Shown: piece after piece, positions 1 through 64,000 of the stretch
Numbering within the stretch: position 1 is the first letter of the stretch
Layout of the letters: each line of letters begins with the position of its first letter
Position numbers and translations under genes: made by a program
The notes under the pieces: generated by a model
Told to the model about the DNA's origin: nothing
The model's input: only the letters and a program-made list of their open reading frames with translations
The model's database searches: none
Assembly: GCA_039630575.1 (NCBI GenBank)
Contig: JBCNUW010000001.1
Location: 659-64,658, forward strand
Length of the DNA stretch: 64,000 bases
DNA from: Candidatus Hydrothermales bacterium
Lineage (GTDB): Bacteria > Hydrothermota > Hydrothermia > Hydrothermales > JAJRUZ01
Direction of reading: 5' to 3'

Positions 1-640
1 GTTCTGGTTTAAGGATAATAAATGTTTCCAATCCCTCTAATCCTAATGAAGTGGGCTATTATGATACACCTGGCTGGACCTGGGATGTTTATCTTTCTGG
101 CAATTACATGTACGTTGCTGATGGAGGTTCTGGTTTAAGGATAATAAATGTTTCCAATCCCTCTAATCCTAATGAAGTGGGCTATTATGATACACCTGGC
201 TGGGCTTTTGGTGTTTATGTTTCTGGCGATTATGCGTATGTTGCTGATGAAGAAGCAGGTTTAAGGATAATAAATGTTTCTAATCCCTCAAATCCTAATG
301 AAATAGGCTATTATGATACACCTGGCCGGGCCTTTAGTATTTATGTTTCTGGCAATTATGCGTATGTTGCTGATGAAGAAGCAGGTTTAAGGATAATAAA
401 TGTATCTAATCCCTCAAATCCTAATGAAGTAAGCTATTATGATACACCTAGCTCTGCCTATGATGTTTATGTTTCTGGCGATTATGCGTATGTTGCTGAT
501 GAAGAAGCTGGTTTAAGGATAATAAATGTATCTAATCCCTCGAATCCTAATGAAGCAGGCTATTATGATACACCTGGCCGGACCGATGGCGTTTATGTCT
601 CTGATAGTTATGTGTATATTGCTGATGGCCCAACTGGTCT
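1..640 (+). repeat. Coding tandem repeat, 126-bp period, about 5 copies visible
   Basis: ggtttaaggataataaatgt recurs at a 126-nt spacing (unit starts 1, 127, 253, 379, 505). Confidence 0.95.
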
Positions 641-953
641 TCAGATTTATCAATTCCTTTTAGTAGATACAGAAGAAAATGCTTATTCAAGTATGGCAAA
701 TGTAAAGTTATTAAAGAATCCTGTTAAAGATAAAATTGAAGTTGAGCTAAATTTAGGGTATGAAAAGAAGGAACTTGTTATTGACCTTTATAATGTTCTT
801 GGTGAACGGGTTAAGACTTATAAGCTATTTGGATCTTATCATCGCAAAATCTATCTTAACATAGATAATATTCCTTCTGGGGTTTACTTTTTAAAGACAA
901 ATAGTAGAGAAGTTCCAAATTGGTTTAAGGTGGTGATTTCAAAAGGAGATTAG
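1..953 (+). CDS. LVIVD-repeat beta-propeller protein with T9SS-type C-terminal sorting domain (5' truncated by window edge)
   Basis: Frame is open from base 3. It has 42-aa repeats ([30 protein letters not shown]) and a C-terminal NPVKDKI...LYNVLGERV...IPSGVYFLK...KVVI motif typical of the Por secretion tail. Confidence 0.85.
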
Positions 954-1087
954 ATGCAAACTGTTGGAATTAAATCATCGTTATTTTTAAATTGTTTTAT
1001 CAAAATTTTGTCCACTTTCTATCAAAAAATTAAATATGTAAATAAATAAAACTTAATTCCGATTTACTTTATCATGATTTAAAAAAA

Positions 1088-2227
1088 TTACTTTTTATTT
1101 TTAAACTTTTTATAAAAATTTTTGATAAGCTCAATATACTCATCTTCCATTTTCACATTTCTCCTTTCCATCATCTTCCTTGCAACCTCTATTGCTTTTT
1201 CAAGTTTATACTCTGTCCTAACATCATCACCCCACCACGTGAAAGGCTCTATAAGCCCCTTAAAGTTAAGACCACCATATAAGTTAACAAATGACATCAC
1301 TACAGTACCAGTCGATAACAAAGTACCTATACCAGTTTGAACATGATCCGAAATAAATGATCCAACTTTAATTTTTCCTGTATTCATAACCCTTCCATTT
1401 TCCAAAAATATTCTAACTTCTGAATAAGTATTCTTTAAATCACTTGTCGTAGTTAAAGCTCCAAGATTTACCCATTTACCAATAACTGAATTTCCTATAT
1501 AACCCTCATGAGCTTTATTTGAAAAACCATAAAATATCGTTGAATCAACTTCTCCTCCCAACCTTACAACATCCTTTATAAAAGAATTTTTTATAAATGC
1601 CCTAAAAAGCTTTACATCATTTCCTATAAAAACAGGACCCTTCAATGTAACAGGATGTAAAACCTCACTTAAATTCTCCATAACTATAGGACCTTCTACT
1701 GTGTCAAAGAAAAAATAACCAAATTTCTCTCCTTTTTTTATATAAACATTTTTACCTACTTTTTTATATTCCCTATCAAATCTTAAAACAGTTTCAACAA
1801 AATCAAAAACTGATGAAGGTAAATCATAAAAATTTTCAATATAAACTCCCTCCACCTCCTTAACATCTAAATTTCCATAATCTTCAAAGCAAAAGGGAGC
1901 CTTTATTATGCCATTTTTTATAAAAATCCCAACATTTTTTCCTTTACACTGCAAAAGACTTTCCTTTTTTAAATTAGGAATCCTATACGGAATAAATAGA
2001 CTATCAAAAACATAAGTTTCTTTATCTACTTTAAAAGTGTCATAAACATCTTTTGTAAATTTATTTAATTTAAATACTAACTCTTTTCTTACTACTATAT
2101 AAGGTTTATAAAATTTTATTATTTTTTCAAAAAGAGGATTAATCTCAAAGGTTGAATTTAAATCACTGAGAAAAAAAAAGTTTTTAATTCCTTTTTCTGT
2201 CTCTACAAAAACTAAGTTATCTGTCAA
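1088..2227 (-). CDS. GlmU-related sugar nucleotidyltransferase/acetyltransferase with left-handed beta-helix (alternative bacterial GlmU-like family)
   Basis: GGEVDSTIFYGFSNKAHEGYIGNSVIGKWVNLGALTTTSDLKNTY motif and hexapeptide repeats. The N-terminal domain is divergent. Confidence 0.75.
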   Translation of the reverse strand: MTDNLVFVETEKGIKNFFFLSDLNSTFEINPLFEKIIKFYKPYIVVRKELVFKLNKFTKDVYDTFKVDKETYVFDSLFIPYRIPNLKKESLLQCKGKNVGIFIKNGIIKAPFCFEDYGNLDVKEVEGVYIENFYDLPSSVFDFVETVLRFDREYKKVGKNVYIKKGEKFGYFFFDTVEGPIVMENLSEVLHPVTLKGPVFIGNDVKLFRAFIKNSFIKDVVRLGGEVDSTIFYGFSNKAHEGYIGNSVIGKWVNLGALTTTSDLKNTYSEVRIFLENGRVMNTGKIKVGSFISDHVQTGIGTLLSTGTVVMSFVNLYGGLNFKGLIEPFTWWGDDVRTEYKLEKAIEVARKMMERRNVKMEDEYIELIKNFYKKFKNKK

Positions 2228-2965
2228 TTAATCTTTTTTAAGAAAAGGCTTAACAAGTTCAAGTGGAACTGGAAGCACAATTGTTGAAGCTTTTTCTGTT
2301 GCAATTTCAGAAAGAGTCTGCAAAAACCTAAGCTGAATAGCAACTGGACTTTCCTCAATCTTTCTTGCAGCCTCTATAAGCCTCTGAGCTGCTTGAAATT
2401 CACCTTCAGCTGAGATAATTTTTGCTCTTCTTTCTCTCTCTGCTTCTGCTTGTCTTGCCATGGCTCTCTGCATTTCCTGAGGTAAATCTATATGCTTTAC
2501 CTCAACCATAGATACCTTTATACCCCAAGGATCAGTATGCTCATCTATTATCTGTTGGAGCCTTAGATTTATTTTTTCTCTTTCCGCGAGAAGCTCATCA
2601 AGTTCTGCCTGTCCACAAACACTTCTTAATGTTGTTTGTGCTAATTGACTTGTAGCATATAAAAAGTCCTCAACCTCAATTATCGCTTTTGATGGTTCTA
2701 CAACCCTAAAGTAAACAACAGCATTCACCTTTACTGAAACATTATCTTTAGTTATAACATCCTGTGGAGGAACATCCATTGTGATAGTTCTTAACGAAAC
2801 CTTTACCATTTTATCTATCACTGGTATAAGAATAATAAGTCCAGGACCTTTAACAGAATGAAACTTCCCAAGTCTAAAAATTACTCCTCTTTCATATTCT
2901 CTCAAAATTCTTATCATCGATGCTAAAAGAAAAATAACAAGTATCAAAAGATATAACCAAATCAT
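2228..2965 (-). CDS. Slipin/stomatin (SPFH, band 7) family protein
   Basis: N-terminal TM, then [37 protein letters not shown] and QLRFLQTL. It lies next to nfeD. Confidence 0.95.
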
Positions 2966-3061
2966 AATTTTTCCCTTTCTTAATTTTTAGGGAATAGAAC
3001 CCATTTTAAATAAGTTTAAAAATTTTACCATGAATACCCCCTCCAAATAATTAATTCCAAA

Positions 3062-4315
3062 TTACCCTTCAGACTTATTTATAGGTCTTACTTTTAATTT
3101 AAGTCCATCAAACCCTGTAACTATTACTTCTTCATCTTTAAAAACATCCTCCTCAGCTATTGCCTTCCATATTTCGCCATGAATAAAGACTAAACCAATT
3201 TTACCTTTACTTATATCTTCCTTAGATTTTCCCCTTTCACCTATCATACCCTCTTTTCCCGACACAGGTGTTTTCCTCTGAGCCTGTAAAGCCTTAAGGA
3301 TAACAAAAAAGAAAAATAAGAGAGTAGTAACTATAACAGTTATTATTGCAAAGTTAGAAATTCTCAAAAAGGGAACATCAGTTTGAAAAAGCAAAAGCGA
3401 ACCTAATAACAAGGATAAAACACCTCCAATTCCTAAAATACCATGGGATTGAACCTTTATTTCAAGTAAAAACAAAATCATTGAAAGAAGAATCAAAAGA
3501 ACTCCAGCATAGTTAACAGGCAATGTTTGAAAAGAGTAGAAAGCAAGAATTAAACAGATAGCTCCTATAACTCCTGGAAATATAGCTCCAGGATGCGTAA
3601 TTTCAAAAAATAATCCATAAAAACCAAGTATAAGTAAAATATATGCAACTGTAGGATTTGAGATAATCATTAAAATTCTCTCTCTAAGTCCCATCTCAAT
3701 TTTCTTTATTTTTCTTTCCATAATTTCTATTTTTCTCATCTCTCCTTTTATTTCAACTTCAAATCCATTGACTTTTTCAATAAGAGAGTCTATTGATATG
3801 GCTACAACATCAATCACTTTTTTCTTAAGTGCTTCTTCTGAAGTAACAGATAAAGATTTTTTAACCATATTTTCAAGTATATCTACATTTCTTTTTCTTT
3901 TTGATCCTATACTTTTTATGTAGGCAATAGCATCATTAAGAGCTTTTTTTATCATAACAGAATCCACTTGGCTTTGAATTGCAACAGGATGAGCAGCACC
4001 TATGTTGGTTCCAGGTGACATTGCAGCTATATGAGCAGCAACTGTTATAAAAGCTCCTGCAGATGTTGCTCTTGCTCCAGGAGGAAAAACATAAACACAA
4101 ATAGGAACAGAACTTTCAAAGAATTTTTTAACAATAACCCTCATTGACTCATCGAGACCACCTGGTGTATCAAGCTGAAGTATAAACAAATCTACTTTTT
4201 CCCTTTCTGCTTTCTCTATGGTTTTTATTACAAATTCAGCTCCAGGAGGGTTTATTACCCCCTCATATTTAACAACATATATAAGCGAAAAAATTAATAA
4301 ACTAAACATTTGCAA
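3062..4315 (-). CDS. nfeD: NfeD membrane-bound ClpP-class serine protease
   Basis: LDTPGGL, ARATSAG and TNIGAAHPV motifs, a TM block, and a C-terminal OB fold (GEIWKA). Confidence 0.92.
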   Translation of the reverse strand: MQMFSLLIFSLIYVVKYEGVINPPGAEFVIKTIEKAEREKVDLFILQLDTPGGLDESMRVIVKKFFESSVPICVYVFPPGARATSAGAFITVAAHIAAMSPGTNIGAAHPVAIQSQVDSVMIKKALNDAIAYIKSIGSKRKRNVDILENMVKKSLSVTSEEALKKKVIDVVAISIDSLIEKVNGFEVEIKGEMRKIEIMERKIKKIEMGLRERILMIISNPTVAYILLILGFYGLFFEITHPGAIFPGVIGAICLILAFYSFQTLPVNYAGVLLILLSMILFLLEIKVQSHGILGIGGVLSLLLGSLLLFQTDVPFLRISNFAIITVIVTTLLFFFFVILKALQAQRKTPVSGKEGMIGERGKSKEDISKGKIGLVFIHGEIWKAIAEEDVFKDEEVIVTGFDGLKLKVRPINKSEG

Positions 4316-5315
4316 ACTTTTCCCATTTTACATATTCCTTTATTTTATCTATTACATCCTCTGTTTTTATGTTTTCAGCTTCTGCATAAAAGTTTAAAAT
4401 AATCCTGTGTCTTAAAACAGGCTCTAAAAGGTAATTTATGTCTTCAACTTCAACAGAAGGAATCCCCTTCAGTAGTGCTCTTGCCTTTGATCCTATAATT
4501 AAAAATTGCGATGCCCTTGGTCCTGCTCCATATCTAACATATTTTTTAATAAAATCAATTTCACTTGTTTCAGGTCGAGTCTCTCTAACAATTTTTACTG
4601 CATAATGTAATATAAATTCTGGAACTGGAATTCTTTTTACAAGCTCTTGTATCTCAATAATTTCCCTCTTTGTTAAAATTTTTTCATATTTAATCTCTTC
4701 TCTCTCAACAAGTTTTGCTATTTCAACCTCTTGTTCATGATTAGGATAACCTATTCTTATTTCAAACATAAACCTATCAAGCTGAGCTTCTGGTAAGGGA
4801 TATGTACCTTCCTGCTCTATAGGGTTCTGTGTAGCAAGAACCAAAAAGGGCTCATCAAGTTTATAGGTAATACCTGAAACAGTTACTCTTTTTTCTTGCA
4901 TTGCCTCAAGCAGAGCTGATTGTGTTTTTGGAGGTGTCCTATTTATCTCATCTGCAAGCAAACAATTAGTAAAAATTGGACCTTTGATGAATTTAAATTG
5001 TCTTTCTTTTGTCTCAGGGTTCTCGTAAATCATTTCTGTACCAGTAATATCTGAGGGCATTAAGTCTGGTGTAAATTGCACCCTTTTAAAATCAAGATCT
5101 AAGAGCATTGCAAGATTTTTAACTATTGTTGTTTTAGCAAGTCCAGGAACTCCAACAATTAAAGCATGCCCCTTTGCAATTAAAGCTATTAAAATCTGAT
5201 TTATTACCTCCTCTTGTCCTATTATACTCTTTGACAATTCATGTTTAACCCTATCAAATTTTTTCCTTATTTCTTCAAGTTCATTAATCATTTTTAAGTT
5301 TATATTATATAACAT
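4302..5315 (-). CDS. MoxR family AAA+ ATPase (true start possibly 5291)
   Basis: GVPGLAKT, RVQFTPDLMPSDITG, LADEINRTPPKTQSALLEAMQE and ATQNPIEQEGTYPLPEAQLDRF. Confidence 0.95.
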   Translation of the reverse strand: MLYNINLKMINELEEIRKKFDRVKHELSKSIIGQEEVINQILIALIAKGHALIVGVPGLAKTTIVKNLAMLLDLDFKRVQFTPDLMPSDITGTEMIYENPETKERQFKFIKGPIFTNCLLADEINRTPPKTQSALLEAMQEKRVTVSGITYKLDEPFLVLATQNPIEQEGTYPLPEAQLDRFMFEIRIGYPNHEQEVEIAKLVEREEIKYEKILTKREIIEIQELVKRIPVPEFILHYAVKIVRETRPETSEIDFIKKYVRYGAGPRASQFLIIGSKARALLKGIPSVEVEDINYLLEPVLRHRIILNFYAEAENIKTEDVIDKIKEYVKWEKFANV

Positions 5316-5732
5316 CTAAACATCAAAGATAAATCTTGTCTCATAAAAATTTCCTTTTTTTACTAAATAGTAATCATGATAGGTGATGGCTTTTACATCC
5401 TTTTTTAATTTGTGTTTTTTACTCTCAAACTTCTCACCTTTAAGTTCCAAAAAAACTTTTCTATTTTTAGTGAAAACCTTAATATCTTTCCAAATAAATC
5501 CCTCTGTTTCAAAAAAATAAAGTAGTTCTCTTAAAACGTCTATTATAATTAAACTTTCATCTTCTATTTTTATCTCAATATTTTTTTTCTCTTTTATTTC
5601 AACTGAATTAAGATCTATCATAGTTGATGAGAGTAAAAGAGAAGATTTTTCTATAAGATTGTCAAGACTCTTTGCCCTTACAATAAAACCAATATCTGCA
5701 GTATGATCTATTTCTATAATCTCTTCTTCCAT
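5316..5732 (-). CDS. Archease
   Basis: IDHTADIG at the N-terminus, KAITYH, and C-terminal FDV. Length is 138 aa. Confidence 0.9.
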   Translation of the reverse strand: MEEEIIEIDHTADIGFIVRAKSLDNLIEKSSLLLSSTMIDLNSVEIKEKKNIEIKIEDESLIIIDVLRELLYFFETEGFIWKDIKVFTKNRKVFLELKGEKFESKKHKLKKDVKAITYHDYYLVKKGNFYETRFIFDV

Positions 5733-8700
5733 TCCCCAAGTAAAAGTTTAGCAGAGCTCCTAATAGCTGCATTAGGATCATTTGTTAATTTCTCAATTAT
5801 TTCAACCCAATCGGGTAGTGGCTCAAAGTTTTTTAAAGCTCTTATCAGAAGAACTCTTATTTCAGGGGGTTTAGATTTTTTTGTTGAAAAGGGGCCTTCA
5901 GGTTTTAAAGCCTCAACAATTGCTTCTCCAACTGCATAATTTTCTTTAAAATTTGAAAGAACATATATTACTTCCTTTACAAGTGTAGGATCAGGCTCAG
6001 GAACAAATTTACCTTTCTTTTCAATAAACTTGATAAGCTCATTTAATAAGGATTCAATCTTATACTTTCCTATTAACTTAATCAGTTGAATTTTAAATGA
6101 AGTATTGCTGCTATTCATCAGATCCTCTATAATTTTAGTAGCCTCAGATGATTCTGAAATAATTATGGCTTCTAAAGCTTTTAACTTTATTGAATCTGAT
6201 CTATGTTCAAGAAAATTTCTAAGAATATCAATATCAACTTTTATATTTTCATCTATCAATGTTTCAAATAAAATTTCAAGAATCCTTTGAGGTATTTCCT
6301 TTTTAAGCTCACTATATATAAACTCTTCAGAACTTTTTACCCTTTCCTTCAGCATCTCTTTTAGAAGATCCGAAAGAAGAGGTTCTTTTTCAACTTTATC
6401 AATTAAAAAGGATATTGAGGTTCTTTCCATAATCCTTAAAAGGGCTCTTATTCTTATTAAATCTTCTTTCTTTCCTGCTTTTTTTAAATTAATGTATTTT
6501 TCAGATAATTTTTCAAGTATTTTACTTTCGATGTGTGGAAAATCAAATTTTACTATTATTTCAGTAAAATCCTGTATGTCTTCAAATTCACCCTTTTCAA
6601 TTTTATCCTCAATTTTGTTTATGAATAACTCTAAAAAATTTTTAATTATCTTTTCATCTTTTTCATTTTTGATTAATTTAAATGATTCTCTTAAAAGGAA
6701 ATCACCTTCGTATTCTAAGTAATTTTTTAGAACTTCAAGGGTTTTACCTTTTATTAATGTACTATAATCTGAAAGGTTTTGAATTAATTTTTTTAAAACC
6801 TCCTTCTTTTCTTCTGAACTCAAATTATCGAATATTTCTTTTAAAATCTTTTGATTTTCGTCCTTTAAAAGGTCTTCTCTCTCGCAACTTAAAATCTTCT
6901 TCTTTTCACTTTCAATAAGTTCTCTTCTCTCTGGCACGTATTTTATCAACTTTCTTATTTTAATAGTTTCTTCAACTTTTCCAGTACTCTCTGCCTCCTT
7001 TAGGGCTTTTTCAAGAGTCTCTCGAACTTTCATTGCTTCCTTTGACTCAAGTCTATAAAGTTCACTTAAAATTCTTTCATCTTCTGGAATTCCTGTGAAA
7101 AGAACACGCAAATCTTCCTCTTTTAGTTCCCTTATCAATTCTCTCAAACTACCCAGCCATTTTCTGTTTTCCTCAGGAAATTGTTTGATAAGATTGAGTG
7201 TCTCTTTTATCTTTTCTTCTATATTAACAGGTATTTTTTTAAAAATTTCTAATTCTTCACCGAGAGCAACATATACTTTTTGATTTATTAGGATATTTTT
7301 AAGCCTCTCAGTCTCTTCCAAATTTTCAACTCCACCCTTATTTTTAACTTCCGATGGTCTTTTTGATAAAATTTGTAAAAAGGTCTTAACATCATCATCA
7401 TCAATTTCATGGACAAAAGAGATTGACTGTATTTCAAATTCGTTTAAAATTTCAACAATTTTTTGAGCTGCAAGAAGTCTTTGATTTGGAAAAAGAATCC
7501 CATCAACTATAAGATTTCCTTCATGACTTGAAAGTGTTAATGATTTTCTCTTCTTTAAAAGAATGTTCATACTGTCTACAAATTTTTTAGTATTTTCGAA
7601 TACTATTTTTGAACTTTCAGGGTATATTCTGTATGATTCAATACAGCTGAAAAGTGCTATAAGATTTTCTGTAATTAAAGGAAAATCTTTAGCTTCTGGT
7701 ACAGGTGCAGCTGGAACCTCCCTCATCCGTAAAATTTTCCTTTTTTCCAAAATTTTCTTTATATCAGCCCTTTCCTCAAGTTTTTTTACAAATTCAGAAA
7801 GTTTAAGAGAAGCCTCAAAGGCTTCTTTGGTTTCTCCAGCAAGCTTTGAGTGAAATAAAAGGGATCCTAAAAGCACTTCCTCCGGTATTTCCTTTATTCT
7901 TTGCGCTATATCTATAATCCTTTTATGCATTTTTCTTTTAGAATCATCAGAGAGTTTATCATAAAGGAATCTTCTAAAGTTTTCATTTACAAAAGAATAA
8001 CTTTCCCTACCTAAATACTCTAATATATAAAGATTTACAGCTTTATCAGCAAGTTCTATAAACCTTCCCGGATTTATACCAACATATTTAGAAGCTATAT
8101 TTACTTTAAAGGATTTACCCAATACAGATAGTGATACTATAAAATTTCTGAGCTCTCTATCAACCGATTTAACCTTTTCAAAATAAATTTCTGTAATATT
8201 GTTTGGTTTATCTTCTGGTAATTCGTTTAATATGAACCTTGAATACTTAATAGAAATGAAATTTTTTAAAATTGCGTATCTTAAACATTCCTCAATCATA
8301 TTTGGAATTCCCTGTGAGATTTTATAAACCCAATCAATAAATTCTTCTTTTTCTTCAATTTCAGGGATGATTTTTTTAATATAAATTTTTATATTTTCTT
8401 TGTTTAAACTTGATAACTTTAATTCTTTGTTTTTCCAGTCAACAGATTCTGTCCCTGCTGAAAGAATTGATTTAAATTCCTTTGATAATGAAATAAAGAT
8501 TTCCCTTGAGTATCTATCAATGTAATCAGTATCATCAAGTATGATAAAGTCAATTTCCTTTCTGTTGATTAAATCATTTAAAAGAGAAGGAATTTCATCA
8601 TGTTTTTTTTCAAAAACTTCGCATAGAGAGGAAAAAGGGACATCTTTAAGCTCCTCCTTAAAAGTTACTTTTATAAATTTTTTATTTTCTTTAATAAGCT

Positions 8701-9376
8701 CATCAATAAAAAATGAAATTAACCTTGTTTTACCAATCCCATGCACTCCTTTTAAATGTAGCGGTGGTTCACCCCTTTTGATAAATTCCCTTAAACTTTC
8801 TATTTCTTTTTCTCTATTAACAAGTTCAGAAGGGGTGCACTTTTCTCTTAAAAATTTTTCCTTTTTAATTTCCTCTTCAACTTCATTATAGAAGCGGTAT
8901 TGAAATTTTCCCTTTCTTTTTCCAAAATAAAGAGCTGAATCGGATTTCTCAAAAAGCTCCTTTACAGAAAAACCCTCTTCAGGGAAGATTGAAATACCAA
9001 TACTTGCTCCAAGTCTTATTTTTTCCCTTAAATTAGGTGCTTGGTAATCTTTAATTTTTTCTAAGAAATTTCTACACTTTTCTTCAATTTTGTTTTTTTC
9101 CTTAATGTTGCTTATTACAACAAACTCATCACCTGCATACCTTAAAAGCTCGTTTTCACCAGGATCAAAGATAGAATTTAGAAATTTTGAAACAGCTTTT
9201 AATACCTCATCGCCTGTAAGATGACCATATCTATCGTTTATTTCTTTAAAATTATCAAGATCAATAAGCAAGAAACTTCCACTTTTGAAGCTTTCTATTA
9301 TATTTTCCCCTTTTTCAAAAAGATATCTCCTATTCTTTAATCTAGTTAATTCGTCGATATAAATTTCTGCTATCAT
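5714..9376 (-). CDS. Diguanylate cyclase (GGDEF) - STAND/AAA NTPase - HEAT-repeat multidomain protein
   Basis: DELTRLKNRR, IDLDNFKEINDRYGHLTGD and RYAGDEF; Walker A GVHGIGKT, Walker B IILDD and GIP motif; helical/HEAT-like C-terminus (DPNAAIRSSAKLLL). Confidence 0.8.
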   Translation of the reverse strand: MIAEIYIDELTRLKNRRYLFEKGENIIESFKSGSFLLIDLDNFKEINDRYGHLTGDEVLKAVSKFLNSIFDPGENELLRYAGDEFVVISNIKEKNKIEEKCRNFLEKIKDYQAPNLREKIRLGASIGISIFPEEGFSVKELFEKSDSALYFGKRKGKFQYRFYNEVEEEIKKEKFLREKCTPSELVNREKEIESLREFIKRGEPPLHLKGVHGIGKTRLISFFIDELIKENKKFIKVTFKEELKDVPFSSLCEVFEKKHDEIPSLLNDLINRKEIDFIILDDTDYIDRYSREIFISLSKEFKSILSAGTESVDWKNKELKLSSLNKENIKIYIKKIIPEIEEKEEFIDWVYKISQGIPNMIEECLRYAILKNFISIKYSRFILNELPEDKPNNITEIYFEKVKSVDRELRNFIVSLSVLGKSFKVNIASKYVGINPGRFIELADKAVNLYILEYLGRESYSFVNENFRRFLYDKLSDDSKRKMHKRIIDIAQRIKEIPEEVLLGSLLFHSKLAGETKEAFEASLKLSEFVKKLEERADIKKILEKRKILRMREVPAAPVPEAKDFPLITENLIALFSCIESYRIYPESSKIVFENTKKFVDSMNILLKKRKSLTLSSHEGNLIVDGILFPNQRLLAAQKIVEILNEFEIQSISFVHEIDDDDVKTFLQILSKRPSEVKNKGGVENLEETERLKNILINQKVYVALGEELEIFKKIPVNIEEKIKETLNLIKQFPEENRKWLGSLRELIRELKEEDLRVLFTGIPEDERILSELYRLESKEAMKVRETLEKALKEAESTGKVEETIKIRKLIKYVPERRELIESEKKKILSCEREDLLKDENQKILKEIFDNLSSEEKKEVLKKLIQNLSDYSTLIKGKTLEVLKNYLEYEGDFLLRESFKLIKNEKDEKIIKNFLELFINKIEDKIEKGEFEDIQDFTEIIVKFDFPHIESKILEKLSEKYINLKKAGKKEDLIRIRALLRIMERTSISFLIDKVEKEPLLSDLLKEMLKERVKSSEEFIYSELKKEIPQRILEILFETLIDENIKVDIDILRNFLEHRSDSIKLKALEAIIISESSEATKIIEDLMNSSNTSFKIQLIKLIGKYKIESLLNELIKFIEKKGKFVPEPDPTLVKEVIYVLSNFKENYAVGEAIVEALKPEGPFSTKKSKPPEIRVLLIRALKNFEPLPDWVEIIEKLTNDPNAAIRSSAKLLLGEWKKRL

Positions 9377-9452
9377 TTTCTTATAATTTTAATTTTAAAT
9401 AATTTTTTCAATAAAATCAAAGGTTCGATTCCTTGTTGGTTAAAAAAGGAAT

Positions 9453-10703
9453 ATGATTGAAAATCTATTAAAAGAGGATATTTTTTCGTATATAAAAAAA
9501 ATTCCAAAGGAAGAACTTGAAAATTTAATGGAGACTCACCTTGCTCCTAATTACAAACCTTTTCCTGTATGGATCAAAAGAGGATCTGGTTCAAAAGTTT
9601 ATGATATTGATGGTAAAGAGTATATAGATTTTATAGGATGTTATTCAGCACTCTCTCATGGTCATTTAAATGTAAAAATTATTGAAACTGTAAAAAAACA
9701 GTTAGAAAAGTTAACTCTTACTGGACGACATGTAATCTATCCTGAGCTTGTTTTATTCTCAAGGGTCCTCTCGGAATATACAGGTCTTGATATGGTTTTA
9801 CCAATGAATACCGGTGCCGAAGCGGTAGAAACTGCGATAAAGGCTGCCAGGAGATGGGGTTATAAAGTTAAAGGGGTAAGAGACGGTAAAGCTGAAATTA
9901 TTGTAATGGAAAGAAATTTTCATGGTAGGACGATAACTGTTATAAGTTTTTCTACAAATGAAGATTATAGAGATGGCTTTGGTCCCTTTACAGGTGGTTT
10001 TAAAATAGTTAAATTTGGTGACTTAAAGGAAATAAAAAAGAAAATAACAAAAAATACAGTTGCAGTGCTTTTTGAACCTATTCAAGCTGAAGGAGGAATT
10101 TACGTTCCTTATGATGGTTTCTTAAAGGATGTTAGAAAGTTATGTGATGAAGAAAATATATTAATGATACTTGACGAAATACAGACTGGAATGGGTAGAA
10201 CTGGTAAGCCTTTTGCCTATATGTGGGAGAATATAAAACCTGATCTTTTAACAGTTGGAAAGGCATTAGGTGGTGGAGTTATGCCAGTATCAGCTGTTGT
10301 TGGAAAAAGAGAGGTTCTATCTCTTATGACACCTGGTTCCCATGGGAGTACTTTCGGTGGTAACCCTCTTGCTTGTGTAATTGGAGTTGAGGCTATTTTG
10401 GAAATGATTAGAGAAAAGCTCCCTGAAAAAGCTAATGAAAAAGGTGATTATTTAATGAGAAAATTAAAAGAAATTGATTCACCCAAAATTAAAGAAATAA
10501 GAGGAAAGGGGTTACTTATAGGTGTAGAGGTTAAAAAGGATTACGGGACAGGTAAAAAACTGGCAGAAATACTTTTAAAGCATGGATTAATAACAAAGGA
10601 AACCCATCTGATGACTGTTAGAATAACACCTCCATTAAATATAAGTTATGAGGAGCTTGATGAAGGTGTGAAAAAATTTAAAAAAGGAGTTGAGGAGCTC
10701 TAA
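9453..10703 (+). CDS. rocD: Ornithine--oxo-acid aminotransferase (class III PLP)
   Basis: YSALSHGH, PMNTGAEAVETAIKAARRWGY, FHGRT, EPIQAEGG, DEIQTG, GKALGGG and GSHGSTFGGNPLA. Confidence 0.88.
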   Translation: MIENLLKEDIFSYIKKIPKEELENLMETHLAPNYKPFPVWIKRGSGSKVYDIDGKEYIDFIGCYSALSHGHLNVKIIETVKKQLEKLTLTGRHVIYPELVLFSRVLSEYTGLDMVLPMNTGAEAVETAIKAARRWGYKVKGVRDGKAEIIVMERNFHGRTITVISFSTNEDYRDGFGPFTGGFKIVKFGDLKEIKKKITKNTVAVLFEPIQAEGGIYVPYDGFLKDVRKLCDEENILMILDEIQTGMGRTGKPFAYMWENIKPDLLTVGKALGGGVMPVSAVVGKREVLSLMTPGSHGSTFGGNPLACVIGVEAILEMIREKLPEKANEKGDYLMRKLKEIDSPKIKEIRGKGLLIGVEVKKDYGTGKKLAEILLKHGLITKETHLMTVRITPPLNISYEELDEGVKKFKKGVEEL

Positions 10704-11707
10704 AAATTTTTGAAGGGATTTTCCTCTTCCTCCTCTTCAATTAATTTTATTTTTTTAGTTTCTCGATAAAGTTTTGAAAGTAAAATTAGTGTAAGTGGAA
10801 TGAAAATACCTGTGATTAAAAAGAAAATGTAAGGGTTAATATTAAAAGCTGGTGAAGGTGTGTATCTCATAATGTTGAATACTATTAAAGATGCTGAAAA
10901 CCATATTGTAGTAAAATTCGTGAGGGGATTCATAGACTCCGCAATACCAAATCCTGGGATTCTTTTTTTTGTTATGGGGTAAAAAAAGTTTACTCCCATA
11001 TACCCGAGCTGATCAAGAAAACCATGAGACATATAGCCAATAAAGAAAATAATTGAATTCTGAATATAGAAAGGGCTTTTAATTAGATATAAAAATGTAC
11101 CTAAAAGGAAAGAGAAAAAGAGTGCTGAAAAAACTCCATGGGTCCATTCTCTGTGCCAAGGTATAAAAATAATTTTAACCTTATTTTCCTCTGGTATAAA
11201 GGCAAGGGATGGACCTGAAAATATATCAACTATTATTTCTCTGTAGTTATACTGAAAGGGTATATCAATTTTTCTTTCGGTTTCTCTCCTTGGTGCTTGA
11301 TTGAGGGGAACTGGTATTTGCGAAGTGTTTACAGAAGGTCCATAAAAAGCAATTATTTTTCCATTTTCTTCATCAAGAACAAGACCGTATCTTCTCCATA
11401 AGTCGGGTCCGATAAGCAGTGTATGAAGTTTAACTCTTATTTCTCTTTTTTCTTCCCAGGCTTTTTTTAAAGCATTTTCAAAGAAATCAAGAATTTCGTC
11501 AGGGTTTTTACCTTCTGGATCTGGCTCAAATTCATAGTCCCATTTTTCCAGAAATCTATAAATTTTAAAATCAAGGAAGTCTGGCAAATAGCCACCTATA
11601 CCTCCCCAAACAAGATCTATAGTCCCTTTTTCAGCAGCAGACCTTACAAGATCTGGGAAAAAACTTGATAATGAAAGACCAAATGTAAAATGTGTTATTC
11701 CTTTCAT
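10700..11707 (-). CDS. Membrane-associated metal-dependent hydrolase (YdjM/LexA-binding family)
   Basis: MxGxTH, LPD, HRxxTH and SHxxLD motifs plus TM helices. Confidence 0.75.
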   Translation of the reverse strand: MKGITHFTFGLSLSSFFPDLVRSAAEKGTIDLVWGGIGGYLPDFLDFKIYRFLEKWDYEFEPDPEGKNPDEILDFFENALKKAWEEKREIRVKLHTLLIGPDLWRRYGLVLDEENGKIIAFYGPSVNTSQIPVPLNQAPRRETERKIDIPFQYNYREIIVDIFSGPSLAFIPEENKVKIIFIPWHREWTHGVFSALFFSFLLGTFLYLIKSPFYIQNSIIFFIGYMSHGFLDQLGYMGVNFFYPITKKRIPGFGIAESMNPLTNFTTIWFSASLIVFNIMRYTPSPAFNINPYIFFLITGIFIPLTLILLSKLYRETKKIKLIEEEEEENPFKNF

Positions 11708-11709
11708 AA

Positions 11710-12843
<1,134 letters not shown>

Positions 12844-12858
12844 ATTTTACTCCTAAAT

Positions 12859-12906
12859 TTGAAATGACTTTTTTTTTTATCCTATAATAATTTTTTAAAA
12901 AGGAGG
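12859..12906 (+). promoter_or_regulatory. Sigma70-type promoter TTGAAA-18 nt-TATAAT with T10 in the spacer, plus SD AGGAGG
   Basis: TTGAAA 12859-12864, T10 12869-12878, TATAAT 12883-12888, AGGAGG 12901-12906, ATG 12915. Confidence 0.7.
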
Positions 12907-12914
12907 TTAAATTT

Positions 12915-15900
12915 ATGGGTAAATTAAAAAAACTATTCCTTTTAGCTCCAATTCTATTTTGGAGCTCTATTCTCTATTCGGAAAAAGTGGCTGAACCTGA
13001 ATTCAAAGTTGTAAGTATAACACCCCTAGATAACAAAGTTCCAAGTCCTGTTTTTGACACTTTCAGAGTATGGCCTGGTGCTACTGCTAATACCACAAGG
13101 GAAGTTGCTGTTGGAAAAAGTTTTAAAGGTATGCATGACGATACAATAAGAATTGTAACTGTCCAATCAGCTGGAACGAGATATCTTGTAATTGCTACTG
13201 ATACCTCTACTAATAATTTTGGTAGGAATAAATTTAGAATAGCGTTTCCTTACACATTTCCTACAGGGATTACAGCCAATTCTGTAGCATTAGGTAATGT
13301 TGATGGTGATTATTATACTGACATACTTGTTGGAACTGGAGCCTCACCTTTTACAGTATATTGGTTTGAATGGAGTGAGGTAGCAACTAGTTTTCAACTT
13401 CAAAGCTCCTTTAACGCACCTGCTGCTGTTAACGATATTGTGATAGGTGATGCTGACAATGATGGAAACAGTAATGAAATAATTCTTACAACTGCTACTA
13501 CTTCGCCTCCTCAAATTTGGAGATATATTTGGCAAGCAGGGTCTCTTGTAGGAACCCAGATAAATCTTACAGGTACTGTTGCTGCAAGAGGAGTTGCAAT
13601 AGGTGATATAAGGCCTGATATACCTGGTAATGAGATATACGTGGTAGGATCTACTAATATTTGGATGGTTTACTGGGATGGTTCAACCTGGGTTGTATCC
13701 ACAATAACTACAGGTGTATCAGCTTCTTGGGATATTGTTATTGGTGATATAAATTTATCTCTTCCTGGAAACGAATTTGCAGTAGTTCATGGTTCAACGA
13801 GCTATCAAGTTTCTGTTTGGAACTGGACTGGTGTCTGGAGCGGAATAGCCTATAGGTTTACAGCTACTTGGGGAACAACTGATAATGACATAGCTATCGG
13901 TGATATTGTAACAGATAACTACGGAGTAGAGATGATATTAGTAGGTGGTGCCTCTACTACGGCTATTCCGTATTTATTCTGGATTGGTCCTGGCGGAAGT
14001 GGTTGGGTTTACCCTCTTCCTAAAGTTAGATCAGGTCAGGCTGATTATGGAGTGGCAATTGGGAACATTAATAAATTCAGACATTTCAACAATGAAATTG
14101 TTTTAAGTGGAGGAGGTTCTCTTCTTGAGATTGAACAGAGAGTTTATCCAAACGATATCGGAACTTATTGGATCAGAATGAAAAATGGAACTGCTGTAAG
14201 AAATGTCCCTGATACTATAATTATAGGTATATTTAATGCTGGTTATTTACCACAGTCAAACTTTAATATAAATTACAATCTTAAAATAAGACCTATTTCA
14301 GGATCTGTTTCATATTTAGGGGTTTTGAACCCGAATCAAACTGATGTTATTAAAATTCCTTTCAGCTATACCTTTACTGGATTAGATACCCTTTTTGTTA
14401 CTACAGCTTTAGCTTCGGATCAGAACACCGCAAATGACAGGACAGCATTGCATCTTGAGGTATATGATGATACAACAAGATGTGCTTCAGGATTTAATCC
14501 AGTGCTGTTCCCTCCATCAAATTCAACTGTTCCTCCGACCTCTTGGCAAAGAGTAATTCTTTCAGGTATTTATAATTGGGCAAGAACTACTTCACCATCT
14601 TCTCCTGCTGCACCAGTTTTAGAAGGGTATGCAGTAGCTATGTACCCTTCCTATTCTGCCTCTTCAGGTTCTATGGCAAGGTTAATCACACACCCTATAA
14701 GTGTTGGAAACACTGCAAGAAAATTAAAATTAAGATTTTACATGTATGGTGACCCAGGATATGCTACTAATCCTGATTCCATAGTAGTTGAATACTCCTA
14801 TGATGCAATTAATTTTATGAGACTTGCTAGTTTTCCAAGATATGCTGCTACTGCTGGCTGGCGTAGGTTTGATGTTGATATAGGAGATTTTCCACCAAAC
14901 AGAACAATTTATGTTTCTTTTCTTGCAAAAAGTGGCTTTGGAAATAACATGTTTATTGATTCTGTAAGAATAGTTGCCACAACTCCAACAGCAGCCAGTA
15001 ACGATGCTCAAGTTATGTCTATTTTACCTATTTCAAAACCTACTTATGTTGGTCAACCATACCAAGTTAAGGTTGTTATAAGAAACTTAGGATTAAATCC
15101 TCTAACCTCAACACAAGTCTTTTATACTTTAGGTGGACAAGATACAGTAAAAGAAAATTGGACAGGTTATCTTGAAATTAACTCCCTTGATACTTTCACT
15201 TTCTCTACACCCCTAGTTTTCTCAGACACAGGAGTATATACTCTCTATAGTGGAACTAGACTTACTGGTGATCAGAACTCTCAAAACGATGTTACATCAA
15301 CTGTTTTGAGAGTATGTCCTAGCTCTCATATTCCGCCTTATACTAAAAATTTTGATGAAAACTGGTTAAATTCGACTGAACCTCCTTTCTGTGGATGGAC
15401 GATAGTTGACGGAGGAAATGAACCATCCCCCGCAGTTAACACTAACGATTGGCATAGGTATGTTTCAGCATCTCCAGCAAGAACAGTTGCGAGAGTTTAC
15501 TTTTCACCGGTTGAACAGCATAATGATTGGCTAATTTCTCCAAGATTTGATTGTTCAGCTTGGGGAACTTATACACTTTCCTTCTGGCACTATTATAATG
15601 ATTGGTCAGTTGCAAGCCCTGACTCTGGAAGAGTGCTATTATCAACAGATGGTGGAAGCACTTGGATTACTTTGGCTAGGTATTCGAATGTGGATGATTC
15701 TGGAAGAAAAACCTTTGACATAAGTAACCTCGTAAATAATAAAAATAATGTAAAAATTGCTTTTCATTATGTTGCATATGATGAATTTTACTGGTATGTT
15801 GATGATTTCTCCTTGAGTTTTGTTCCTGATAATCAAGGACCAATTATTTCCTTTATTAGAAGAGCGCAAAATGCATATAGAGGTCCATTCACAGTAAAAG

Positions 15901-17588
15901 CTTTAATAAGGGATAATGTTTCAGGTTTGCTTTCAGATACACTTTATTACATAGTGAATGACCAAGTTTACGTAGCACCAAGAATATCTGTTAGAGGAGA
16001 TACCTTTACATATCAGATACCAGATTTACCAGCTGGAACTGTTGTTGATTATTACTTAAAGGCAAGAGATAATGCTTTAAATGTAACAAAGACAGGGATA
16101 ATGACTTTTTGTGTTCTTGAGCCTTTCTCTACAGGAGTAGTAGCCTACGGTGTACCAGGAGAAAATAATGTAAAGCTTAGTTGGGATACACCTTATGAGG
16201 AGATAAGGCATTATTCATATCCTTATTACGTCTGGTCCGGTTGGTCACAAGGTGATATGATAGCAACAAGATTTACTCCACAATACTATCCCTATAAGCT
16301 TGAAGCTGTAGCAATGCTCTTTTATCAGTATCAAGACACTATTGAACTTCTTGTATGGAGAGATGATGGGTCACATTATCCTGGTGTTTTAGTATATTCT
16401 GATACTTTTGCTATTACTTCAGTTTATCCTCAATATCAGGTTTTTGATCTTTCCTCACAGAATATTGTAATAAGTGATAATGATTTTCATGTTGGAATAA
16501 AATGGCTTGGTCCTGATAGACCATACATAATTTCTGATGACACTTCCTTCACAGGAAGAAGTAAAATCTACACAGGAACTCACTTTATACCATTTGGTTA
16601 TGACTTTGTAATTTCTTCATTTGTGTCGTACTTACCCTCAACTGTGCTTAATTCTGGGAAAGAGATGAAAATTGTTCATGACATAGATTTAAGTACTCCT
16701 ATAAATATTCCAAATACTCCACTTGTAAGACTTAAAAAGAACATAATTCAAAATATAGATTCTTACAAGAAATACAATCTATATCTAGATCTTTTTGGAA
16801 TACAGAATTTTGAGATTTTAAAATCTCAAACACAAGGTGGACCATATACTTCTATTGGTACAACCAATCAAACCTATTTTGTCGACACAGATGTTAGCTC
16901 AGGTAACATTTACTATTATGTTATTGCTACAAACTACACTAATCCTGATACTCAGACACTTTCAAACGAAGTGCAGATTGCTGTGGACTTTCATTCACCT
17001 GTTTATTCTAACACAGTCTATAACATAGTTGGTAATGAATTAATTGTTTCAACAAGAATAACAGATTGGTCAGGTCTTTATTACGATACACTTGGTTATA
17101 GATTTGATGGTGGAAACTTTAGCTTTATAACTCATGCTTTTGTTAGTGGTTCAAATTACTATTACACCATTCCATTAACATCTGGGGTAGGTGTAATTGA
17201 GTTTTATCTCTTCTGTAGAGATGCTTCTTGGTGGAGAAATTATGCAAGGGATCCTGTAAGCGGCTATTATCAGTATACTGGAATAGGTGAAATTACAAAG
17301 GATATTCCTTCTAAGTTCTTCTTCAATGTTCTTAACACAGTTTCAAATGATGGATTTATCAAATTTGCCTACGGAATACCAGCTGAGACTGAAGTCGATA
17401 TAACAATTTATAGTGTAACAGGTAGAAAGATAAAGACCCTTGTGAATGGTGTTAGAAAACCTGGTGTATACTACCTACTTTGGAATAAGGAAGATGAAAA
17501 AGGCAAAAAGGTAGGACAAGGAACATATCTTGTGAAGGTTAAAACAAAAGAAAAAGAGGAAATTAAGAAGATAATCCTTATAAGATAA
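12915..17588 (+). CDS. Giant secreted adhesin-like protein: FG-GAP-like propeller, two CARDB, cleaved-adhesin/jelly-roll, Ig/FN3, FlgD-Ig/T9SS-type CTD
   Basis: Signal peptide; repeated (I/L)G(D/N)xxxDxxxEI motifs; DQNxxND CARDB ends; HNDWLISPRFD; C-terminal IYSVTGRKIKTL...WNKEDEKGKKVGQGTYLV...KKIIL. Confidence 0.8.
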   Translation: MGKLKKLFLLAPILFWSSILYSEKVAEPEFKVVSITPLDNKVPSPVFDTFRVWPGATANTTREVAVGKSFKGMHDDTIRIVTVQSAGTRYLVIATDTSTNNFGRNKFRIAFPYTFPTGITANSVALGNVDGDYYTDILVGTGASPFTVYWFEWSEVATSFQLQSSFNAPAAVNDIVIGDADNDGNSNEIILTTATTSPPQIWRYIWQAGSLVGTQINLTGTVAARGVAIGDIRPDIPGNEIYVVGSTNIWMVYWDGSTWVVSTITTGVSASWDIVIGDINLSLPGNEFAVVHGSTSYQVSVWNWTGVWSGIAYRFTATWGTTDNDIAIGDIVTDNYGVEMILVGGASTTAIPYLFWIGPGGSGWVYPLPKVRSGQADYGVAIGNINKFRHFNNEIVLSGGGSLLEIEQRVYPNDIGTYWIRMKNGTAVRNVPDTIIIGIFNAGYLPQSNFNINYNLKIRPISGSVSYLGVLNPNQTDVIKIPFSYTFTGLDTLFVTTALASDQNTANDRTALHLEVYDDTTRCASGFNPVLFPPSNSTVPPTSWQRVILSGIYNWARTTSPSSPAAPVLEGYAVAMYPSYSASSGSMARLITHPISVGNTARKLKLRFYMYGDPGYATNPDSIVVEYSYDAINFMRLASFPRYAATAGWRRFDVDIGDFPPNRTIYVSFLAKSGFGNNMFIDSVRIVATTPTAASNDAQVMSILPISKPTYVGQPYQVKVVIRNLGLNPLTSTQVFYTLGGQDTVKENWTGYLEINSLDTFTFSTPLVFSDTGVYTLYSGTRLTGDQNSQNDVTSTVLRVCPSSHIPPYTKNFDENWLNSTEPPFCGWTIVDGGNEPSPAVNTNDWHRYVSASPARTVARVYFSPVEQHNDWLISPRFDCSAWGTYTLSFWHYYNDWSVASPDSGRVLLSTDGGSTWITLARYSNVDDSGRKTFDISNLVNNKNNVKIAFHYVAYDEFYWYVDDFSLSFVPDNQGPIISFIRRAQNAYRGPFTVKALIRDNVSGLLSDTLYYIVNDQVYVAPRISVRGDTFTYQIPDLPAGTVVDYYLKARDNALNVTKTGIMTFCVLEPFSTGVVAYGVPGENNVKLSWDTPYEEIRHYSYPYYVWSGWSQGDMIATRFTPQYYPYKLEAVAMLFYQYQDTIELLVWRDDGSHYPGVLVYSDTFAITSVYPQYQVFDLSSQNIVISDNDFHVGIKWLGPDRPYIISDDTSFTGRSKIYTGTHFIPFGYDFVISSFVSYLPSTVLNSGKEMKIVHDIDLSTPINIPNTPLVRLKKNIIQNIDSYKKYNLYLDLFGIQNFEILKSQTQGGPYTSIGTTNQTYFVDTDVSSGNIYYYVIATNYTNPDTQTLSNEVQIAVDFHSPVYSNTVYNIVGNELIVSTRITDWSGLYYDTLGYRFDGGNFSFITHAFVSGSNYYYTIPLTSGVGVIEFYLFCRDASWWRNYARDPVSGYYQYTGIGEITKDIPSKFFFNVLNTVSNDGFIKFAYGIPAETEVDITIYSVTGRKIKTLVNGVRKPGVYYLLWNKEDEKGKKVGQGTYLVKVKTKEKEEIKKIILIR

Positions 17589-17603
17589 TATTAAAGATAG
17601 AAT

Positions 17604-17628
17604 GGGGTTCGAATCCCCTTTTTATTTT
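17604..17628 (+). terminator. Probable intrinsic terminator with a tRNA T-loop-like loop
   Basis: GGGG-TTCGAAT-CCCC followed by TTTTTATTTT, 15 nt after the stop of the 1557-aa gene. Confidence 0.55.
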
Positions 17629-17635
17629 AAATAAT

Positions 17636-18268
17636 ATGTTTAAATTTTTAATTCAATTTTTTTTAATCTTACAGTTACCTCAACCTTTACCATCTTTACA
17701 GAGGGAAAAAGAATTAAAGCCTGCTGAATGGACCCCTTATAGTTTTAAAGGTACTGAATACTTCAAGTATGAGGTAAAAGGAGGTGGGGGAAAAGAGATA
17801 AAAACAGGTTATGAGATTATTAAAATTTCAAAAGAGGGAGAAAAATATAAAGTGAATATAGAGGGAAAATTCGGTCAGAGTGAAGGTTCCTTTACAACAA
17901 CAGTAGAAAATAGAGAAGATATCCCAGGAGCAATTTTGGCTCAGTCTGTACTTAATCCTTATATCGCTCCCTTGGCTGTAGCTCTTTTTTCACCTGCTTG
18001 GGCTTACTATTTTGCTCTTACAGGATTTAAGTTTGAAGAAGGTTCCACATGGAAGCAAAAAGATGAGAGTGGAAAATCGATAGAAATGGTGGTAAAAGGA
18101 GCAGAAACTTACGTTGGAAAAAAAGGCAAAAAGCTAATTGTAAAAGAAGATGGAAAAGAAATTTGGGTTATTGTTTGGTCAAAGGACGTTGCTTTACCTC
18201 TCTATATAAAAATGGGACATGAAAAAGAAACTTTTTACGAACTTAAACTTGTAGATTATAAAGAGTGA
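17636..18268 (+). CDS. Hypothetical exported protein
   Basis: 210-aa ORF with a short hydrophobic N-terminus and a beta-rich body. No family recognised. Confidence 0.7.
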   Translation: MFKFLIQFFLILQLPQPLPSLQREKELKPAEWTPYSFKGTEYFKYEVKGGGGKEIKTGYEIIKISKEGEKYKVNIEGKFGQSEGSFTTTVENREDIPGAILAQSVLNPYIAPLAVALFSPAWAYYFALTGFKFEEGSTWKQKDESGKSIEMVVKGAETYVGKKGKKLIVKEDGKEIWVIVWSKDVALPLYIKMGHEKETFYELKLVDYKE

Positions 18269-18307
18269 AACCATAAATTTAATTTTTAGGTAAACTAAAT
18301 TTATTAA

Positions 18308-19354
18308 TTAAGGCAGAGAAATATTTAACTCCTTTCGAGAGAACTTAATTTTTTTACTGTTGGAATATTTTAATTCTTCCTTAAACTCTTTTATTGCTTG
18401 AGCAGTCTCTTCATAATTTCCCTGTGGATTCCAGAAATAAAATTCTTTAACTCCAGTTAAGTATGCTCCCTTTATTTGTGTTTTTATGTAATCCTTACCA
18501 AAATTTGGTGATCTTAAATCAAAAGATTGTACATAAACAGATATTTTTGTATTTATTTCACCTTTCACTCTTTGTGGCCCAATTGCGTAAATCAAGAATT
18601 CTCTACCGAAGAAATCTTTTGTGTCTCTCTCGACATGAAAAAAATTTTTACCAAAGTGTGAAGGGTAAAGCATAAAAGCAAATTTATCTAAATATTTTGC
18701 CATTAGCTTTAAATTCTGCCCCTCCCTTTTTACTTCACCCCAATAACAAACAAAACCAAAAACACAAGCTGTAATTGTTATTCCTCCTAAACTATCTTTG
18801 ACTTCTTTTAAAAATTCTGATATTATTTCTTTTTTTTCTAGTTTAGAATTTTTCTCAATGAGAATTGAGTTTAAATCACCCTCTGAGGGGAATCTGATAT
18901 AATCAAGATGAATTTCCTCAAAACCGCTTTCTTTTAACTCCTTAAGTAAATCTATAAGATAATGTTGAACCTCTTTATTATATGGATTAAGCCAAAAGGC
19001 GGAGCGTTCATCTTTCCAAGGCTTATTTGTCTTTTTGTCCTTTAAAAACCACTCAGGTTTACTTTTGGCTAAATCAAACTCTACAAAACAAACAAATCTT
19101 GCAATTGGTTTTATATTTTTTTCTTTTAATTTTTTAACATATTCCTTTAAATCTCCATAAAAAGGCCTTACTATATTTGATTCAATAGCAACTCTGTTAC
19201 AAGTTTTGTAGAAAATAAAACCTGCTTCTTTTACATCTATAACAACTCCATCTATGATACCTTTTTCTTTATATTCGAAAATTTTATTTAAATAGGAATA
19301 TTTTGTAGCTAAATGAGAATTAAGATAAAGTGCAAAAAAAAGGGAATCAATCAA
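18308..19354 (-). CDS. Putative glycoside hydrolase (DUF4015-like TIM barrel)
   Basis: VIDVKE, IARFVCF, WLNPY, GFEEIHLDYIRFP, GQN and MLYPSHF motifs. Confidence 0.8.
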   Translation of the reverse strand: MIDSLFFALYLNSHLATKYSYLNKIFEYKEKGIIDGVVIDVKEAGFIFYKTCNRVAIESNIVRPFYGDLKEYVKKLKEKNIKPIARFVCFVEFDLAKSKPEWFLKDKKTNKPWKDERSAFWLNPYNKEVQHYLIDLLKELKESGFEEIHLDYIRFPSEGDLNSILIEKNSKLEKKEIISEFLKEVKDSLGGITITACVFGFVCYWGEVKREGQNLKLMAKYLDKFAFMLYPSHFGKNFFHVERDTKDFFGREFLIYAIGPQRVKGEINTKISVYVQSFDLRSPNFGKDYIKTQIKGAYLTGVKEFYFWNPQGNYEETAQAIKEFKEELKYSNSKKIKFSRKELNISLP

Positions 19355-19363
19355 CCTATAAGG

Positions 19364-20020
19364 CTATTTAAATTTTAAAATCTTTTTATTTTCTATACCT
19401 TTTTTAAAAATTATTTTTCCTCTCTTATTTTTTCTTCCTATAATATCATAGAAGACATCTTCATTTTTCCCTACTTTTATATGTTCAATCTTCTTTTTTT
19501 CCTCAATCTCAAGTCCAAATCCTGAATCATAAAAGACATATCCAAGAGAATCGGTTGAGTTAGGTTGCAAATAAATTCGTAGTGATAATTTTATAAGAGA
19601 AGCATCAGTAGGCGAAACCTCTTCAGCAATAAGTTCTTGCCAAGATGACATATCGATTGAATAAGATGAATAAAAATAATTACCGAGTGAAGTTGAATCA
19701 CTCTTACACCAGGTACAATATACTCTTCCCCTAACATCAGGATCATTGTCGTAAATATAAAAGATTATTTTGTGATTCAACCCAGTACCTATAACAGGAA
19801 CAAATTGCACAAGCGCCTCAGTATAATTTGTCGTTTTACTTGCTCTTTCTATTTTAACTGAATGCAAACCCACTTTTATTATGTTTTTCTCTTTATAAAC
19901 AGGCAGGGCAGTTGGATGACTAACACTCCAATCGGAAGGTTTTGTCGTGTCTTGCCAACTCTCAAAATCCGCATTTTTAATAACTAAATTTATTTGAGTT
20001 ATTAAAATTAAAGCCCACAT
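19364..20020 (-). CDS. Exported carbohydrate-binding-module-like (jelly-roll) protein with a reduced C-terminal sorting-like tail
   Basis: NLVIKNADFESW...PSDW and SWQEL...VFYD; tail FYDIIGRK...KIIFKK...KILKFK. SD GAGGAGG upstream. Confidence 0.6.
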   Translation of the reverse strand: MWALILITQINLVIKNADFESWQDTTKPSDWSVSHPTALPVYKEKNIIKVGLHSVKIERASKTTNYTEALVQFVPVIGTGLNHKIIFYIYDNDPDVRGRVYCTWCKSDSTSLGNYFYSSYSIDMSSWQELIAEEVSPTDASLIKLSLRIYLQPNSTDSLGYVFYDSGFGLEIEEKKKIEHIKVGKNEDVFYDIIGRKNKRGKIIFKKGIENKKILKFK

Positions 20021-20033
20021 TTTTTACCTCCTC

Positions 20034-20738
20034 TTAAAAAAATCTATATTTAAAAATATAATATAAAGCCTTTAGTCCATCTTTCCAATTAATTTTTTTA
20101 CCCTCTCTATAGGTCCTTCCAAAATATCTTATCCCAGTTTCGTAAATTCTCCATTTTTTTGACTTTGAAATCTTTATTGTGAATTCTACTTCAAAACCAA
20201 AATCGTTTGCAGTTAAATTTATGTGATTTAACACTTCTCTTTTAAACATTTTTGTACAAACTTCAACATCTGAAAAGGTCATGTCGCAGAGAAGGTTTAC
20301 TAAAAAACAAATTATCTTGTTACCTAAATAGTGATGAAAATATAAAACTCTATGGGGTTCACCGTAAAATCTTGAACCATAAACAATATCTGCTTTATCT
20401 TCAAGAATTAAAGGTAACATTTTGTTCCATTCCTCTGGCTCATACTCATAATCCGCATCATGAATTACAATTATATCTCCGGTTGATTCTTTAAACCCTC
20501 TTCTTAGTGCTGCACCTTTTCCCATATTTTTTTCTTGGAAAATAATCTTTATTTCAGGATCAATAATTTTTTTTAATATTTCCCTTGTTCCATCAGTTGA
20601 ACCATCATCAACTAAAATTATCTCTTTTTCTAAATCACCATATAGACTAACTTCCTTAATCTTTTTTAAAACACCCTCTACGTAATCCCTTTCATTATAA
20701 CAAGGAATAACAATTGAAAGTTTTTTAAAATCCTTCAT
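20034..20738 (-). CDS. GT2 glycosyltransferase (polyprenol-phosphate sugar synthase-like)
   Basis: SIVIPCYNE, VDDGSTDGT, NMGKGAALRRG, HDADYEY and GKKINWKDG. Confidence 0.92.
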   Translation of the reverse strand: MKDFKKLSIVIPCYNERDYVEGVLKKIKEVSLYGDLEKEIILVDDGSTDGTREILKKIIDPEIKIIFQEKNMGKGAALRRGFKESTGDIIVIHDADYEYEPEEWNKMLPLILEDKADIVYGSRFYGEPHRVLYFHHYLGNKIICFLVNLLCDMTFSDVEVCTKMFKREVLNHINLTANDFGFEVEFTIKISKSKKWRIYETGIRYFGRTYREGKKINWKDGLKALYYIFKYRFF

Positions 20739-21672
20739 TTAAAGCCTCTTTAAAATATTGAAATGTTTTTAATACACCTTCCTCTAATTTAACTCTTGGT
20801 TCCCAGTTAAGAATTTTTCTTGCCTTTTCAATATCTGGACATCTTTTTTGGGGATCATCCTTAGGTAATGGTAAAAAATTTTTCTCAAGCTTTTTATTAA
20901 TCAATTTTTCGATTATTTCAGCAAGCTCAATTATCTTTATTTCGTAAGGATTACCTAAATTTATAACCTCACCCCTTAGATTACTCATAGTACCAATCCT
21001 TTTTAGTGCTTCTATCATGTCGTCAACATAGCAGAAACTCCTTGTTTGGTTACCGTCTCCATAAATTGTTAAAGGTAAATTTCTTAAAGCTTGAACTATA
21101 AAGTTAGGAATAACTCTACCATCATCAATTCCCATTCTGGGTCCGTATGTATTAAAGATTCTTGCTATCCTCACATCAAGATCAAATTTTCTGAAAAAAA
21201 CCATACATAGAGCTTCTCCAAACCTTTTTGATTCATCATAAACACTCCTTTCTCCTAATGGATTCACATTTCCATTATAATCTTCTTTTTGAGGATGAAC
21301 AAGAGGATCACCGTAAACTTCAGAAGTAGAAGCAAAAACAAAAATAGAATTATCCCTTTTTGCCTTCTCAAGTAAATTTTTTGTTCCATGCGAATTAACA
21401 AGCATAGTTTCAAGCTGATACTTATAATAATGCTTTGGAGAAGCAGGTGAAGCAAGATGATAAATTATATCATACTTTTCAGATAGCTCTAAATTATTAC
21501 AAACATCAAACTCTAAAAATTTAAAATTTTTATATTTTTGTAAAAGTTCCACATTTTTTTTATTTCCAGTAATAAAGTTGTCAATTCCTGTTACTTCCAC
21601 TTCTAAATTTAGAAAATGCTCACAAAGATGCGATCCTATAAAACCAGCACAGCCTGTTATTAGAATCCGCAT
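20725..21672 (-). CDS. UDP-glucuronate decarboxylase (UDP-xylose synthase), extended SDR
   Basis: TGCAGFIGSH, HLASPASP, ASTSEVYGDP, YDESKR, RIFNTYGPRM and DDPQKRCPDI. Confidence 0.9.
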   Translation of the reverse strand: MRILITGCAGFIGSHLCEHFLNLEVEVTGIDNFITGNKKNVELLQKYKNFKFLEFDVCNNLELSEKYDIIYHLASPASPKHYYKYQLETMLVNSHGTKNLLEKAKRDNSIFVFASTSEVYGDPLVHPQKEDYNGNVNPLGERSVYDESKRFGEALCMVFFRKFDLDVRIARIFNTYGPRMGIDDGRVIPNFIVQALRNLPLTIYGDGNQTRSFCYVDDMIEALKRIGTMSNLRGEVINLGNPYEIKIIELAEIIEKLINKKLEKNFLPLPKDDPQKRCPDIEKARKILNWEPRVKLEEGVLKTFQYFKEALNEGF

Positions 21673-22970
21673 ATTTTTCTACCTGTTGGAACATAGATAA
21701 AATTGAGCTCACACATCTTATTCATATCTAAACAGTTTCTACCGTCAATTATTATTGGTGTTTCCATTAACTCTTTTATTTTTTTAAAATCCAGATTCTT
21801 AAATTCATCCCATTCTGTTACAATCAAAATTGCATTTGCACCCTTTACAGCATCGTAAGGGTCCTTTGAATAATAAATTCTATCAGAATTTACAAATTCC
21901 TTTTTAAAATTTTCTATTGCGTAGGGATCATAAACTCTACAGATACCTTTTTCTTCTAAAATTCTCTTTGCTATTTTTATACTTGGAGCTTCACGGACAT
22001 CATCTGTCCCTGGCTTAAATGATAACCCCCAAATTGCAAAAGTTTTATCTTTTATAATCCATAAAACTTTTTTTATTTTCTCTATAAACTTATCAATTCT
22101 TGATTCGTTAATTTTATCAACACACTTTAAAAGACTGAAATCTAATCCAAGTTCTTCACCAATTTTATAAAAGGCTTTTACATCTTTTGGAAAACAAGAA
22201 CCACCATACCCAACTCCAGCATTCAAAAACTCTCTCCCTATTCTCTTATCCAATCCCATAGCTTCCGAAACTTTTAAAATATCAGCACCTGTTTTTTCAC
22301 ACAGATCTGAAATCATATTGATAAAAGATATTTTTGTTGCAAGAAAAGCATTTGAAGCGTGTTTTATTATTTCAGATGTCTCTATATCTGTAAAAATTAT
22401 TGGAGCATCAAAATCTTCATAAATTTTCTCAAAAATTTTTTTTCCCCTTTCTGATTCAACCCCTACAACAATTCTATCAGGCTCTAAAAAATCCCTAACT
22501 GCTGATCCTTCTCTTAGAAATTCAGGATTTGAAGCAACTTCATATGTTACATTCTTTTTTACATACAAACTCATTATTCTCTTTATCCACTCTGCTGTTT
22601 TTACCGGAACTGTACTCTTTTCAACTATTAACGTAAATCTATTTAGATTCTTGGCTATCTCCCTTGAAACATCTTCAACTTGTGAAAGATCTGCTCTACC
22701 ATCAGGAAGAGATGGGGTTCCAACACACAGGAATATAACTTCACAACTTTCAGTTACCAACTCTATACTATCAGTAAACTCTAATCTATCAAAATTTTTT
22801 ATTAATAATTCTTTTAAACCAGGTTCAAAAAAAGGTATTTCTTTGTTTCTTAATTTCTTAATTTTCTCCTTATCCTTATCCATTCCAAAAACTTTAAAAC
22901 CTTTCTCAGCAAAACAAACAGCTGTAACAAGTCCTACATGACCAAGACCAATAACTGCAAGTTTCATCAA
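21660..22970 (-). CDS. ugd: UDP-glucose 6-dehydrogenase
   Basis: GLGHVG, CVGTP, KSTVP, SNPEFLREG, GYGGSCFPKD and FKPGTDDVREAP. Confidence 0.95.
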   Translation of the reverse strand: MMKLAVIGLGHVGLVTAVCFAEKGFKVFGMDKDKEKIKKLRNKEIPFFEPGLKELLIKNFDRLEFTDSIELVTESCEVIFLCVGTPSLPDGRADLSQVEDVSREIAKNLNRFTLIVEKSTVPVKTAEWIKRIMSLYVKKNVTYEVASNPEFLREGSAVRDFLEPDRIVVGVESERGKKIFEKIYEDFDAPIIFTDIETSEIIKHASNAFLATKISFINMISDLCEKTGADILKVSEAMGLDKRIGREFLNAGVGYGGSCFPKDVKAFYKIGEELGLDFSLLKCVDKINESRIDKFIEKIKKVLWIIKDKTFAIWGLSFKPGTDDVREAPSIKIAKRILEEKGICRVYDPYAIENFKKEFVNSDRIYYSKDPYDAVKGANAILIVTEWDEFKNLDFKKIKELMETPIIIDGRNCLDMNKMCELNFIYVPTGRKICGF

Positions 22971-23054
22971 ATTTTATAAATTTTTAAATATAAGTTTACG
23001 ATAAATTCTCCTTGTTTGCAAAAATTTTTATAAAATTCTTAAACTATATTCCTA

Positions 23055-24272
23055 ATGGAAAAATTTGATATCTATCTTCATTCTCCCGAATTTATTTATG
23101 TATGCAATGACAACTTTGATATATATTATAAAAAAGATATTGGAATAAAGGACGGAAAAATTTACTTCATTGGTGATTACAAAGAGGGTAAAGAGAAAAT
23201 AAAAAGTTCAACAAAATTTTTTGATCTAAAAGGTAAGGTTGTTCTTCCAGGTTTTGTTGATCCTCATACCCATCCCGTGTATGCGAGTGATAGAATACTG
23301 GAATTTGAAGAAAGGCTAGGAGGAAAAGGATATCTTGAACTTTTAAAGGAAGAAAGGGGAATAATCTATACTGTAAAAAAAACAAGAGAATTAGATAAAA
23401 AAAAGCTTAAAAAAATCGTAAAAGATAGACTATGGAAGTTTTTAGAATTCGGGACTTTAACAATTGAAGCAAAAACCGGATACGGACTTTCTGTTGATGA
23501 AGAATTAAAACATATGGAAATTTTAAAGGAATTAAAAGAGGAATTACCCTTGGATATTAAAATTACTGCACTTTTTGCCCATGCCATACCACCAGAAAAA
23601 AGTAAAGATGAATATATTGAAGAAATAATAAAATATGGACTTGAAAGAGCTAGAAATTATGCAGACTTCTGCGATGTTTTTGTTGAAAAAGGTGTTTATA
23701 CAAAAGAAGAGGGGAAAAGAATACTTTTAGAAGCCAAAAGAATAGGTCTTCTACCAAAAATTCATGCAGATGAATTATCAGAATCAGGAGGAGGTGAACT
23801 TGCCCTAGAGGTAGATGCTGTATCTGCTGACCACTTAGAGTATACACCTATACGAATTTTGAAAAAAATGAAGGATAAAAACATTTTTCCTATTCTTCTT
23901 CCAGCAACTTCCTTTTTTATGAGAATGCCCTTTGCAGATGGTAGGAAAATGCTTGATCTTGGTTTGAAAGTATCACTAGCAACTGATCATAATCCAGGTA
24001 CATCGTATCTTTTTTCTCAGATTTTTTCAGCTGGAATTGCTATCTTTTTGATGGGATTCAAGATTGAAGAAGCAATGAAAGCAATAACAATAAATCCTTC
24101 AAGATCTTTATATCTCGAAGATAAAAAAGGGTCTATTGAAGTTGGAAAGGATGCAGATCTATTAGTCTTTGATGTTAGTAGATTATCATATCTCTTTTAT
24201 AATTTCTTTGAGATAAAAAAGCCTGTTCTTATTATAAAAAACGGAAAGGAGGTCATTAATGAAGTTGGTTGA
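23055..24272 (+). CDS. hutI: Imidazolonepropionase
   Basis: PGFVDPHTH, EAKTGYGL, FCDVFVEKG, KIHADEL, SADHLE and ATDHNPG. Confidence 0.93.
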   Translation: MEKFDIYLHSPEFIYVCNDNFDIYYKKDIGIKDGKIYFIGDYKEGKEKIKSSTKFFDLKGKVVLPGFVDPHTHPVYASDRILEFEERLGGKGYLELLKEERGIIYTVKKTRELDKKKLKKIVKDRLWKFLEFGTLTIEAKTGYGLSVDEELKHMEILKELKEELPLDIKITALFAHAIPPEKSKDEYIEEIIKYGLERARNYADFCDVFVEKGVYTKEEGKRILLEAKRIGLLPKIHADELSESGGGELALEVDAVSADHLEYTPIRILKKMKDKNIFPILLPATSFFMRMPFADGRKMLDLGLKVSLATDHNPGTSYLFSQIFSAGIAIFLMGFKIEEAMKAITINPSRSLYLEDKKGSIEVGKDADLLVFDVSRLSYLFYNFFEIKKPVLIIKNGKEVINEVG

Positions 24273-26067
24273 GTGTGTGCCAAATTTTTCAGAGGGGAGA
24301 AATAAAAAGATAATAGAGGAAATTGTAAATTCTATTAAAGAAGTTGAAGGTATTAAAGTTCTCGATGTGGACATTGGTTTTGACACAAACAGAACAGTAG
24401 TTACCTTTGTTGGTGAACCTGAAGCAGTAAAAGAAGCAGCTTTTAGGGGTATAAAAAGGGCATCAGAACTTATTGATATGAGAAAACACAAAGGAGCCCA
24501 CCCAAGAATCGGTGCTACAGATGTCTGTCCAATAATACCTTTAAAAAATATAACCTTTGAGGAGTGCAATGAGATAGCACTTGAACTTGCAAAAAGAGTT
24601 GGTGAAGAGCTTTCTATTCCAGTCTACCTTTATGAAAAATCAGCAAAGATTCTTGAAAGAAAAAATCTTTCTTATATTAGGGAGGGGGAGTATGAAGCCC
24701 TTCCTCATAAGATTTTTAAACCAGAATGGAAACCTGATTTTGGACCACAGGAGTTCAATCCTAAATCAGGAGCCACAGTTATTGGTGTTAGAGAATTTTT
24801 AATCGCCTATAACATAAATTTAAATACAAAGGATAAAAGATACGCCGATGATATAGCTTTTGAAATAAGAGAAAAAGGGAGATCAAAAAGAATTGGAAAT
24901 ATTTATCCATTTTACTTTAAAGGTGAAATTGTAAAATATAATGAAAAAGAATACCCTTGCGGTGAATGTGATTTTGTTGGAAATTCTATAGAAGAAACAT
25001 ATACTCATGTAAAAGAACAACATAACTATGATCTTTATGAACTTTTAAAACTGAATAATTTAGACAAAAATAACTTAATTTCTAAACCCGTTAAGAAGAA
25101 GGGACTCTTTAAAAATGTTAAAGCAATAGGATGGTATATTGAAGATTATAAAAGAGCACAAGTTAGCATTAACCTAACTGACTATAATGTAACAAATATG
25201 CACCATGTTTTTGAGGCAGTAAAAAAACTTGCTGAAGTAAGAGGTTTACAGGTAACAGGAAGTGAAATAGTTGGACTTGTACCTTTTAAAGCTCTCTATG
25301 AGGCAGGGAAATTTTACCTTGAAAAACAAAAAGCTTCGAAGGGTTTACCAGTAAGGGATGTTCTCGAAATTGCAATTCAATCACTAGGTTTAAGAGATGT
25401 CTCTGAATTTGAAATTGAAAAAAAGGTTCTCGGTTTACCAGATATCTTTGAATCAAATTTACCCAAAATGACAATATGGGATTTTTCTGATGAATTATCA
25501 AGACCAAATCCAGTTCCAGGTGGTGGTTCAGCAGGAGCTCTCTCTGGAGCTATTGGGGCATCTCTATGTAGCATGGCCATAAACATAACAATAAATAAAT
25601 TAAAAGATGATAAGAATTATGATCTTCTATCTGAGACCTCATATAAATTTCAGGAATTAAAAGATTACTTTCTTGAATTAATGGATAAAGATAGTGAAAG
25701 TTTTAGAGAGTATATGGAGGCTCTTAAACTTAAGAAAGGTATGGAAGATATTAATAAGGCTTTGTATAAGGCAATAGAAATTCCCCTTGATGTTTCAAAA
25801 AATTCTGTTTATGCTTTAAAACTTATTGAAAATGTTGTTGAATTGATTGATGAGAATGTTATTTCAGATTTGGGGTGTGGAATTAGTATGTTCAGTTCAT
25901 CCTTTAAATGTGGTCTTTTGAATGTATCTATAAACTTGAAAAATTCAGATAAAGAAATTAAATTAAAATACAAGAGGGAAATTGAAAAAATTAAAATAGA
26001 TTTTGAAAATTTGATTAAAAAACTTGAAAATATAATAATGGAAAAATTAGAAGGAGGTAATTTATGA
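24259..26067 (+). CDS. ftcd: Bifunctional glutamate formimidoyltransferase / formiminoTHF cyclodeaminase, with a C2H2 zinc-finger insertion
   Basis: LVECVPNFSEGR, HKGAHPRIGATDVCP, AQVSINL and GSEIVGLVP; cyclodeaminase motif PVPGGGSAGAL. Confidence 0.93.
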   Translation: MKLVECVPNFSEGRNKKIIEEIVNSIKEVEGIKVLDVDIGFDTNRTVVTFVGEPEAVKEAAFRGIKRASELIDMRKHKGAHPRIGATDVCPIIPLKNITFEECNEIALELAKRVGEELSIPVYLYEKSAKILERKNLSYIREGEYEALPHKIFKPEWKPDFGPQEFNPKSGATVIGVREFLIAYNINLNTKDKRYADDIAFEIREKGRSKRIGNIYPFYFKGEIVKYNEKEYPCGECDFVGNSIEETYTHVKEQHNYDLYELLKLNNLDKNNLISKPVKKKGLFKNVKAIGWYIEDYKRAQVSINLTDYNVTNMHHVFEAVKKLAEVRGLQVTGSEIVGLVPFKALYEAGKFYLEKQKASKGLPVRDVLEIAIQSLGLRDVSEFEIEKKVLGLPDIFESNLPKMTIWDFSDELSRPNPVPGGGSAGALSGAIGASLCSMAINITINKLKDDKNYDLLSETSYKFQELKDYFLELMDKDSESFREYMEALKLKKGMEDINKALYKAIEIPLDVSKNSVYALKLIENVVELIDENVISDLGCGISMFSSSFKCGLLNVSINLKNSDKEIKLKYKREIEKIKIDFENLIKKLENIIMEKLEGGNL

Positions 26068-27575
26068 TTTTAAAAGAGCGTTTTCAAAATCTTGCCTTCA
26101 AATACTATAACCAAAGAGAATTTGACAGAGCACTTGTACTTGTCGATAGATATTTAGAGGAAGATAAGGATAACTATAATCTTCTTCTTTTTAAGGGAGA
26201 TATTTTATTTGAAAAAGAGGAAATTGAATCTGCCCAGAGCTATTATATCTCAGCTCTTGAAAAGGCTAACAAGGAAAAGAATCACATGAAGCGGCTCCTC
26301 GCCCTTATGAAGTTAAAGAAACTCCAAGGAGAAACAAATGAGCTAAATTCACGAATTTTTATTTCAGCATATAATCTTGAAATTTTGAAATTATGTAAGG
26401 ATGCTCTAAATAAGCTTCTTAGAGAGGAATTATTAGAAGATTCAAAAAGGTATCTTGAGAGAATAATAAGGGAGATTTTTGGTAATCAATCAGTTCAACA
26501 ATTTCTAATTGGAATTCTGAATTTATATTTAAAGAATGAAGAGGGTATAAAGTTAATTAAAAATGCTTATGATAATGTTGAGTCTGACAATAAGTTAAAA
26601 AACTATAAGGAATTCATTGAGGGTTTATTGAAAGCAAAAAAAAGAGTTGATTTGAAAGAGCTTGAAGATATTTTGAATATAGAAGGTCTTTCAGAAAAAA
26701 AGCTTGAGCCTTCTGGAACACTTGAATTAGCAGATCTCTTAAGAAGTATAGGTTCCATTGAAGAAGCAATCCTTGAATACTACAGTGCTATTTACGGTTA
26801 TTTAAAATCAGAATCTAATATCGATAAGGCAAGAGAAATTCTTAACAAAATTAGAGATGTTTCTCCAGAGGAAAACAGGATAGAAAAAGTTGAAGAATTT
26901 CTCCAAAGATTTGAAAGTGGCTCCAAGGAAGAACATATAAAAATAGAAATAAATCATGATCTTTTGGTGAAGATTTTTAACGATTTTCTACTTCCAGAAA
27001 ATAATTTTGAAAATTACTTAAATTTTATAAATTTAATGGCAGAGTGGAATATGCATGATGAAGTAATAGATGACTATAGGAGTTTAGAGGAAAATACCTC
27101 TGTTGATCTTTTTGTTCCTTACTATTTATACACACTTTACAAGATTGGAGAATATGAGGAAATAATAACGAAATCTGACAAGTTTATTGAGTTGACTGAA
27201 AGAGAAGAAACTATGAATTTTATAAGATATTTTAAAGGTTTGTCTCTATACAATTTAAACAGCAAAAAAGAGGCTTTAGAAATTTTTGGATCAATATACG
27301 AGAAAGATCCTGGATTTTTAGATGTAAAAGAGTACATTGAAATAAAAAGACCAGAGGAAGCTCTTATCAAGGAGAAAATTACGGAAGAGATAAAGGAAAT
27401 AGAAGAGGTAGTACCAATATATGAACCTGCTGCTATAAAAGATAAAGATGAAGGTGAACTTGGACTTGAGGAAGTTGTAGATGTTTATACTGAGGAAAAA
27501 AGTTTTAAGGAGCCATACTATGAAGAAGTTAGATCTTCCAAACAAAATGTTAAAGATTATTTCATAATAATTTAA
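26064..27575 (+). CDS. TPR-repeat protein
   Basis: Helical TPR patterns, DPGFLDV near the C-terminus, and an acidic linker. It overlaps the ftcd stop (ATGA). Confidence 0.7.
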   Translation: MILKERFQNLAFKYYNQREFDRALVLVDRYLEEDKDNYNLLLFKGDILFEKEEIESAQSYYISALEKANKEKNHMKRLLALMKLKKLQGETNELNSRIFISAYNLEILKLCKDALNKLLREELLEDSKRYLERIIREIFGNQSVQQFLIGILNLYLKNEEGIKLIKNAYDNVESDNKLKNYKEFIEGLLKAKKRVDLKELEDILNIEGLSEKKLEPSGTLELADLLRSIGSIEEAILEYYSAIYGYLKSESNIDKAREILNKIRDVSPEENRIEKVEEFLQRFESGSKEEHIKIEINHDLLVKIFNDFLLPENNFENYLNFINLMAEWNMHDEVIDDYRSLEENTSVDLFVPYYLYTLYKIGEYEEIITKSDKFIELTEREETMNFIRYFKGLSLYNLNSKKEALEIFGSIYEKDPGFLDVKEYIEIKRPEEALIKEKITEEIKEIEEVVPIYEPAAIKDKDEGELGLEEVVDVYTEEKSFKEPYYEEVRSSKQNVKDYFIII

Positions 27576-27587
27576 AGGAGGTTAAAG

Positions 27588-28397
27588 ATGGAATTGTATG
27601 AATTTTTTGGTTTTAAAAAAGATCCTTTTGCAATGGTTCCTGATCCAGAGCTTTTTTATCCCTCAAAAATACATAGAGAGGCATTAGAGAAGATAAAGTT
27701 TTGTATAACTAAAAACCGAGGAGGATGTGTTTTAACCGGTGAGGTTGGAACTGGTAAAAGTATGATATTAAGAAAATTACTCTTAGATTTTTACCAACAT
27801 GAAAATTATATACCTCTTTTTGTTCTTTTTGCTCACCAAGAAGTTAATGTAAAGTGGTTTTTGAAGAAAATTGCGAGATTTTTTGGTCTAAATGAAAGTG
27901 AAGACATAAAAATTTTAAGAGAGGATTTTATAAGTAAAATTCTTGAATCCTTTGAAATGGGAAAAAAATTTATCCTTTTACTTGATGAAGCACACAAAAT
28001 AAAATCTGCTGAACTTCTTTCATTTTTTAGAGATATACTGTCCATAGAGACAATGGACGAAAAACCTGTTTCTTTTGTATTTGTTGGTCTTTCTGAGATA
28101 ATAAAAAATTTCAGAGAAGATCCTAATTTTAGTCAGAGAATCCCTATATGGGTTTCTCTTGAAAAACTTGATGAGTCTGAAATCGTAGATTATATAAATT
28201 TTAGACTAAAAAAAGCAGGAGGGAGTGAAGATATATTTACTTTGGATGCCAAAGATAAAGTAAAAGGTGTTTCAAATGGGATACCCAGACTAATAAATGC
28301 AATTTGTGATGCTTCTTTACTTGAGAGCTATGTTAAAGGAAAAAAGAAAGTTGAGTTAAATGAAGTAGAAAAAGTTATCACTACTATGGGTTTATGA
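27588..28397 (+). CDS. ExeA/GspA-like AAA ATPase (no peptidoglycan-binding domain)
   Basis: FFGFKKDPFxxVPDP, GEVGTGKS, LLDEAH and GIPRLINAICD. Confidence 0.88.
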   Translation: MELYEFFGFKKDPFAMVPDPELFYPSKIHREALEKIKFCITKNRGGCVLTGEVGTGKSMILRKLLLDFYQHENYIPLFVLFAHQEVNVKWFLKKIARFFGLNESEDIKILREDFISKILESFEMGKKFILLLDEAHKIKSAELLSFFRDILSIETMDEKPVSFVFVGLSEIIKNFREDPNFSQRIPIWVSLEKLDESEIVDYINFRLKKAGGSEDIFTLDAKDKVKGVSNGIPRLINAICDASLLESYVKGKKKVELNEVEKVITTMGL

Positions 28398-30301
28398 ATA
28401 TTTCTGAATTAAAAAAAAGAGCAAGAGAATGTGAAATAAAAGGTGAGTATAGGAAAGCTTTAGAAATTTATGAGATAGTATTAAAACAAGAACCTGAAGA
28501 TCCAGAGGTTTTATTTAGAATAGGTCAAATTCTAATTAAATTTAATCAAGAAAAAAAAGCTGGAGAATTTTTATTAAAAGCCTATGAAAATTTTGAGAAG
28601 AAAAAAATCTATGATAATAGAACAATAGCTCTTTTGAAGAAACTTATTCAACTTTATCCAGAAAAAAAAGATTTATATAAAAAAATTGCTGAAGCTTACT
28701 ATAACATCGGAATGCAGGGAGAAGCTGGAAAAAACCTTGAATATTATATTGAATATCTCTTTAAAAGTGGTGAATATGAAAAAGGGTTCGAAAATTATGA
28801 ACTTCTTTTAAAGTGGCAACCTGAGAATTTTTCCCTAAAGGAAAGAGTTGCAGAACTTTACCTTGACTTCAGAAAAAATAAAAGATCTATTGAGCTTTAT
28901 TTAGAACTTTTAGCCTATTTTCATAACAGAAATAAACATAAAGAGACAGAAATCAAAAACAAACTCTCTTCCCTAGGAGTAACAGAAAAGCAGATAGAAG
29001 AGTATTTAAAATCAGACAGTAGTTTTAAAGAATCAGAAAGTGTTTTTGTAACATTAGATGAGCTTTTAAGTGGTGAAATAAAGAGATTCACTAAAACAAC
29101 AAGACCTTTAAGAGATAAGAAAGAATTATTTGAAGAAAAGGTAACAAAAAATGAGAAAAGTATAGTCGAGATGGAAGAGGAGATACAAAAAGAAGTTGAA
29201 AAAGAATTTATTGAGGAACCCACTTTTATGGAGCAAGAAAAAGAAGAGACTGTAAGTGAGGAGAAAATTACTGAAACAGAAATAAGAACACCAGATAAAG
29301 TAAAAACCCTTGCTGAAACTCTCCTTATAATGGGAGACTATACAGGCGCTCTCGATACTTTCTATAAAGCCTATGAACTATATTACAAGGAAAATCTCAT
29401 GATAGATGCCCTTAACATCTTAAAGGAAATATCTGAAAAATGGCCAGAAGAAATAAAAGCAAGAAAAGAAATGGTAAAAATTTCCCACATGTTGAAAAAC
29501 AAAGAGTTATTAGTAGATAGTGTTTTATCTTTAGGTGAATGTCTTTATAAAAGAGGTGCAAGAGAAGATGCTTTAAAGTGGTTTTTAAAAGTGCTTGAAA
29601 TTGAACCAGAAAATAAAAAGGCTATTGAATTTGTAACAATGATAAATCCTGAAAAATTAGAAAAAAGAGTTAAACCAGAGATAAAAGAGAGAAAACAAGA
29701 AATGAAAGAAATTAAAAAACCTCAGATTTCTGTTGCAGAGAACCACAAAAGAGTGAAAGTTAAAAGAGAAGAGGAAAAGAAAGTAGATTTAGTAGACTTA
29801 AAGAAAGAGATTTTAGAGGAGTTAGAAATTGAAGAAAAGAAAGAAAAAGATATTTTCAGTGATGTTAGAGAGACCTTGCATAAATTTTCTAAGAAAGTTG
29901 ACTATAGGGGTAAATTAGAGTTAGGTATTGCAATGAGGGAAATGGGTCTCTATGAAGAAGCAATTGAAAATTTGAAGGAAGCAATAAAATCTGATGAAAC
30001 AAGAGTTTTATCACTTGAGCTTCTTGGAGAAATTTTTATGGAAATTAAGCGTTATAACATAGCAATAGAATATTTTGAAAGAGCTTTAAGTGAGAAGAAT
30101 TTAGAAAAAAGAAGAGAAATCTCTATTGAGTATCACTTAGGAGAATGTTATGAAAAACTTGGAGATACTTTAAATGCGTTAGTTTATTATAAAAGAGTTT
30201 ATGAAAAAGATCCAGAAATTTTAGGCTTAAAAGAGAAAATTAAAGAGCTTGAAACAAGGGAAAAAGGCATTATAGACGAAGAAAAAATTTCTTTTCTTTA
30301 A
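28394..30301 (+). CDS. TPR-repeat protein (SgmX-like layout: TPR blocks separated by acidic linkers)
   Basis: Multiple TPRs; C-terminal block LGIAMREMGLYEEAI...YHLGECYE...VYEKDP; ends KISFL. Confidence 0.75.
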   Translation: MNISELKKRARECEIKGEYRKALEIYEIVLKQEPEDPEVLFRIGQILIKFNQEKKAGEFLLKAYENFEKKKIYDNRTIALLKKLIQLYPEKKDLYKKIAEAYYNIGMQGEAGKNLEYYIEYLFKSGEYEKGFENYELLLKWQPENFSLKERVAELYLDFRKNKRSIELYLELLAYFHNRNKHKETEIKNKLSSLGVTEKQIEEYLKSDSSFKESESVFVTLDELLSGEIKRFTKTTRPLRDKKELFEEKVTKNEKSIVEMEEEIQKEVEKEFIEEPTFMEQEKEETVSEEKITETEIRTPDKVKTLAETLLIMGDYTGALDTFYKAYELYYKENLMIDALNILKEISEKWPEEIKARKEMVKISHMLKNKELLVDSVLSLGECLYKRGAREDALKWFLKVLEIEPENKKAIEFVTMINPEKLEKRVKPEIKERKQEMKEIKKPQISVAENHKRVKVKREEEKKVDLVDLKKEILEELEIEEKKEKDIFSDVRETLHKFSKKVDYRGKLELGIAMREMGLYEEAIENLKEAIKSDETRVLSLELLGEIFMEIKRYNIAIEYFERALSEKNLEKRREISIEYHLGECYEKLGDTLNALVYYKRVYEKDPEILGLKEKIKELETREKGIIDEEKISFL

Positions 30302-30305
30302 TAGT

Positions 30306-30334
30306 TTGTAAAATTTCAAATTTTTAAGTATAAT
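30306..30334 (+). promoter_or_regulatory. Internal sigma70-type promoter TTGTAA-17-TATAAT
   Basis: TTGTAA 30306-30311, TATAAT 30329-30334, ATG 30346, no SD. Confidence 0.65.
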
Positions 30335-30345
30335 ATGTTTTAAAA

Positions 30346-31167
30346 ATGCATACCTTCTCGTATATAGACTTCTATGAATTTAAAAGAGAACCCTTTTCAG
30401 CTGCTCCAGATGAAGGTTTTTGGTTTAATTCTCCTCAACATAAGGAAGCCCTATTAAAGATCATTTATGGCATTAAAAATCATAGAGGATTAATTACTGT
30501 CACAGGGGATATAGGACTTGGTAAAACAACCTTAGCCAGAAAACTTTTGAGTGAATTGATGAAATATGAAAATTTTGATCCATCCCTAATTGTTATTGTT
30601 CACTCTGAAATAGGTAAAATATGGTTTTTAAAGAAAATTGCAAGTAACTTAAAAATTCTTACAGATGATAACGATCCAGTTTCAATTATATCAAAAGTGT
30701 CTAAAAGATTAATTGAAATGTATAAAAATTCAAAGATTCCAGTAATCCTAATCGATGAAGCAAATATGTTAAAAGATAAAGAAATAATGGAAGAAATAAG
30801 AGGACTTTTAAATATTGAAATTCCGGGGAAGAGACTCTTGAGTTTTGTACTCTTTGGTTTACCTGAACTTGAAGAAAATCTTAAAATAGATATGCCCCTT
30901 TATGAAAGGATAGCTTTAAAAATTAAATTAAAACCCCTTAATTTTGAATCAACAAAAGAGTATATTCTACATAGGCTGAAAGTTGCAGGATCAGTAAAGA
31001 GTGTTTTCTCAGATGATGCTTACGAAATTATTTACAAATATTCAAAAGGAAAACCAAGATTAATAAATACAATTTGTGACAATGCACTCCTTGAAGGTTT
31101 CTTAAGAAAAAGAAAATTTATAAACAGTGAGATTTTAAATAAAGTAATAAATGAACTTGGGATATGA
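30346..31167 (+). CDS. Second ExeA/GspA-like AAA ATPase
   Basis: FYEFKREPFSAAPD, GDIGLGKT, LIDEAN and GKPRLINTICDNALL. Confidence 0.88.
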   Translation: MHTFSYIDFYEFKREPFSAAPDEGFWFNSPQHKEALLKIIYGIKNHRGLITVTGDIGLGKTTLARKLLSELMKYENFDPSLIVIVHSEIGKIWFLKKIASNLKILTDDNDPVSIISKVSKRLIEMYKNSKIPVILIDEANMLKDKEIMEEIRGLLNIEIPGKRLLSFVLFGLPELEENLKIDMPLYERIALKIKLKPLNFESTKEYILHRLKVAGSVKSVFSDDAYEIIYKYSKGKPRLINTICDNALLEGFLRKRKFINSEILNKVINELGI

Positions 31168-32000
31168 AAGATTTAAAAATTGATCTTCACACTCATACAA
31201 TTTTTTCAGATGGTGAACTTTACCCCCAAGAACTTATTTTAAAAGCAAAAAAAGAAGGAATAGATGTAATTGGTATATGTGATCATGATACCCTTGAAGC
31301 AAAATATCATATAGAAAATAAAAGTATAGAAGTAGTGTTTGGCGCCGAACTTTCCTTAAGAGATGGTAACAAAGATATCCATTTACTTGTATATTTTCCA
31401 GAAGAAAATTCAGAGCTTGAAAAAGTTTTAGTTAAGATAAGAGAAATAAGGTTTGATAGGATAAGAAAAATATTAGATAAATTAAAAAAAATTGGAATTA
31501 AGATTGAATTAAGTGAAATTACTGGGGATAGGGATGTTAAATCTTTTGGAAGACCTCATATTGCCAAGGTACTTTTAGAGAAAGGATATGTCTCCTCAAT
31601 TGACGAAGCCTTTGAGCTCTACCTTGGAAAAGATAGACCAGCCTATGTGCCAAAGTTCAAACTAACTCCGGAGGAAGGCATAAAACTTAGTCTTATTTCG
31701 GGTGGTATACCAATAATAGCGCATCCAGGCGTTGAAGAAATTGATTTTGATTACCTTGATTATTTAAAAAAAATTGGTCTAAAAGGAGTTGAAATTTTTT
31801 ATCCTGATCACGATGAAGAAAAGGAACAGTATTACCTTGAATATGCAATTAAAAATAATTTGCTTGTAACAGGTGGATCTGATTTTCATGGATACAATCA
31901 TGCTGGAAAAAATATTATTGGACTTAAAACCTTGCCTTATAATTATTTTATAAAACTAAAAGAATTTAAAAATGAAATGTTTAATAGCAAACAGAGGTGA
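31164..32000 (+). CDS. PHP-domain phosphoesterase (TrpH/YciV-like)
   Basis: DLHTHTIFSDG, CDHDT, GRPHIA, AHP and TGGSDFHG. Confidence 0.92.
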   Translation: MKDLKIDLHTHTIFSDGELYPQELILKAKKEGIDVIGICDHDTLEAKYHIENKSIEVVFGAELSLRDGNKDIHLLVYFPEENSELEKVLVKIREIRFDRIRKILDKLKKIGIKIELSEITGDRDVKSFGRPHIAKVLLEKGYVSSIDEAFELYLGKDRPAYVPKFKLTPEEGIKLSLISGGIPIIAHPGVEEIDFDYLDYLKKIGLKGVEIFYPDHDEEKEQYYLEYAIKNNLLVTGGSDFHGYNHAGKNIIGLKTLPYNYFIKLKEFKNEMFNSKQR

Positions 32001-33438
32001 AATAGCAGTTAGAATCGCAAGAACTTTAAAGGATATGGGAATTTCACCTATAGGTGTTTATTCTGATCCAGATAAATTCTCCTTGCACAATTTCTTTATG
32101 GATGCTTCTTATCCATTAGGTGGAAGGTCAAGTTATGAAACTTATCTCAATATTGACAAAATTTTATGGGTTTTAGAAAAAGAAAAAGTTGACTTTTTGC
32201 ACCCAGGTTATGGATTTCTTTCAGAAAATTCAAAATTTGCAGAGGAAGTTATAAAGCGAGATGTTAACTTTGTGGGTCCTTCCCCTGAGGCAATGGAATT
32301 GATGGGTGACAAAGTGCTTGCAAGAAAAATTGCCGAAAAATGTTATGTTCCAGTAGTTCCTGGTTATTCGGAGAAACTAAGTAGTCCCAATGAGGCAATA
32401 AAAATAGCTGAAAAATTAGGTTTTCCACTAATGTTGAAAGCTAGTATGGGTGGTGGTGGTAAGGGTATGCGGATTGTAAGAAACAAACAAGAATTTATTT
32501 CACTTTTTAATTTAGCTTTTAAAGAAGCCGAAAGTGCCTTTGCTGATGGTTCCCTTTATATAGAAAGGTTTATTGAAAAACCAAAGCACATTGAAGTTCA
32601 AATAATAGGTGATAAGTATGGAAACTATTATGCTTTAGGAGAAAGAGAATGCTCTATTCAGAGAAGACATCAAAAGTTAATTGAAGAAAGCCCATCTTAT
32701 TTCATTGATGAAAAAACAAGAGAAAATATTCAAGAAGCTGCTATAGAGATTGCAAAATCTGTAAAATACTACAACGCAGGAACTGTTGAGTTTATATTTG
32801 ATGAAAATAAGAATTTCTATTTTATTGAAATGAACACAAGACTTCAAGTAGAACATCCTGTTACAGAGATGAGAAGTTCTTTGGATCTTGTGATGCTACA
32901 ATTAAAAGTTGCTATGGGTGAAAAATTGAAATTAGAAAAACCTTATCCCTTAAAAGGATATTCTTTGGAAGTTCGTGTTTATGCAGAAGACCCATATGAA
33001 AATTTTATGCCTTCACCAGGAGAGATAAAATGGCTCCATTACCCACAGGGTCCTTTTGTAAGAGTTGATTCAGGAGTTTATCAAGGTTTCTATGTTCCGG
33101 AGGAATATGATCCTCTACTTATGAAGATAATTACATGGGGAGCTGATAAAAAGGAAGGAACCTTAAGAATGATAAGGGCATTAGGTGAACTTTTTATAGC
33201 AGGCATAAAGACAACAAAGGAATTTTCTCTTCAATTAATTTCAAGTGACTTTTTTGAAAGAGGAGAATATGATACTTTTTTACTTGAAAAGTGGAAACCT
33301 GAAATATCTGAGTTTGTATTTATTGAAGAGGATTTATTAAGTTTTGCAGATAAAAAGGGTGTAATTGAGGAGAAAAAAGAAATTATTAAGTCTCGTTGGA
33401 AAGATTTCTCATTCTTTTTCAATAAATTTGAACTATGA
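31972..33438 (+). CDS. accC: Biotin carboxylase subunit of an acyl-CoA/pyruvate carboxylase
   Basis: LIANRGEIAVR, HPGYGFLSEN, GGGGKGMR, RECSIQRRHQK and EMNTRLQVEHPVTE. No biotinyl (MKM) domain is present. Confidence 0.88.
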   Translation: MKCLIANRGEIAVRIARTLKDMGISPIGVYSDPDKFSLHNFFMDASYPLGGRSSYETYLNIDKILWVLEKEKVDFLHPGYGFLSENSKFAEEVIKRDVNFVGPSPEAMELMGDKVLARKIAEKCYVPVVPGYSEKLSSPNEAIKIAEKLGFPLMLKASMGGGGKGMRIVRNKQEFISLFNLAFKEAESAFADGSLYIERFIEKPKHIEVQIIGDKYGNYYALGERECSIQRRHQKLIEESPSYFIDEKTRENIQEAAIEIAKSVKYYNAGTVEFIFDENKNFYFIEMNTRLQVEHPVTEMRSSLDLVMLQLKVAMGEKLKLEKPYPLKGYSLEVRVYAEDPYENFMPSPGEIKWLHYPQGPFVRVDSGVYQGFYVPEEYDPLLMKIITWGADKKEGTLRMIRALGELFIAGIKTTKEFSLQLISSDFFERGEYDTFLLEKWKPEISEFVFIEEDLLSFADKKGVIEEKKEIIKSRWKDFSFFFNKFEL

Positions 33439-33869
33439 AAGATCTTTTTACTAATGATTTGCTCTGGAAAACACTTCTTGTAGGTTTTTTTACACAAATT
33501 ATAAAGTCTATGATTTATAGCTTTAAGTATAAAAAGTGGAATTGGCGTTGGCTAACTGAGACAGGTGGTATGCCTTCATCTCACACAGCTTCTACAATTT
33601 TTCTCTCTACTATAGTTGGTGTAAGAGAGGGTTTCAATTCATCTCTTTTTGCTGTCACAGCATTTTTTACGTTTATTGTTATGTATGATGCAGCAGGTCT
33701 GAGAAGAGCAGCTGGTAAACAGGCAAGAGTATTAAATAAAATAATCGAAGAGTTTTCGTCTTCAGGAAAGATTAAAGAGGAGAGATTGATGGAGCTTTTA
33801 GGTCATACACCATTTGAAGTTGTCGTTGGTGCTCTCATTGGTATTATTTTTGCTTTGATTTTTACTTAA
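33435..33869 (+). CDS. Divergent PAP2 family membrane protein (DUF212)
   Basis: TGGMPSSH, VMYDAAGLRRAAGKQA and LGHTPFEV. Confidence 0.93.
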   Translation: MKDLFTNDLLWKTLLVGFFTQIIKSMIYSFKYKKWNWRWLTETGGMPSSHTASTIFLSTIVGVREGFNSSLFAVTAFFTFIVMYDAAGLRRAAGKQARVLNKIIEEFSSSGKIKEERLMELLGHTPFEVVVGALIGIIFALIFT

Positions 33870-33883
33870 GTTAACTTTATAAT
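33855..33883 (+). promoter_or_regulatory. Promoter TTGATT-17-TATAAT, probably leaderless
   Basis: TTGATT 33855-33860, TATAAT 33878-33883, ATG at 33888/33891. Confidence 0.65.
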
Positions 33884-33887
33884 TTTT

Positions 33888-34799
33888 ATGATGCTTAAAA
33901 ATTTAAATATTGGAGAACCTGTATTTCAAAGAAACCTGCTTCTTTTTCCATTATATAGAGGTGAAAATGGAGATGGGGAGCTTATAATTAAAACAATTGA
34001 GGATGCTTATAATGAAGGTTTTGGAGGATTTAGAGAATTAGAAAGACCAAACATTGAAAAAGTAATTTTTGAAAATAGAGGAAGTTACCCTGTATTTGCT
34101 ATTGATGGCGAACAGGTTCTTGGTGCTTTTCAGAATCGTGTTATAAATACTGCTTTTTTCTCTGAACCTAACACAGTTATTGAAGTTCCTGTTACATGCG
34201 TAGAGGAGAGAAGATGGGGAGGAAAAAGAAATTTTGATTTTTCAAGCACTACCTTATATCCAAGTTTAAGAGCTCTTCTTTTAAAAACAACTAATAAAAG
34301 TTTAATTCTTAAGAATTCATTTATATCTGACCAGAAACTTGTGTGGGAGAATATTAGAAAAACCTTAACATCATTAAATGTCTATTCAAAAACACTTTCA
34401 ATACAGGATGCCTTTAATATTTATGAATCACAAATTAATTGGTACTTAGATGGAGTAAATTTTGACAATGCTTGTGGTATAATTGCTTTTGCGGGTCCAA
34501 ACTTTTTATGTATGGATCTATTTGTATCTAAGAGTCTATTTTTAAAATTCAAAGAAAAGATTTTAAAAGGTTATGCACTTGATGCAATTTTGTTAAGAGA
34601 ATATAAGACAGATTTTGTTGAAAAAGACAGAGTAAAGGAAATAATTGAAAAAGTCAAGAGGTTGAGAATAAGGGAATACAAGGGCTTAGGAAATGGCGTT
34701 GAATTAAGGGGCGAAGGAGAAGGTTTGATTTTAAGAGGTTTCAAAAAGGAAAGAGACAAAATACTGCATTTAGCAATTTTTCCTGATTTTAAGTTATAA
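33888..34799 (+). CDS. ARPP-1 / DUF6569-like protein
   Basis: DGEQVLGAFQNRVIN...VPVTCVEERRW...SDQKLVW...GYALDA motif pattern, recognised by eye. Confidence 0.7.
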   Translation: MMLKNLNIGEPVFQRNLLLFPLYRGENGDGELIIKTIEDAYNEGFGGFRELERPNIEKVIFENRGSYPVFAIDGEQVLGAFQNRVINTAFFSEPNTVIEVPVTCVEERRWGGKRNFDFSSTTLYPSLRALLLKTTNKSLILKNSFISDQKLVWENIRKTLTSLNVYSKTLSIQDAFNIYESQINWYLDGVNFDNACGIIAFAGPNFLCMDLFVSKSLFLKFKEKILKGYALDAILLREYKTDFVEKDRVKEIIEKVKRLRIREYKGLGNGVELRGEGEGLILRGFKKERDKILHLAIFPDFKL

Positions 34800-34800
34800 G

Positions 34801-35556
34801 TTGGACTTCATAAAATTAAGATTCGTTGATTTAATTGATATTTTATTCTTTGTTTTATTTTCCTATCTAATAATAAGACTTTTTAGAGGAACAAGAGCAG
34901 GTTTTATGTTATTTGGAATTTTCTTTTTTATAACATTGATAGCGATTTCCTTTTTACTAGATCTTACAGGAACTAAAATGTTTTTCAGTGGTTTAAAAAA
35001 GATTGGTCTTGTAGCTTTTATAATTATTTTTCAACCAGAAATAAGAAAATTCTTAACAAACATTGGACGTTTACCTCTTGTGAAAATCCTTGAAGAGGGT
35101 GAGAAAATTGAAAATATGATAAATATTTTAGTAAAATCAGCTTTTTCTCTGAGGGACAGAGGATATGGTGCTATCATAGTAATTCAAGGAAAAATGGGGT
35201 TAGATGATTATACTGATAAGGCTTTATTTTTAGATGCCCAGGTATCTGAACCTCTTTTTATTGCTATATTTAATCCTGCCTCACCTATTCATGATGGTGC
35301 TTGTGTAGTAAAAGGAGATAGAGTAAAGTATGTGAGATGTATTTTACCTTTATCTGACTCCCATCAAATAGATGCCTCACTTGGAACAAGACATAGAGCT
35401 TCTATAGGAATTACCGAAATAAGTGATAGTTTCGTAATTGTTGTCTCTGAGGAAAAAAGGGAGGTTTCCTTTGCTTATCAAGGTAAACTGATAAGAAAAG
35501 TTACAAAAGACACACTACGAAGAAACCTTGAACTCTTTTTTAAAGGAAGAATTTAA
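34801..35556 (+). CDS. cdaA: Membrane diadenylate cyclase CdaA
   Basis: Three N-terminal TM helices, IFQPEIR, HDGA, GTRHRA and VSEE. Confidence 0.93.
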   Translation: MDFIKLRFVDLIDILFFVLFSYLIIRLFRGTRAGFMLFGIFFFITLIAISFLLDLTGTKMFFSGLKKIGLVAFIIIFQPEIRKFLTNIGRLPLVKILEEGEKIENMINILVKSAFSLRDRGYGAIIVIQGKMGLDDYTDKALFLDAQVSEPLFIAIFNPASPIHDGACVVKGDRVKYVRCILPLSDSHQIDASLGTRHRASIGITEISDSFVIVVSEEKREVSFAYQGKLIRKVTKDTLRRNLELFFKGRI

Positions 35557-35569
35557 AATAATTTTAAAC

Positions 35570-36271
35570 TTATGGAGATTGAAGAAAACTAAAGACTCTT
35601 TTAATGTAATTTTTAAAATTTGATTCATACGATAGAGAGTATTCAATCATAGCTTGGTATATTGGAAAAAGTGTTAAAAATCTTAAAATACTTCCGGCAC
35701 TGACCTCTTCTTTTGCTCTTGTTATCTCAACAGGACCAAAAAAAGTTACTTCATCAACTTCCGTAAAATACTGATCAAGAAAATTTATTACTTTCTCTGT
35801 AGTAGTAAGGTCTACCTGTTTTTCCTGCAGTTTCACATACACAAAAGCATTCTGAATCACATTTACTACATCCTCCGGATGCTGATGAAAGAGAAAAGCA
35901 AATCTCGATTTCTCATATTTACCCTTTATTCCGAAATAAACTCCTGACTCTTCAGGAGAGTGTATTTCAAACCTTAAAAAGATTTTTAAAAGATCTGAAT
36001 TTTTCTGGTAACTTTCATTTTTTCTCGGTTCTATACCATATCCTACAAAATTAGCATTCTCTTCATGTATAGAGGGAACTACTGAAAGTTTTGAATGCCA
36101 AAAAATATCTACCCCTATAATATCCTCTATTGTATTTAAAATTGGAGTTACAAGATCTTGGAGCTTTGGTCTTATTATCTCATAAAAAAGTTTAGTTTTA
36201 TCACTACTTTTAAATATTTCTTCTAGTTTCTCAATTGGTATATAAGGTTTAATTGAAATTTCTTCCATCAT
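35570..36271 (-). CDS. Hypothetical protein
   Basis: 233-aa ORF overlapping the hflX stop. No family recognised. Confidence 0.7.
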   Translation of the reverse strand: MMEEISIKPYIPIEKLEEIFKSSDKTKLFYEIIRPKLQDLVTPILNTIEDIIGVDIFWHSKLSVVPSIHEENANFVGYGIEPRKNESYQKNSDLLKIFLRFEIHSPEESGVYFGIKGKYEKSRFAFLFHQHPEDVVNVIQNAFVYVKLQEKQVDLTTTEKVINFLDQYFTEVDEVTFFGPVEITRAKEEVSAGSILRFLTLFPIYQAMIEYSLSYESNFKNYIKRVFSFLQSP

Positions 36272-37353
36272 AATTTTTGATTTTTAGATTTTAAAGCATA
36301 AAATTTTATCTTGTCAAGAAGTAAGTTTATATTCTCGCCAGATTTTGCTGAAACAAAAACAGCAGGATCATATTTACTTTTTAGATATGATTTTTCTTCC
36401 TCTTCAAAGAATAAATCGTACTTATTGAAAACATAAATTGTATCTTTATCTTGTACTCCCATCTCTGAGAGAACGTTATTTACAGAATTTATTTGAATCT
36501 CTTTAATAGGACTAGAGATATCTACTACATGTAATAGTAAGTCTGCATCCTCAATAACCTTTAAAGTCGACTTAAAGGAGTGAATCAAACTGATGGGGAT
36601 ATTTTCAATAAAACCGACTGTATCGCTTAGAATTATTGGAATCCCATCTATATAAAATTTTCTTGTGAGAGCATCTAGAGTAACAAAAAGTGCATCTCTT
36701 GTTTCAGCTTTTTCCTTTGTTATTAAATTTAATAGTGAAGTTTTACCTACATTTGTATAACCTATCAAACATACCTTAAAAAAGCTTTTTCTTTTTTTAC
36801 TTTGTATATTTCTTTGATTCTCGATTTCTTTTAATTTTTCCTTTAAATGCTTTATTCTTAGGAGAATATTTCTCTTTTTAATCTCCAGTATTTTCTCTCC
36901 AGGACCTCTTGTTCCTATACCTCCACCTAATCTTGAGAGCCATTTTCCCATGCCTCTAAGTTTTGATAGCCTGTAGACAAGTTGAGCAAGTTCTACTTGT
37001 AACTTGGACTCTCTTGTTTTAGCATGTTTTGCGAAAATGTCCATTATTAACTCTGTTCTGTCAATTACTCTGACCTTGAGAAATTCCTCCAAGTTTCTTG
37101 TTTGTCTCGGTAAAAGATCTACACCGAAAATTACAGCACTTACTGATATTTGTGTAACTTTTTCTTTAAGTTCTAAAAGTTTCCCTTTTCCTAAGTAATA
37201 ATCAGGGTCTATTTTTTCTCTAAATTGGATAACCTCAGAGCTTATAGTTGCTCCTGCGGTTTTTACAAGACTTTCAAGCTCACTCAACTTATAACTTGAA
37301 ATTTCCCTTTCTTCAGGTTTAAAAATTGCTGTTAATATTACTCTCTCGCCCAA
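36268..37353 (-). CDS. hflX: GTPase HflX (short form)
   Basis: GKGKL, DRTELIMDIF, RLGGGIGTRGPGE, GYTNVGKT, DTVGF and NKYD. Confidence 0.95.
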   Translation of the reverse strand: MGERVILTAIFKPEEREISSYKLSELESLVKTAGATISSEVIQFREKIDPDYYLGKGKLLELKEKVTQISVSAVIFGVDLLPRQTRNLEEFLKVRVIDRTELIMDIFAKHAKTRESKLQVELAQLVYRLSKLRGMGKWLSRLGGGIGTRGPGEKILEIKKRNILLRIKHLKEKLKEIENQRNIQSKKRKSFFKVCLIGYTNVGKTSLLNLITKEKAETRDALFVTLDALTRKFYIDGIPIILSDTVGFIENIPISLIHSFKSTLKVIEDADLLLHVVDISSPIKEIQINSVNNVLSEMGVQDKDTIYVFNKYDLFFEEEEKSYLKSKYDPAVFVSAKSGENINLLLDKIKFYALKSKNQKL

Positions 37354-39701
37354 TTTTTAATTAGAACTGAATTAGAAAAATTTTTCTCTTTTTCTTTGTT
37401 TTTTGTTAAATCTACAAAAACAAAATTGACTGCTTCATCAATCGTTCTTACGAAATAAAAATCAATATCCTTTTTTACTTCTTTTCTTATCCTTCTTACA
37501 TCTGGTCTTGAATCCTCTGGAAGAATAATTTTTCTTATGCCTCCCCTTTTTGCAGCGTTTATTTTCTCTTCAAGTCCTCCTATCCTTAAAACATCCCCTG
37601 TTAAGGTAATTTCACCAGTAAAGGCAGTATCTGAAGGTAATTCTTTTTTCGTAAGTGCAGAGAGTATTGCTAATACAATTGCAAGCCCCGCAGATGGTCC
37701 ATCTTTTGGTATTGCTCCTTCAGGTATATGTAAATGTATATCGTATTTTTTATGAAAATCCTTCTGTATGCCATAGTTTTTACTAATTGATCTTAAATAA
37801 CTTATTGAAGTGTAAACAGATTCTTTTAAAACTTCACCTAAATGTCCTGTTAAAATCTGTTCACCTTTTCCGTCCATCAACAAAACTTCAATTTTCATTA
37901 TCTCTCCACCATACTCAGTCCAAGCAAGTCCATAGGCTACGCCAGGTTTCAATTTTCTCTCACTTTCAATTAATGTAAAAGGCTCAGGCCCCAAGATTTT
38001 TTTCAAAAGATTTTTGTCTACAATAGTTTTTTCTCTCTTTTCAACATAATTTTTAGCAGCATATCTTATTACTCTTGATAGCTTTCTCTCTAAATCTCTA
38101 ACTCCAGCCTCTCTTGTATACTTTCTTATTATTTCAAGTATTGCTTCGTCATCAATATGAAAGTATTTAGGATTAAGATTAATTTCGTTAATTATTCTCC
38201 TTATTAAGTGTTTTTTTGAAATCATGAGTTTTTCATATTCTGAATAGCCTGGTAAACTAATTACTTCCATCCTATCTCTAAGAACTAAAGGAATTTTATA
38301 GAGAGAGTTTGCTGTTGTGATGAACAAAACTTCTGAGAGATCAAATTCGACCTCAAGGTAGTGATCTACGAAGTGTTTATTTACATCAGGGTCAAGAACT
38401 TCCATTAAGGCTGCATATGGATCTCCCCTATAATCAATCCCTACTTTATCTATTTCGTCAAGGAGAAAAACTGGATTCTTTGAGCAAGCTTTTCTGATCC
38501 CTTGTATAATTCTACCTGGAAGAGCCCCAACATATGTTCTTCTATGTCCCCTTATTTCTGCTTCATCCCTTATTCCTCCAAGTGACATTCTTACGAATTT
38601 TCTCCCTAATGCTTTAGCAATAGATTTGGCAAGTGATGTTTTTCCTGAGCCAGGTGGACCTACAAAACATAGAATTTGCCCCAAAATTTTTCCCTTTAAT
38701 TTCAAAATTGAAAGATATTCAAGTATCCTTTCTTTTGGCTCAAAAAGACCATAATGATCTTCGTCGAGAATTTTCTTTGCTTTCTCTAAGTTAAAATTAT
38801 CTTTTGTTCTTTTATTCCATGGCATAGATGTTAAAAACTCAAGATATGTTCTTATGACAGATGCTTCAGGAGAAATAGAGGGTGTAATTTCAAGCTTTTT
38901 AAGCTCCTTCAGTGCATGTTCCTTTACGTCTTCTGGCATACCAGATTTTTCAATCTTTTCTCTCAGGGATTGGAACTCGTCAAATTCCTTATAGCCCAGC
39001 TCTTTTTGGATTTGTTTCATCTGTTCATGTAAAAAAATCTGCTTTTGACTTTTTTGAAGTTCCTCCCTTGTTTTTTCTTCTATTTTAATTTTAAGTTTTC
39101 TGAATTCAATTTCTTCTATGAGCCTCTTATTAAGCTCTTTTAGGTAGTCTATTAAATTATCGATCTCAAGAAGCATTTGTTTTATGTCAGATTTAACAGG
39201 AAGGTGAGTTGATATAAAATCTGCTATTTCTATTGAACCTTTTCTTGAATACAAATTTGCCAAAAGATCGTCAGGAAAGCCAGAAAGATAGCTTGTTAAT
39301 TCTCTGAAATTCTCGGTTACTATTCTCGAGAGATTATAAACCTCCTCGTTTTCAACTAAGTTTCTTTTATATATTTCAAATTCAGCCTCGTAATACTTTC
39401 CATTGTAATAGACATTTAAAATTCTTACCCTTTCCAAACCCTCAACAACGATTCGGTAATTTCCCTCTGGAGGTCTAAACTCTGTTATTACTATTCCAAT
39501 GGTGCCAAGTTCATAAAGATCTTTCTGTTTAGGTTCGCTTACTGAAGGATCCCTTTGAGTAACAAAGATAATCTCTTTTTCACTTGTTTTTAATGCTTCC
39601 TCAAGAGCATACTTAGAAAAATCTCTTCCTAATATAAGTGGATAGATGGAGTTTGGAAAAAGAACGACTTCACGCAAAGGAATAAGAGGTAATTTTCTCA
39701 T
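37338..39701 (-). CDS. lon: ATP-dependent protease La
   Basis: Lon N-domain, GPPGSGKTS, DEAEIRGHRRTY, PKDGPSAG (Ser) and IGGLEEK (Lys). Confidence 0.97.
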   Translation of the reverse strand: MRKLPLIPLREVVLFPNSIYPLILGRDFSKYALEEALKTSEKEIIFVTQRDPSVSEPKQKDLYELGTIGIVITEFRPPEGNYRIVVEGLERVRILNVYYNGKYYEAEFEIYKRNLVENEEVYNLSRIVTENFRELTSYLSGFPDDLLANLYSRKGSIEIADFISTHLPVKSDIKQMLLEIDNLIDYLKELNKRLIEEIEFRKLKIKIEEKTREELQKSQKQIFLHEQMKQIQKELGYKEFDEFQSLREKIEKSGMPEDVKEHALKELKKLEITPSISPEASVIRTYLEFLTSMPWNKRTKDNFNLEKAKKILDEDHYGLFEPKERILEYLSILKLKGKILGQILCFVGPPGSGKTSLAKSIAKALGRKFVRMSLGGIRDEAEIRGHRRTYVGALPGRIIQGIRKACSKNPVFLLDEIDKVGIDYRGDPYAALMEVLDPDVNKHFVDHYLEVEFDLSEVLFITTANSLYKIPLVLRDRMEVISLPGYSEYEKLMISKKHLIRRIINEINLNPKYFHIDDEAILEIIRKYTREAGVRDLERKLSRVIRYAAKNYVEKREKTIVDKNLLKKILGPEPFTLIESERKLKPGVAYGLAWTEYGGEIMKIEVLLMDGKGEQILTGHLGEVLKESVYTSISYLRSISKNYGIQKDFHKKYDIHLHIPEGAIPKDGPSAGLAIVLAILSALTKKELPSDTAFTGEITLTGDVLRIGGLEEKINAAKRGGIRKIILPEDSRPDVRRIRKEVKKDIDFYFVRTIDEAVNFVFVDLTKNKEKEKNFSNSVLIKNWARE

Positions 39702-39755
39702 TTATAAATTTACTTTTAGCATTTGATTTTTTCAAGTTAAATATTTTTATAATAG

Positions 39756-40880
39756 TTGATGTATTTTTCAATTCTTATTTTTTTTATCTTACCCCCCTAT
39801 GATGTTAGGGCTTTTGATTATCCAAACGATGCGGGAGGTAAAATAAAGATAGAATGGAATCTTTCTCCGGATGATTCTGTGATTGATTATTATATTCTTT
39901 TCAGAGAACAAAAGATATTTGATAAATGGAGTGAACCCGAAACAGTTGCTATTTTAAAAAGAGGTGAAAATAACATTTTAGATACTGGTGTTAAAGATAA
40001 AATTAATTATAGGTATTTCTTAAGAGCCATAAAAGGCGAAATATATTCTGATAGTGAAAAATCAAATATAGTTTACTCTTCAGCTCAATGGTTTCATAAG
40101 AAAAGGATAAGTGCACTAATTCTTCTCATTGTAATTGTCAGTTTACTATTATTATACATAGAGAGAGCAAAAAGAGGTATATATCTTTTTATTAGAAAAA
40201 TCCCAGGTCTTGATGCTATTGATGAGGCTGTAGGAAGGTCAACTGAGCTTGGAAAACCACTTTTGTTTTCCCTTGGTCTTGGAACTATTGCTGATATTCC
40301 TACGATAGCAGGACTTTCTATTTTGAAAAGGGTTGCCAAAAAAGCTGCTGAATATGAAACAGATCTTATAGTTCCTTGTTTTGAACCGGTTGTTTTTGTT
40401 GCTGCTCAAGAAACTGTGAAGGAAGGTTATCTTGAAGCCGGTAGGCCCGATTTATATAAAGAGGGAAATGTGTTTTTCTTGTCCTACGAGCAATTCGGCT
40501 ATGCTGCAGGAGTTGATGGAATAATTTTAAGAGAAAAACCTGGTGCGATATTTCTTCAAGGTTACTTTTACGCTGAGTCACTTATTATTGCAGAGACGGG
40601 TAATTCAATTGGAGCAATACAAATTTCAGGAACAACTGCAGTCACACAGCTTCCGTTTTTTGTTGCTGCTACGGACTATACTTTAATAGGAGAAGAGATG
40701 TATGCTGCAAGTGCCTATCTCGAGAGGGATCCTCTTTCCCTTGCAACGATAAAGGGAGAAGATTGGGTTAAAATGCTTCTTATAATTTTGATTGTTTTTG
40801 GAGTAATTTTAGAATCAATTGCTTTTTTTGTTAAAATACCTTGGCTTCATTTTTTGAAAAATTTCTTTACAATTTTCTGA
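39756..40880 (+). CDS. FN3-domain + DUF6754-like membrane protein
   Basis: N-terminal FN3-like segment (DYPNDAGGKIKIEW...YRYFLRA), a TM, then IRKIPGLDAIDEAVGRSTELGKP...QLPFFVAATDYTLIGEEMYAASAYL. Confidence 0.75.
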   Translation: MMYFSILIFFILPPYDVRAFDYPNDAGGKIKIEWNLSPDDSVIDYYILFREQKIFDKWSEPETVAILKRGENNILDTGVKDKINYRYFLRAIKGEIYSDSEKSNIVYSSAQWFHKKRISALILLIVIVSLLLLYIERAKRGIYLFIRKIPGLDAIDEAVGRSTELGKPLLFSLGLGTIADIPTIAGLSILKRVAKKAAEYETDLIVPCFEPVVFVAAQETVKEGYLEAGRPDLYKEGNVFFLSYEQFGYAAGVDGIILREKPGAIFLQGYFYAESLIIAETGNSIGAIQISGTTAVTQLPFFVAATDYTLIGEEMYAASAYLERDPLSLATIKGEDWVKMLLIILIVFGVILESIAFFVKIPWLHFLKNFFTIF

Positions 40881-40881
40881 A

Positions 40882-41667
40882 ATGAAAAAGGAAATTCCTT
40901 TAATAATAACTTTTATTTCGGGTTTTTTACTCATAATAGCCTTTTTTGTCCCTCATGAACCTTTCGGAAGTTTGGAACAGCGGTTCAACGATTGGTTTAT
41001 AATTGTCTCTGGATTTACTCTGATACTTGGCGTTGATTCACTTTTGCTCTATCATTATAAAAAGATAAAAAGAAAAGAAAAAGATGCTCCATATTCTTTA
41101 ATTCTTATAATAAGTTTTGTGATTGTTCTTTTTTGGGGAATATATTCTGGAGTAAAACATGGAAATCCCTTTGCTCCAACATCAACTTTTTTAAGATACT
41201 TCTATACTTATGTTTTTGTTCCGTTACAGGCCACAATGTTTGCACTTCTTGCCTTTTTTATCTCCTCAGCAGCCTATAGGGCTTTCAGAGCCAGGACTTT
41301 AAATGCAACACTTTTACTTTTATCTGCAGGAATTGTTATGCTTGGAAGAGTTCCAATGGGGGAAGAAACTGTGCCCTACTTCACAGGAATAACTCTAATT
41401 TTAATATCTGTGATATTTGCATTAGAAGGATTTAAAAGGGTAAATCCATTAGAAAAAACCTTTTTCTTAAGTATGGCTGTTTTGTCTATTTTACTCATTT
41501 TTCCACTCTCAGCTTTTCTTAAGAGACATCTCACTGAAATTACAAACTGGATTATGAATACTCCACAACTTGGAGCAAAAAGAGGTCTTTTTATTGGTAT
41601 CTCCCTTGGTGCTATAGCGATGTCAGTGAGGATAATACTTGGAATTGAAAGGACCTATTTAAAATGA
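40882..41667 (+). CDS. Polytopic membrane protein of the DUF6754-associated cluster
   Basis: About 7-8 TM; PLQATMFALLAFFISSAAYRAFRAR and AKRGLFIGISLG...RIILGIER. Confidence 0.75.
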   Translation: MKKEIPLIITFISGFLLIIAFFVPHEPFGSLEQRFNDWFIIVSGFTLILGVDSLLLYHYKKIKRKEKDAPYSLILIISFVIVLFWGIYSGVKHGNPFAPTSTFLRYFYTYVFVPLQATMFALLAFFISSAAYRAFRARTLNATLLLLSAGIVMLGRVPMGEETVPYFTGITLILISVIFALEGFKRVNPLEKTFFLSMAVLSILLIFPLSAFLKRHLTEITNWIMNTPQLGAKRGLFIGISLGAIAMSVRIILGIERTYLK

Positions 41668-42485
41668 AAAATTTTTTTGAAAAAATTGCTAAAATTGATA
41701 GAAGGATAGTATACTTACTAATCTTTTTAGGTGTAACAATCCCCTTAATAACCAAAAAAGGTTTCAAATTTGAACCACTTCAAGAAGTTAAGAAAGCTTA
41801 CGATTTTATAGAAAGTTTACCTGAGGGTTCAGTTATATTGATATCTATTGATTATGATGCTGCAAGTATGCCTGAGCTTCAGCCACTTCTTGAGGTTGTT
41901 CTAAGGCATCTTTTTTCAAATAATTTAAAAGTGTTAATGATGGGACATTGGCCTTTAGGTTTACCACTTGGACAGATTGCTTTGGAAAAAATAGCTAAAG
42001 AAATGAATAAAAAATACGGTTATGATTATGTTTTTCTTGGCTATAGACCCGGTGTTGCCGCAGTAATCCTTAATATGGGAAAAGAAATAAGAACAGTTTT
42101 TAATACAGATTATAAAGGTACACCAATTGATTCTCTTGAGATGATGAGAGGTATTCATAACTATAGTGATATTGCCTTACTTATCGGATTTGAAGCAGGT
42201 GCAACTGGAGATTTCTGGGTTCAGTTCGGTCAGGCAAGATTTGGTTTAAAGATAATTCTAACTTCAACAGCTGTTATAACACCTGATTTATATCCTTATT
42301 ACCAAGCAGGTCAAATTGTTGGACTTATAGGTGGTTTGAGAGGTGCTGCCGATTATGAAATTCTTGTAAAGAGAAAAGGATTTGCCTATTCAGGTATGAC
42401 AGCTCAGACAATAATTCACATAATTATTATAATTCTAATTTTACTCGGAAATATTGGATATTTTGCTCTAAGGAGACTAAAATGA
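41664..42485 (+). CDS. Membrane-anchored alpha/beta protein of the DUF6754-associated cluster
   Basis: One TM at each end; DYDAASMPEL, YGYDYVFLGY and PYYQAGQIVGLIGGLRGAADYE. Confidence 0.72.
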   Translation: MKNFFEKIAKIDRRIVYLLIFLGVTIPLITKKGFKFEPLQEVKKAYDFIESLPEGSVILISIDYDAASMPELQPLLEVVLRHLFSNNLKVLMMGHWPLGLPLGQIALEKIAKEMNKKYGYDYVFLGYRPGVAAVILNMGKEIRTVFNTDYKGTPIDSLEMMRGIHNYSDIALLIGFEAGATGDFWVQFGQARFGLKIILTSTAVITPDLYPYYQAGQIVGLIGGLRGAADYEILVKRKGFAYSGMTAQTIIHIIIIILILLGNIGYFALRRLK

Positions 42486-43150
42486 TAGATTTAATTTTTA
42501 CCTTTATAGCAGCTGGTTTAACATTAGCTATATTTTCATTTTTATACAAAGACAATCCTTTTTATAAAATAGCTGAACACATTTACGTAGGTTCTGCCGC
42601 TGCATTCTGGTTTTTGTACCTTTGGTTTTTTGATATTGATCCAAAAATTATTGCACCTTTTAGGAGTCTGTATAAAGAACATGGATTTTTAAAAATGTTT
42701 TCGCATCTATCTCCAGAACACTGGATTTTATTAATTCCTATAACACTCTCTGTTTTTATGCTACTAAGGTTCATACCACCAACAGCTTGGATCTCAAGGT
42801 GGTCAATTGCCTTTCTTGTCGGAATGGCTGCTGGTCTTGGAATAACAGGAGCTCTTCAAGGATACATAATTCCTCAGACAGAGGCAACTCTGCTTCCAAT
42901 TTACACAGGTAACTTATTCACAAGTTTTAACAATTTAATAATAGTAATTGCTACAATTTCAACTTTAATCTATTTCTTTTTTTCAAGGGAACAAAGGGGA
43001 ATTATAGGTATTTTTGCAAAAGTCGGAATTACCTTTATAATGATTGCGTTTGGTGCATCCTTTGGATATACTGTTATGGCTCGTGTTTCACTTTTGATAG
43101 GTAGAATTCATTTCCTTCTTTTTGAGTGGCTATCATTTTTATTTTCTTAA
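42482..43150 (+). CDS. Polytopic membrane protein of the DUF6754-associated cluster
   Basis: About 6 TM; LTLAIFSFLYKDNPFYKIAEHIYVG and MIAFGASFGYTVMARVSLLIGR. Confidence 0.75.
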   Translation: MIDLIFTFIAAGLTLAIFSFLYKDNPFYKIAEHIYVGSAAAFWFLYLWFFDIDPKIIAPFRSLYKEHGFLKMFSHLSPEHWILLIPITLSVFMLLRFIPPTAWISRWSIAFLVGMAAGLGITGALQGYIIPQTEATLLPIYTGNLFTSFNNLIIVIATISTLIYFFFSREQRGIIGIFAKVGITFIMIAFGASFGYTVMARVSLLIGRIHFLLFEWLSFLFS

Positions 43151-44556
43151 TTTTTTCGCAGATTTCTCTCACTGAATACTTAAATCTAAGGAGTATCTAT
43201 ATAAGGTCAAGTAATTTCGTAGAGTTAGAAGAAATTTCTTATAAGATGTTTCAACAGGATAAATATAATGCTCTTTACATATCTGATCTTCTCTTGGCTT
43301 TATCAGTTCAGAAAAAAAAGGAAAAGTTTTATTTTTTTTGTGATTCACTTTTTAAATATTTTAAAAATCCAGCAGTTATTTTTCCAGTTGTTAAAACAAT
43401 TGAAAAGTTTAGTTATCCTGAGTATGTAAAATTTTTAATAGAAAAAGCTAGAGAAAAGTTTGATACAAAAAATCTTTACGTAAGGGAGTACTTATCGTCA
43501 ATTTTAAAATTAAAAGAATTCAGTAAATTTTGGGACGAATTCTTAAGTATTAAAGATCTATCTCCTTTCTTAGATATTTTTTCAGATTATCTTTCAAATC
43601 TAAATAAAAACTACATCATAAAAGTATATGAAGATTCAAAGCAAAAAAATTTAAAAGAACTTTTCCCAATATTCATAAGAGAATTTTTAAAGAGGGGAGA
43701 ATTTGAATATGTGATAGAGATGTATAGTTTGTTAGGTAAAAAGAAGCAAGTTGATTCTTTAGTTTATTTTCTTTATGAAAATGACCCAGCTTCTTTAAGA
43801 AAAATTATAGATAAAATTTTTAACGATTGTGAAAAAATTTCTTTTTTTCTTAAAGTTGAAAACTATAATGAAGCATTAAATTATCGAGGAAAGTGTAAGG
43901 ATGAAAAGCTTAACATATTAACTGAAATTTATAGTCTTATACTTTCAGATAAAAAAAGTAAAGCTGAATCAATTGCTGTTAAAAACATTAAAATTTTAGC
44001 TGATGAAAGTCTTGAGTTGGGTAAAATTTTTTACAATACTGGAAATTATAAAGCAGCTGATTCAATTTTGAAAAAATTCAATAATTTTGATATTTTCTTA
44101 ATGAGAGCAAAAATTAATATTTTTTTAGATAGAATTGAAAGGGCAGATTCTATATTATCGCAGACAATTTTAAGGTTCCCTGAAGATGAGAAAATTTATA
44201 AGGCTCTTTTTTTATACTATCTTGTGAGATTTGAAAAGAGAGAGAAATTAAAATTGATAGTAGAGTGTAATGAAAAAACTGAGGAGAATAAAGATTTTGA
44301 ATTGGAGGGAGAGATTGATGAAAAATGGAAAAACTATTTTCTTTTGAAAAAGGAAATAAGAAAAGGAAATTTTTTTGAAATAAAGGATACTCTTTTTGAT
44401 AGCAATTTTTTATCAATACTTTATTTTGAGGGTTATCACTTTTCACTAAAAGAAGGTAATAAAGAGACAGCAAAAAAATTTTTGAAGTACATTGTTGATA
44501 ATCTGAAAGACTCAGCTCTTTTTATCGTGGCACAGAGAAAAATCAAAGATATTTAG
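43126..44556 (+). CDS. Hypothetical exported helical/TPR-like protein
   Basis: Short hydrophobic N-terminus and weak TPR patterns (LGKIFYNTGNYKAA). Confidence 0.6.
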   Translation: MAIIFIFLIFSQISLTEYLNLRSIYIRSSNFVELEEISYKMFQQDKYNALYISDLLLALSVQKKKEKFYFFCDSLFKYFKNPAVIFPVVKTIEKFSYPEYVKFLIEKAREKFDTKNLYVREYLSSILKLKEFSKFWDEFLSIKDLSPFLDIFSDYLSNLNKNYIIKVYEDSKQKNLKELFPIFIREFLKRGEFEYVIEMYSLLGKKKQVDSLVYFLYENDPASLRKIIDKIFNDCEKISFFLKVENYNEALNYRGKCKDEKLNILTEIYSLILSDKKSKAESIAVKNIKILADESLELGKIFYNTGNYKAADSILKKFNNFDIFLMRAKINIFLDRIERADSILSQTILRFPEDEKIYKALFLYYLVRFEKREKLKLIVECNEKTEENKDFELEGEIDEKWKNYFLLKKEIRKGNFFEIKDTLFDSNFLSILYFEGYHFSLKEGNKETAKKFLKYIVDNLKDSALFIVAQRKIKDI

Positions 44557-46000
44557 GGGGCTCATAGTTAGGAGCTTCTTTTGTGATTATTATATCATGA
44601 GGATGACTCTCCTTAAGACCAAAAGAACTTATTGTAACAAACTTAGCTTTTCTTCTCAATTCTTTTATGTTTTTAGCTCCTACATAACCCATGCCTGCTC
44701 TTAACCCTCCAGCAAGCTGATATATTACATCTCTTACAGATCCTCTATAAGGAACCATTCCCTCAACTCCCTCTGGGACAAACTTTATTGCCTTATCTTG
44801 AAAGTACCTGTCACGGGAACCTTTTTTCATAGCAGAAATGGAACCCATAGCTCTATAGGTTTTAAATCTCTTTCCTTCATGGATAACCATCTCTCCTGGG
44901 CTTTCATCTGTTCCGGCAAAAAGGTTCCCTATCATGACACAATCAGCACCACCGGCAAGTGCTTTTACAATGTCACCAGAATATCTAATTCCTCCATCGG
45001 CAATTAGCGGAATCTTATATTTTTTTGAGACTTTATAACAATCCATTATTGCTGATAGTTGCGGAACTCCCACACCAGCAACAACTCTTGTTGTACATAT
45101 TGATCCAGGACCAATTCCTACCTTTATTCCATCAACATCTAACCTAACAAGTTCAAGTGTTGCTTCTGAAGTAGCAACGTTTCCTACAACTAAATCTGCT
45201 TGAAAATTTTTTCTTTTTATTTTTTTTGTTATCTCTAAAACTCTCTTTGAATGAGCGTGGGCTGTATCTATAACTATTACATCTACTTCAGCTTCAAGTA
45301 GTTTATACAATCTTTCTTCCCAGTCATCTCCTGTTCCAATTGCAGCAGCAACTTTTAGTCTTCCTTTTGCATCTATGTTTGCATTAGGATGCTCAAGTTT
45401 TTTAGAGAGATCTTTTAATGTAATAAGACCCTTAAGTTTTCCTTTACTATCAACAACTGGTAATTTTTCAATTCTATTTTCAATAAGAATTTTATGGGCT
45501 TCTTCAATTGTAATATTCTCTTTACCAGTTATGACATTTTTCTTCATCACATCTTTTAATTTTAGTTGCGAATTCTCTACATACCTGAGATCCCGCTTTG
45601 TTGCAATTCCAACAAGAGTTTTGTCCTCCATTACTATTGGGATTCCTGAAATTTTATATTTTTCCATTACCTCCCTTGCTTTTTCTACTTTATCTTCTGG
45701 TGAAAGCGAAATAGGTTCTTTTATTATCCAACTTTCATATCTCTTGACCCTAATAACTTCTTCTTTTTGTTCATCTGGAGACATATTTCTGTGTATAACT
45801 CCTATTCCACCTTCTTGAGCTATTGCGATTGCCATTTCAGATTCTGTTACAGTGTCCATAGCTGCAGAAACAAAAGGAATATTCAAAGTTATATTTCTTG
45901 AAAATTTAGTCTTTAATTCGGTTTCAAGAGGTAAAACATTACTTTTTCCTGGTTTAATTAAAACATCATCAAAGGTGAGAGTTTTTTCAAAATTTTTCAT
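44543..46000 (-). CDS. guaB: IMP dehydrogenase (with CBS pair)
   Basis: [33 protein letters not shown] and YRAMGS. Confidence 0.97.
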
Positions 46001-46024
46001 TATAATTTATAATATAAATTTAAT

Positions 46025-49000
46025 ATGAAAGTCAAAAGATTTTTAGTTACATTTTCTGTTTTATTCCTCCTTGTTATTTTATTTTTTGTTTCATATTCAT
46101 TTGCTATTTGGAAGACTAAAAAAGATATAAAAACAAGACTTCAGGATTTTTTAGGTGAAAAAGTAGAGTTTGAAGATTTAAAAGTAAGTTTCACAGAGTT
46201 TAAATTTAAAAGTTTAAAGAGTGATTGGTTCTCTATAAAAAAATTTTCTGTTGATTTCAATATTTTCGCTGTAATTTTTTTTAAAAACTTAGGAACTTTT
46301 GAAATTGATTCACTCAAATTAGACCTTGATTCACTTTTTAGTTTTTTAAAAAGAAAAATAAATTTAGATAAAAAAGATGAAAAAAAAGATTTAGTATACT
46401 TTGTTGTAGAGGACATTAATATAAAAAATATTATTCTAAAATATAAAGAAACTTCGCATCTTTTTAAGAACTTAAAAATTTCTTTCAGAATACAAGATAG
46501 TGAGTATCAAATTATTGTCAAGTTTCATTCACCAACTTTCTTCGATCTTAAGGGCAAAGTAATTATTTTAGGAAAAGGGAGAGATTTTAAAATTTTTACA
46601 AAAAACTTGAACTCAAAGATTTTCAGTGTAAACCTAATAGGAAATTTGAAAGGTGAACATTTTGAAGCCACTTTAAATAACTTTTATATTAAAGGTCATA
46701 TACTCGACAAAATTGATGTTAAGGGTAAGATAAATAAATATGGTATTAAAGTTGATAGAATGGATATAAAGTCAAATTTAGCTAATTTAAATGTGAATTT
46801 TATTTTTGAAGATTGGGAATTTAGAGGATTTTTAGTCGGGAATTTAAATTTAGACAAAATAAAGTCATTTGTTTCAAGCAAATTTAACATTGATTTAAAG
46901 AGTGAGATGTTTTATGGTGATATTTTATTAAAAAATTTAATTTATAAAAATTTTAAATTTGATACGATTTTTTACAGCGGTAAAATATATAAAAATTTAG
47001 AAATCGAGCCAGATTCCTTTTATATTTTCTCAGAATTATTAAAAATTTATGGCAAAGGTAGATTAAAGGAAATAGATTTCAAAATTGAGTACTTATCCCA
47101 AAAATTTTTAGAGAAATTTAGTTTTCTTAATTTAGATGGAGGTTTTAATCTTAAAGGAACAGGAATCTTAAAAATCAAAAAAAAAGATTTTGATATGATA
47201 ACTCAAGGTATAATTGAAAACCTTTTTATAAAGGATATTAAATCGGATACAATAAATTTTACTCTTAACAGAAAAGATGGTGTAAACAACATAAATTTTT
47301 ATTCTAAAAAAATTTATTTCAAAAATTTTGCTGGTTCTGTTGATATATTAAGATTGAACTTTTTAAATTTTGATAGCTTTAATTTTGTTTTAAAGGGAAA
47401 TTTACCTTTCTTTGGAAATTTTGAAGAAGAAGGTGATTTCATCAATAAAGTAAATAGAAAAATTTTAAAAATTAAAAGTGGTATAATTTATTTACATCCT
47501 GTTTTGGATATAAAATTAGATTCTCTTAAATTTCTAAACGGATATTTAAAAGCCAAAAAAGAGAATGAGATTTTGAAAATAAATATTTATAATTTAGATC
47601 TTTCGTATTTACCCTATCTCAATTTAATTGGTAAAGTGAACTCACGTATATATTTAATATCTCAAGATTTTAGCTTTAAGCTTGTTGAGGGCAATATAAA
47701 GTTAAGTAACTTTTTTTATAAATTTATAAGCCTAGATTCACTGAATTTTTCATTCAGAAGTGAAAAAGATGTAATTACTGGTGATGGCTTTTTTACAAGA
47801 AATGGTAAAGAAGGAGAGATAAAATTTAACCGTTCAAATCAAGAAACAGAATTTGAAATTTCAGGAGTTGATTTTAATATAACTGATTTTGATATTTTTT
47901 TCCGTGAGCTATTCAAACTGGAGGGAGGAAACTACAGTTTTAGATTTAAAGGAAGATTAGATAAGGATAGAAAATTTAGATATATAGCTAGATTAAATTG
48001 TGACAACCTACAAGGAATTTTTTATCCTGTAGTCACAAATTTTGAACGGACAAAAGTTTATCTTGTATTTATGAACGACACATTCAGTTATGATTTTCAA
48101 GGTTTAAGTGAAGATGGACAAATAAAGGGAAGTGGTATAGGTAAACTTGGTATTTTAGAAAAAGGATTTAATTTAAGTGGAAAAGTAAAACTCAAGAATG
48201 TAAAGATTTATCCAGTTCAAAACATCGATGCTAATGTTGATGGTGAAGTTATTTATGTTAAAGATCATAGAGGGCTTCATATTGAGGGGGATCTTTTTGT
48301 AAATAAGTGTTTTATATACCCTTATTTTGAAAAAGAGGATTTAAAAAGTTTTTCAAAGACTTATTTAAATTTAAATTTAAAGGGTGAAAATATATTTATA
48401 TCCAGCGAATATTTAAATGCAGAGCTAAAAGGAAGTTTGATTATTTTTACACCAGATTTTAAGAGAAAGGTTTTTAAAGGTAGGTTTGATGTTAAAAGGG
48501 GTAATATTTTTTATCTTGGGAAAATTTTTGATATAAAAGGAATTTCTTATGTAGAGTTAAAGGGGGAAGAAAAATTTGATCCTGAACTTTTTGTTGAAGC
48601 CGAAACTTACCATTTTGATCCCATCGGTAATAGAAAAATAAAAATTTTTGTTAATGTAAAGGGAAAACTCTCAGCACCTCAATTTTTCTTAAGTTCAGAG
48701 CCTCCAGTTTATAGCGAAAGTGAGCTACTTAGACTTTTAACTTTAGGTGAGGAAGTTGTTGGATCAACTATTATTGAAGGTGCTGTATCTCAAGAAATAA
48801 GAAAAAGACTAAAGGTTGAAGAGTTAATGATTACAGGTCTTTTAAAAGGTGATCCTACATTTACTGTGGGGACATACATTACTCACAATGTATATTTCAA
48901 ATATTCACAGGCTCTTATAGATCGTTCAAGAAATTTGTATCTTTTAAAATATTTTTTACTACCAAGTTTATCAATATATACAGAGAAGGACGAAAAGGGA

Positions 49001-49039
49001 AGTTTACAAAGTGGTGTAGAGTTTGAGCTAAGGTTTTAA
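46025..49039 (+). CDS. TamB/AsmA-like translocation and assembly module protein
   Basis: N-terminal TM anchor and a long beta-rich body; DUF490-like end (GKLSAPQFFLSSEPPVYSESELLRLL...GVEFELRF). Confidence 0.78.
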   Translation: MKVKRFLVTFSVLFLLVILFFVSYSFAIWKTKKDIKTRLQDFLGEKVEFEDLKVSFTEFKFKSLKSDWFSIKKFSVDFNIFAVIFFKNLGTFEIDSLKLDLDSLFSFLKRKINLDKKDEKKDLVYFVVEDINIKNIILKYKETSHLFKNLKISFRIQDSEYQIIVKFHSPTFFDLKGKVIILGKGRDFKIFTKNLNSKIFSVNLIGNLKGEHFEATLNNFYIKGHILDKIDVKGKINKYGIKVDRMDIKSNLANLNVNFIFEDWEFRGFLVGNLNLDKIKSFVSSKFNIDLKSEMFYGDILLKNLIYKNFKFDTIFYSGKIYKNLEIEPDSFYIFSELLKIYGKGRLKEIDFKIEYLSQKFLEKFSFLNLDGGFNLKGTGILKIKKKDFDMITQGIIENLFIKDIKSDTINFTLNRKDGVNNINFYSKKIYFKNFAGSVDILRLNFLNFDSFNFVLKGNLPFFGNFEEEGDFINKVNRKILKIKSGIIYLHPVLDIKLDSLKFLNGYLKAKKENEILKINIYNLDLSYLPYLNLIGKVNSRIYLISQDFSFKLVEGNIKLSNFFYKFISLDSLNFSFRSEKDVITGDGFFTRNGKEGEIKFNRSNQETEFEISGVDFNITDFDIFFRELFKLEGGNYSFRFKGRLDKDRKFRYIARLNCDNLQGIFYPVVTNFERTKVYLVFMNDTFSYDFQGLSEDGQIKGSGIGKLGILEKGFNLSGKVKLKNVKIYPVQNIDANVDGEVIYVKDHRGLHIEGDLFVNKCFIYPYFEKEDLKSFSKTYLNLNLKGENIFISSEYLNAELKGSLIIFTPDFKRKVFKGRFDVKRGNIFYLGKIFDIKGISYVELKGEEKFDPELFVEAETYHFDPIGNRKIKIFVNVKGKLSAPQFFLSSEPPVYSESELLRLLTLGEEVVGSTIIEGAVSQEIRKRLKVEELMITGLLKGDPTFTVGTYITHNVYFKYSQALIDRSRNLYLLKYFLLPSLSIYTEKDEKGSLQSGVEFELRF

Positions 49040-49046
49040 TTTTTAA

Positions 49047-50225
49047 TTATTTTTTAAACTTTAAATCTTTCCATAAAGTTTCGAAGAATTCTCTTAAGTA
49101 TGAAAGATTCTGATCTCTTTTAACTCTTTCAAAAAATTCAAGAATATAAATCAGTGAGATAGAAAAAAAGAAAGATAGAAAAATTCCACCTAAAAGGATA
49201 TGACTCCTTTTAGGAGTCTTTTTGTATTTTGAGTAACCTGGCTTAGAAACAATACTGAAGAAAGGTATATCTCTTGAAGCTTCAATTTTTGTGTTTTCTA
49301 GTTCACTCATAAGATTTTTGTAAATTTCAGAAAGGGATTCAATTTTTCTCCAAAGACGTGCCAATTTTACACTGATTTCAGGAACCATTGAAAGAGATGA
49401 ACCAAATCCTGCACCGAAACCGCCTTTTTTATTTCTATTTTCTATACCTTCAATTTCTTTTTTTAGTTCTAAATATCTCTTTTTTAATCTTTTTAACTCA
49501 ATATCGTTTGTATCCTTTATTACTGATAGCATAGTTTTATAATCTATCTCGGCTTCGATTTCCTCTTTTTTTAATTCTGCATATTTTGGAAAAATGTTGT
49601 TAAATTCTTCTTCTATATTGTGAACACCATATTTTAATTTTAGTAGTTTATAGGTATCCTCTACAGCTTTCAGTTCTTTTTCTACAAGGAAAAATCTTTC
49701 TTTTAGTAAGTTTTCCCTCTTTTCATAAAATTGATTGTGGATTTTCTTTATGAAATTTTCTAAATTTTTTAGAATTTCGTTTAAAATTTTTGTTCCTGTT
49801 AAAGGATTTTTATAAACTAAACTGATATTTATCATTCCGCTTTTCTGTATGTTTACTTTATAAAATTCTCTAAACTTTTTTAAAGCTTCATCCATATCTT
49901 TTGCTTTTAGAGTCTCAATCAAACCAAATTTTTCTATTACAGGGGACAATATTCCACTTTCCTCTGAAAGTGAGGCTAAAATATCGGAAGGAGTTATATA
50001 AACCCCGTAACTTATTGGAATAAGTTGAAGTAAAGTTAAATATTCTGAAGGTAAAGTTTCACTATGTATTGGTTCAGCCTTATAGGGCATAATTATTGTT
50101 GATATTATATATTTTTGCGGTATTAAAAAGGTTAAAAGAAGAACTAAAAAAGTAGAAAATATAAAGAATTTATAAAATAGTTTTCTCCATTTTAAAAAAA
50201 TTTCAAAAATTATTTTGAATTCCAT
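49047..50225 (-). CDS. Wzz/GumC-type polysaccharide co-polymerase
   Basis: Two TM flanking a coiled-coil periplasmic domain; PxxxxxKKTPKR before the second TM. Confidence 0.8.
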   Translation of the reverse strand: MEFKIIFEIFLKWRKLFYKFFIFSTFLVLLLTFLIPQKYIISTIIMPYKAEPIHSETLPSEYLTLLQLIPISYGVYITPSDILASLSEESGILSPVIEKFGLIETLKAKDMDEALKKFREFYKVNIQKSGMINISLVYKNPLTGTKILNEILKNLENFIKKIHNQFYEKRENLLKERFFLVEKELKAVEDTYKLLKLKYGVHNIEEEFNNIFPKYAELKKEEIEAEIDYKTMLSVIKDTNDIELKRLKKRYLELKKEIEGIENRNKKGGFGAGFGSSLSMVPEISVKLARLWRKIESLSEIYKNLMSELENTKIEASRDIPFFSIVSKPGYSKYKKTPKRSHILLGGIFLSFFFSISLIYILEFFERVKRDQNLSYLREFFETLWKDLKFKK

Positions 50226-50878
50226 GGTATTATTATTACATCACCGTCTAAAAGGAATGGGTTTTGTGTAAGATCTCCATTTTTGAAATATTGCTCTATT
50301 TGTATAGTATCAATTTGATTTTCCCTTTTTAAAATAACCTTTTCTACATTTTTTGAGAGTGCCTCTTTTAAAAATTCAGATAGTCTTTTTAAACCATCAG
50401 TGTAATAAATACCTGGTTTTTCTAAGTTTCCCACTACATGAACTTCAATTGGGGCTGTTTCTGTAACAAACACTCTAATTTCTGTTCCTTCGAATTTTTT
50501 CTTTATTATCTCATTTATCTCTTTTTCTACTTCTTTTATTTTTTTACCACTTACTTTAAAAAAACCAAGATTTGGACCACTTATTTCTGAAATTGGGATA
50601 TTTGAAAATTTTAAAGAAGTAGGTGTTGTTATTATCCATATTTCACCAGTGTGTGTGACCTGTTGCATATAAACTTGGTTATAGGTTCCAAAAAAAACTA
50701 TTGTTAAAATATCACCCCTTTTGATCTTGTAATCTTCGCTAACAAGATATGCTTTTGAGTTTGAAATATAGGGAATAAATTTAGATGGAACTTCGTAATA
50801 AATGATCCTCTCAGAGTTTGACAAGATTTGTGTAGCAAAAATTACAAAAAGCATTATTGATTTTAAAATAAAAAACAA
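50210..50878 (-). CDS. Polysaccharide export protein (Poly_export + SLBB); true start possibly 50854
   Basis: DYKIKRGDILTI, VHVVGNLEKPGIY and QNPFLLDGDVIIIP. Confidence 0.8.
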   Translation of the reverse strand: MFFILKSIMLFVIFATQILSNSERIIYYEVPSKFIPYISNSKAYLVSEDYKIKRGDILTIVFFGTYNQVYMQQVTHTGEIWIITTPTSLKFSNIPISEISGPNLGFFKVSGKKIKEVEKEINEIIKKKFEGTEIRVFVTETAPIEVHVVGNLEKPGIYYTDGLKRLSEFLKEALSKNVEKVILKRENQIDTIQIEQYFKNGDLTQNPFLLDGDVIIIPWNSK

Positions 50879-50902
50879 TATATAATCAAATGAAGTAACC
50901 TT

Positions 50903-51931
50903 ATGAAAAGTATTCCAGAACCTTTAATTTTTAGAAAAAATAAACTTTACATTTTAGATCAAAGAAAAATACCGTTTAAGGAAAAATACTTTGTTGCAAG
51001 TAGTTTCTGTGATGTAAAAGTTGCTATTAAGAATATGATATTAAGAGGAGCCCCCTTAATTGGTATAGCAGGAGCCTATGGAATTTTATTAGGTTTAAGA
51101 AAAAAATTTAATTTAGATAATTTTTATAAGATGAAAGAAAGTCTACTTCTACTCAGAAAGACCCCCTATAATCTAAACTATACACTTTCAATATTAGAAA
51201 GACTAATAAAAAACGGAGCTGGTTATAAAGATCTTGAAAAAGAAGTAGAAAATATCTTTGAACAAGAAAAGATAAGGTGTGAGAGAATAGGTAAAAATGG
51301 ATTCAAAATTTTCAAGGAAAAACAATATAAAAAAATTTTAACTCATTGTAATACAGGGAAATTGGCAACTGGTGGTATAGGTACTGCTCTTGGGGTTATT
51401 TATAAATCAAAAAAGATAATTGAAATGGTTTATGTGACCGAGACAAGACCTTACTTTCAAGGTGCAAGATTAACATCATATGAATTGTTTAAGCTAAATA
51501 TACCGTTTAAAATCATTCTTGACGGAGAAGCATCCTTTTTGATGCAAAAAGGTGAGGTCGATGCTATCATAGTAGGTGCTGATAGAATAACTCAGGATGG
51601 TTATTTAGCAAACAAAGTTGGAACTTTGTCTCTTGCAATTTCAGCAAAAGAGTTTGGTATACCATTTTATGTAGCTTCACCGGTCTCAACAATTGATTTT
51701 AACACAAAGGGAATTGAAAATATTCAGATAGAGGAAAGAAGAGGTGATGAGGTTAAAGGATGGGGTAAGACAAAATGGGTGCTAGAGAACTTTGACGTAA
51801 TTTACTATTCGTTTGACTTAACACCACCATATCTTATAAAAAATATAATAACTGATTATGGTAATTTTAATCCTAATGAGCTAAAAATGGTTCAATTCCA
51901 TGAGGAAAGAAAGGAGTTTACTAATGCCTAA
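50903..51931 (+). CDS. mtnA: S-methyl-5-thioribose-1-phosphate isomerase
   Basis: LDQR, RGAPLIG, THCNTGKLAT, ETRPYFQGARLT, VGADRI and NKVGT. Confidence 0.93.
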   Translation: MKSIPEPLIFRKNKLYILDQRKIPFKEKYFVASSFCDVKVAIKNMILRGAPLIGIAGAYGILLGLRKKFNLDNFYKMKESLLLLRKTPYNLNYTLSILERLIKNGAGYKDLEKEVENIFEQEKIRCERIGKNGFKIFKEKQYKKILTHCNTGKLATGGIGTALGVIYKSKKIIEMVYVTETRPYFQGARLTSYELFKLNIPFKIILDGEASFLMQKGEVDAIIVGADRITQDGYLANKVGTLSLAISAKEFGIPFYVASPVSTIDFNTKGIENIQIEERRGDEVKGWGKTKWVLENFDVIYYSFDLTPPYLIKNIITDYGNFNPNELKMVQFHEERKEFTNA

Positions 51932-52184
51932 CAGACACTACGCTTTTGTTCTAATAAAAGTTCAAGTTGGGAAAGTGCCTTCAGTTGCTCAAAGACTTTA
52001 TAATATAAATGAAGTTAGGGAAATATTTATGGTTACAGGACCTTTTGATGTTCTTGCTATCATTGAGACAGAAAGTTATGAAAGATTAGGAGACATACTT
52101 GCAGAAGAAATTCAAAAAATACCTGGAATAGTTGAAACACAAACATTAATGGCCTTTAGAACCTATAAATACTTAGAAAAATGA
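51924..52184 (+). CDS. Stand-alone Lrp/AsnC ligand-binding (RAM) domain protein
   Basis: AFVLIKV...VTGPFDVLA...IQKIPGIVETQTL, with no HTH. SD AAGGAG at 51911-51916 supports ATG 51924 rather than 51900. Confidence 0.85.
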   Translation: MPNRHYAFVLIKVQVGKVPSVAQRLYNINEVREIFMVTGPFDVLAIIETESYERLGDILAEEIQKIPGIVETQTLMAFRTYKYLEK

Positions 52185-53914
52185 GAAAATTTTTTTTAAT
52201 TTTAGTTCTTTTTAATTTTTATCTTTTTGCAACGATCACAAGTTTTACTGTTACCCCATCCAATTTTACAGTTGGGGATTACGTAACTATTTCAATTACA
52301 GCTGATAGAGACGGAGCAATTTCGTTTTTTTTAGCTAACAGTACAAACCTGATTTATCCTAACACTGGTAATATAATAGGAGGCGTTTACCAAGGTTTAC
52401 ATAGAATTTTAAAAGCCGGGATAGACTCAATTTATGTAGCCGGAACCCCAGGAAATGCCTATAGCAATCCCTTTACTTCAAACCCAAAACCCCCAAGTAG
52501 AGTTATCATTTTATTTAACAATCAGCTTCATCTACCTGGTGATAGTATAAACAAGGGGCGAAGTTCAATTTCCTTACCAATTTTTCCTGTAGGAGAGCGT
52601 ATAAAATTTAATGTTAAACTAACTGACATTTTTTATAACGAAAGTCCTTATTCTGATACTTTAAATATAAACATCATCACTGATGACCCATACGCCACAA
52701 TTACTGATTCCGTTTATTTTTTACCAGGAGAAACCACTAAAGATGTAGAAGTTATTTTCAAAAGAGCAACAATTCCTTATCAGTTTTCTCCTAATGATAG
52801 AAGAGTTTTATATGGTCTTGTATCTGTGTCAAATTTTAAGGGAGATACTGCAAGGTATAACATAAATTCGCCTTTCTTTCATGTTAAATCCGGTGATTAC
52901 TCAAAACTTTTGATTCTTGAATACTGGGATTCTTCAGGTGTAATACAAGGAGAAATTTTTGATCCAGGAAATGAAAGTGTTGGAAAGATTTCAAAATTCA
53001 AACCCCATCCTTCTGGTTTAAATTTTTGGCTTGAGGCTCTAGCATGTGATCGTTACTTTAACAGGGTTACTGAAAATAACTTAAAGGTATTTTTAAATTT
53101 TGATACACCTCTTCCCCAAGGAAGTACTGTTTATCCTGAAACGGTAAACTTGAGAGATGGAAGAGACACATTTACACTTAACATAGTATCCTCTGGGCTT
53201 TATTCATGCTACCTTAATGATAAAGTTTTTAATATTAAAAGCAGCGGAGAATTAATTGACATAAGAGGCAACTTCTATAATATAACAGTAGATCCAGATA
53301 CAATTCTTTCCTGTACCCAACTTTTCAGATTCATTTTAAGGTACTATGATGTTTCAGGAAATCAAACAAATTCAAATCATAAAGTTTTTTTGAGTCCAGT
53401 AATAGCATCTAATAGAAATCAAAGATCTAAAGGTTATCTATCTGATACAGCCTTTAATTTAACTCAGGGAATTTTAGATGTATACTTAAGATACTGTACA
53501 AGTGCACCTTTTGAGGAAATATCAATAAAAGTTACTGATGAAATAGGGACATATCCTTTCTTTTCTGAGCCTATATTTGTAAATAGTTTTTCGGTAGGGG
53601 GTGATACCTTTTCGGTCTATCCAAATCCTTTTGGAAATGTAAAATATACTGGAGTAAAATACGATATGCTTAATATTGAATTTTATCTTCCTGAACCATC
53701 TGATGTAGAGATTTCTATTTATGATCTTTTTGGACACCCTGTAAAGAAACATAGAATTCCGTCACTTTCTCCTGGTAAGCATAAGTTAACATGGGATGGA
53801 AGAAACGACTTAGGTAAAAAGGTTTCAAGTGGTTCTTACATTTTAATTCTTAATGCTGTAAAGGGGGCAAGAACAGTTTATAAAAAAATAAAAAGTATTT
53901 CAGTAATATGGTGA
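52181..53914 (+). CDS. Exported Ig-rich protein with C-terminal FlgD-Ig/T9SS-type sorting domain
   Basis: Signal peptide; VYPNPF...IYDLFGHPV...WDGRNDLGKKVSSGSYIL...SISVIW. Confidence 0.8.
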   Translation: MRKFFLILVLFNFYLFATITSFTVTPSNFTVGDYVTISITADRDGAISFFLANSTNLIYPNTGNIIGGVYQGLHRILKAGIDSIYVAGTPGNAYSNPFTSNPKPPSRVIILFNNQLHLPGDSINKGRSSISLPIFPVGERIKFNVKLTDIFYNESPYSDTLNINIITDDPYATITDSVYFLPGETTKDVEVIFKRATIPYQFSPNDRRVLYGLVSVSNFKGDTARYNINSPFFHVKSGDYSKLLILEYWDSSGVIQGEIFDPGNESVGKISKFKPHPSGLNFWLEALACDRYFNRVTENNLKVFLNFDTPLPQGSTVYPETVNLRDGRDTFTLNIVSSGLYSCYLNDKVFNIKSSGELIDIRGNFYNITVDPDTILSCTQLFRFILRYYDVSGNQTNSNHKVFLSPVIASNRNQRSKGYLSDTAFNLTQGILDVYLRYCTSAPFEEISIKVTDEIGTYPFFSEPIFVNSFSVGGDTFSVYPNPFGNVKYTGVKYDMLNIEFYLPEPSDVEISIYDLFGHPVKKHRIPSLSPGKHKLTWDGRNDLGKKVSSGSYILILNAVKGARTVYKKIKSISVIW

Positions 53915-55173
53915 TTTTAAATATATTAAAATTTTTATTTTTAGGAGCCTGGGGTATGCCAGGTTCCTTTATGTTATACTCACCCTCTGCAAGATCCTTT
54001 GCTTTGGGTTCAGCATACACAGCTTTTGTGGGTGACCCTGCCTCCATATACTTCAATCCAGCAGGAATTGCTGAATCAAATCCTCAAGAAATTCAATTTT
54101 CACAGAGTTCTCTACCTCTTGGAGGTAACTATGGATGGGTAGGATATGTAAGGCCGACACAGAAAATTGGTAATTTTGGAGCAGCTCTTTTATTTGTGAA
54201 TTCAGGTAAGACAAAAGTTACTGATCCTGAAAACAAGTTTGGCGGAAATTTTGTTCATTTTGAATCAGCCTTTTATCTAACTTACGCGAAGGAACTTTCA
54301 AATTATGTTGATGCTGGATTGTCTTATAAGTTGCTTTATAAAACAATATCAAGATTTTCCTCTTTAGGTCATGCATTTGATCTTGGTTTTATCTTTTTAC
54401 CTCAAAATGTTTTTAAGGTTGGCGTTGCCTTTTTAAATCTACTAAATGTTCCTTATAAATTAATAGAGGAATCAGAAAAAATTCCACTAACAATTAGGGC
54501 AGGAATTTTATCAAGTTTTTTTGAAGGAAAATTTAATTTGCTTTTTGATTTTTATAATGTAAATGAATGGAATGAGAACTATTATTCTTTTGGAGCAGAG
54601 TACTACCCTGTTGATATTCTCTCTCTAAGGGTTGGTATGACAAAGTACAGTTTTACAGCTGGATCAGGAATCTTTCTTAAACTTCCAGGTAAAAGAATAG
54701 GTATAGATTTGGGTGGTTCTTATCATTATGAGAGTAACAACTTGTTTCCCTTCACTGGATTTATTACTCTTTATTTTCAATTTGCTGGATTTCGTGTTGA
54801 AGTTGCTCCAAATGTTAGAGTTTTTTCTCCCAAATCTCCAGAAAATAACATATTAAGGATTGATCTTTTTACTCAAGCAAGAAAAGAGGTTGAAAGATGG
54901 CAATTTGTTATAAAGGACTATAAAGGTGAAATTAAAAGGATTTATAAAGATTTTGGTGAAGCACCTAAAGAAATTTTATGGGACGGAAGAGATGACCTTG
55001 GTATACTTGTTCAAGATGGTTCTTACTATTATGAATTTAGAGTTGTTCAAAGGGATGGTAGTGTACTTATAGATACAGGTTTTCTTTCAGCAGTTAGAAC
55101 TATAGGACCAAAGGGTGAAATTTTTTATAGGGAAAAAGTTGAAGAAGAAATAAAAGAGGAAGAAGTAAAATGA
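53908..55173 (+). CDS. PorV/PorQ (FadL-like) outer-membrane barrel with C-terminal FlgD-Ig domain
   Basis: SARSFALGSAYTAFVGDPASIYFNPAGIA; alternating beta-strands to TLYFQF; then VFSP...WQFVIKD...WDGRDDLG..VQDGSYYY. Confidence 0.8.
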   Translation: MVILNILKFLFLGAWGMPGSFMLYSPSARSFALGSAYTAFVGDPASIYFNPAGIAESNPQEIQFSQSSLPLGGNYGWVGYVRPTQKIGNFGAALLFVNSGKTKVTDPENKFGGNFVHFESAFYLTYAKELSNYVDAGLSYKLLYKTISRFSSLGHAFDLGFIFLPQNVFKVGVAFLNLLNVPYKLIEESEKIPLTIRAGILSSFFEGKFNLLFDFYNVNEWNENYYSFGAEYYPVDILSLRVGMTKYSFTAGSGIFLKLPGKRIGIDLGGSYHYESNNLFPFTGFITLYFQFAGFRVEVAPNVRVFSPKSPENNILRIDLFTQARKEVERWQFVIKDYKGEIKRIYKDFGEAPKEILWDGRDDLGILVQDGSYYYEFRVVQRDGSVLIDTGFLSAVRTIGPKGEIFYREKVEEEIKEEEVK

Positions 55174-57938
55174 TTTTTCTCGTACTTATTACTATTTTAT
55201 TTTCTCCACAGGAAATTAGATTAATTGAAGATGCAGAACTTGTTTTCCATGAGGGTCTTTATAATGAGGCAATAAATCTTTACGATAAAATCCTTAAGAC
55301 AAATTTAGGTAAAGAAATGAAAAACGAAATTCTCTTTAGAATAGGAGAATGTTATTTTAATTTGGGAGAATATGGAAAGGCACTAAAAGTTTTTGAAGAT
55401 TTAGAGTTTAGGACACGTAAAACTTACCTTTATCCGGAAGTTCTCTATGCATTAGGTATTGTTCATTTAGCACTTGATCATTATGATAAAGCGAAGTTTT
55501 ATCTAGTTGAAAGGATAAAGGAGTTTCCCTCTTATGTAAATGATGTGAGGATAAGTGAAGGGCAGGGGATTTATTATTTTACACAGACAATATATGAAAG
55601 TGGTTATGAAAAATTAAAAAATGCAATTTCAGGAGTGGGTATTTTTTATAAAGCTTTAACGCTTGCAAGATTAAAAAGACCTGTTGAAGCTTTGAAAGAG
55701 TTCAAAAAAGTTCAGTTGCTTTACCCTCTTACACCACTTTCAGAATACGCATCTTATGAATCAGCTGAAGCTATGTTTATCAACAATGACTTTACCGGGG
55801 CTTTAAATTTATATCAAAAATTTATTGAACAATTTGGTATTTCTCCTCTTGTTGACTATGCAAAATACAAAATAGGAGTTTGTTATCTTCACCTTGGTTT
55901 ACCATCTCAAGCGTTAACCTATTTTAATGCTCTACTTGGACATCCCGATGAAATTCTAGTTTCCCACTCCTATCTGATGGGTGGGATAGCTTTAAGGGAG
56001 ATGAAGGACTATGAAAAATCAATTAAATATCTTTTAAAATCTGCTTTTGACTTTCCTCAGGTAGGCTCTGCTCCTTTAGCTCATATGGAACTTGGAAAAA
56101 CATACCTTTTAACTGGGAATCATGAACAGGCGCTTATAGCCTTTAAACAACTTGCAAACACTTATGTAACAGGAGAATTTGCAGGTTTAGGAGACTACCT
56201 TGCTGCAAGTATTCTCTATCAAAATAAAAGAATTTTGGAAGCTCAGTTTCAACTCGAAAACCTTATAAAATATTATCCTAAATCTCATATAATTCCTGCT
56301 GCATACGTTCTACTTTTAAAATGTATGATTGATACAAGACAAACAAAAGAAGCGATTTTAAGAGGTGAAGAATTTTTTAAGAGTGAAGTTTATAAACTTG
56401 ATGGATTAAATGAAAATTATAGGGAGAAGTGGTTCAATAGAATAAAATTAATGTTAGCAGAGGCTTATTATCAGGAGAGAGATTTACAGAATGCAATAAA
56501 ATACTATGAAGAATTGGTTGAGAGTGGAGATCCTGATATCATGCCTGAGGTATTCAATGGCCTTGGTTGGTGCTATCTTGAGAGCGAAAGATACGAAGGT
56601 GCAATTCAAAAATTTGATGTAGTAATCAGTTCATATCAAAGGGATACTCTTGCCCTTGTATCTTCTATTTTTGGTAAAGCAGTCACAATATATAATTCTT
56701 GTGCATTTTTACAAGATCAGTCCCAGAAAGAAGAAAGGTTCAAAAATGCTGCCTTTACTTTTAAGGAAGTTGTAAGACTTTATCCTTATTCTGAGCTTGC
56801 TCCTGCCTCTTTATTTTATGCAGGAGACGCTTTTGCAAAAGCAAACCTTTATGGTAACGCTGTCCAGGAATGGGATGCAGTTTTATCGGAATATCCTAAC
56901 ACAGAGTATGCGGGTTATGCAGCCTATTGGTTAGGCGACACCTATTTTAGGGCTGGAGAATTAGAAAAGGCTGTTTCTTATTTTAAAATCTTACTTGAAC
57001 AGTATCCGGAGAACAAATTTGTAAAAGAGGGATATTTGAGATTAGCATCAACTTACTATACCATGAAGGATTATGACAATGCCAGGGATATTATAAAGAA
57101 ATTTCTTTCTTTATTTCCTGAGGATTCACTTGTAAGGGATGCCAAATCTCTTTTAGAACAGGTTTATTATTTTAAACTTGAGGAAGAGCCGGAAAGGTTA
57201 GAGGAATATGCAAAAGAGTTTCCAGAAAGTGAACTACTTGCGCAACAACTCTATAGGGAAGCGGTAAAGCTCTATAATGAAAAGAAGTTTGAAGAAGCAA
57301 TTGAAAAAGCAAAGAGAGTTATACTTCTTTTCCCTTCTTCCACGAATGCAGCAGAAGCACAAAAGGTTGTTGTAGCTTCCTATGGTGCTTTAAACAATTT
57401 CAAAGCAATGGCTGAGGAAGCAGAAAAATTTGTTCAGTATTTCCCCCAACATGAGGAAGTACCTGTGATGCTAAAAGCGGAGGCTCAAGGTTTGATACAA
57501 ATAGAAGACTATATTAAAGCAAGTGAAGTTCTAGATAAACTGATATCAAATTATCCCTCAAGTCCATTGGCAAAGGAGGGAATAATTCTTAAGGCAGAGG
57601 TTTTATTAAATTTAGGTAAGTTGAGAGAGAGTATAAAGATCCTTGAGGAGACTTCACCAACAGAGGAATATGCTACAAGATACTATTATCTTTTAGGAGA
57701 GGCTTATAATAAGTTAGGTCAACCAGATAGGGCAATAAACTATTATTTATCTCTTTTAAAATTCGGAGATATGGATGATCCTTACAGGATAAAAGGACTT
57801 TATACACTTGCAAATCTTTATCAGTTAAAAGGTGATAATAGAAATGCGGCAGCTATTTATGAAGCTGTTGCTCAGATAACAACTGATCAAAATATAAAAA
57901 ATGATGCCCTTTCAAGGGCAAGTATTTTAAAAAAGTAA
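55170..57938 (+). CDS. Large periplasmic TPR protein (CpoB/BamD-type repeats)
   Basis: Many TPRs with YPxS/T-xx-A linkers over 922 aa, and a short hydrophobic N-terminus. Confidence 0.85.
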   Translation: MIFLVLITILFSPQEIRLIEDAELVFHEGLYNEAINLYDKILKTNLGKEMKNEILFRIGECYFNLGEYGKALKVFEDLEFRTRKTYLYPEVLYALGIVHLALDHYDKAKFYLVERIKEFPSYVNDVRISEGQGIYYFTQTIYESGYEKLKNAISGVGIFYKALTLARLKRPVEALKEFKKVQLLYPLTPLSEYASYESAEAMFINNDFTGALNLYQKFIEQFGISPLVDYAKYKIGVCYLHLGLPSQALTYFNALLGHPDEILVSHSYLMGGIALREMKDYEKSIKYLLKSAFDFPQVGSAPLAHMELGKTYLLTGNHEQALIAFKQLANTYVTGEFAGLGDYLAASILYQNKRILEAQFQLENLIKYYPKSHIIPAAYVLLLKCMIDTRQTKEAILRGEEFFKSEVYKLDGLNENYREKWFNRIKLMLAEAYYQERDLQNAIKYYEELVESGDPDIMPEVFNGLGWCYLESERYEGAIQKFDVVISSYQRDTLALVSSIFGKAVTIYNSCAFLQDQSQKEERFKNAAFTFKEVVRLYPYSELAPASLFYAGDAFAKANLYGNAVQEWDAVLSEYPNTEYAGYAAYWLGDTYFRAGELEKAVSYFKILLEQYPENKFVKEGYLRLASTYYTMKDYDNARDIIKKFLSLFPEDSLVRDAKSLLEQVYYFKLEEEPERLEEYAKEFPESELLAQQLYREAVKLYNEKKFEEAIEKAKRVILLFPSSTNAAEAQKVVVASYGALNNFKAMAEEAEKFVQYFPQHEEVPVMLKAEAQGLIQIEDYIKASEVLDKLISNYPSSPLAKEGIILKAEVLLNLGKLRESIKILEETSPTEEYATRYYYLLGEAYNKLGQPDRAINYYLSLLKFGDMDDPYRIKGLYTLANLYQLKGDNRNAAAIYEAVAQITTDQNIKNDALSRASILKK

Positions 57939-57976
57939 AATGAGTTCTAATCTCTTAAAAAATTTTAAAATTTAAA

Positions 57977-58621
57977 ATGATTTTAGGACAACCAATTTTA
58001 AAATTGGCATTAAACCCCTTTATGCTTGTGCTTGAGATCTCCTCGATTTTCGCTTTATGGGCTATTATTGATAGATTTATTGCCTATATGAAATTATCAG
58101 AAAAGGAAGAGCAAAAGATGATTGATAGAACAAAACTTTTAATAGAAAAAGGGAGGTTTGAAGAATTAAAGGCTTTTTCTTCTGCATTAAACAGACCATT
58201 TGCTAAGATTATTAATTTATTGGCGGAGAATATTCACTATCCAAAGGAAGTTTTAGAATCTGTTTTGGAAAGTGCATTAATGCTGACAAGACTTGAACTT
58301 GGTAAAAAATTAAACATTCTTGGAACAATAAGTTATATTGCCCCATTACTTGGACTTTTAGGTACAGTGGTAGGAATTATCCAAGCTTTTTACGCGGTTG
58401 CACAGAAAGGTGCAGCAGTAGGTCCTGAAGCAATGATGGAGGGAGTTGCCATTGCTCTTTTGACAACAGCTCTTGGAATAATGATTGCAGTTCCCTGTGC
58501 AATAATGTATAATTATTTTAGAAATAAAATAGACCACCTTATGGCAAGAATAGAAGTGTCAGCAGAAGAGATTATGAATTTTATGATCTATGTTAAAGAA
58601 CAAAAAGAAAAAGTTCTATGA
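57977..58621 (+). CDS. MotA/TolQ/ExbB proton-channel protein
   Basis: IAPLLGLLGTVVGIIQAF and ALLTTALGIMIAVP; three TM. Confidence 0.93.
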   Translation: MILGQPILKLALNPFMLVLEISSIFALWAIIDRFIAYMKLSEKEEQKMIDRTKLLIEKGRFEELKAFSSALNRPFAKIINLLAENIHYPKEVLESVLESALMLTRLELGKKLNILGTISYIAPLLGLLGTVVGIIQAFYAVAQKGAAVGPEAMMEGVAIALLTTALGIMIAVPCAIMYNYFRNKIDHLMARIEVSAEEIMNFMIYVKEQKEKVL

Positions 58622-59040
58622 TAAGGAAAAAGAAAAGAATAAAAGATACAGATTTTGAGCTTGATTTGACTCCTGCTATAAGTGTTGCCTTGATCCTCGT
58701 TTTAATATTTATAACTGGAGCAACACAGATTTTTCAAACTTGGTTAACTGTGACTTCTCCCAGAGTAAGAAAAGCACCTCAAGTAATTGAAAAAGAACAG
58801 AAAACAGAATTTAAGGTTAATATCCATCTTTTATCAAGTGGCCAAATTTTATTAAATGAAGAGGTTATCACTCAAAAAAAACTTGATTCACTACTTCCTG
58901 AGTTGATGATAAGGAGTGCTACAGGACTTGTTTTAGTAAGTGCAGATTCTGAAGTAGAACATGGAAAAGTTGTTGAAATAATAGATCTTGCAAAACAAAA
59001 AGGTGCAAGAGAAGTAGCTTTATTAAAGAGGGTAAAGTAA
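58618..59040 (+). CDS. ExbD/TolR family protein 1 (conserved TM Asp replaced by Ser)
   Basis: LDLTPAISVALILVLIF and VSADSEVEHGKVVEIIDLAKQKG. Confidence 0.85.
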   Translation: MIRKKKRIKDTDFELDLTPAISVALILVLIFITGATQIFQTWLTVTSPRVRKAPQVIEKEQKTEFKVNIHLLSSGQILLNEEVITQKKLDSLLPELMIRSATGLVLVSADSEVEHGKVVEIIDLAKQKGAREVALLKRVK

Positions 59041-59474
59041 TGGAGAATAACAAAGGTGAGTTTGCAAAAATTAACGTAACACCCTTGACAGATGTCGCTT
59101 TTACGTTACTGATTACACTTATGCTTGTTACATCTTATATGGCAGTAAAACAACCGCCTTTCAGAGTAATTTTACCAGATGTAGAAACAGTTGAACCAAG
59201 AGGAGCAGATGTTGTTACTCTTGACTTAGATGAAAAAGGTGAAAATCTTGCAATAAACGGGTATATTATAAAATGGGACAATTATATAAAGGTTTTGAAG
59301 GAGGAAGCGATGAGAGATCCATATAGGTTGCTTCTTATAAGAGCAGACAAAGGAACACCTCATGGTGTTGTTATGAAGGTTCTTTCTGATATAAAGAAAA
59401 TGAATTCGGAATTAATTTTAGAGGATAAAGAAAGCTTTTCAAAAATTGCTTTTGGAACAAGAAAGAAAAGATGA
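59040..59474 (+). CDS. ExbD/TolR family protein 2
   Basis: INVTPLTDVAFTLLI and IRADKGTPHGVVMKV. Confidence 0.9.
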   Translation: MENNKGEFAKINVTPLTDVAFTLLITLMLVTSYMAVKQPPFRVILPDVETVEPRGADVVTLDLDEKGENLAINGYIIKWDNYIKVLKEEAMRDPYRLLLIRADKGTPHGVVMKVLSDIKKMNSELILEDKESFSKIAFGTRKKR

Positions 59475-60526
59475 AAGTTTCAACTTCTAAAGCATATGGG
59501 TATATATATAAAACTCCTAAGTATTCAAATTATACAGGGTTTACAGTATCGTTAATAGTTCATGCACTGATTTTATTACTTTTACTTTTAAGACAAAGTG
59601 TTTACAGTGAAGGGACTTCACTATCGGTAACATTATTAGAAGAGGAAATTAAAAAGAGAAAAATAGAGGAAAAGAGAGAAACTGTAAAAAAAGAGGAAGA
59701 AAAAAAACCGGGTCCAGAAGTTAGACATAAACCTAATCTTTTTGCAGCTATACAGAGAACAATAGAACCACCACCACCGATAACAAACATAAATATAAAA
59801 CAAAAAATAGACGTACCAAAAATTGAAATATCAAAGAATTTACCAATTGAACCAGCACCTATTGTTCCTTTAAAGGACATTGAAATTAAGTCTGTTACAG
59901 AAGATATAGGTCCTCAAGCGAAGATAGATATAAAATCTTTAAAAATAGAAGAATCGGGTATCGGATCAGATATAGTTGTTGGACAGGGGGCTCCCACATC
60001 AGAAATTCTCAAAAGACCAGCTTACAAACCGACTGTTGATATATCCAAGCAAGTTGCAGAAAGTGGTTTGGGTCAAGGTGGAATTGCTCAATGGGGTCCA
60101 GGAGGCGGTAGTGGTACTGTTGGGTCTAAAAAAGTTGAATTAAAAGTTAAGATGGAAGAGCCTCCACCTTCTTCTCCTTTACCTTCACCTTCTACTTCTT
60201 TTAAGCCTGAGATTAGAAAAAAAGAGAAAAAAATAGAAGTTGAAATCTCGGGTTCTATAGCAGGAAGAAAGATAATTGCAAAATTTCTGCCTTCTTATCC
60301 CTCCTGGGCAGCAGAGAGGGGAGTTGAAGCTGCTATTACAGTAAAAGTAGAAGTTGAACCGGACGGCACTGTTAGAAAAAATGTATTAGTTATAGGAACA
60401 AGCGGATATCCTAATTGGGACAATATTGTAAAAAATTCTGTCCTGTCTTGGAAATTTGAATCTTTACCAAGTGATATTAAAACAATTCAATCAGGTTATA
60501 TAACTTTTAGATTTATTCTTGAATGA
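59471..60526 (+). CDS. TonB-family energy transducer
   Basis: TM with SxxxH (SLIVH); Lys/Glu-, Pro- and Gly-rich linker; TonB_C motif PSYPSWAAERGVE...VEPDGTV...SG...WKF. Confidence 0.88.
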   Translation: MKVSTSKAYGYIYKTPKYSNYTGFTVSLIVHALILLLLLLRQSVYSEGTSLSVTLLEEEIKKRKIEEKRETVKKEEEKKPGPEVRHKPNLFAAIQRTIEPPPPITNINIKQKIDVPKIEISKNLPIEPAPIVPLKDIEIKSVTEDIGPQAKIDIKSLKIEESGIGSDIVVGQGAPTSEILKRPAYKPTVDISKQVAESGLGQGGIAQWGPGGGSGTVGSKKVELKVKMEEPPPSSPLPSPSTSFKPEIRKKEKKIEVEISGSIAGRKIIAKFLPSYPSWAAERGVEAAITVKVEVEPDGTVRKNVLVIGTSGYPNWDNIVKNSVLSWKFESLPSDIKTIQSGYITFRFILE

Positions 60527-60533
60527 TAATTAG

Positions 60534-61397
60534 ATGAAAAGGTTAATAAATTTTTGTCTTTTTTCATTTCTTTTCTTTTTATATTTGCATGCTCAGGAAT
60601 CTCAATCACCTCAGCAAGAAGTTGAAATCAAAGCTAAATATAAGGGAAAGATAGAAGAAAGAAAACCGATATGGAAGTTAACCTTTAATCTCTTTGATGC
60701 TGCCTACGATCAATTTAAAAATAAGGGTTATATTTTCGATCAAAGATTTGGAAAGGGCAGAATAAAACCACCTTTGCCGTCACTAGCCTCTGAGGAGCTT
60801 AGGAAACCTTGGCTTAATAGTATTGTAAGAGGTGAAGTCGGTATATTCTACCCATTTTATGGTCGAGATTTAAAAAAGTGGAAATTAACAATACTGGATG
60901 GAAAAGGTAAAGTTTTTAGAGTTTTTTCAGGAGAAGACGAGCCTCCGACGAAAATAGTCTGGGATGGAAGGAATGAAAAGGGAGAAGTTCTTGATGTGAG
61001 TTTACTATATTTTTATACTGCAGAAGCAGAGGATGAAGCAGGAAACATTTCAAAAACACCAGAAAGACCCATAAAGCTCTCCGGAATACTCTGGCAAGAT
61101 GGTGTAAACTTTATAATATCTGTTGACGGAAATGAAATTTTTGAAGAAAATTCAGATAGAATAAAAAGGGTTGAGCTATTAGAGGAATCTTTAAGTATAA
61201 TAAAAGAAAAAGCTCAAGTTAAAGTAGAAGTAGTTGTTTATGGTCAAAACCCTGAACTAACAAAAAAAAGATATGAAAATGTCTTAAAATACTTAAGAGA
61301 AAATTTAAGAATACCAAAGGGAAAAGTAATTTATATGGAAGGGTATTTTAAAAGAACTGGTTACGAAACTTCAAGGATAGATTTTAAAATCTTATAA
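60534..61397 (+). CDS. Exported protein with FlgD-Ig domain and degenerate OmpA-like C-terminal domain
   Basis: Signal peptide (LHA-Q); WKLTILDGKG...WDGRNEKG...AEDEAGN; then IFEENS...VEVVVYG..LTKKRYENVLKYL...SRIDF. Confidence 0.65.
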   Translation: MKRLINFCLFSFLFFLYLHAQESQSPQQEVEIKAKYKGKIEERKPIWKLTFNLFDAAYDQFKNKGYIFDQRFGKGRIKPPLPSLASEELRKPWLNSIVRGEVGIFYPFYGRDLKKWKLTILDGKGKVFRVFSGEDEPPTKIVWDGRNEKGEVLDVSLLYFYTAEAEDEAGNISKTPERPIKLSGILWQDGVNFIISVDGNEIFEENSDRIKRVELLEESLSIIKEKAQVKVEVVVYGQNPELTKKRYENVLKYLRENLRIPKGKVIYMEGYFKRTGYETSRIDFKIL

Positions 61398-61399
61398 GT

Positions 61400-61436
61400 A
61401 TCTCAAACTTCCTTAAAGTTTAAGATCATTTTCTTC
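61400..61436. terminator. Possible terminator hairpin between convergent genes
   Basis: atct-c-aaactt / aagttt-a-agat stem with a 5-nt loop, followed by cattttcttc. Confidence 0.35.
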
Positions 61437-62024
61437 TTAGACATTTTTTAAAATAACAAAACCTCCTATTAGGAGAATCATAAAAACTATTGTTAAAAGG
61501 TTAAAATACTTATCAATAAATTTTTTAATTTTTTCTCCAAAGATTTTGATAAGTAGTGCTATAATAAAGAATCTAGAACTTCTTGAAATTAAAGAGGCTA
61601 AAAGAAAAATAATCACATTTATTTTGAATACACCTGCAGAGATTGTGAAAACTTTATATGGAATAGGAGTAAAACCTGCTGTAAAAATTGCAAAAAATGA
61701 ATTTTTATGATAAAGATCTGAAACTCTTTCAAAAGCGCTAACAGAAAAAACATAAGCAAAGAAAAAGTCCTTTGTAAGTTCCCAAAAATAGAATCCTATT
61801 ATGTAGCCGATTAATCCGCCAAGTACCGAGCAAACAGAGCATAGCAAGGCAAAATATAAGGATCTTTCTCTATTACCAAGACTTAAAGCCATAAGTAACG
61901 GATCAGGTGGTACTGGAAAAAAAATAGATTCAATAGATGAAAAAAAACATAGTGCAAGAGCTCCTTCCTTTTTATAAGCCCAACTTAAAACCCAATCATA
62001 CAATCTTTTTGATAATTTGAACAT
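61437..62024 (-). CDS. YqaA/DedA (VTT) family membrane protein
   Basis: ESIFFPVPPDPLL, SVLGGLIGY, AGFTPIPYKVFTISAG and SRSSRFF. Confidence 0.92.
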   Translation of the reverse strand: MFKLSKRLYDWVLSWAYKKEGALALCFFSSIESIFFPVPPDPLLMALSLGNRERSLYFALLCSVCSVLGGLIGYIIGFYFWELTKDFFFAYVFSVSAFERVSDLYHKNSFFAIFTAGFTPIPYKVFTISAGVFKINVIIFLLASLISRSSRFFIIALLIKIFGEKIKKFIDKYFNLLTIVFMILLIGGFVILKNV

Positions 62025-62085
62025 GAAAAAAGTATTATAAGTTATATAATGAATTTTTTTAAAATAAAAAGTATAATATTTTTCT

Positions 62086-64000
62086 ATGAATCAATATATA
62101 AGGGTTTACGGTGCGAGGGAGCATAATCTAAAAAATATAAATGTCTTTATACCCAAAAATAAACTTGTTGTAATCACAGGTATTTCAGGTTCAGGCAAAT
62201 CTTCTCTTGCTTTTGATACACTTTATGCTGAAGGACAGAGAAGATACTTAGAATCTCTTTCATCTTATGTAAGACAATTTATAGGCAAAATTGAAAAACC
62301 AGATGTTGAACTCATAGAAGGACTTTCTCCAGCAATAGCAATTGAGCAAAGAAAGATTCAAAAAAATCCAAGATCAACCGTAGCAACAGTTACAGAAATT
62401 TATGATTACCTTAGACTTCTTTTTGCAAGGATAGGGCTTCCTTATTGTCCAAATTGTGAAATTAAACTTACAAAAAGTACTGTTGATGAAATTGTAGATT
62501 TATTACTCAAAAGGGAAAACGAAAAAGCAATGATTTTAGCTCCCTTAGTTAAAGGAAGAAAGGGAGAATATAAGAGTTTGTTCGAAAGGCTAAAAAAACA
62601 GGGCTGGTCAAGAGTGAGAATTAATGGGTTAGTTTATGAAATTGAGGATCTACCAATTTTAGATAAAAACAAAAAACATAACATAGAGCTTGTTGTTGAC
62701 AGAGTGGTAATTAAGAAAGATTCAAAATCCCGAATAGCTGAGTCTATAGAAGTAGCTTTGAAATACGGAGAGGGTAACGTTTTGGTTTTTTATTTAAAAG
62801 ATGAGAAAGAAGAAATATTTTCAGAATCCTTGAAATGTCCTAAATGTGATTTTTCACTACCAGAACTTGAACCACGTCTTTTTTCTTTCAATTCTCCTTA
62901 TGGTGCATGTAAGGAATGTCATGGTCTTGGTTTCAAAAATGAAATTGATCCTGAACTTTTAGTAAACCCGCATCTTTCAATTCTTGAAGGCGCAATAAGA
63001 CCAATTGGCGAGCCTTACGGGTCACTTTATTATAAAATTTCAAAGTTATCAAGAAAATTCAATGTGACACTTGATAAACCCTGGAAAGAATTACCGTCTG
63101 AATTTAAAGAAGTTGTTCTTTATGGTGATAAAAATAATGAATACTTTTACGATTTTGACGGAATTATTCCTTTTTTGCTAAGAAAATACGAAGAAAGTGA
63201 ATCTGATTATGTTATTCAAGAAATTGAAAAATATGTTGTAAAAAAAAGTTGTCCAGAATGCAAAGGTGCAAGGTTAAACAAAAGTGCCCTCGCTGTAAAG
63301 ATAGAAGATAAAAACATTTATGACTTAACTAAACTTGATGTTTTCTCAGCAAAAAAATTTTTTGAAAATCTTAGATTGAAAGATAGAGAAAAAACTATCG
63401 CTGAAAGGATAATAAAGGAAATATACGATAGACTTAATTTTCTTGATAATGTCGGACTTTATTATTTAACCCTCGATAGAACTATGGAAACTTTGTCAAG
63501 TGGAGAAGAGCAGAGAGTAAGGCTTGCAACACAAATTGGAAGTGGATTAACAGGTGTTCTTTATGTTTTAGATGAACCCTCAATCGGTTTACATCCAAGA
63601 GATAATGAGAAACTCATAAGTACACTTATTAAATTGAGAGATCTTGGAAACACAGTACTTGTAGTTGAGCATGATGAATCTACAATAAGAAGTGCTGATT
63701 ATATTATAGATCTTGGACCAGGAGCAGGAGAGGAAGGTGGATTCGTCGTAGCTCAAGGCACAACTCAAGATATTATGAATTCTCCTAATTCAATAACTGG
63801 TAAATATTTAAAGGGTGAACTAAAAATAGAGGTTCCAAAAAAAAGAAGAATACCGTCAGATAAGTGGCTAATTCTGAAAAATGCAAGAGGATATAACTTA
63901 AAAAATGTCACACTTAGGATTCCTCTTGGACTTTTTGTTTGCATCACTGGAGTGTCAGGTTCAGGAAAGAGTACATTAATTATCGAAACTTTGTACAGGG
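62086..64000 (+). CDS. uvrA: Excinuclease ABC subunit A (3' truncated by window edge; missing from the ORF track)
   Basis: Manual translation from ATG 62086: [74 protein letters not shown] and [10 protein letters not shown]. Confidence 0.97.

Follow-up and report, generated by a model that had tools for sequence, protein, structure and literature searches.

An eight-gene operon in the window (the whole 64,000-nucleotide stretch analysed here) may encode a dedicated ion-driven envelope machine that works on one carrier-cargo pair, g1-g2, a reading to which we give a probability of about 45%. It is also plausible, though we hold this more tentatively, that the operon represents an undescribed fourth output of ExbBD/TolQR motors, namely a motor-driven detachable wall anchor for a carrier and its surface protein, which in WOR-3 would run on a single protonatable axle.

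Products of the eight genes

The eight genes (g1 to g8) were originally predicted to be co-oriented and mostly overlapping, and this is what we find: all eight ORFs are present on the + strand, five of the seven junctions overlap, and the two remaining gaps measure 38 and 7 bases. Compared with two congeners, dN/dS is ~0.03-0.16 across the set, and all eight genes are under purifying selection. Pfam cut-offs are passed by ExbB (g4), both ExbDs (g5 and g6), the TonB_C domain of g7 and the TPR repeats of g3. Domain and profile searches of the cluster ORFs detect no TonB-dependent receptor (TBDR), TolB or Pal inside it, again in agreement with the prediction.

The first gene, g1 (52181-53914, 577 aa), encodes an exported protein with a tandem invasin/Big_1-like Ig stalk followed by a FlgD-type CTD; its C-terminus matches FlgD_ig at E 3.5e-10, while the match to Por_Secre_tail is below cut-off. 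Homologues of g1 range from 149 to 1977 aa, with those of 1000-1977 aa found outside WOR-3. In one family g1 is not beside the operon, in another it has shrunk to roughly a CTD, and in several lineages g1-g2 are separated from the core; these observations count against the reading that we prefer. The product of g2 (53908-55173, 421 aa) passes the NCBIfam model PorV_fam NF033709 with 92.8 bits (cut-off 90) and is below the PorV equivalog cut-off. Its predicted structure comprises an N-terminal hatch, a 14-strand barrel at residues ~60-292 and an Ig domain at 296-396; by fold, its top two matches are 8gl6_F and 6h3i_F, chains of the T9SS translocon that we take to be PorV. The C-terminal Ig domain, predicted to be periplasmic, is found on g2 only among the PorV paralogues of the host genome and is homologous to the Ig domain of g8 (HHalign 98.5%). 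The original prediction had overlooked both this domain and the Asp missing from ExbD1. Carriers are often specific for one cargo (PMC12618676). The cognate cargo of g2 is probably g1.

Downstream, g3 (55170-57938, 922 aa) belongs to a six-gene core and encodes a TPR protein with repeated YbgF/CpoB-type stretches, a likely periplasmic scaffold. The motor genes follow: the ExbB/TolQ ring subunit g4 (57977-58621, 214 aa), the ExbD1 paralogue g5 (58618-59040, 140 aa) and the ExbD2 paralogue g6 (59040-59474, 144 aa). The TonB-like transducer g7 (59471-60526, 351 aa) has an N-terminal TM helix, a long Pro/Gly-rich linker with conserved motifs, and TonB_C at residues 274-350. Pfam and NCBIfam profiles give no match to an FHA domain on g7, and we found no relatives of it in viral contigs.

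The last gene, g8 (60534-61397, 287 aa), encodes a signal peptide, an arm, a FlgD-type Ig domain and an OmpA/MotB-like domain. Sequence searches for OmpA in g8 return no match; its structural model matches FlgD and MotB/OmpA-like domains in Foldseek, the OmpA-type matches at E 1.6e-4 to 1e-3. The N-terminal arm, modelled at low confidence, contains a conserved hydrophobic-x-Gly/Ala strand at residues 27-35 (60612-60638, + strand), a candidate TonB box by its resemblance to such boxes. Across 143 homologues, position 32 is Val/Ile in 100% and position 34 is Gly/Ala in 90%. Using a matrix derived from the g8 box strands on the N-termini of the host genome's TBDRs, we find the best match at what we read as the expected pre-plug place in four of five receptors; these segments score 1.1-6.3 bits and the 90th background percentile is 6.6, so the result is only a hint, because the scores fall inside the background. 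Co-folding g7 TonB_C (252-351) with g8 (21-287) scored 0.00 in two runs, to which we give no evidential weight. The canonical OmpA peptidoglycan motif occurs in 4/143 g8 homologues, which makes wall binding by g8 doubtful, and in 12 of 130 long relatives, so that the count does not discriminate, being low there too. The weak box scores and the sparse motif, like the ExbB Glu loss described below, also count against our preferred reading. Seven of the 130 long relatives are single chains that combine a g2-type barrel with Ig repeats and an OmpA domain. We excluded from the module the ~930-aa Ig-OmpA proteins of small genomes in the phylum of G161 (three examined), because neither a g2-type barrel match nor the operon was found with them.

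One-aspartate ExbD pairs in WOR-3

The transmembrane Asp of the axle is thought to be essential to proton coupling. In the window, ExbD1 (g5) has Ser22 at this site (codon 58681-58683) and ExbD2 (g6) keeps Asp18 (codon 59091-59093). Exactly one transmembrane Asp is present in 40 of the 43 WOR-3 ExbD pairs of the operon, and at least one is retained in all 43 pairs and in 4/4 fusion loci; the number of pairs without any is zero. The loss is reciprocal, in that either paralogue can be Asp-less but never both, whereas the ordinary Ton ExbD pairs of these genomes keep both (7/7). The ExbD tree groups sequences by paralogue rather than by Asp state and places the operon's ExbD1 in a clade distinct from the Ton clade with support 100/100. 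The Asp-less ExbD1 (g5) shows a dN/dS of ~0.09-0.10. The reciprocal pattern rests on as few as two evolutionary events, a further point against our preferred reading. We do not treat the Elusimicrobiota loci L267, L268 and L270 as an established third independent loss: they come out separate in the best tree, but a single clade is not rejected (p-AU 0.30).

An Asp-less ExbD1 is joined to a second ExbB in 16 non-redundant proteins, and in these the residue at the site is always Asn or Ser. The ring subunit has changed as well: g4 keeps the channel residues Thr130 and Thr164 and has Ile159 in place of a Glu that is present at this position in Ton-type and two-Asp operon ExbBs. This channel Glu is absent in the window, in every fusion locus and in many lineages, a loss that fits erosion and an altered mechanism equally.

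In the turnstile model of 5:2 motors, each protonation swap between two axle sites turns the axle by 36 degrees (PMC9389320). Judged from their sequences, one-Asp pairs conflict with this two-site 36° cycle. If the conflict is real, 5:2 motors would be able to do work without alternating two-site rotation; the motors in which an inert axle chain is tied to a ring subunit bear on the same model, and one-Asp motors under purifying selection offer natural test objects for continuous rotation of Ton/Tol-type motors. The one-Asp ExbD pairs, their reciprocal loss and the ExbB-ExbD fusions are new here; in searches of openly available papers, we found no published description of one-Asp pairs or ExbB-ExbD fusions, nor of the eight-gene operon or of T9SS in WOR-3.

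A proposed mechanism and its relation to known systems

We propose that g1 passes the outer membrane via the host SprA and that its CTD would keep it on its own carrier g2, a retention suggested by the carrier-cargo gene pairs of T9SS. By their architecture, g2 and g8 correspond to the halves of a barrel-(Ig)n-OmpA wall anchor found elsewhere as a single chain; with the anchor half on a protein of its own, a putative link between them could form and break. The transducer g7 would grip the TonB-box-like strand on the g8 arm, with the TPR protein g3 as scaffold, and an ExbB5-ExbD1-ExbD2 motor would pull via g7, analogous to TolA removing TolB from Pal. Such a pull may position the g1-g2 platform within the envelope, hold it there or put it under tension. 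In favour of this reading, T9SS energy input acts on complexes of carrier and substrate (PMC10994853). The WOR-3 axle would be a heterodimer in which, as its sequences display, one chain carries the Asp; with a one-Asp axle, the stroke is therefore probably single-site, limited-angle or reciprocating, not alternating two-site.

Known T9SS parts are SprA/Sov, the PorV carrier, PorU, the GldLM motor, the GldKN Hub and SprE/PorW. The operon resembles the Bacteroidota T9SS in its PorV-family carrier adjoining a CTD cargo, its TPR scaffold, the SprA and PorU-like genes that its genome encodes outside the operon, and the proposed delivery of inner-membrane energy to a carrier. It differs in that its genome gives no GldL/GldM/GldN match above chance level, that the carrier gene is accompanied by those of an ExbB/ExbD/TonB motor, that the carrier has a putative periplasmic Ig domain, and that the operon is dispensable in ~1/3 of SprA-bearing WOR-3 genomes. 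With Tol-Pal it shares a motor and transducer, a YbgF/CpoB-type TPR protein and an OmpA-like domain tied to a box-like N-terminal strand, and the pull-to-release logic of Tol-Pal fits the model. Unlike Tol-Pal, the operon lacks a TolB propeller and a Pal lipoprotein, places box and OmpA-like domain on one chain, has two distinct ExbDs, and would have as its output a barrel with surface cargo; moreover, a true Tol-Pal locus is encoded separately in the host genome. The Ton system shares the motor families, TonB_C and a TonB-box-like strand on the proposed target; this target, however, would be a periplasmic Ig-OmpA-like protein rather than a plugged receptor, and the WOR-3 operon pairs are mostly one-Asp. 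FlgD-Ig repeat and OmpA proteins (Lsa66-like, commonest in Spirochaetota clusters) have the same Ig type and a C-terminal OmpA-like domain, some with a g2-type barrel at the N-terminus, but they are single chains, whereas the operon splits the barrel from the anchor and adds a motor.

The likeness to the Myxococcus Agl-Glt machinery covers a ring with a predicted hetero-axle (AglR5-Q-S), a TonB-like protein, TPR scaffolds, an outer-membrane barrel platform and an adhesin. The operon has instead a PorV-type barrel and a CTD cargo where Agl-Glt has GltA/B/H and CglB, and it has no FHA, ZnR or GYF matches. Searches of the operon for the GltA/B/H barrels, GltC/D/E/F and CglB return GltC alone, below cut-off at E 0.048. 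We rejected two ExbDs as an Agl-like hallmark, because the ordinary Ton locus of the host also has two.

Secretion context, distribution and alternative roles

The host genome encodes SprA outside the operon and not adjacent to it (a 1801-aa ORF, 309 bits in frame; cut-off 200), a PorU-like gene (full-length match of 356.8 bits, below the cut-off of 420), several PorV paralogues and 37 PF18962 CTD matches. In searches without a positive control, which strongly diverged forms could escape, this 94.7% complete genome gives no match to GldM, a single chance-level match to GldL (E 0.095) and no GldN match at E 0.1; the original prediction had named many CTDs and no GldLM among the findings that would support it. 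There are three ExbB loci: the operon, an ordinary TBDR-linked Ton locus, and Tol-Pal, the last being a run of Pal, TolQ, TolR, TolA-like and TolB-like genes on contig C29 (TolA and TolB assigned by sequence and order only). Since separate Ton and Tol-Pal motors exist, the operon motor appears to be dedicated. Gene order is conserved across phyla, as predicted, while flanking genes vary: the full order is present in 34 of 49 WOR-3 regions, and one of the 49 contains a TBDR, as part of an adjacent ordinary Ton locus. Of the 77 loci picked up by the ExbD pattern, 31 have the six-gene core and 37 lack both g8 and TPR plus ExbB. We dropped ExbD matches in Myxococcota, Acidobacteriota and Gammaproteobacteria as members, since they are without g8. 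Records of Elusimicrobiota, FCPU426 and Goldbacteria also contain the module, which thus extends over several uncultured bacterial phyla.

The original prediction combined T9SS outer-membrane parts with a Ton-type motor, which holds; its further proposal of an export or surface-display engine for the window's CTD proteins, taken as a general type IX-like export engine for GldLM-less genomes, is not supported. The secretion genes of the host would suit such an engine, as would the absence of GldM matches in 151 WOR-3 genomes (0/151, a search without a positive control that strongly diverged forms could escape). However, the operon marker gene is present in 96 of these genomes and SprA in 149, with SprA in 95/96 marker-positive and 54/55 marker-negative genomes, and CTD matches do not track the operon (the median count is 29.5 for the 22 relatives with the operon and 31.5 for the 10 without it). 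The marker-negative genomes G012, G024 and G018 (99-100% complete, 3-40 contigs) have SprA, 26-34 CTD matches and a sole ExbB of ordinary Ton type. As a requirement, a general engine is already contradicted; the operon is not supported as a general export engine for CTD proteins, and we regard that role as very improbable. A narrower version, in which the motor solely pulls g1-loaded g2 from the SprA lateral gate and substitutes for GldLM and the Hub for this one cargo, is unlikely. In its favour, the step of T9SS export that needs energy is the freeing of the carrier-substrate complex from SprA (PMC10994853), the operon is nested in SprA-bearing genomes, the putative periplasmic handle is on g2 alone, and g1 can be very long outside WOR-3. 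Against it, the handle-less PorV carriers of the host genome still have CTD neighbours, the motor is retained where g1 is roughly a CTD or missing, and the operon lies away from sprA.

Gliding of the Agl-Glt kind, with the motor shifting a g1 adhesin on a g2 platform and so propelling the cell, is quite unlikely. The parts match the Agl-Glt model (PMC11761067) and g1 is similar to invasin-type stalks, but g7 gives no FHA match and scores 20.1 bits with the AgmX/PglI model NF033768 (cut-off 40), the GltC match is weak, the conserved unit has no cytoplasmic platform gene, and, unlike in the one-Asp WOR-3 pairs, the Asp is described as retained in AglQ as well as in AglS (PMC9389320). It is improbable that the WOR-3 motor is partly degenerate or ion-switched and acts chiefly as a static tether from inner membrane through wall to outer membrane: the lost axle Asp, the ExbB Glu lost in many lineages and the degenerate OmpA motif would fit, whereas the Asp kept in every pair and fusion locus, both retained channel Thr and a dN/dS of ~0.1 for the Asp-less subunit would not. 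We consider least probable an ordinary second Ton motor with the other genes linked by chance; five TBDRs in the host genome and a normal TonB_C on g7 would allow it, but a TBDR-linked Ton motor is already there, the same genes stay together from phylum to phylum while their flanks change, and ExbD1 stands apart from the Ton clade.

The dedicated carrier-cargo machine that we prefer would make the operon a candidate for linking energy to export, though for one carrier only. Nearly all WOR-3 seem to have SprA-type export in the absence of the known motor, and SprA-bearing genomes without the operon imply another energising solution. Beyond WOR-3, a SprA-like ORF is present in five of five operon-bearing genomes. 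Among the other proteins in the window originally listed as CTD proteins, 19364-20020 gives no CTD-type match, while 1-953 and 12915-17588 both do.

Gene content and conservation of the operon

The operon at 52181..61397 (+ strand) consists of eight genes, g1 to g8, that are co-oriented as originally predicted, with five overlapping junctions and remaining gaps of 38 and 7 bases. Pfam and NCBIfam searches assign a FlgD-type CTD to g1, PorV_fam to g2 (92.8 bits against a cut-off of 90), TPRs to g3, MotA_ExbB to g4, ExbD to g5 and g6 (ExbD1 and ExbD2), TonB_C to g7, and only a weak FlgD_ig match to g8. g1 also resembles invasin/Big_1 stalks. The AlphaFold2 model of g2 (mean pLDDT 84) is a barrel of 14 strands that carries an Ig domain at its C-terminus, and its best fold matches are T9SS translocon chains 8gl6_F and 6h3i_F, both of which we take to be PorV. 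The AlphaFold2 model of g8 has an arm of low confidence (~residues 21-90), and the model and its fold matches indicate a FlgD-like Ig domain together with an OmpA/MotB-like domain. Comparison with two congeners shows purifying selection on each of the eight genes (dN/dS ~0.03-0.16). At 50903-52184, overlapping the operon start, lie a mtnA-like gene and, as a free-standing unit, a Lrp/AsnC ligand-binding domain; this linkage was seen within the genus only.

The gene set is syntenic, as had been anticipated. The names attached to close homologues place this organism in WOR-3 (Hydrothermales). Among 49 WOR-3 regions fetched around g8 or g2 matches, 34 have the full eight-gene order, eight have the core (TPR-ExbB-ExbD-ExbD-TonB-g8), not always accompanied by g2, and seven have other arrangements, four apparently cut by contig ends and three without an adjacent TPR gene. 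The flanks differ between families. Searching named genomes with an ExbD pattern yielded 77 loci, with g8 or TPR together with ExbB in 40, the six-gene core in 31, and all eight genes in 11, from records labelled, as deposited, Elusimicrobiota, FCPU426, Goldbacteria and Stahlbacteria, with a few Spirochaetia or Methylomirabilis. The same gene order recurs on soil metagenome contigs retrieved via a g8 subfamily, where g1 is near 1000 aa. The shortest g1 homologues (149-182 aa) amount to little more than the CTD, the longest reaches 1977 aa, and the g1-g2 pair can lie away from the core. Our search of open papers found no description of this operon. We conclude that it is a real, widely conserved and apparently undescribed variant of the ExbBD-TonB envelope-machine class, with an unusual motor and a predicted function.

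Several loci vary in content. Two ExbB genes are interleaved with two Asp-bearing ExbDs in L075, L083 and L105, the first two of which lack an adjoining TPR or g2 and have sprA on the strand of g8, ~15 kb past it. In L077, L078 and L095 a run of two to four TPR ORFs takes the place of the TPR gene, and g8 occurs in two tandem copies in L079.

One-Asp ExbD pairs

At the transmembrane Asp site, which we equate with D25 of E. coli ExbD, the window's ExbD1 has Ser22 and its ExbD2 has Asp18. In the 43 complete WOR-3 pairs the Asp is present in the first gene only (27), the second only (13), both (3) or neither (0), and all seven ordinary Ton ExbD pairs keep both. In a 110-row tree, ExbD1 paralogues form one group (100/100) regardless of residue. 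The 26 Asp-less ExbD2 fall into a single group (99/98), and the 18 Asp-less ExbD1 likewise (89/74). The losses are reciprocal between ExbD1 and ExbD2, not gene swaps, and may represent two events only. Both Asp residues are usual outside WOR-3, being kept in 31/31 metagenome pairs found via g8 and in 38/38 genome pairs (four WOR-3-type) found by a pattern requiring one Asp. Three loci of the Elusimicrobiota phylum (that of G161) lack the Asp in ExbD2; an independent origin of this loss was not established (p-AU 0.30).

In four WOR-3 genomes, ExbB is followed by an in-frame fusion of another ExbB with an Asp-less ExbD1, and then by a free Asp-bearing ExbD2. The fusion is confirmed by 16 non-redundant proteins from several databases, each of which has Asn or Ser in place of the Asp. 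At the position of the ExbB channel Glu (E176 of E. coli), the window's ExbB has Ile159, and 8/8 fusion-locus ExbBs have Val or Ile. The Glu is kept in 5/5 two-Asp WOR-3 ExbBs, 6/6 Ton ExbBs and 57 of 72 wider-scan ExbBs (the remaining 15 were unmatched by the pattern), and the position is mixed across one-Asp groups. A Glu four residues before Ile159 might substitute in the window's ExbB.

In the review PMC9389320, protonation alternates between two axle sites in a turnstile cycle with a 36-degree step each, and AglQ and AglS both carry the Asp. A one-Asp axle would be unable to run the two-site cycle as described there.

Relation to SprA and CTD cargo

The window's genome (1.89 Mb, 94.7% complete) encodes an 1801-aa SprA above the profile cut-off, nine PorV_fam matches (five at or above cut-off), a full-length PorU-like match below cut-off, and 37 CTD matches. 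Searches run without a positive control gave no genome match to GldM or GldN and a chance-level one to GldL. Besides five TBDRs there are three ExbB loci: ExbB-ExbD-ExbD-TonB-TBDR followed by CTD proteins and PorV, a Tol-Pal-like run adjoining Pal, and the operon itself, with a motor that is therefore its own. Paired ExbDs are the ordinary layout in this lineage, and g2 is the genome's only PorV paralogue with an Ig domain.

The original prediction had the operon as a possible export or surface-display engine for the window's CTD proteins, and its distribution speaks against a general engine of this kind. In 151 WOR-3 genomes, where kin make counts non-independent, SprA matches occur in 149, g8 in 96 at E 1e-20 or better (106 at 1e-5), and GldM, searched without a positive control, in none. 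SprA is present in 95/96 g8-positive and 54/55 remaining genomes, so the operon is nested within SprA genomes. The same holds for 5/5 operon-bearing genomes outside WOR-3, whose SprA-like ORFs are below cut-off. Median CTD matches are 29.5 in 22 operon-positive versus 31.5 in 10 operon-negative relatives common to both searches, leaving out G031 (g2 present, no g8). Near-complete G012 (100%, 3 contigs), G024 (99%, 4 contigs) and G018 (99%) have SprA, 26-34 CTD matches and one ExbB each, of the TBDR-linked Ton type. Genomes can thus have SprA and CTD cargo without the operon, and a general engine is very improbable.

Other features of these genomes deserve mention. The TBDR-linked Ton motor is the sole ExbB-type candidate found for powering type IX-like export in G012, G024 and G018 (L062-L065; about 30 CTD matches). 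In these and in G046, all 99-100% complete diderm genomes, the only MotA/ExbB-family gene is of Ton type, so no TolQ was found. In G012, a ~4.7 kb block downstream of sprA occurs twice in tandem (L062:8750-17580), as a real duplication or an assembly artefact. The operon-negative WOR-3 genome G047 has on C1 (L067) a cluster that looks flagellar, containing MotA, MotB-like and FlgD-like genes. In the window's genome, one strand of G000:C12:121746-136426 encodes a Ton motor with two Asp-bearing ExbDs together with a TBDR, a PorV paralogue and CTD proteins, and L063-L065 retain its ExbB-to-PorV order. PorV-like paralogues adjoin large CTD-type proteins at G000:C7:8177-11035, C18:12132-19122, C45:44142-47706 and C67:23176-29629, which suggests that these carriers are specific to their cargo. 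A C-terminal extension of 330 aa in the C18 paralogue looks helical. In the window, 19364-20020 (-) encodes a 218-aa exported-looking protein without a Pfam or NCBIfam match at E 0.1, whose basic tail is very short and looks like a shortened CTD.

Predicted working of the machine

Across 143 g8 homologues, a conserved strand after the signal peptide has Val/Ile at position 32 (100%) and Gly/Ala at position 34 (90%), a pattern that resembles TonB boxes. A matrix built from these strands picks the pre-plug segment in 4/5 genome TBDRs, with scores at background level. The Ig domains of g2 and g8 are homologous (HHalign 98.5%). Among 130 long g8 relatives, 98 have a terminal OmpA domain and seven start with a g2-type barrel, so barrel-(Ig)n-OmpA occurs as a single chain. 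Together, g2 and g8 look like the two halves of such a chain, the anchor half having gained a box; binding of g8 to the wall is uncertain.

We propose that g1 would exit through SprA and remain on g2, which g8 and g3 would tie to the wall. g7 would grip the g8 arm, and the one-Asp motor would pull in single-site strokes, so that the platform is placed, held or tensioned. We give this scheme as a whole a tentative probability of about 0.45. Of the T9SS/Agl-Glt-like machine first suggested, the T9SS carrier parts and Ton motor stand, with neither a GldLM match nor a Glt-type transducer.

In T9SS, energy is used to extract carrier-substrate complexes from SprA (PMC10994853), and carriers are often encoded next to their cargo (PMC12618676). 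Private extraction from SprA by this motor is an alternative that we consider unlikely. In the Agl-Glt model (PMC11761067), an outer-membrane platform is reached by a motor with a hetero-axle by way of a TonB-like protein and TPR scaffolds. The operon would work similarly but lacks a Glt-type transducer, and gliding-like movement is a still fainter prospect. A degenerate or static tether would fit the lost Asp and fits poorly with purifying selection on all eight genes and no pair lacking both Asp residues; we rate it slightly lower again. Least credible is an ordinary Ton motor: the motor genes are of this class, but the operon has no linked receptor and ordinary pairs keep both Asp residues. 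The operon would also work much as Tol-Pal does, but the locus has no TolB or Pal. The proposed platform scheme is the reading we prefer.

In the phylum of G161, outside WOR-3, g8 matches at 1e-15 occur in 31/101 genomes, in 15 of the 31 solely as tails of roughly 900-aa proteins. Roughly 930-aa proteins in small genomes of this phylum (L259:9730-12531, also L260 and L261) seem to combine a different outer-membrane barrel with the same Ig domain and with an OmpA domain whose motif is intact.
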